Of a DNA stretch of 36,231 bases, positions 1 through 36,231 are shown piece by piece. The position numbers and the translations under genes were made by a program. Origin of the DNA: Candidatus Sungiibacteriota bacterium (lineage in GTDB: Bacteria; Patescibacteriota; Minisyncoccia; Sungbacterales; SURF-37); the NCBI GenBank assembly GCA_016203665.1, contig JACQMJ010000004.1:134214-170444 (forward strand), written 5' to 3'. The notes beneath the pieces were generated by a model. It ran no database searches and was not told the origin of the DNA. It saw only the letters and a program-made list of their open reading frames with translations. How positions within the stretch are numbered: the first letter of the stretch is position 1; every line of letters begins with the position of its first letter.

Positions 1-378
1 GAACATGTACATCACGCCGCCGAGGGTGATGGCGAATAGCGCGGCAATGCCGACGAATCCAAGGAACCAGATGTAGATTTGAGAGAGATAGTTACTTACA
101 TCTCGTCCCTGCTGACTCTTTACGCCTTGCTGGGATTGGGCGCCGCCGCCGCTTTTTGCGCCCTGCGCGCTTACAGTTCCACCAGGATATTCCCTGATTT
201 GCTCGCCACCGCTCCCAGTACCAGGGTATTCCATGATTTGACCGTCGCCGCTCCCGCTCTTTTCGGTAGCGGCGGCCAATGCATTGAATGGCGGAGCGGC
301 GCCCATGAGGGTTGCGGCAGACAGCACAAACACAAGTAAGACCGCAGCAGGGCGTATGGTTTGCTTTGTGCTTGTCAT
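1..378 (-). CDS. TrbC/VirB2-like (CPR T4SS-type) pilin with extended N-terminus, 3' end truncated by window edge
   Basis: Not in the ORF track. ATG at 378 reads open to position 1: MTSTKQTIRPAAVLLVFVLSAATLMGAAPPFNALA...DVSNYLSQIYIWFLGFVGIAALFAITLGGVMYMF. Signal-like N-terminus and a hydrophobic helix ending GGxxYM, as in the pilins at 26493-27779. Confidence 0.75.
   Translation of the reverse strand, partial: MTSTKQTIRPAAVLLVFVLSAATLMGAAPPFNALAAATEKSGSGDGQIMEYPGTGSGGEQIREYPGGTVSAQGAKSGGGAQSQQGVKSQQGRDVSNYLSQIYIWFLGFVGIAALFAITLGGVMYMF
181..258 (-). repeat. 39-bp tandem duplication (13 aa: GSGDGQIMEYPGT / GSGGEQIREYPGG) inside the pilin
   Basis: accaggatattccctgatttgctcgccaccgctcccagt is followed by accagggtattccatgatttgaccgtcgccgctcccgct. 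Confidence 0.85.
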
Positions 379-390
379 GACAGATGTCCC

Positions 391-1671
391 TTATCGCAAC
401 CTAATAGTAGCGGCGGCAGACGCTCGGCGAGAGCGCTGCGCCGCGTCTTCAGTAATTATAGAAAGTCCGTCCACTGCCGGCGTATTCGGGCTTGAGGTTA
501 GTATGAACCTCCACGGATCCGGCGGCTCGCCGATGATTTCCTTGCCGTTCAAATTCCAGCGGTATATAAGGCTGGCGGTTCTGGGGAAGAAGAACGGCAC
601 GGCGATAAATTCATGCGGCTCGCCCGAAGACGCCGAGAATTCACGGAGCAAGGCTTCGTAGGCGATGCCGCGGAGCGGCCGTAGTTCATATATGCCGGCA
701 ATAGGATCCACTGGCCCGACGCCGAGCGATACGGTTTTGTCAAACGCTCCGGCAAGGTCGCGCATGCGCACGCCGATTTTTTCTTCAACCGGGACGGCCA
801 GCCGGAAGGAATATGTCTGGCGCCCCGCGCCCGAGACCTGCGAGGCGATCGAATCGTTGATCTGCCATTGGTAGGAAAGCTGGGCAGGGCCTCGTACGTT
901 CGGCAGGGCCATCACCGTGACAAGACCGCCGATGGACGGCAGGGCCTTTCCTTTATACCAGTACGGCGTTGTCGTATCGGCCCACCAGTAGAACGGCGCG
1001 GACGCCGTTTGAACAATAACGCTTTTGGAACGGGTCTCGCCGCCGGGCGCCGTGACATCAACGCGCACGGTTTTTGCCGCGCCCTCGGCCGGCGCGGCCA
1101 AAGAGATGCGGAACCGGCCGCGGCCGCTCTGGGCGCGATCAAGCGCGCCATTTATATACCACTGGTAATTGGCCGCGTTTTTATCAAAAGCGAAAGTAAT
1201 CACTTCAGCGCTTACCGCCTCCCCGACGTCCGGGCTCTGGTTGGATGCCTCAAGCGTGAAGTCGCTGGCAATTCCGCCGATGATGTCATTCCCCGGCGAT
1301 GGCGGAGCAAGGGTATAAATGTTCAGCGCTTCGGTGCCCGATGCAAAACCTTTTCCAGGGTTCACTTCAAGCCTAATTCTTATTAGCTCGGCGCCATCAG
1401 GATCTGTAGCCACAAGGAGCGTATTTTTTCCGAGGCCGGATGCGGCGGTCAGTCTTTCGTCATTCTTAAACCAGGTGAAATTGGTGCTTGTTGCCGTAAA
1501 ATTGGTTGGCTCGGCGGTAATCTTTATTGTATCGCCGGCAATGGGCAGTTCCGGCGATGCACTCAAAGTCAGAAGCGGCGCGGTCTGGGCAATGGCAAAC
1601 CAGTTTGCGGCAACAAGTATTGCGGCAAAGGCGAGAATGTATGCGAGTTTGGTATCGTGATTACGCGGCAT
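391..1671 (-). CDS. Secreted protein with about four Ig-like beta-sandwich modules
   Basis: Signal peptide ending AIA-Q; repeated modules P-x-x-G...(F/Y)xW-x-x-N...SGxG. The fold is inferred from this pattern. Confidence 0.7.
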   Translation of the reverse strand: MPRNHDTKLAYILAFAAILVAANWFAIAQTAPLLTLSASPELPIAGDTIKITAEPTNFTATSTNFTWFKNDERLTAASGLGKNTLLVATDPDGAELIRIRLEVNPGKGFASGTEALNIYTLAPPSPGNDIIGGIASDFTLEASNQSPDVGEAVSAEVITFAFDKNAANYQWYINGALDRAQSGRGRFRISLAAPAEGAAKTVRVDVTAPGGETRSKSVIVQTASAPFYWWADTTTPYWYKGKALPSIGGLVTVMALPNVRGPAQLSYQWQINDSIASQVSGAGRQTYSFRLAVPVEEKIGVRMRDLAGAFDKTVSLGVGPVDPIAGIYELRPLRGIAYEALLREFSASSGEPHEFIAVPFFFPRTASLIYRWNLNGKEIIGEPPDPWRFILTSSPNTPAVDGLSIITEDAAQRSRRASAAATIRLR

Positions 1672-2110
1672 TTGACTTTAGCCTATCGCGTTGAGAGCGG
1701 TTGTTCCACCAAAGAGCGGCAAGATATATGAGCGGCGTGATACCACCGAGCGCTATATAGATAAAATCGGATCCGGGAATTTGTTCCGCGGCCGCGCCGA
1801 GCTTGCCGCCGACTTTTCGGGCCGCGGAGGCGAACGTGGGCGGGCGCAGGCCGTGGTGCTTTGCCCACATCCAAAGCGAAAGCACTACGAGGAAATTCAC
1901 GGCCGCGGCCAGGGGAGGAATAAACCCAAGCACAAGGGCAAAGAGCGAGGCCATTGCGGTACCGGCAAGTACCATGAACCACGTTACGGTACCAACGCCT
2001 GCCTCCGCGGATGCGGCCGGCTGCCCCTGCGGCGTCCCGGACGGCCGCTGTTGGCGGGAACGGTTCATTGTTTCGGACCAGCGCGCTTGTTTTTGGGCTT
2101 CTGGCGGCAT
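1661..2110 (-). CDS. Hypothetical membrane protein (about 3 TM segments)
   Basis: 149-aa ORF tightly packed between neighbours in the operon; hydrophobic stretches. Confidence 0.65.
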   Translation of the reverse strand: MPPEAQKQARWSETMNRSRQQRPSGTPQGQPAASAEAGVGTVTWFMVLAGTAMASLFALVLGFIPPLAAAVNFLVVLSLWMWAKHHGLRPPTFASAARKVGGKLGAAAEQIPGSDFIYIALGGITPLIYLAALWWNNRSQRDRLKSNAA

Positions 2111-2112
2111 GG

Positions 2113-3945
2113 TTAGGTTTGCGATTCGGTTTGATGGGCCTTTTCAAACTCCTCTTTGGCCTTCTTTATTAAGAGCAGTTGCTGCGGGTCGGAGGTGATG
2201 ACCTGGTCCTCGGTATAGGAGGCGACGACCTTGATGGCCACGTGCTTCAGCCCGGCAAAGAAGATGCCCTCCCCCACTTCGGACTCCAATAAAAGGAATT
2301 TTTCCTCATCGGTGAGGTTAAATATTTCCACGACCGAGGCGATGGTCGCCGGCGACTGGCGCAGCAGGAGCTGCATGGAGGAGTTGGTGACGATGGGCTT
2401 GCCGTAGGGCGAGCCCATGAAGTCGGCCACGTCCTGGGTGATGGTGGCCAGGCCCAAGAAATATTTTCGCGCGCGCTTGGCAATGCCGTAAAGAAAGGAT
2501 GCGCCGTCCTCGTAGCGCATAAGCCACCAGGCCTCGTCCACCACAAGCAGGCGCTTTTTTAATTCCGAGCGCACCAGGTTCCAGATGAAGTGGAGCACGA
2601 GGTACATGGCAATGGGGCGGAGCTCCTCTTCCATGTCGCGGATGGAGAAGACCACAAGGCGGTTTTTCACGTCCAGGTTCGTTTGCTGGTTGATGAACCC
2701 GGCCCAGGTGCCCTGGGTGTATTTTTTCAGGCGCACGGCAAGGTCTTCGCCGCCTTCGGTCGCAGCCAGCACGAGCTCGAGGTCGGAGAGCGTGGGCGGC
2801 ACGGCCGTCGCAAAGTCGCTGTCCGGCGTGATGTCGCGGGCGGCATAGGTTTCGGTGATGGCGTGGTCCAAAATGGCATCCTCCTGCGGGGAGAGCCCGC
2901 CCAGGAGGATGCGGAAGAACCCTATGAGGTTGATGATGTTGGAGCGCAGCACATCCGAAGGCGATTCATCCTCCCGCGGCACGGGCAGATCAAAGGGATT
3001 GATGTGGTTAGGCGAGGTGAGCGAGACGTTGAAGTAGGCGCCGCCGACGGTCTCGGCCAGGTACTGGTACTCGCGCTCAGGATCAATGATGACGACGTCA
3101 ATGCCGAACATGAGCGAACGCAGAACTTCAAGCTTCATGGCGTAGCTTTTGCCCGCGCCGGACACGGCGAACGTTACCGAGTTCGCGTTGGCCAGCGAGA
3201 AGCGGTCAAACAGCACCAGGGAATTATTGTGGCGGTTAATGCCGTAGAGGATGCCGCGGTTGGAGGTCAGGTCAAAGGAGACAAAGGGGAAGGTTGAGGA
3301 AATGGGGCCCGAGTTTAAGTAGGAATGGATGGCCAGGCGGTCGGTATTAAGGGGCAGTGCGGAATTAAAGCCCTCTTCCTGCTGAAAGAGTGCCGGCTTG
3401 ACGTAGACGAGTCTTGCCTCCAGCATTGAGCGTATTTCCGACTCCGCCTTATCCAGTTCCTCGGCCGTCTGGCCGTAGATGGAGATGTAGAGCCCGAAAT
3501 TAAAGAGGCGTTCCCGGGCCTGCTGCAATTTGTCGCGGAGCTCCTCCAGGTCGCGGTAGGCCGTGTCCAGGATGGGGTCGCGCACCAGCCCCTTTTCCTC
3601 GCGGAGCGAGATCTGCGACTGCACTCTCGCCACTTGCTTACGCAACTGCGAGAGGATGATGGCCGTATCCACCGGATGGACAAAGAAGGAAATGTCGAAA
3701 ACTTTGTCTAGATTGATGATGGGGGAAAACCAGTTCGTGGTCAGATAGCGCGGGTAGGAAAAGACAAATAGCGTGCGCACGAACTTCTCGCCCAGACGCA
3801 GGAAACTCGGATTTATTTCAAGCGCCGCCGGCGCGATGATGTCGCGGAGCGTCGTTACTCCGGCCTGATATATCTCCTCCGGGAACACCGGCGCGATTTC
3901 CAGGCCGGGTGCATCTTCTTTTTTTCGGAAAAATGGGAAGGCCAT
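2113..3945 (-). CDS. virB4: VirB4/ConE-like type IV secretion ATPase
   Basis: Walker A variant AVSGAGKS, IIDPEREY, HINPFD, Walker B VVDEAW, RARKY, TQDVADF. Confidence 0.92.
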   Translation of the reverse strand: MAFPFFRKKEDAPGLEIAPVFPEEIYQAGVTTLRDIIAPAALEINPSFLRLGEKFVRTLFVFSYPRYLTTNWFSPIINLDKVFDISFFVHPVDTAIILSQLRKQVARVQSQISLREEKGLVRDPILDTAYRDLEELRDKLQQARERLFNFGLYISIYGQTAEELDKAESEIRSMLEARLVYVKPALFQQEEGFNSALPLNTDRLAIHSYLNSGPISSTFPFVSFDLTSNRGILYGINRHNNSLVLFDRFSLANANSVTFAVSGAGKSYAMKLEVLRSLMFGIDVVIIDPEREYQYLAETVGGAYFNVSLTSPNHINPFDLPVPREDESPSDVLRSNIINLIGFFRILLGGLSPQEDAILDHAITETYAARDITPDSDFATAVPPTLSDLELVLAATEGGEDLAVRLKKYTQGTWAGFINQQTNLDVKNRLVVFSIRDMEEELRPIAMYLVLHFIWNLVRSELKKRLLVVDEAWWLMRYEDGASFLYGIAKRARKYFLGLATITQDVADFMGSPYGKPIVTNSSMQLLLRQSPATIASVVEIFNLTDEEKFLLLESEVGEGIFFAGLKHVAIKVVASYTEDQVITSDPQQLLLIKKAKEEFEKAHQTESQT

Positions 3946-4628
3946 TATGGGTGCTCGTTATTTTTTTCCTGGGCCGCGCGCTGGGTTTCTCCGGGGTTGT
4001 AAAGGCCGTAGAAGAGTTCAATCAGCTCCTCGGTATTCAGGCGCGCGACGCGCAGTCCCAGGCGCTTCATGGCGGCGGTTACGGTATCAACGCGCTGGGC
4101 GAGCTGGTTTGCTTCCTGTTCAAAATCGTTTCCATCCGCGGCGGTTCCTCCTTTGGGCGACCGGCCCAAAAGTCCGGATAGGCTTTTCAGGAATCCGCCG
4201 CCCCGCTCCATCATTGAGGGACTGAACGGTACCACGGCGAAAAATGTTTTTGTCACGATGCCCGTCATCTCCACGAATGACTTCACGAACTCCGCGTACT
4301 CGCCGATCTGCACTTTCAAAAGCTCGTTTTCCTCCTCTTTCTGGCGTTCGGCCAGCACCTCAAGGTACGGGCGGATGTTCAGCCGCCGCGATTGGATGAC
4401 GAGCTGCAGGGGAAAATCAAGCGCGTTTAGGAAGTTCTCGTACTGAAAAACTAGCGCATCCTGTTCCTCTTCTGATTTCAAGGCAAAGTTAAGTGAGGAT
4501 ACCATGAGAACGGCGCGGAGGCCCTGCCCGCCCTTCAGGACTATAACGCCGTCGCGGATGGAATCTATGGGCAGGAATTCCTGCGCGGCAGCGGCGGATT
4601 TGGATTTTTGCGCGGCACTTGGCGGCAT
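3945..4628 (-). CDS. VirB4-associated (TraC/VirB4 N-terminal-like) protein
   Basis: IRDGVIVLK, SSLNFALKSEEEQ, FPLQLVIQSRRL motifs; stop overlaps the virB4 start; lies between prgI and virB4. Confidence 0.75.
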   Translation of the reverse strand: MPPSAAQKSKSAAAAQEFLPIDSIRDGVIVLKGGQGLRAVLMVSSLNFALKSEEEQDALVFQYENFLNALDFPLQLVIQSRRLNIRPYLEVLAERQKEEENELLKVQIGEYAEFVKSFVEMTGIVTKTFFAVVPFSPSMMERGGGFLKSLSGLLGRSPKGGTAADGNDFEQEANQLAQRVDTVTAAMKRLGLRVARLNTEELIELFYGLYNPGETQRAAQEKNNEHP

Positions 4629-4634
4629 ATAATG

Positions 4635-5054
4635 CTAGCCCCTATCCTCCAGGCGCTCTTTAATATCAAGGCTCCAGGCCAGATCATCCAGTTTAGATTC
4701 CGACAGTTTCGGGATGCCGGCCAGCGGCGATGGCGGCGCAGGGGTAGGCGCTTTTTTAGGAATGAGCGGGGGCGGGGTTTTTCTCCAAAGGTAAAGACGG
4801 GGTTTTAGATAGTAGCCGATGGCTGCGGCGAGAATTGCCGGCAGCGGCCGATCGTTTATTTTCAGAAACGCCATGGCCACAAAGAGGCCAGCGACCGGCA
4901 GGGTGATCAGTATAAAGAGGATGAAGTGGAGGAGCGACCAGCCGATGAAGCCGATGGCCGCCGCGCCAAGGAGGTATAAAAACTGCTTTAAGGTCAGCGG
5001 CCCGATGATGCGGTCTTCAATGGTTATGAATTGGGGTACTTGGTATTGCTGCAT
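4635..5054 (-). CDS. prgI: PrgI family membrane protein
   Basis: MQQYQVPQFITIEDRIIGPLTLKQF, two TM segments, NDRP...PRLYLW. Start placed at ATG 5054. Confidence 0.88.
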   Translation of the reverse strand: MQQYQVPQFITIEDRIIGPLTLKQFLYLLGAAAIGFIGWSLLHFILFILITLPVAGLFVAMAFLKINDRPLPAILAAAIGYYLKPRLYLWRKTPPPLIPKKAPTPAPPSPLAGIPKLSESKLDDLAWSLDIKERLEDRG

Positions 5055-5092
5055 GGTGAAGATCAAGATGGTGAAGTGGTGAAATTGGTGAA
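5055..5092. repeat. Short-period (T)GGTGAA array, left arm of the inverted repeat around the four-helix-bundle gene
   Basis: ggtgaagatcaagatggtgaagtggtgaaattggtgaa; tggtgaaattggtgaa matches the reverse complement of 5478-5493 at 14/16. Confidence 0.8.
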
Positions 5093-5096
5093 CGTG

Positions 5097-5453
5097 TTAT
5101 TGTAGCAGCCGCTTTTCGAAAGCAATGATTTTAAAGTATTCCTCTTGGCACAGCGATCGAAGTATCTCGTAGTCCTCTTGAGGCACATATTTTTCCTCGA
5201 CCGCGATTTCCAGCGCGGTAAGGAGTTCGAGTAGTGAGCCGATAGCTCTCCTTAGGAAGAGCGAGAAGTCCTTTTTGCTCTTTCGCGAACTGCCCTCGGC
5301 TACATTTAAAGGAATAGAGGCGGCGGCACGCCGCATCTGTGAAGTTATTCCCCAAAGTTCTTCTCTGGGGAACTTTTTCGTGGTGCAGTACACCGCTTTT
5401 GTGATTTGGATTTCCAGCCGCCATATCTCAAGTTTTTCGAACGAATAGTGCAC
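5097..5453 (-). CDS. Four-helix-bundle protein (23S rRNA IVP / Avd-like family)
   Basis: SFEKLEIW...FPREELWGITSQMRRAAASIPLNVAEG...FLRRAIGSLLEL family signature. Start likely GTG 5453. Visibly lower GC than the flanks. Confidence 0.92.
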   Translation of the reverse strand: MHYSFEKLEIWRLEIQITKAVYCTTKKFPREELWGITSQMRRAAASIPLNVAEGSSRKSKKDFSLFLRRAIGSLLELLTALEIAVEEKYVPQEDYEILRSLCQEEYFKIIAFEKRLLQ

Positions 5454-5460
5454 AAACAAT

Positions 5461-5500
5461 TTTATCAAGCGCAGCGATTCATCAATTTCATCATTTGATC
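5461..5500. repeat. TTCATCA array, right arm of the inverted repeat around the four-helix-bundle gene
   Basis: tttatcaagcgcagcgattcatcaatttcatcatttgatc; overlaps the stop codon of the upstream gene (5499-5501). Confidence 0.8.
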
Positions 5501-6656
5501 ATTCCGGCGACTCTTTATACGGATCCACCTCGTATTTGTCCGGCGCTGGCGGCTTGGGAATTTTTTCCTGTGGCAGCTTTAAGGGTTTTGGTGCGGGCGT
5601 TGATGGCGGCGATTTCTTAATGCTATCTGCCATATGCTGTTGGCTATCTACCGCTGGCTGGCGGAATTTTTCTATCTCGCGTTGGAGCAGTTCTTTCGTG
5701 GTTGGCACCGCAGGCAGTACTCCTGGGCCGCTATCCGCTATCCTCTGTCCGCTATCCTCTTTCGGCGGCTTGGCTGTTGCGGCCGGCTGCGGCCTCTGCA
5801 AGGCGGCAAGTTCTTTTTCCATAGCGGCTTTAGCGCGGTCGTACGCGCTTGATGGCGGTGGAGGGGGTGGTCCCTCAACCCGGCTCGGGGCTGGCGGCTC
5901 GACTTTTGGAGTTTCCGGCTTTGGTTGGACAGTCGGCATTGTAGTCCGCGTTCCGAGCGGACTTATTATTGGCGGTGTAACTGGCGGTTTTGTCGCTTCC
6001 GACTTTTCAACCGGTTTTGGCGGCGGCTGGGTTGGTGCGGCTGACGGCCTTGGTGCGGGCGCTGCTGGTACGGGAGCCGGCTTTGCCGCGGGCGGCGGTA
6101 GCGGTAATTTTTCTGGTCGGATATCCGCTATCCGCTGTCCGTTGCCCGCCACACGTTCTCCGCTATCCCCTGTTTCTCGCGGTCGGGATGGAAGCGGATG
6201 GATAATGAGTGGCTCGGGTTTTTTAGGCATTGCGGCTTGCGGCGCCGGCTGTTCCAGTTTTGGCGGCGGCGGAGGCTGAACTGCGACGGGTGGCGGCATT
6301 GGAGTCGCGGCTGGAGTGTCTGTCCACTGGTTGCCGTATGCCCGCTTCAGCGCATCGCGGATTGGAAGAAATATGTTTTGATTGATGGCTGTTCCTAGTT
6401 CATCTGCTTTTTTAGAGTCGCCGGTTATTTCCGTGAGGTGAGTCAAGAGATCGGATGCTTTGACAAAGCCGAGCATGGCATAGCCGACGAGCTCAACGAC
6501 TTCGCCGACCTGGTCAATCGGCAGTCCCAGCTTTCGCCCGGCCTCAAAAATGATGCGCCCGGTTCGTTCGTCTTCAAATGCCTTTTCCAAATCATCGGGG
6601 AGCGCTTCCAGTCGGCGTTCAATTTCTTCCGTCTTTATGATGTTTGTGAGTCGCAT
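5499..6656 (-). CDS. Hypothetical protein: helical N-terminal domain, long Pro-rich region, C-terminal DPYKE motif
   Basis: 385-aa ORF in the operon with a Pro/Ala/Lys-rich linker; carries 7-bp periodic DNA insertions. Confidence 0.8.
   Translation of the reverse strand: MRLTNIIKTEEIERRLEALPDDLEKAFEDERTGRIIFEAGRKLGLPIDQVGEVVELVGYAMLGFVKASDLLTHLTEITGDSKKADELGTAINQNIFLPIRDALKRAYGNQWTDTPAATPMPPPVAVQPPPPPKLEQPAPQAAMPKKPEPLIIHPLPSRPRETGDSGERVAGNGQRIADIRPEKLPLPPPAAKPAPVPAAPAPRPSAAPTQPPPKPVEKSEATKPPVTPPIISPLGTRTTMPTVQPKPETPKVEPPAPSRVEGPPPPPPSSAYDRAKAAMEKELAALQRPQPAATAKPPKEDSGQRIADSGPGVLPAVPTTKELLQREIEKFRQPAVDSQQHMADSIKKSPPSTPAPKPLKLPQEKIPKPPAPDKYEVDPYKESPE
5620..6173. repeat. Three clusters of 7-bp CCGCTAT-type tandem repeats (5620-5654, 5728-5760, 6118-6173) within the CDS
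   Basis: For example ccgctat ccgctat cctctgt ccgctat, and ccgctat ccgctgt ccgttgc ccgccac acgttct ccgctat cccctgt. Confidence 0.8.
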
Positions 6657-6665
6657 AGAAGTTGA

Positions 6666-8729
6666 TTACGCGGTGCCGCCGCCAGGGGCTGGGGGCGGGG
6701 TTGGAGCCGGCGGAGGTTCAGGCGCCGGCTCGGTGCCTTTGGGCGATTTTTTGCCAAGGGCAATGCCGCGGGCGAGCCGGATATAGACGCCTTCCCTGTC
6801 GCGTATAGCCTCGGCAAGCGTGCGGTTTGATCTCGCAAGTTCGCCAAGGCCCGCGCCGAGACTGCCGCCGCCCATACCAGTGAGGAAGTCGCGCAGGGCC
6901 TCGGATTTCTCCCGGCTGTTGCCGATGGTCCTGAAGTCGTCAATGTCAACAACGCCTCTTGCCGTGATTGCGGCCTGCAGGTTGACGTTTGTTCTTATGT
7001 CGCTTGGCTGGATGCGGCTTTCCAGTTCTTTCTTTGTGGCGCTGCCGATCCAGCTGTTGAATGCATCTTGGAAGCGGGCAGTATTGGTACGCTCAATCTG
7101 TGTTTCCATTTCAACCAGCGAGGTGAGATCAGGGGCCGCTTCCGCGACCTTATCCTCTAGGTCAAACTTCTGCATGGCCTTGTAAAGATCCATGCGCTGG
7201 CGCGGTGTGGCCGTTTCCAATGAGAATGCCTGCTTTAGCTGATGCGGTTTCAGTTCGCGGATAAAGTCGGCTTTTTCCGAATCAGCCATGGTCCGCATGA
7301 GCTGCCAGCGGTACTCCGGCGACGCCTTTGAGGCCAAAGTACGACGTTTCAATGCGGCTTTTTCGCGGTCTTCCCGGATCTTTTGGCCAGCTGCCACCGC
7401 GGCCTCGGCTGGCCGGTTAGCCCAGCGCGTCCATCGGCTGCGTGCCAGCACGCCGCCAAGGCCAGTCGTGAGGTACTGCTGGGCAACCCGTCCGCCGATC
7501 ATCTTGCCCGTTCCCTTGGCCCAGCCGCCGGTGGCCTTAGCAATGCCCTTGCCCCACCCTGTTACCATGCCCGCGCCGGATATGGACATTTTTTCGGCGG
7601 CGATGAGCGAGCCAATCATGAGGGCGATGGCCAGGAAATACTGGAAGAAAACCGGGATGGGGTCAGTGGTGTTTCCGCCGACTGTAGCCGCGAGCTGGGC
7701 GCCGCCGGCAAGTGATACATAGAGGAAGAGCATGAAAGCCGGGAGGAAGAACGACCACTTGGCAAGTTTTTCCCACCAGTCGGTATAAAACTTGCGGGTA
7801 TAGGGCAGGATCATGGACAGGAACGCAAACGGCCCGAAGGCCAGGAGGAACATGAGCGAGACCTGGCGCACTATGATAAAAATTGTTCCGGCGAGGAGCA
7901 CGAAAATAAGAACCGGAGCGGCGAGCAACTGCAGGATTTTTATCTGGGTGGCGACAGATATGATCTCATCTCTTTTTATCGGGCGTTCGATTTGTCCAGT
8001 CTTTACCACGGCACCCTCTGCCTGAACTAACGTCTGCCCGGACGTTACAGCGCCTATTCTTGTCAGCGCTCCAATGCTGTTGTATATGGTCGCAGTCTGG
8101 TTTTTAGTGAGGCGGTTATAAAAAATATCAGAGATGCCATTGGAAAGATTTATGAAAGCGCCGCCAATGGCGAGGCTGAAATTGATGAAGAGCGCGGCGA
8201 TGATGAGCTTGGGCAGGAGCTGCTTTGCAGTATAGGGTTCAAAATCAAATATGGTGGCAATGGCGATCCAGAGCAGGATAAGCACGAAAGCCAGGTTAGC
8301 GACGCCAAGGGAAACGCCGAACCCGATGGTTACAAATCGTATTTGCCGCAAATCCACGCGGGCAAATTGCATGGCGAGATCAAATAACCAGCCCGCAAAA
8401 TTTACCAGCCAGCCGACAACCCAGTCAGCTAAAGTGTTTAAGATTGAGTAGAAGACGCAGCCAAATCCATCTGAATACCAGCTGCAGCCTGCGGCTTCGG
8501 CGGTAGGGTCAACCGGCGTTAAACCCCTCCCTGCGCCAGGTTGCCGCGCCGCCTCAAGCTCCTTTAACTGCGCTTGCTGCTCGGGAGTGATTGTCCCTTC
8601 TGCTTCAGTGGCCACGCGTTGGTCTTCCGGGGTTAGCTGGGCAGACGCCGGAGGAGCGTTAAATATCGCGGTGAGCAGCAAACTCGCGAGGAGGAAAGTT
8701 ACAACAGTGATACTTCGGCGCTGTTTCAT
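6666..8729 (-). CDS. VirB6/TrbL-like polytopic membrane protein
   Basis: Signal-like N-terminus; multiple TM segments with LPKLIIAALFINFS and IVRQVSLMFLLAFGPFAFLSMILP motifs; large soluble C-terminus; in the VirB4 operon. Confidence 0.8.
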   Translation of the reverse strand: MKQRRSITVVTFLLASLLLTAIFNAPPASAQLTPEDQRVATEAEGTITPEQQAQLKELEAARQPGAGRGLTPVDPTAEAAGCSWYSDGFGCVFYSILNTLADWVVGWLVNFAGWLFDLAMQFARVDLRQIRFVTIGFGVSLGVANLAFVLILLWIAIATIFDFEPYTAKQLLPKLIIAALFINFSLAIGGAFINLSNGISDIFYNRLTKNQTATIYNSIGALTRIGAVTSGQTLVQAEGAVVKTGQIERPIKRDEIISVATQIKILQLLAAPVLIFVLLAGTIFIIVRQVSLMFLLAFGPFAFLSMILPYTRKFYTDWWEKLAKWSFFLPAFMLFLYVSLAGGAQLAATVGGNTTDPIPVFFQYFLAIALMIGSLIAAEKMSISGAGMVTGWGKGIAKATGGWAKGTGKMIGGRVAQQYLTTGLGGVLARSRWTRWANRPAEAAVAAGQKIREDREKAALKRRTLASKASPEYRWQLMRTMADSEKADFIRELKPHQLKQAFSLETATPRQRMDLYKAMQKFDLEDKVAEAAPDLTSLVEMETQIERTNTARFQDAFNSWIGSATKKELESRIQPSDIRTNVNLQAAITARGVVDIDDFRTIGNSREKSEALRDFLTGMGGGSLGAGLGELARSNRTLAEAIRDREGVYIRLARGIALGKKSPKGTEPAPEPPPAPTPPPAPGGGTA

Positions 8730-9553
8730 CGTGATGATCCGCTGCCGAGACCCCTTTCAATGATTACCCGAATGGCAGTATCAATGATCTCGGCAATAGC
8801 GGTCTGCACGTCATCAGCGACCCGTGCCCCGATCTCCGGCCCCAGGATCTGGGACACGTTAACCTGTTCGGCAACTGTTCGTCCCGGCGTTTTTGTTTTG
8901 CCGGTTCGCGGGTCCTTGATGTTCAGGAATCCTTGACCGGCGCGGTATTCTTCGGTGTACGCCTTTGCCGCCACGGCCGAAGCCTGGCGCTGTTGGTCAA
9001 GAACTGCCACCCAGACGTCCTCAATGCTGTTTTCGGTTTTGACGCTCTGGGTAAGCATGTACGGCTCAAACACTTCGCCGAGCCGGAAGCGGTCAAGATT
9101 CGGGAATGAGCAAGCAAGCGTAAGATCCTCGCCAAAGGAGAAAAACGCCCGCGACGGCACGCTGATGCCCGAACAAAACGGAATGCCGGTGAGTTCCTCT
9201 AAAATGGCCCGCGAGGCATTTTCTATGCTTTTTCGTACATCAGCGGTATAGCTTAATGAGAAGACCGGCCCCTCAAAGCGTCCGGTGATAATCCAGCGGA
9301 TAATCATGTCCTTCAGGGTCCTGATGACGATTTTCAGGAGCCTGGTCGCGATTTGGTCAAAGACCTGCTGGGCGCGAAGCTGCGTTGTCTGGGTGGCCGT
9401 TATGCCGCTTGAGGTGACGAGCGGACCAGGCACTTCAAGCGTCGGCACTGCGGCCCGGGCGCTTGCCAGCGGCAGGAAAATTGAAACAGTAAGGAATGCG
9501 CCTGCTGCGGCAGTGAAGATCTTGCGGCGGAAAGCGTTTGTAAGCGCAGGCAT
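8726..9553 (-). CDS. Secreted hypothetical protein of the T4SS-like operon
   Basis: Signal peptide (ARA-AVP); AGQGFL...TPG motif; 4-bp overlap with the next gene. Confidence 0.7.
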   Translation of the reverse strand: MPALTNAFRRKIFTAAAGAFLTVSIFLPLASARAAVPTLEVPGPLVTSSGITATQTTQLRAQQVFDQIATRLLKIVIRTLKDMIIRWIITGRFEGPVFSLSYTADVRKSIENASRAILEELTGIPFCSGISVPSRAFFSFGEDLTLACSFPNLDRFRLGEVFEPYMLTQSVKTENSIEDVWVAVLDQQRQASAVAAKAYTEEYRAGQGFLNIKDPRTGKTKTPGRTVAEQVNVSQILGPEIGARVADDVQTAIAEIIDTAIRVIIERGLGSGSSR

Positions 9554-9555
9554 GG

Positions 9556-10572
9556 CTATTGGAAGAGTTGATAACCGCCTTCACTGGCGGGAAAAACAAC
9601 ATTGCGGCTGGCAAGGAGCGCTTTTGTTTCGGTCCGTGAGCGCGCGATCTCGTCAAAGAGCTTTGTCCGCTCGCGGAGCATGGCAAGCGCGGCAATGGGG
9701 TCTTCGCGCAATCTGGCGATGACCTGAATCGCGCGCGCTGTTTTTTTGATGTGGTTAAGCTCTGTTACCGCGAATGTCTCGTATCCCGATGGCGCAGGGA
9801 TTTTTTTAATTTCGCTCGCCGAGCGCTCCAGCGCCAGGATGATGGCATCAAGTTCAGCGAGTTTGGTATAATCCTCTTTTTCCATGATCTCGTTTAGAAT
9901 CGTGAGGTCATCTTTCGGCAGCGGCACGAGGTATTTGGCATAAACGGCATAGACGTTGTTGAAGTAGTTGCGTACCGCAGCCGCGTCATTAGTCGGCGAA
10001 ACAGTAAGGTCCTTTATGGTTATTGTGGCCGCGCGATTCAATATAAGCGCCGGATCAAGCTCGGCGGGGAGCGCCAGGTTATCCAGAAATTCGGTATCCG
10101 CGATTCCGCCGTCTGCGCCGATTGAGCTTAAAACGCCGGACTCAAGCAGTTGCTGGGCAACGGAAAAGGTAAGGTTGTCGTCATCCTCGGCCGCGCTGTC
10201 GGCGATGGCGTCGTTTGCCGCCTCCGGGTTCAAGGGGTCGTTGGGCCCGGCCTTGGCCGGGTCGCGGCTCTTACGCACTTCTTCGCCGTCGGGCGTTCCG
10301 TCGCCGTCGCTATCGATTTTTTGCGGATCAGATTGATAAAGCGCTTCTTCCCAGTCCCTCAAGCCGTCGCCGTCGCTATCGCGGGCGGCAAGCACAGAGG
10401 CCGCGTTCAGGGTTTGACCAGCCAGGGCTGGCTTGGCCGCGCGCAGGCGCGAATTTTGATAGGCAACGAGTGCGGCTGCGGCGCCAGTCACGATAAAAAG
10501 CAATACGAACACGACCGAAACTATCCTTTTTCGGCTCAAGGATGGCCTGCCCCACCGAAAAAGTGCTGGCAT
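9556..10572 (-). CDS. Membrane-anchored protein with bacterial TSP3-type Ca-binding repeats
   Basis: N-terminal TM; DSDGDGLRDWEE and DSDGDGTPDGEE motifs. Confidence 0.8.
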   Translation of the reverse strand: MPALFRWGRPSLSRKRIVSVVFVLLFIVTGAAAALVAYQNSRLRAAKPALAGQTLNAASVLAARDSDGDGLRDWEEALYQSDPQKIDSDGDGTPDGEEVRKSRDPAKAGPNDPLNPEAANDAIADSAAEDDDNLTFSVAQQLLESGVLSSIGADGGIADTEFLDNLALPAELDPALILNRAATITIKDLTVSPTNDAAAVRNYFNNVYAVYAKYLVPLPKDDLTILNEIMEKEDYTKLAELDAIILALERSASEIKKIPAPSGYETFAVTELNHIKKTARAIQVIARLREDPIAALAMLRERTKLFDEIARSRTETKALLASRNVVFPASEGGYQLFQ

Positions 10573-10579
10573 TGGCCTG

Positions 10580-10588
10580 ATTATAGCA
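10580..10588 (-). promoter_or_regulatory. Extended -10 promoter (TGcTATAAT) of the T4SS-like operon, probably leaderless
   Basis: Perfect TGnTATAAT ending 7 nt before the ATG at 10572. Confidence 0.7.
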
Positions 10589-10612
10589 TCGGTGCGTTTT
10601 TACGGGGTTTTC

Positions 10613-10621
10613 TGTGGATAA
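10613..10621 (-). promoter_or_regulatory. Consensus DnaA box TTATCCACA
   Basis: tgtggataa on the + strand within the divergent intergenic region. Confidence 0.5.
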
Positions 10622-10686
10622 GTATGGGCGGTAGTAGTGCAAACATTGGTGAGAATTCTGTTCCTACGTGATACGATTTGGGCGAG

Positions 10687-11808
10687 ATGGGCTTTCCTAG
10701 GCTTTTTATCACGGCAGTCGCCGCCCTAGTCGTTGCGGTAGTCGTATTTTTTATCCTTTGGCGGACTCCTGCTTCACCTCCCGCCGCCAGCCAGCCGAAT
10801 TTGCCGGTAATCGGAGCGCGTTCTCCCCTGCCGCCAGCGCCAAGCGTTTTTCCGCCGGCGGCCGCGGGCGGGACGCTTAGCACATCCCGGCAGTCAGACG
10901 CTTTTCCCGGCCAGCCGCTCTCCCTTGAAGAGATTACCAACCCGATATTGGAAACCCTGGAAGGCGCTTTTGGCAGCGGACAGCCGTCAGGTATCCCCGT
11001 TGTTCGGCAAGATTTTTCTATCCAAACGGGAAAAAGCGCTCCGCCCCTGCCGCGGTACGAGGACGTCATAAAGCCCGGCGCGCCTTTTCTTTTCCCGCCG
11101 CGCTATGTGCACTATATTCGCGCCATACGCCGCATCATGGTCCTGGGGGGCGCGGTAGCCGAGGATTATTATTCCGAGATCACTGAAAACAGCGACGCCG
11201 CCGCCATCATGGAGAGGTTCGTGGATTATGTTCTTTCTGCGAATAATTTCCCGCCGACTGAACGTGAAGGGCGCCGTAAGCAGCTTTTAGACGGCATCCG
11301 CTATGATCTCCGGTTATTGGCGCAGGAATATCCGGCCGGTTTTACGCGCCCCGCCGCATCAGTGGTCGAACGCCAAATTGCCCTTGCAGTCAGGGGAGGA
11401 GTATGCGCCGCGCCATCTTCCGGCGAGAAATTTTTCGGCGCCGTATTCAATTTCATCATCCTGCAAGCCTTTGCGCAGGAGGCCGGCCCGAGTATCCAGG
11501 ACGCCGAGCTGCGGGCCGAGGTTGATGCTATTTACGGCGAAGCTGGCGCGGGCGATATGGCCGGATCTGCTCCGGGAGAGAGCCAGAATCCGGCGACCTG
11601 CGGCGTGACCAAGGACGATTTTTCAGAATGTTACCGCGGCAAAAGCTATAACCCGGCACCCGGAGTGAATCTCTGGGCGCCCTGCTGCAACTGCAGCGTT
11701 CCGGTATATGGTTACTGTGTTCCGGTCGGCTGTAAGAATCTTGTCTGTAAAAACGGTAACCTGATTTGGGATCCGGCCACCGGCATCTGCGGATGCGACC
11801 TGATTTAA
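10687..11808 (+). CDS. Membrane-anchored protein with C-terminal Cys-rich domain
   Basis: N-terminal TM, Pro-rich linker, 10 Cys in the last ~70 aa. TGaTACGAT (10669-10677) lies just upstream; start placed at ATG 10687. Confidence 0.75.
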   Translation: MGFPRLFITAVAALVVAVVVFFILWRTPASPPAASQPNLPVIGARSPLPPAPSVFPPAAAGGTLSTSRQSDAFPGQPLSLEEITNPILETLEGAFGSGQPSGIPVVRQDFSIQTGKSAPPLPRYEDVIKPGAPFLFPPRYVHYIRAIRRIMVLGGAVAEDYYSEITENSDAAAIMERFVDYVLSANNFPPTEREGRRKQLLDGIRYDLRLLAQEYPAGFTRPAASVVERQIALAVRGGVCAAPSSGEKFFGAVFNFIILQAFAQEAGPSIQDAELRAEVDAIYGEAGAGDMAGSAPGESQNPATCGVTKDDFSECYRGKSYNPAPGVNLWAPCCNCSVPVYGYCVPVGCKNLVCKNGNLIWDPATGICGCDLI

Positions 11809-11829
11809 ACTTTTTAACTTTTAAACTTT
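11806..11829. repeat. 3x 8-bp T(A/T)AACTTT array between convergent stop codons
   Basis: taaacttt ttaacttt taaacttt. Confidence 0.65.
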
Positions 11830-12620
11830 CAGGCGCTTAGATTACGAAGTAACGTTGCCCAGTGCTCCAATGCAAGTTCCTGCGGCCGCGCCGTCAGCGG
11901 CAGCCCGGCCGCTTCCAGCGTCCGGAGAATGGTGTTCCGCGGATAGGATACGGCCAAGCTTGCGGCAAGCTGTTTTCGTTTGTGCTGGAAGGCTTGGCGG
12001 ATGAGCGCAAAGAAGTCCTCCTCGCGGATGCGGTTTTGAATGAAAAACTCCCGTGATATGTCGGCAATGCGGATGAGCGCGGAGGTTACCTTTGGCGGCG
12101 GGGAAAATGCGCTCGCCGGGATCGTAAAAAGGAGTTCTGGTTTAGCGTAGGACTGGACTGATAGGGCGAGGAGGTTCATGTGCGGCGGCCGGGCGGTGAT
12201 GCGTTCAGCCACTTCCTTTTGCAGTGTCAGGAGCATGCGCTCCGGCGCCGGGTCGCATTCCAAGAGTTTTCGGATGAGGCGCGAGGTCAGGTAGTACGGA
12301 ATGTTCGCGACCACCGCGTAAAGCGCGGGCAGGCCAAGTTCCTCGAATCCGATTTTTAAAATATCGCCGCCGATAAGTCGGACGTTGGTGACGCCTTCTC
12401 TTTTAAAGTTTTTTTCGAGCGCGCGGAAAAGTTCGGCATCTTTTTCTACGGCGATGACGGTTTGGGTGCGTGCGGCGAGCGCACGGGTGAGAATACCCGT
12501 TCCCGGCCCGATTTCAAGTACGGTATCGCCCGGCGAAAGTTCGGCCGCGGCGATGATATCCCGGAGTACTGCTTCGGATTTTAAAAAATGTTGCCCCAAG
12601 CGGCGCGAAGCATGAATCAT
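11829..12620 (-). CDS. rsmA: 16S rRNA m6,2A dimethyltransferase RsmA/KsgA
   Basis: LGQHFL, VLEIGPGTGILT, VANIPYYLTS, QKEVAERI, FSPPPKVTS. Start placed at ATG 12620. Confidence 0.96.
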   Translation of the reverse strand: MIHASRRLGQHFLKSEAVLRDIIAAAELSPGDTVLEIGPGTGILTRALAARTQTVIAVEKDAELFRALEKNFKREGVTNVRLIGGDILKIGFEELGLPALYAVVANIPYYLTSRLIRKLLECDPAPERMLLTLQKEVAERITARPPHMNLLALSVQSYAKPELLFTIPASAFSPPPKVTSALIRIADISREFFIQNRIREEDFFALIRQAFQHKRKQLAASLAVSYPRNTILRTLEAAGLPLTARPQELALEHWATLLRNLSA

Positions 12621-12630
12621 TGATTTTGAA

Positions 12631-14541
12631 TCATGATTCATCAATGATAAGCATTTCCTCGTCGGCGCCGAAACTTCCTTCAACGACCTCCGGCGGCAGT
12701 TCCTTCAAAAACCGCGAGGGCATGTTGACCTCGCGCTCGCCAAAGAGCGTCCGGGTGATGGCCCAGGTGAGATAGAGGTGCTCTTTGGCGCGGGTCATGC
12801 CGACATAGGCTAACCGCCGCTCCTCCTCGAGCTCGGCCCTGCCCGCAGCGATGGATTTGGCGTGCGGCAGGAGCCCCTCTTCGCATCCGGTAAGGAACAC
12901 GGCTTTAAATTCAAGGCCTTTGGCGGCATGGAGGGTCATCAATCGCATCCGATCATCTTCGCCGGAAAATTCTTCCTCGGCCGAGAGGAGGGCCACCTCT
13001 TCCAGGAGCTTTGCGGCGGCCTCCCGGGTGGGCAGGGCGTCGAACTTCCGCGCTACAGAGACGAGCTCATGGACGTTCTCAATTCGCGCCGCGCCGTCGC
13101 GCTCTTCGACCAGGTACTCTTCGTAGCCGATGGTTTTAATGAGCAATTTAAAAAAATCGGCCAGCGTGCACTCGGCCATGGCCGTGCCCAAATTGGTCAG
13201 CAGGGCTTCAAAAGCGCTCAGGCGCTGGCGGTCCCGGGCGGGTAGGCTCGCGGCATGACCGGAAAGGTAGGCCAAGAGAGTCTTGGGCCCGATGCCGCGC
13301 GGCGGGACGTTCAGAATGCGCTTGGCCGCCAGTGCATCGTCCGAGTTCAGGAGGTAGCGCAGGTAGGCGACGAGATCTTTCACCTCACGGCGCGAAAAGA
13401 AGCGGATGCCGCCGATGATGACGTAAGGGACGGCGCGCTCGATTAGTGCCTCCTCCAGAGCGCGCGATTGGGCGTTGGTGCGGTAGAGCACGGCAATGTC
13501 GCGCCACGAATAGGCGGCGCGGCGGAGTGCCAGCGCCTCCTCGGCAATGAATTCGGCCTCGGCGCGCTCGTTCTCATGGGCGCGCACCATCGGCTGGCGG
13601 CCGGCTGGATTCTTTGTCCAAAGGGTCTTCGGCTTCTGCGCTTCGTTCTTCACGATGAGGTGGTTGGCCGCCGCGAGGATCTCGGGCGTGGAGCGGTAGT
13701 TCTCCTCCAAAAGTATAACGCGCGCATCCGGCCAGTCGCGCTCGAAGTTCAGGATGTTGCGGTAATCGGCCCGCCGCCAGGAGTAGATGGACTGCGCATC
13801 ATCGCCGATTACAAAAAGGTTTTTATGCCTTAGAGCAAGATGCCGGATGAGCTCGTATTGGGCCAGGGACGTGTCTTGGTATTCATCCACGTGGATGTGC
13901 GTGAACTGTTCCTGCCAGCGCTGCCGAATGGCGTTAGACGAGCGGAGCAGCCGGACGGCATGGAAAATGAGATCGTCAAAATCAAGGGCGTTCGAGGAGC
14001 GGAGGCGGGCCTGGTATTTTTCGTAGATCCGGCCGATTGTCCGGCCGAACGGATCTTCGGCGTTGTATTCGTCTGTGCCAACAAGGTCGGCCTTGAGGTC
14101 GGAGATGATGGCCGCGGCCGCGTTGGGGCTGATGTGTTTGGGCACGGCGAGCTCCTTCATGATTTCGCGGATCAGGGCCATGCGGTCGTCCTCATCGTAG
14201 ATGGTGAAGTCGCGCCGGTAGCCGATAGCGCTTGCCTCTTGGCGGAGCAGGGCTGCGGCAAAGCTGTGGAAGGTGCCGATGAAGGGCAGGGCGGTTCTCC
14301 GGCCGGAGCTCTCGGCCAGCAGGGCCCGGATGCGCTGGCGCATCTCTTCGGCGGCCTTATTGGTGAACGTCATCGCCAGGATGCGGCGCGCCGGCACTCC
14401 CGAGGCCATGAGAAAGGCGATGCGGTGGGTAAGCGCTTTGGTCTTTCCGGAGCCTGGGCCGGCAATGACCAAAACCGGGCCGTTTGTAGTTTGGACAGCC
14501 TCTTGCTGGCGCTCATTTAATACAGAAAGTATGAGATCCAT
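12631..14541 (-). CDS. pcrA: UvrD/PcrA ATP-dependent DNA helicase
   Basis: AGPGSGKT, TFTNKAA, DEYQD, GDDAQSIY, ENYRS, LYRTNAQSR, HAAKGLEF, EERRLAYVGMTRA. TGcTAGGAT at 14558-14566 supports a start at 14541. Confidence 0.95.
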   Translation of the reverse strand: MDLILSVLNERQQEAVQTTNGPVLVIAGPGSGKTKALTHRIAFLMASGVPARRILAMTFTNKAAEEMRQRIRALLAESSGRRTALPFIGTFHSFAAALLRQEASAIGYRRDFTIYDEDDRMALIREIMKELAVPKHISPNAAAAIISDLKADLVGTDEYNAEDPFGRTIGRIYEKYQARLRSSNALDFDDLIFHAVRLLRSSNAIRQRWQEQFTHIHVDEYQDTSLAQYELIRHLALRHKNLFVIGDDAQSIYSWRRADYRNILNFERDWPDARVILLEENYRSTPEILAAANHLIVKNEAQKPKTLWTKNPAGRQPMVRAHENERAEAEFIAEEALALRRAAYSWRDIAVLYRTNAQSRALEEALIERAVPYVIIGGIRFFSRREVKDLVAYLRYLLNSDDALAAKRILNVPPRGIGPKTLLAYLSGHAASLPARDRQRLSAFEALLTNLGTAMAECTLADFFKLLIKTIGYEEYLVEERDGAARIENVHELVSVARKFDALPTREAAAKLLEEVALLSAEEEFSGEDDRMRLMTLHAAKGLEFKAVFLTGCEEGLLPHAKSIAAGRAELEEERRLAYVGMTRAKEHLYLTWAITRTLFGEREVNMPSRFLKELPPEVVEGSFGADEEMLIIDES

Positions 14542-14629
14542 GCCTATGAATGCGTGCATCCTAGCAGAAAAGGCCTATGCCACCAATTTGGGGCACTAGC
14601 AGGTGTTCGGCTTTTGTGCATAGCCGGGG

Positions 14630-14658
14630 TTGCCGCTGTTCGGGGCTGGGGCTATAGT
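14630..14658 (+). promoter_or_regulatory. sigma70-type promoter for the LysM-M23 gene
   Basis: TTGCCG-17 nt-TATAGT. Confidence 0.55.
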
Positions 14659-14827
14659 GGGGTGGCAGTTCTGGGTAAGAGAAAAGTCGCGTAAATGCTT
14701 TATTTTTCGGTATCGGCACCTGCCGGCCGGAAAAGATCCCGCCATTCCTGCCGAACACTCGCCTGCTCCTGCTCCACCCCTTTCACACCCAGCCGGAGGG
14801 AGCACCCGTAAAACTAGCGATTTAGGC

Positions 14828-15892
14828 CTGAAAACGCTTCTTTCCCCAAAGAAGCTTTTGGCTTTTATTGGGGGTTTGGCCCTTCCGGCGGCCTTTTTCC
14901 TTATAGCCGCTATGCTCTTCCTGCCGCGGCCGGCCAATGCGGGATTCTTTTCGTTCCTGGCCAGGATTTTCAATGTGTCGCCGCCGGAGGTGGAAGAAGG
15001 TCTGGCGGTCTTTGCTCCCGCGGCCCAGGTTGCCGCAGCCGCATCAGCCGTTGGCACGGAGAACCGGCCGCCCGCCGGAGAGGATGACAGCGGAGAGGAT
15101 AGTCTCAGCGTCATCCAGAAGAACGCCATCCTGGCACCCCTGAATCCGGTGGGGATGGTTGCGGATGACGTCGCTCCGGCGGGCCAGATTTTTGTTTACA
15201 CCGTCCGGCCCGGTGATACGCTCTCCAGTATCGCAAAATCTTTCCATATTTTGGTTAACACCATCCGCTGGGCCAATGATCTAACCATCTCGACCGTCAT
15301 AAGGCCCGGCCAGACTCTCATCATACTGCCCATCGACAGCATCCAGCACACGGTAGCTCGGGGTGAGACGATTGAGGGGATTGTCAAAAAATACAGAGGC
15401 GACATCGACGAAACCCTGGCTTTTAATGGATGGCCTCTCGGTTACGAACCAAGGGTCGGAGAGGTGGTGATTGTTCCGAACGGTGAAGGCGAACCGTTAA
15501 CGAATTCCAGTACGGCGGCGCGGGGCACGGGCGGCCCCGTTTATACCGGATATTATATCCGGCCGATAAACGGGGGAAGAATATCGCAGGGTTTACACGG
15601 ACTTAACGCCAAGGATTTTGCTACCTACTGTAACGCCCCAATTCTGGCTTCGGCCCGCGGCATCGTCTTGGTGGCCCGCAGTCAGGGTTGGTACGGCGGA
15701 TACGGCTTGTATGTGGTCATTGCGCATCCGAATGGAACCCAGACGTTGTACGCCCACATGAGCAGAATTGCTGTTTCGGTCGGATGGAACGTAGCTCAAG
15801 GTCAGGTCGTCGGCTATGTGGGCTCGACTGGTAATTCTACCGGTTGCCATGTGCATCTTGAGATTAGAGGAGCTGAATTTACCGATATGTAA
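14828..15892 (+). CDS. LysM-domain M23 family peptidoglycan endopeptidase (start codon uncertain)
   Basis: Two LysM repeats (YTVRPGDTLSSIA; HTVARGETIEGI); M23 motifs HGLNAKD, YAHM, GNSTGCHVHLE; signal peptide ending ANA-G. Confidence 0.9.
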   Translation: MKTLLSPKKLLAFIGGLALPAAFFLIAAMLFLPRPANAGFFSFLARIFNVSPPEVEEGLAVFAPAAQVAAAASAVGTENRPPAGEDDSGEDSLSVIQKNAILAPLNPVGMVADDVAPAGQIFVYTVRPGDTLSSIAKSFHILVNTIRWANDLTISTVIRPGQTLIILPIDSIQHTVARGETIEGIVKKYRGDIDETLAFNGWPLGYEPRVGEVVIVPNGEGEPLTNSSTAARGTGGPVYTGYYIRPINGGRISQGLHGLNAKDFATYCNAPILASARGIVLVARSQGWYGGYGLYVVIAHPNGTQTLYAHMSRIAVSVGWNVAQGQVVGYVGSTGNSTGCHVHLEIRGAEFTDM

Positions 15893-15985
15893 TAATGAGT
15901 GCGATTATCGTTTCGGTCGGTTCCACCAGGAACTCCGCCGGCTGCCACGTGCATTTTAAAATTCGCGGGGCGCGAAACCCATTTT

Positions 15986-16084
15986 AGAAGCCGGAGTCAA
16001 GGAAGCATGAAGCAAGATACGCCGGTTGAGCCGGCGTATTTCGTTCAGTCCATGCTTCTTGATTCGCGCTTCATGCTTCCATGC
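15986..16084. repeat. Inverted 7-bp GAAGCAT-type arrays around a 9-bp hairpin, between convergent genes
   Basis: ggaagcatgaagc (16001-16013) is the exact reverse complement of 16068-16080; inner hairpin atacgccgg-ttgag-ccggcgtat (16017-16039). Confidence 0.75.
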
Positions 16085-17621
16085 GGGGCCGGTACTGCAG
16101 CGCTTCCAAAATGTGTGCCGGTTCAATTGTCTCCGCGCCGGCAAGGTCGGCAATGGTCCGGCTTACCTTCATGATGCGGTAGTAGGAGCGCACCGACAGC
16201 CCGAAGCGCTCGTAGGCCGCGCGCAGGACGTCGCGGCACGCCGGGTCTAGGCGGCAGAAATTTTTAAGTTCGCGGAGGGACATGGCGGCGTTCGTGGTCC
16301 TGCGAAGAGGACCCAAGCGCGTATACTGGCGGGCGCGCGCCGCCTCCACCCGTCCCCGGATGGCGGCGGCAACGCCATCCGCCTCGCTTGGCCCAGGCTC
16401 GCGCGAGGCGAGCGTTGGTCCCGGTTCAAGCTTCTCGGCCGCGACCGGCCCGACCTCAACCATGAGATCAATGCGATCCAAAAGCGGCCCGGAAATCCGA
16501 CGGCGGTAACGGGCAACGGCGCCCGGAGAACAGGCGCAGACGCGGATCGGATCCGTAAGGTATCCGCACGGGCAGGGGTTCATGGCGGCGACGAGCATAA
16601 AATCCGCAGGAAACGTCGCCGCACCCGCCGCGCGAATGATGGTGATGACCCGATCTTCCAGCGGCTGGCGGAGCGATTCCAGTACCTGGGCCGGAAATTC
16701 GGGCAGTTCATCCAGGAAGAGTACGCCGCGGTGTGCGAGCGTTACCTCGCCCGGCCGCACGCTCGGTCCGCCGCCGGTCATGGCTACGGCCGATGCGGTA
16801 TGGTGGGGGTTCCGGAACGGCCGCTCGCGGATGACCGCGCCGCGGTGCCGGAGCAGCCCGGCGACACTGGCAATTTTAGTAACCTCAATGATTTCCTCAC
16901 GGTTCAAGAGCGGCAGAATAGTCGCCAGCGAACGCGCCAGAATGGTTTTGCCTGTGCCGGGCGGGCCGGTGAGGAGAATATTATGACCGCCGGCGGCGGC
17001 GATCTCAAGAGCGCGCTTGGCGTGCTCCTGGCCGCGGATAAGTGCGAGATCCGGTGCATCGGCGGCGGCCGGGATGTTATCGCTGTGCTGCGTCGGCGGC
17101 AGCTCCCGCCGGCCTTCGAGGTCATCAAGGAGTGCGGAGAGATTCGGCGCTTCTTTGACCGTGAGTTCATCAATGAGTGTCGCCTCCGCGCCGTTGCCTG
17201 TTGGCACGTAGAGGGTTTTAAACCCGGCCAGACGTCCGAGGATGGCAATGGCCAGCACTCCTGCGACCGGCCGCAGACCGCCGTCGAGCGCCAGCTCCCC
17301 AACAAAGAGTTTTCCCGCCGGTTGAAAGCGCGCCTGGCCCGAGGCCAGGAGGAAAGCCAGCGCAATCGGCAGGTCAAAGGCCGGGCCCTCCTTGCGGATG
17401 TCGGCCGGCGCCAGGTTTACGATGACGCGCTCCGATTTTTTATGCGGCGGCCGTGCGCCGATATTGCGGATGGCCGATCCAATGCGATCCCGCGATTCCT
17501 GTACTTCGCGATCGGCCAGGCCGACGATGGAAAACAAATGCAGGCCGGGCGAGAGGTCAACTTCAATGGCTATGGGTGTTGCATCAAGGCCGACGACCTG
17601 GGCCGAATACAATGTGACCAT
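16071..17621 (-). CDS. comM: ComM/YifB family Mg-chelatase-like AAA+ ATPase
   Basis: [80 protein letters not shown]. Confidence 0.95.
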
Positions 17622-17684
17622 GACAATGACTATGACGATGACAAGCTTCTACAGGGTCATCGTTATGGTCATGGTCGCCGTCAC
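17614..17684. repeat. 5+5 inverted hexamer (ATGACN) array covering the comM start
   Basis: gtgacc atgaca atgact atgacg atgaca, 11-nt spacer, ggtcat cgttat ggtcat ggtcgc cgtcac. Confidence 0.85.
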
Positions 17685-17764
17685 TCCCTCGGCTGGCCCC
17701 GTTAGAGCGGCGCAGGTGAAAAACGCTGGGGACAGGATAGACACAACTGTATACCAGAGACGCT

Positions 17765-25732: not shown

Positions 25733-25894
25733 TTAGGTCCTTTTAGCTTCTTTGTGTTTTGTATGTTTTCGGCACCATTTGCAATATTTGGACAGTTCTA
25801 ATTTTTTCTCAACATTCTTGAGGTTCTTCGTGGACCAGTAGTTGTAGCGCTTGCAGGCAGTGCACTGAAAGCGGATGAGATGTTCTTGAGACAT
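25733..25894 (-). CDS. rpmG: 50S ribosomal protein L33 (Zn-binding type)
   Basis: Not in the ORF track: MSQEHLIRFQCTACKRYNYWSTKNLKNVEKKLELSKYCKWCRKHTKHKEAKRT*, upstream of tRNA-Trp. Confidence 0.96.
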   Translation of the reverse strand: MSQEHLIRFQCTACKRYNYWSTKNLKNVEKKLELSKYCKWCRKHTKHKEAKRT

Positions 25895-25949
25895 GTATGG
25901 AGAGGCGGCAGAGGTGATAAAAGCCGCAAAAGCCGTAATGGATACGGCA

Positions 25950-26021
25950 AGCCGGAGGGGAGAATCGAACTCCCGGCATCAACCTTACCATGGTTGCGTT
26001 CTGCCACTGAACTACTCCGGC
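25950..26021 (-). tRNA. trnT: tRNA-Thr (GGT)
   Basis: Acceptor GCCGGAG/CTCCGGC; anticodon arm CAACC-ATGGTAA-GGTTG; TTCGATT loop. Confidence 0.93.
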
Positions 26022-26025
26022 GTCA

Positions 26026-26107
26026 TGCCTCCGGCAGGATTCGGACCTGCAAGGGTTTCCCCACACGGTTCTAAGCCGTGCGCGTATTCCAGTTCCGCCA
26101 CGGAGGC
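26026..26107 (-). tRNA. trnL: tRNA-Leu (TAG)
   Basis: Acceptor GCCTCCG/CGGAGGC-A; anticodon arm CACGG-CTTAGAA-CCGTG; long variable arm; T loop TCCGAAT. Confidence 0.92.
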
Positions 26108-26180
26108 ATTGGTGGGCGGGTGAATTTGCCATTTCACCATGAGGGCGAACCCGATGAGTATAGCCGATCGGGCTTAAAAA

Positions 26181-26399
26181 TCAACCGCCAAGAGGGCAGT
26201 TAGCGGCGATCTGATTCAGGAGCCAGGCGGCCGCAAGCGCACCGACTCCCCAGAGGGCAAGCTTACGGACGTAGCGGACCGAATCGGGGTCATCGTACCA
26301 GAGCGCGAAGAGGTAGCCGGCGCGGATGAGCGTGCCGATCGCGAGCGCAATGGCGATGATTCCGGCAATATAGAAAACCACCGGCGGAACGATACACAT
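26181..26399 (-). CDS. Small two-TM hypothetical protein
   Basis: 72 aa, two hydrophobic segments; TATAAT at 26411-26416 upstream. Confidence 0.6.
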   Translation of the reverse strand: MCIVPPVVFYIAGIIAIALAIGTLIRAGYLFALWYDDPDSVRYVRKLALWGVGALAAAWLLNQIAANCPLGG

Positions 26400-26442
26400 G
26401 TTGGATATTTATTATAGTACGCCTGCCGCTATTCCGGATACA

Positions 26443-26469
26443 GACAAGGCCCGCAAAGCGGGCCTTGTC
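26443..26469 (-). terminator. Perfect 12-bp hairpin after the pilin genes (terminator-like)
   Basis: gacaaggcccgc-aaa-gcgggccttgtc; weak U-tract. Confidence 0.6.
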
Positions 26470-26492
26470 CTCCGGGTGTCAACGCTGGTGTC

Positions 26493-26849
26493 CTAGATGT
26501 TCAGCGCACCGCATTCGCCGAATGACCTGGTTCCCCGCGTGAGGTTGATAATGATGTCATCGCCAAAAAATGCGAGCGTAGCAATGGCAAGTCCGATAAG
26601 CGCGTAGATGAGGTAGTTGCGCGCCGTTTTGACTTTTTCCTCGTTGCCGCCCTGCGTGATGAAGAGGAACGCCGCCCAGAGAAGCATGAGGACCGCTACG
26701 GCAAATACGACTCCGCTGAACGTCCGCACAATCCTGAAGAAAATTTCGCAGAGACCGCTAACAGTTTGAACCTGCGCCCACGCGACCATCGGCATGGCGG
26801 TAACCGTGGAGGCGCTTACATAAGCTAGAATTTTACGGTAGGTCATCAT
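26493..26849 (-). CDS. TrbC/VirB2-like pilin
   Basis: Signal AWA-Q; FLFITQGGNEEKVKTARNYLIYALIG. Confidence 0.85.
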   Translation of the reverse strand: MMTYRKILAYVSASTVTAMPMVAWAQVQTVSGLCEIFFRIVRTFSGVVFAVAVLMLLWAAFLFITQGGNEEKVKTARNYLIYALIGLAIATLAFFGDDIIINLTRGTRSFGECGALNI

Positions 26850-26930
26850 ACTATAGTTTAGTTGACATTTTCCGACCTTTCTATGTTACTCCCGGGAAGC
26901 TCATGATGGCAAAATCCGTTATCAACAGGG

Positions 26931-27281
26931 CTATTTCTGCCCGAGAAGGTTTTTAACTATGGCCACCGCGCCGTTGGAAAGGAGTACGATGGCAATGCCG
27001 ATCACGGCCCAGAGCAGCGTGCGATTGGCTTTTTTAAGGCGCTCGGTATCTCCGCCCGCGGTCATATAAAGGAAGCCGCCGATCAGGATCATCAGCGCGG
27101 ATATAGGAGCGAGAATGATGTTTGCGAAATTTATGACATTCCGGATGACCGTATCAAAGGTCGCTCCCTGGCCAAGCGGGTTTCCAATCGTGTTTTGCGC
27201 TTCCGCCGCCAGCGTGACCGCCAAGACAATGGCCAGGAGGCAGATACTGATAGCGAGTCGGAATTTAATTGGTGGCTGCAT
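26931..27281 (-). CDS. TrbC/VirB2-like pilin
   Basis: Signal AEA-Q; NPL; GGFLYMTAGGDTERLKKANRTLLWAVIG. Confidence 0.88.
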   Translation of the reverse strand: MQPPIKFRLAISICLLAIVLAVTLAAEAQNTIGNPLGQGATFDTVIRNVINFANIILAPISALMILIGGFLYMTAGGDTERLKKANRTLLWAVIGIAIVLLSNGAVAIVKNLLGQK

Positions 27282-27284
27282 GGG

Positions 27285-27779
27285 TTATTTAATGCCGCAC
27301 TGTCCAACCGGTATGCCGTTCCATGGCCCGAAATTTGAGCCGAGATTCTTGAAGAGCGATCCCGGCTCTCCGCCGAAGTTAAAAGAGCCGGTGAGCACTT
27401 TAATAATAGTATCCACGCCCAGCCAGGCCAGCGCAATAATTATTAGCCCGATGATGGTGGCGGTAAGCATTTTTTTGCCGAGTTTCAGGCGCTCCTCCGA
27501 CGGCCCGGCGGTAAGAATGACGAATCCGCCCGCCGCAACAAGGAGCGCCCCAGCCGGCACGGCGACGTACGTCATGAGAAAAGTCGTCAGGCGGATGGCC
27601 ATGACGCCCAAATGGCAGATGGTGCAGCCGGAGGGCGACGCCGTGATACTTTGAAACCGGCACTCGTCGGGCACGATCGGCTCCTGGGCCAATGCGGGCA
27701 GGGCAGCCGCAAGAAGGCCGAGCCCAATAAATGATAGCGCCAGTAGCTGCAGGCAGCGGTAGGACAGTAGGCTATTCAC
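27285..27779 (-). CDS. TrbC/VirB2-like pilin with Cys-containing N-terminal region
   Basis: Signal ALA-Q; IVP..C...CTICHL; GGFVILTAGPSEERLKLGKKMLTATIIG. Confidence 0.85.
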   Translation of the reverse strand: MNSLLSYRCLQLLALSFIGLGLLAAALPALAQEPIVPDECRFQSITASPSGCTICHLGVMAIRLTTFLMTYVAVPAGALLVAAGGFVILTAGPSEERLKLGKKMLTATIIGLIIIALAWLGVDTIIKVLTGSFNFGGEPGSLFKNLGSNFGPWNGIPVGQCGIK

Positions 27780-29064
27780 GTTTTTGTTCCGGTAATATGG
27801 TTTTGATTTCCTGTTTGGCGCGGTTGACCGCCTGATCGGCGCTGAAGCGCCGGCTGGCTACCGCCTCTATCATATCAGCCAAAATAGATTCCAGGGAGCC
27901 CGCCGCGAGCGGTCGGAGCCGCGCGGAGAGCACCTGGTCATAGAATGGCGCGAGGTAATCCCGCGGCGGCTTTTCGCGCACGAGATCGCGGCGGGCCGGA
28001 GGCAGGCCGGCGGCATCAATAAATGATTTTTGGATATCGCGGGATGAGAGCCAGAGGAGGAAGCGCCAGGCCTGGTCTTCGTTCCCGGACGTATGCGAAA
28101 CAACGGCAAGCTCCGTACGGCCGAACGCGACCGGCGTTTTGGCGCCGGACGCCTGCGGCAAGGGTGCGACATCAAAGTTTAGCTGGGGGTTCTGGGCGGC
28201 GACGGCCTGAATGTCGGCGGCATATCCGATTGCCATGGCCGTTTCCCCGGCGGCGAACGCCTGGAGTGAGGGCGCAAAGAAGGAATTCCAGGTATACGTC
28301 TTCTTTGTGCTCGCGGCAAAGGCAGTGTAGAAATTCAAGGCCGATAGCGTTGCCGGCCCGCTGAAATCGCCCCCGGTCATGTCGGGAGTAAGCGAGCCGC
28401 CGGCTTGGTAGATGAGAGCCGCGAGGATATCGCCGGCATGATCCACGTTTGCCGCTGTCCCCAGCGCGATTCCCGAGCGCTGGATACCTCCGACCGTAGA
28501 AAGATTGGTAAGTTTTCCTACTTGTTCCACGAGTTCATCCCAGGTCTCGGGGGGTGTAGGGATATTCGCCGCATTCAGGTAGTCCCGGTTGAAGAAGAGC
28601 GCGAGCGTATCCAGGTAAAGGGGGATGCCCCGGAGTGCCCCGGTTTCATCGGTAATAATGGCGTTTACACCATCAGCAAAAGTGCTCTTCAGGTCGCGCT
28701 GCCGGTAGCCGAGAGAGCCCGACGGCAGAGGCTTGATTTTGTCCAAATGTTCGCCGAGTGCTGAATCCGTAAGGAAAAATACGTCAGGCCCGCGGCCGGC
28801 AGCAAGGACGTTCAAGAATTCTCGCTGGTAGGTTTCAGGATCTTTTTTGACGTATTCAATGGTGGCGCCCGGCACTTCGTTGCTTTGGTAGGTGATTTCT
28901 GTGGCCCGCCAGAATTCGTCCATATTGCTGGTTCCCCAAATGGTAAGGGTGAAGGGTGCGGGCGGGCGCTCCTTCAGGCCAGGCAGCACGCCGGTCAGGA
29001 GTAGAATGGCCAGGAGCACAAGAAGGCTGATGATTCCGAAGATGATGAGTTGTGGGCGGTTCAT
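27772..29064 (-). CDS. Extracellular solute-binding protein (family 1, sugar ABC-type fold), membrane anchored
   Basis: LTIWG, AAGRGPDVF, DTLALFFNRD, PPETWDEL, FAAGETAM, VAPLPQ, AWRFL. Confidence 0.9.
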   Translation of the reverse strand: MNRPQLIIFGIISLLVLLAILLLTGVLPGLKERPPAPFTLTIWGTSNMDEFWRATEITYQSNEVPGATIEYVKKDPETYQREFLNVLAAGRGPDVFFLTDSALGEHLDKIKPLPSGSLGYRQRDLKSTFADGVNAIITDETGALRGIPLYLDTLALFFNRDYLNAANIPTPPETWDELVEQVGKLTNLSTVGGIQRSGIALGTAANVDHAGDILAALIYQAGGSLTPDMTGGDFSGPATLSALNFYTAFAASTKKTYTWNSFFAPSLQAFAAGETAMAIGYAADIQAVAAQNPQLNFDVAPLPQASGAKTPVAFGRTELAVVSHTSGNEDQAWRFLLWLSSRDIQKSFIDAAGLPPARRDLVREKPPRDYLAPFYDQVLSARLRPLAAGSLESILADMIEAVASRRFSADQAVNRAKQEIKTILPEQKRE

Positions 29065-29180
29065 CCCGTTTAGAAGCGGAGCGCGGCCAAAGGCCGCATT
29101 CTACAGAGTAATTAAAGCGTTACGCATATATGGCCTATCGCATGCCTGGTCCATTTTACGATCGCTGCTTCTAACGGGAT

Positions 29181-29771
29181 TCATTTTTTTACGAACAGCA
29201 GCCCGTAGTGATGACTGCCGGCCTCAAACTCTTTTTCGAGCTGGAATCCGACCCCCTCGGTCAGCTGCCGTACAAGGGATTTAGGCACGCGGAGGGCCGC
29301 AGGCGGTCCGGCTGGGAACGGCGTTTCATCCCATTCGAGAATAGCGAGCTTGCCGCCGGTCCGGAGCACGCGTTTGGCTTCGGCCAGTACCGCGGCTTTC
29401 TCGGCGGCCTGAAAGAGGATATTGGCTATGATGACGAAGTCCACGGCGCCCTCGGCCAGACGCGAACCGGCCGGCCGCTCAAGGTCGGCCCACACGGCCT
29501 CGATATTCAGGAGGTGCTCAAGACTGGCTTTGGAGCGGAGGAGATTAATGGCCGTCTGCTGTATGTCTATGGCGTAGACCTTGCCGCCTTCGCCGACGCG
29601 CCGGGCGGCGGGGATGGAGAAGTAACCGCTTCCGGCGCCGAAGTCCGCAACCACCATGCCCGGCCGGATATCCAGACGTCCGATTATGCCCTCGGGGTGC
29701 AGGAATCCGCCAGTTCCGGATGAAGTTGGTGCAACGGGTGAAGGTGGGAGCCTGTCGGTCATATGGATCAT
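29181..29771 (-). CDS. Class I SAM-dependent methyltransferase
   Basis: VADFGAGSGYF, VYAIDI, RVLRTGG; start overlaps the gyrA stop (TGATG). Confidence 0.9.
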   Translation of the reverse strand: MIHMTDRLPPSPVAPTSSGTGGFLHPEGIIGRLDIRPGMVVADFGAGSGYFSIPAARRVGEGGKVYAIDIQQTAINLLRSKASLEHLLNIEAVWADLERPAGSRLAEGAVDFVIIANILFQAAEKAAVLAEAKRVLRTGGKLAILEWDETPFPAGPPAALRVPKSLVRQLTEGVGFQLEKEFEAGSHHYGLLFVKK

Positions 29772-32700
29772 CAGAGTGTGGTGGTTGATGCGATGCGGTC
29801 GCCTTCTCCCAGGCGCATGATGCGCACGCCCTGCGTGGCGCGCCCGAGCGCGGGGACGTCTTTTAAGGCCGTGCGGATGACCTGGCCTTTTTGGGAGATG
29901 GCGATAAGCTCCTCCGCATCGCGGATAAGGTGCGTGGAAACGATGGCGCCGTTTTTTGCGGTGAGTTTGGCGGTTTTAATGCCCGCGCCGCCCCGCCGTT
30001 GGCGCTTATACTCCTTGACCGGTGTTTTTTTACCGAAGCCCCGATCCATGACCACGAGGAGCTGGGCGTTCGGGTCGCCTCCGCTTGCGATAACGTTTAC
30101 GCCGACGATGCGGTCCTCGCGCCGCAAGCGCATGGCCTTGACGCCGGAGGCGGCCCGCCCCATGGCGCGCGCGTCCGATTCCCGGAAGCGGATGGCCTGG
30201 CCCCGGGCCGTGACGAGGAGGAGTTCATCCTTGGGCGCGGTGAGGGCCACGCCTTTCAGGAGGTCGCCTTTCTTCAGGGTGATGGCGACAATGCCGCTCC
30301 GCCGCACGTTATCAAAGACGCGCGAATCAACTTTTTTGATCATACCATGAGCGGTGACCAGGGCGAGGTAGCGGAGATCGCCCGAAGCGGGGCGTTTGGA
30401 CTTTCTCGGGACGGCGACGATGGAGAGGATCTGCTCGTCCGGCCGGATGGATAGGAAATTAAAGATGGCCTTGCCTTTGGCCGTGCGCGACCCTTCCGGG
30501 ATTTCGTAGGTCTTGATTTGGAAGACCTTTCCGGAAGAGGTGAAGAAGAGGAGATCGTCATGGGTATTGGCCGTAAGGAAGTGCTCCACGACGTCTTCTT
30601 CTTTCGTTTCAATACCCTGGATGCCCTTGCCGCCTCGCCGCTGCAGGCGGTAGGCCTCGGGCCGCAGGCGCTTGATATAGCCGCCGCGGGTCATGATGAT
30701 GATCATTTCCTCCTCGGGAATGATGTCCTCGGTGGCGATTTCCCGGGCGGCCGTTTTTACGACCCGGGTTTTGCGCTCGTCGCCGTAGGTTTTTTTGACT
30801 GCGGCAAGTTCGCCCGTTATGACGGCCAGGATTTTTTTAGGGTCCTTTAAAATGGCATCAAGCTCGCGGGCCAGGGCCTGCTTTTCTTTCAACTCGTGTT
30901 CAATTTTTTGGCGTTCCAGGCCGGCGAGCGTGGCCAGGCGCATGTCCAGGATGGCCGCCGCCTGGGCATCAGAAAAATCAAATTTTGATTTCAGGTTCTG
31001 GTGCGCGGCCTCGCGGTCCGGTGATTTCTTGATGGTCTGGATGACGGCATCAATGTGGTCCAGGGCCTTGGTCAGGCCTTCCAGAATATGGATGCGCTCT
31101 CTCGCACGAGTGAGATCAAAGCGCGTGCGGCGGGTGACAACGGCCTGGCGGTGCTTCAGGAATTCGGCCAGCATGCCTTTCAATGGCAGGACCTGCGGCT
31201 GGATGCCGTCCACCAGCGCCAGCATGTTGACGTTGAAGTTCTTTTCGAGGTCAGTGAACTTATAGAGGCTGTTCAGCACTTTTTGCGGGAAGGCATCGGC
31301 TTTGAGGTCAATGGCGATTCGAAGCCCCTCTTTGTCCGATTCGTCGCGGAGGTCCTTGATGCCTTCTATCTTCTTTTCGCGCACCAGCTCGGCGATTTTT
31401 TCCACCAGCTCGGCCTTTACCACCTGGTACGGAATTTCGGTGATGATAATTTGTCTCACCTGTTTTTCCTCCACGACCTCGGCGGCACCGCGCGTGAGGA
31501 TGGCTCCGCGGCCGGTGGTATACGCGCTACGGATGTCGGTGGCGTTGAAAATAATGCCGCCCGTAGGGAAATCCGGCCCCTGGATTATATCGGCCAGGGC
31601 ATCCGGCGTGGCATCGGGGTGCAAAATAAGATGGAGGGCCGCGTCCACGACTTCCCCGAGGTTATGCGGCGGGATGGACGTCGCCATGCCGACGGCAATG
31701 CCCATGGAGCCGTTTATGAGCAGGTTCGGGATGCGCGCCGGGAGGACCACCGGCTCTTTTACCGTGGCGTCAAAGTTATTCCGGAAGTCCACGGTGTCCT
31801 TATCAATGTCGGCCAGCAGCTCCGCTGCGATCGGTGCCAAGCGCGCCTCGGTGTAGCGATAGGCCGCCGCGCTGTCGCCGTCGATCGAGTTGTGGACAAA
31901 TACCCCCGCAGCAAGAGCGAAGTTGTGCGTCCCATCTATAGTCAAGTCGTATACGGCCTCTCGGCCGGCGTTCAGTTCGACCCGTATCACTCGGTGATTT
32001 TTGCGCACGGCGCGCTGAACAAGTTCCGGGTTGCCCTCGAAATATTTTTTGATCCCGGTCTCCCAAAACGGTGCGTGCCCATGCTGGTCTGCGGCGTGGC
32101 GATAGTGTACCTTCCAGTGCTCTCCCCAATGCAATCTTCGGATGTTGTCCGGAGTATTGTTCAGCTTGTTGAAATCCACATGGTGACGCACCCGCCCATC
32201 GCTTTTGTTGTACCTCCGGTGGGTCAGGTTGTAGGTGTCCGCTAGATGATGTGCGGGTACCCACTCGTCTCGTCGCGGTTGGTAGATCAGCAAATATCCC
32301 TCTCGGTTCAGCCGGTCAGTTTTCTCGGAAAGCCGTTGGTATAAGGGCATCAGCGAATCTTCCGGCGTCAAATCCTTTGCTTCCTTATAGCTTCCGCCGC
32401 GCAAGAGAAAGCGGTGATTCGGAGTACATCGGATTTCTTCCCCGGTATCCAATACCACCTTGATGATCTGGGCTTCCGCTCTGGTCATTCTCGGATTTTT
32501 GATTTTAGCCACGGAAACGAGCCCCCGGGCATTGATGGTGTAGGTGTAATGCGTTCGGCCTTGCTGGTTTTCCTCCACCAGTTCTCCGAAACTCAATTTC
32601 CTGCCGTCGGCGAGCGCTACGTTCGTATCTTTTGTAAAGCAGCCGAAGTTGCCCTGCCCGTCCACCAAGGGGTAGCGCAGTGAAAAGTCTTGGGCCATGC

Positions 32701-32968
32701 GGACCATGGATTCATAGGCCGCGCTGTCGCCGTGCGGGTGGTATTGGCCGAGGACATAACCGACGACCTTGGCCGATTTTTGGTATTTCGCTCCGGGGCG
32801 CAAACCCATTTCCTGCATGGCGTAGAGGATGCGCCGGTGCACCGGCTTCAGGCCGTCGCGAACATCCGGCAGGGCGCGCGCGACAATGACGGACATGGCG
32901 TAGTCAATATAGGACTCGCGCATCTCATCCGTGATTTCGCGCTTTGCGATTTTGCCGATGTCGGTCAT
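29771..32968 (-). CDS. gyrA: DNA gyrase subunit A, intein-containing
   Basis: [42 protein letters not shown], GyrA box QRRGGKG; 814-aa extein. Confidence 0.97.
31889..32641 (-). mobile_element. Intein (251 aa) with HNH-type endonuclease motif in GyrA
   Basis: GNFG|CFTKDT, block [20 protein letters not shown], block [24 protein letters not shown]|S. Removal restores DGQGNFGSIDGD. Confidence 0.95.
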
Positions 32969-32993
32969 AGGTTCGAATATTTAGGGCCGGTAT

Positions 32994-33665
32994 CTATCGC
33001 GTGAAGTATTCATAGACATCTTTTGCCGTACGCCGGAGCTCGCCAAGATTGTAGGCCATGATTGCGGTGAGGCGGTTTCCCCCGTCGGCCGCAGCAGTGG
33101 TGTCATCCGACGGCATTCCGGCCGCGCCGGGCGGAAGATTAAGCGGTACAGAGAGGAGACGCGCCGTGGAGTAGGCCGAGTAGGGCAGAGATGCCGGGGC
33201 GCCGTTAATAATCTCGGCCGGCCCCGCCGCCGCGGGGGCTTGGTGCGGGGACGTCTCAACCGGCTGCGGCGGCGCGGGGGGTGACCCAGCCGCCTTTCCG
33301 GCTTTGCCGGTTGCGCTCGGCAATCCGGAGGGCGCTTGTTCGGCCGTTTTACCGAGCTCGGAAATGAGGCGCTTCGATTCCCCGACGGCTGTGCCGAATG
33401 CTTGGCGCAGGGCCGTGAGCGGCGCTGGCGGGGAGCCGGCGTCCCCGGGAGGTGCGGGCTCCCCATTGGCGGCGAGCCGCGGGATTTCGGCACCGGCGCG
33501 CGGCGGCGATCCGGACAGGGACGAGAGGGTCCGCTCGAGGGATGAGGCCCAGAGCGCGGTGATGATGACGGCTGCGCTGATATACGTCGCGGCCGCCAGG
33601 ATGCGCCGCTCGCGTGCTGGCCGCCGCCGCAGGGAATCCAGTGCTGTTCTGATGACGTTTGCCAT
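32994..33665 (-). CDS. Hypothetical membrane-anchored Pro/Ala-rich protein
   Basis: N-terminal basic region plus TM; fits between the MBL gene and gyrA. Confidence 0.6.
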   Translation of the reverse strand: MANVIRTALDSLRRRPARERRILAAATYISAAVIITALWASSLERTLSSLSGSPPRAGAEIPRLAANGEPAPPGDAGSPPAPLTALRQAFGTAVGESKRLISELGKTAEQAPSGLPSATGKAGKAAGSPPAPPQPVETSPHQAPAAAGPAEIINGAPASLPYSAYSTARLLSVPLNLPPGAAGMPSDDTTAAADGGNRLTAIMAYNLGELRRTAKDVYEYFTR

Positions 33666-33677
33666 ATCCCGTTCCGG

Positions 33678-34319
33678 CTATGTTTTGACGAGCACGACCA
33701 CGCGGGTTTCCGTTTCAGGTAGATCCTTTCGTTTCAGCGAAAGTTTTTCCAGGCGTTCGGCATCCTTGGCGCCCGCGGCCTTCAGGAATGCTTCTACCGG
33801 GGTGAGTTTTACCTTAAGTCCCGGCAAGTGGTAATGCATGGGGATGACAAGGCGCGGTTCAATTTTGGCGACAATCTCGGCGGCCGCGTCAGCATCCACG
33901 GTGTAGGTGCCGCCGACCGGCACGAGGAGCACGTCAATGGCGCCGAGGGCCTCCAGCGTCTCCTCCCGGAGCGAACTCTCGCCGAAATCTCCGAGGTGTG
34001 CGACGGCAATGCCTTCGGTGAAGATGCGGAACACGGTGTTCGGCCCGCGCTTGATCCCGCGCTGGCTGTCGTGGAACGTCGGGATGCCCCTTACGGCGAT
34101 TCCTTTTGCCTCGTACTCCCCCGGGCCGTCAAAAATCATGGGATTGCCGGGGATGGCCGCGGTGTTGGCATGATCAAAGTGGCCATGGGTAACGAGCACG
34201 ATATCGGCGTGGAACCTGGGCGGGACAAGTCCGATGTCCTTTGAAAAAGGATCAATCGCGAGGACAGCCTCGCGAGTGTCGATCTTGAAGCAGGATTGCC
34301 CGTACCACGTGATAGTCAT
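33678..34319 (-). CDS. MBL-fold metallo-hydrolase
   Basis: ITWYGQSCF, IDPF, THGHFDH, PGEYE, HLGD, PVGG, IPMHY. Start ATG 34319 with GGAG and TGcTATACT upstream. Confidence 0.93.
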   Translation of the reverse strand: MTITWYGQSCFKIDTREAVLAIDPFSKDIGLVPPRFHADIVLVTHGHFDHANTAAIPGNPMIFDGPGEYEAKGIAVRGIPTFHDSQRGIKRGPNTVFRIFTEGIAVAHLGDFGESSLREETLEALGAIDVLLVPVGGTYTVDADAAAEIVAKIEPRLVIPMHYHLPGLKVKLTPVEAFLKAAGAKDAERLEKLSLKRKDLPETETRVVVLVKT

Positions 34320-34385
34320 AGCTCCGGATAAGCTCCAGTATAGCATGATTGCGGCCATTTCGGAAGGTTTGGCGGGCGGGGAACC

Positions 34386-34414
34386 TTGCATCGGAGTGCC
34401 CGGCCCGCTATACT
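34386..34414 (+). promoter_or_regulatory. sigma70 promoter of rpsA, probably leaderless
   Basis: TTGCAT-17 nt-TATACT-6 nt-ATG (34421). Confidence 0.7.
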
Positions 34415-34420
34415 CCCGGG

Positions 34421-36231: not shown

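What the first reader, a model, noticed from the sequence alone, without database searches (positions are those of the whole stretch)
5055..5501. Four-helix-bundle gene in an inverted-repeat cassette fitted exactly between a stop and a start codon
Seen: an AT-richer four-helix-bundle gene interrupts the T4SS-like operon. It is framed by short-period arrays in opposite orientation: tggtgaaattggtgaa matches the reverse complement of 5478-5493 at 14/16, and both arms carry a GATCAA motif at or near the outer end. One arm starts at the upstream gene's TGA; the other runs directly into the prgI ATG (ttcaccATG). Known: this family includes proteins encoded in 23S rRNA intervening sequences and is structurally related to the DGR accessory protein Avd; it has no known transposase activity. 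Inference: a small mobile or excisable cassette whose arms pair in RNA or ssDNA and loop the gene out without disturbing the operon. This is the best candidate for an undescribed system here.
Basis: partly seen in the sequence, partly recalled or inferred. Interest (0 to 1): 0.85.

Follow-up and report, generated by a model that had tools for sequence, protein, structure and literature searches.

The report
Hairpin-framed four-helix-bundle gene cassette
A small gene of the kind found inside ribosomal-RNA intervening sequences sits here between two genes of a secretion operon, framed by mirror-image arrays of short repeats; the same framed cassette recurs in many bacteria, which points to a widespread and little-described insertion element.

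Summary
A PF05635/TIGR02436 four-helix-bundle (4HB) gene (5097-5468, minus strand) fills the spacer between a proline-rich gene and prgI. It is framed by inverted short-period arrays (25-nt arms, 80% complementary; 5 of 1000 shuffles do as well). It is one case of a general architecture. In 40 same-order relatives, 77 of 93 4HB genes have inverted flanks above the 95th percentile of control genes. The figure is 22 of 30 in a held-out phylum sample and 9 of 14 on named plasmids of other phyla. Seven relatives carry the cassette in the 16S rRNA gene, so it is the classical rRNA intervening sequence (IVS) element lodged in an operon spacer. Filled and empty alleles coexist within the genus. The prgI-site cassettes are polyphyletic (AU p=0.0001), whereas the nusG-rplK cassettes form one old, conserved clade. 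A second cargo, a GxxExxY/PD-(D/E)XK protein, uses the same architecture (21 of 23), and gene-less hairpins also occur. Excision, RNA processing and mobility are not shown. This copy's arms pair poorly in the sense RNA, no empty junction was seen in the reads, and no RNA data were available.

The parts
5478..5502 (-). Arm that lies 5' in the transcript. It is an array of about 3 units (TGATGAA-type, period 8) and overlaps the TGA stop of the upstream gene (5499-5501).
   Evidence: Inverted repeat I1; TRF 5478-5503, period 8, 3.1 copies; sequence.
5097..5468 (-). Four-helix-bundle protein gene (23S rRNA IVS protein / S23p / Avd-like family), 123 aa from a TTG start. A GTG five codons further in is an alternative start.
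   Evidence: PF05635 E=4.4e-31; TIGR02436 E=6.7e-28; PDB 2gsc (XCC0516) E=8.6e-21. It keeps the invariant Q40, N51, E54, E77 and the near-invariant R43, S47 of alignment A1.
5055..5096 (-). Arm that lies 3' in the transcript. It is an array of TGGTGAA-type units (period 8-9). The inverted-repeat core is 5068-5092. A further unit plus GATCAA at 5055-5066 runs into the prgI ATG.
5499..6656 (-). Upstream operon gene: a proline-rich 385-aa protein with no Pfam match. Its C-terminal tail DPYKESPE is conserved as DPY(R/K)E in relatives.
4635..5054 (-). Downstream operon gene, a PrgI-family protein (139 aa from the ATG at 5054).
   Evidence: PF12666 E=2e-9; 35 of 41 related genomes have a homolog.

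Best explanation
The cassette is an IVS-type hairpin element. It consists of a gene for a small, probably pentameric nucleic-acid-binding four-helix-bundle protein, enclosed by two inverted arrays of short tandem repeats, about 447 nt in all.

Elements of this build lodge in transcribed spacers in the sense orientation: rRNA helices, tRNA clusters, and here the gap between two cistrons of a T4SS-like operon. They therefore ride on the host transcript without a promoter or terminator of their own.

Over evolutionary time they are gained, lost and replaced at the same spacers. Some lineages, such as the paralog between nusG and rplK, are old vertical residents under strong purifying selection. 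The arms turn over quickly but in concert.

Inferred, not shown: after transcription the arms pair and the stem is cut by RNase III, as shown for rRNA IVSs. That would release the 4HB message and separate the flanking cistrons. The protein probably acts on its own repeat arrays. How the element inserts is unknown.
For: Anatomy:
- The cassette is 447 nt with 25-nt arms and a sense-oriented S23p-family ORF. The Coxiella IVS is 428-444 nt with a 28-bp terminal stem and an S23p ORF, and is cut by RNase III (PMC4990558, passages).
- No promoter-like site and no minus-strand terminator-like site lies inside the cassette.

Generality:
- Inverted-flank score has a median of 33 in 93 4HB genes and 14 in 130 control genes. 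77 of 93 exceed the control 95th percentile, Mann-Whitney p=1.4e-30. Direct-orientation scores show no difference (5 of 93).
- In a held-out phylum sample, 22 of 30 4HB genes exceed that threshold, against 2 of 52 controls.
- On named plasmids of Cyanobacteriota, Bacteroidota and Pseudomonadota, 9 of 14 exceed it.

Link to rRNA IVS:
- 7 relatives carry the cassette in or at the 5' part of the 16S rRNA gene, all in sense orientation.
- An Azospirillum plasmid copy is flanked by what I read as 23S rRNA sequence; that identification is by eye and recall, with no Rfam run on that locus.

Transcribed-spacer habit:
- 63 of 95 4HB ORFs have both neighbours co-directional, and 4 of 95 have both opposed.
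- Named examples: cas6-[4HB]-cas4, an AAA-family ATPase gene-[4HB]-parB, RND adaptor-[4HB]-permease, cmr2-[4HB]-cmr3. PMC3936711 reports 18 such genes in cas loci (passage).

Gain, loss and replacement:
- Same-genus G002 has an empty 17-nt spacer.
- 4HB lies immediately upstream of prgI in 9 of 35 genomes.
- Monophyly of those 9 is rejected (AU p=0.0001).
- G000 versus G001: PrgI 67% identical but 4HB 29%.

Functional protein:
- dS is saturated in 9 of 10 close pairs while dN is 0.10-0.21. dN/dS is 0.04 in the one measurable pair.
- The nusG-rplK 4HB is 82% identical between two families, against 79% for L11.

Concerted arms:
- Orthologous cassettes have unrelated arm units that still match their partner arm.
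- One unit change is mirrored in both arms: GCCAACAG/CTGTTGGC versus GCCAATAG/CTATTGGC.

RNase III (PF14622) is present in 36 of 41 relatives.
Against: - This copy's arms are weak as sense RNA. Four of 5 mismatches are A-C in the transcript and G-U only on the antisense strand. The 120-nt flank duplex is -34.4 kcal/mol (z = +0.6) in sense and -64.1 (z = -1.1) in antisense.
- Across 77 cassettes, wobble-type mismatches show no strand bias: 89 sense against 77 antisense, p=0.39, plus 191 transversions. Sense-strand energies are only slightly better (56 of 93, p=0.02). The complementarity is therefore not demonstrably selected at the RNA level and could be maintained in DNA.
- RNase III was not found in this genome, which is 78.6% complete.
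- There is no direct sign of current mobility. No near-identical paralogs occur (maximum 78% amino-acid identity within a genome). No cassette-less junction appears in 4 DNA runs of one study, which are probably the source sample. I saw no target-site duplication.
- The nusG-rplK lineage is monophyletic (SH-aLRT 100) and as conserved as a ribosomal protein. That fits a host function as well as a selfish element.
- 16 of 93 and 8 of 30 cassettes lack strong inverted flanks. Two of 14 named cases (Pseudanabaena, Gemmatirosa) have direct arrays rather than inverted ones.
Confidence: 0.55

Rival explanations
1. A protein-repeat recognition system in the manner of REPIN-RAYT. The arms are arrays of binding sites for the cassette's own protein (4HB pentamer or GxxExxY nuclease-fold protein). 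The gene-carrying copy is the master of a small family of gene-less hairpins with like units. The stem is secondary, and spread or maintenance happens at the DNA level. This overlaps with the best explanation rather than excluding it.
For: - Arm units are cassette-specific and differ among paralogs within one genome.
- Units are similar in cassettes with similar proteins: G001 and G011 have 70% identical proteins and the same TTAAGTRAA-type units.
- Gene-less periodic hairpins occur in this genome: window 17614-17684 and C1:36739-36854, whose units resemble the L002 arms.
- C2:8800-8880 and C2:21905-21970 have TGATGAA/TGGTGAA-like units, and one abuts an ATG.
- 21 of 23 stand-alone PF13366 genes have the same architecture, with a shared CGAAT-type unit. 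Gene-less spacer hairpins with GCGAAT/CCAAT units occur in relatives.
- There is no RNA-strand bias in arm mismatches.
- Direct-orientation arrays in 2 named cases fit binding sites better than a stem.
Against: - No binding was tested.
- The gene-less look-alikes in G000 are few and were matched by eye or by 7-mers with one mismatch. No chance control was run.
- The 4HB family has no known sequence-specific binding or catalytic activity.
- Shared descent alone explains why similar proteins have similar arms.
- REPIN-RAYT is recalled from memory and was not read here.
Confidence: 0.2
2. A vertically inherited host module. The 4HB gene is an ordinary operon member, for example an RNA chaperone or regulator. 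The flanking hairpin is an intercistronic processing or stability signal, and patchiness reflects repeated loss only.
For: - The nusG-rplK cassettes form one clade spanning families f1, f2, f3 and f5.
- They are as conserved as L11.
- Purifying selection is strong.
- There are no recent duplicates.
- The gene lies in sense orientation between co-directional genes in 63 of 95 cases.
Against: - Monophyly of the nine prgI-site genes is rejected (AU p=0.0001, likelihood drop 127.6).
- 4HB and PrgI identities are decoupled.
- Copy number runs from 0 to 11 within one genus and from 0 to 15 across the phylum.
- The same build sits inside 16S rRNA genes and in unrelated operons on plasmids of other phyla.
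- A different cargo occupies the same two spacers in other genomes.
Confidence: 0.15
3. A MITE- or IS-like DNA transposon with terminal inverted repeats, mobilised in trans by a transposase encoded elsewhere.
For: Terminal inverted repeats are present. Filled and empty sites exist. Gene-less hairpin relatives occur.
Against: - Arms differ from cassette to cassette within a genome, so one transposase would have no shared end to recognise.
- No target-site duplication is visible at the filled versus empty prgI alleles.
- No near-identical copies exist.
- No reverse transcriptase was found in the genome. Transposases were not searched for.
Confidence: 0.05
4. Chance low-complexity sequence around an ordinary small gene.
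For: The arms in this copy are short (25 nt with 5 mismatches). Their compositional complementarity keeps shuffled energies high.
Against: - 5 of 1000 shuffles reach the window's score, and 0 of 1000 reach the paralog's.
- The family-wide excess holds in three independent samples.
Confidence: 0.02

Closest known systems
23S rRNA intervening sequence (IVS) with an S23p ORF, as characterised in Coxiella and reported for Leptospira, Xanthomonas and Brucella (PMC4990558; abstract and passages read)
   Same: It carries a homologous ORF (PF05635) in sense orientation and is about 430-450 nt long. Terminal inverted repeats enclose the ORF. Distribution is sporadic, suggesting horizontal gain. Relatives of this genome carry the same cassette inside 16S rRNA genes.
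   Different: This copy sits between two protein-coding cistrons, not in an rRNA helix. The arms are arrays of short tandem repeats. Unlike the Coxiella ORF, which the paper describes as decaying, the protein here is under strong purifying selection. RNase III excision is untested here.
Insertion sequences in rRNA genes of CPR bacteria (10.1101/2024.02.27.582315 and PMC11270868; passages read)
   Same: That survey found 23S_rRNA_IVP ORFs in both 16S and 23S rRNA insertions of this phylum, scattered over several sites, along with ORF-less insertions at the same sites.
   Different: The passages I read deal with rRNA genes only. They say nothing of cassettes in protein operons or of periodic inverted arms. 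Its supplementary tables were not available to me.
23S_rRNA_IVP genes inside cas operons (PMC3936711; passage read)
   Same: It reports 18 family members within cas loci, for example between cmr3 and cmr2. I saw the same context in Picosynechococcus, Anabaena and Pseudanabaena plasmids.
   Different: The paper reads them as a CRISPR-associated function. It does not mention flanking repeat arrays or treat them as insertions.
Avd, the accessory protein of diversity-generating retroelements (PMC10053308; passage read)
   Same: Same four-helix-bundle fold family; PF05635 resembles Avd.
   Different: No reverse transcriptase was found in this genome, and I saw no template or variable repeat pair. 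It is not a DGR.
REPIN-RAYT systems and free-standing homing endonuclease genes
   Same: A gene is flanked by inverted repeats that also occur as gene-less intergenic hairpins. Insertion falls precisely between conserved genes, with filled and empty alleles. A nuclease-fold cargo (GxxExxY/PDDEXK_3) is found in the sister cassettes.
   Different: The 4HB cargo has no known catalytic activity. Arm units are cassette-specific, not genome-wide. Copy numbers of gene-less hairpins appear small.
Short tandemly repeated repetitive (STRR) heptamers of heterocystous cyanobacteria (recalled; searches found no paper linking them to this gene family)
   Same: The arms of the Nostoc, Aulosira, Anabaena and Calothrix cassettes are tandem heptamers.
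   Different: Whether these arrays are what the literature calls STRR was not tested.

Membership tests
PF05635 / TIGR02436 four-helix-bundle protein (23S rRNA IVS protein, S23p) | Profile match above the curated cut-off | tested here: met
   PF05635 scores 107.7 bits against a cut-off of 33.8. TIGR02436 scores 97.1 against 24.
PF05635 / TIGR02436 four-helix-bundle protein (23S rRNA IVS protein, S23p) | Conserved RxxxSxxxNxxE motif (given as GxxRxxxSxxxNxxE in PMC3936711) | tested here: met
   R43, S47, N51 and E54 are present in the window protein and invariant or nearly so in 38 sequences. The first motif position is Q40 here, not G.
PF05635 / TIGR02436 four-helix-bundle protein (23S rRNA IVS protein, S23p) | Relation to a solved four-helix-bundle pentamer | tested here: met
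   2gsc (XCC0516) matches with E=8.6e-21 over residues 10-116. Its pentameric state is taken from the PMC4990558 passage. No structure was predicted here.
rRNA intervening sequence (IVS) element | Terminal inverted repeats enclosing a sense-oriented S23p ORF, about 430-450 nt in all | tested here: met
   447 nt with 25-nt arms, 80% complementary. 5 of 1000 shuffles do as well.
rRNA intervening sequence (IVS) element | Located in a helix of an rRNA gene | tested here: not met
   This copy lies between two protein genes. Seven cassettes in relatives do lie in or at the 16S rRNA gene.
rRNA intervening sequence (IVS) element | Excised from the transcript by RNase III | not testable with these tools
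   No RNA run was listed. RNase III is present in 36 of 41 relatives but was not found in this 78.6%-complete genome.
Diversity-generating retroelement (Avd role) | Adjacent reverse transcriptase and template/variable repeat pair | tested here: not met
   PF00078 has no match in the genome. The neighbours are T4SS-like genes.
MITE / IS-type transposon | Terminal repeats shared among copies, target-site duplication, near-identical copies | tested here: not met
   Arms are cassette-specific. The maximum within-genome protein identity is 78%. No duplication is visible at the filled versus empty prgI alleles.
REPIN-RAYT-like master plus gene-less hairpins | Gene-less hairpins with the same repeat units dispersed in the same genome | tested here: inconclusive
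   There are a few candidates: C1:36739-36854, C2:8800-8880, C2:21905-21970 and window 17614-17684. Similarity was judged by 7-mer clusters and by eye, with no chance control.

The most novel reading that the evidence does not exclude
The window shows one member of a widespread, so far undescribed class of 'hairpin cassettes'. Each is a small cargo gene, either an Avd-like four-helix-bundle protein or a GxxExxY PD-(D/E)XK-fold protein, framed by inverted arrays of short tandem repeats that the cargo protein itself recognises. The cassettes colonise transcribed spacers (rRNA helices, tRNA clusters, protein operons, cas and partition operons) across at least four phyla. They leave gene-less hairpins behind. 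On this reading, classical rRNA intervening sequences and possibly cyanobacterial STRR arrays are special cases of the class.
Probability: 0.3. Interest if true: 0.85.

Novelty: new variant of a known kind. Interest (0 to 1): 0.7.

Why it matters
The origin, spread and purpose of rRNA intervening sequences and of their conserved ORF are still described as unclear in the paper I read (PMC4990558). This window and its relatives show four things:
- The same element is not tied to rRNA. It lives in ordinary operons.
- Its protein is strongly conserved.
- Its arms are fast-evolving repeat arrays that stay matched.
- A nuclease-fold protein family uses the same frame.

That turns an rRNA curiosity into a general, testable element class. 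Examples occur in culturable cyanobacteria such as Picosynechococcus PCC 7003, Anabaena sp. 90 and Nostoc.

It also warns annotators that these genes inside cas, par, efflux or secretion operons are probably insertions, not functional partners of those systems.

Tried and rejected
- **Reads.** One search listed 4 DNA runs of one groundwater study, probably the source sample. No RNA holder was listed. Laying them gave only Logan contigs. All spanning contigs carry the filled form, and no joint skips the cassette. The one joint listed (4685 to 5013) and the loose ends belong to contigs of another organism at 90-95% likeness. One of these shows that organism's own empty prgI spacer. This is no evidence either way on excision or expression.
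- **RNA-strand test.** I looked for G-U versus A-C asymmetry to decide which strand folds and found no bias. A weak sense preference in duplex energy (56 of 93) was noted.
- **First energy metric.** RNAduplex over 120-nt flanks separated 4HB genes from controls (median -55.3 against -38.9, p=1e-13). However, that control set still held a few duplicate 4HB genes. I replaced it with the alignment score, with duplicates removed.
- **Wider search.** I used tblastn on plasmids and a phylum sample instead.
- **Genome-wide ungapped inverted-repeat scan of G000**. It found 37 repeats, mostly terminator-like. The two 4HB cassettes fall below its threshold. Three other genes enclosed by repeats are a Trp-repressor-like, a PaaX-like and a UPF0102 protein. 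Their arms are not periodic, so I treat them as unrelated.
- **DGR reading:** rejected.
- **Transposon reading:** rejected.
- **Arms as promoters or terminators:** nothing on the minus strand within the cassette.
- **Not done.** No structure or complex prediction was run. The PDB sequence match sufficed for the fold, and no tool here tests protein-nucleic-acid binding.
- **Literature.** Eight searches found no paper describing this family's genes as hairpin-framed cassettes in operons, their periodic arms, or a GxxExxY counterpart. The library lacks most subscription journals. PMC47033 (the 1993 IVS paper) is not held, and supplements are closed, so prior description cannot be excluded.
Full report
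**What is there**

The genes around the finding lie on the minus strand and form a T4SS-like cluster.
- A 687-aa protein occupies 6666-8729.
- A proline-rich 385-aa protein occupies 5499-6656 and has no Pfam match.
- A 123-aa four-helix-bundle (4HB) protein occupies 5097-5468.
- A PrgI-family protein occupies 4635-5054.
- A 227-aa protein occupies 3945-4628.
- A VirB4-like ATPase occupies 2113-3945.

The 4HB protein matches PF05635 (E=4.4e-31), TIGR02436 (E=6.7e-28) and the solved XCC0516 chain 2gsc (E=8.6e-21).

The spacer on each side of the 4HB gene consists of short-period arrays in opposite orientation. The arms 5068-5092 and 5478-5502 are 25 nt long and 80% complementary. TRF reports period 8-9 with about 3 copies on each side. 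The outer arm overlaps the upstream TGA, and the other arm runs into the prgI ATG. GC content is lower across the cassette. The flank-to-flank inverted score of 25 is reached by 5 of 1000 dinucleotide shuffles.

**The paralog**

The assembly has 451,557 bases in 9 contigs and is 78.6% complete. It holds one more PF05635 gene, in locus L002. That gene lies between nusG and rplK. It is also framed by inverted periodic arrays with GGTTATTGGTT-type units, which are unrelated to the window's TGGTGAA-type units. No shuffle out of 1000 reaches its score. The MFE folds pair the flanks in both loci.

**The family in relatives**

In 40 genomes of the same order plus this one, PF05635 is found in 32 of 41, with 0 to 11 matches per genome. 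I fetched the flanks of these hits and found 95 distinct ORFs with a locally built profile. 93 of them have both flanks available.

I scored the local alignment of 100 nt upstream against the reverse complement of 100 nt downstream.
- The median is 33 for 4HB genes and 14 for 130 other genes in the same loci.
- 77 of 93 exceed the control 95th percentile (23), with Mann-Whitney p=1.4e-30.
- The same score in direct orientation shows no excess (5 of 93, p=0.76).
- Periodicity in both flanks is raised: 40 of 93 lie above the control 95th percentile, p=5e-21.

The arms abut the gene and are specific to each cassette, even among paralogs within one genome.

A held-out sample took one locus from each of 30 genomes spread over the phylum, where 80 of 151 genomes have the family. 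It gave 22 of 30 4HB genes above the same threshold, against 2 of 52 controls.

tblastn on plasmids found 33 records, mostly cyanobacterial. Of the 14 I read:
- 9 have inverted arrays above the threshold;
- 2 (Pseudanabaena, Gemmatirosa) have direct arrays;
- 3 have none.

**Where the cassettes sit**

- 63 of 95 have both neighbours co-directional, with gaps of some tens of bases. 4 of 95 are opposed to both neighbours.
- Rfam places 7 cassettes in or at the 5' part of a 16S rRNA gene, all in the rRNA's sense. One cassette lies between tRNA genes. A second batch of 20 loci gave no Rfam match.
- An Azospirillum plasmid copy is flanked by what I read as 23S rRNA sequence. That identification is by eye and recall; no Rfam run was made on that locus.
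- Named operon contexts include cas6-[4HB]-cas4, an AAA-family ATPase gene-[4HB]-parB, RND adaptor-[4HB]-permease and cmr2-[4HB]-cmr3.
- A 2013 survey counted 18 family members in cas loci (PMC3936711, passage).

The anatomy equals that of the classical IVS: 428-444 nt, a 28-bp terminal stem, an S23p ORF in sense orientation, and cutting by RNase III (PMC4990558, passages). A survey of CPR rRNA insertions found this ORF family in 16S and 23S insertions (passages).

**History at the prgI site**

PrgI is found in 35 of 41 genomes. Comparing coordinates, a 4HB gene lies immediately upstream of prgI in 9 of those 35. The nine are G000, G001 and G003 of this genus, plus G011, G014, G017, G025, G038 and G039 from other genera and families.

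G002, of the same genus and 96% complete, has no PF05635 match at all. There a 17-nt spacer separates the conserved ...DPYKELPE stop from the prgI ATG.

The 30 spacers I read break down as follows:
- 9 are filled with a 4HB cassette.
- 7 are 0-17 nt long.
- 11 are 48-272 nt long, lack the gene and fold into hairpins.
- One (G013) holds a gene-less periodic hairpin, judged by eye.
- One (G005) holds a GxxExxY pseudogene.
- One lies at a contig end.

On a maximum-likelihood tree of 93 proteins, the nine prgI-site genes need 8 changes of label, no fewer than shuffled labels. Holding them together costs 127.6 log-likelihood units, and the AU test gives p=0.0001. Identities are decoupled. G000 against G001 gives PrgI 67% and 4HB 29%. 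G001 against G011 gives 61% and 70%. The spacer has therefore been occupied more than once, or its cassette has been replaced.

**History at the nusG-rplK site**

Here the cassettes form one clade (SH-aLRT 100) spanning four families. The G000 and G033 proteins are 82% identical, whereas L11 is 79% identical. Of 30 spacers read, 4 are filled (plus G013 and G017 from the earlier set), 8 are 1-32 nt, 15 are longer without a 4HB gene, and 3 are unresolved. This lineage looks old and vertically kept, with losses.

**Selection and arms**

In 9 of 10 close pairs dS is saturated while dN is 0.10-0.21. The one measurable pair gives dN/dS of 0.04. The maximum identity between paralogs within a genome is 78%, so there is no recent burst of copies.

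Orthologous cassettes carry unrelated arm units that still match their own partner arm. In one close pair, a single base change in the unit is mirrored in the other arm and across the tandem copies. Arm mismatches show no RNA-strand bias: 89 sense-wobble, 77 antisense-wobble and 191 transversions in 77 cassettes. The complementarity may therefore be kept at the DNA level. Template switching in quasi-palindromes is a known route, which I recall from memory. Alternatively it is kept by selection for a stem that tolerates mismatches.

**A second cargo and gene-less forms**

In G038 and G039 the nusG-rplK spacer holds a different gene, a GxxExxY / PDDEXK_3 protein (PF13366 E=8e-22 and 2e-20; TIGR04256). 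In G038 it sits between (CACAGAT)n-type inverted arrays.

PF13366 occurs in 17 of 41 relatives and was not found in G000. 21 of 23 stand-alone genes have inverted flanks above the threshold (median 36), with CGAAT-type units. Several lie next to prgI. The family's function is listed as unknown (PMC3424549, table row).

Gene-less periodic hairpins fill spacers in this genome:
- window 17614-17684;
- C1:36739-36854;
- two candidates with TGATGAA/TGGTGAA-like units on contig C2.

**How it most likely works**

Shown:
- the anatomy and its generality;
- sense residence in transcribed spacers;
- the link to rRNA IVSs;
- gain, loss and replacement at one site, and long vertical residence at another;
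- purifying selection on the protein;
- concerted turnover of the arms.

Inferred:
- The cassette is transcribed as part of the operon. No promoter- or terminator-like site lies on the minus strand within it.
- The arms pair, and RNase III cuts the stem as in rRNA IVSs. RNase III is present in 36 of 41 relatives but was not found in this incomplete genome.
- The protein probably acts on its own arrays.

Against the RNA step for this particular copy: 4 of 5 mismatches are A-C in the sense RNA, and the sense duplex is no better than shuffles. The means of insertion is unknown. No transposase-like feature, reverse transcriptase, target duplication or recent copy was seen.

**Novelty**

The gene family, the rRNA IVS and incidental sightings in cas loci are already in print. 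In eight searches I found no account of three things:
- these genes as framed cassettes in protein operons;
- the short-period, fast-evolving, matched arms;
- the GxxExxY sister cassettes.

The library lacks most subscription journals, the 1993 IVS paper is not held and supplements are closed, so earlier description cannot be ruled out. I rate the finding a new variant of a known kind.

Noticed in passing
window 17614-17684: A gene-less hairpin whose arms are short-period arrays (ATGAC-type units). It lies in the spacer between two minus-strand genes. The plus strand folds at -37 kcal/mol (z = -4.7) and the minus strand at -30.9 (z = -2.4).
   Followed up: partly
L141 335-458 (G000:C1:36734-36857): A 124-nt spacer between two co-directional genes is filled entirely by a gene-less periodic hairpin. 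Its units (GGTTTTT/AGTT-type) resemble the arms of the nusG-rplK cassette of the same genome.
   Followed up: partly
G000:C2:8800-8880 and G000:C2:21905-21970: Two short hairpin-like stretches have TGATGAA/TGGTGAA-like units similar to the window cassette's arms. The second ends in ...tttcaccATG, like the prgI junction. No chance control was run.
   Followed up: partly
L195 1956-2396 (G038), L184 1939-2328 (G039); loci L202-L231: GxxExxY / PDDEXK_3 (PF13366, TIGR04256) genes occupy the same spacers (nusG-rplK and next to prgI) in other genomes. 21 of 23 stand-alone copies have inverted periodic arms with CGAAT-type units. This is a second cargo family with the same architecture.
   Followed up: partly
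L202, L203, L205, L206, L207, L210, L220, L226: In 8 loci the PF13366 domain lies inside a large open frame of 518-896 aa, at residues about 86-205, 234-353 or 457-578. This may be a fusion or an in-frame insertion. I did not examine it.
   Followed up: no
G000: C2:20200-20320, C3:30065-30106, C5:21119-21287, C5:115757-115858: A 17-20-nt inverted repeat (ACCCCGTTACAACCCGG-type arms) recurs at four places in the genome with loops of 2-135 nt. It is a different, REP-like repeat family.
   Followed up: no
window 5728-5760 and 6122-6141: 7-nt tandem repeats (CCGCTAT / TATCCGC) lie inside the coding region of the proline-rich upstream gene and encode repeated GQRIAD-like stretches. A 31-base contig of depth 110 in run X3 matches 5729-5757.
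   Followed up: no
L014, L016, L012 (prgI spacers of G008, G004, G026); L175, L183, L191 (nusG-rplK spacers of G007, G008, G015): Long gene-less spacers of 112-272 nt are strongly folded and share a conserved 3' end (...aacattggc or ...aaatttcgacaaa before the start codon). This suggests another structured spacer element that uses the same two sites.
   Followed up: no
L085 (G039): The 16S rRNA gene that carries a 4HB cassette near its 5' end also holds a group I intron (RF00028, 58.9 bits).
   Followed up: no
L125 (Pseudanabaena galeata plasmid), L126 (Gemmatirosa plasmid): Here the arrays on the two sides of the 4HB gene are in direct orientation, not inverted ((AAAAGCTA)n / (AAAAGCCA)n, direct score 125; (CTCCTGCC)n, score 48). 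A stem cannot be the whole story for these copies.
   Followed up: partly
L138 334-843, L139 386-934, L140 347-784 (G000): Three ordinary genes (Trp-repressor-like, PaaX-like, UPF0102) are each enclosed by a 21-24-nt non-periodic inverted repeat 477-560 nt apart.
   Followed up: partly
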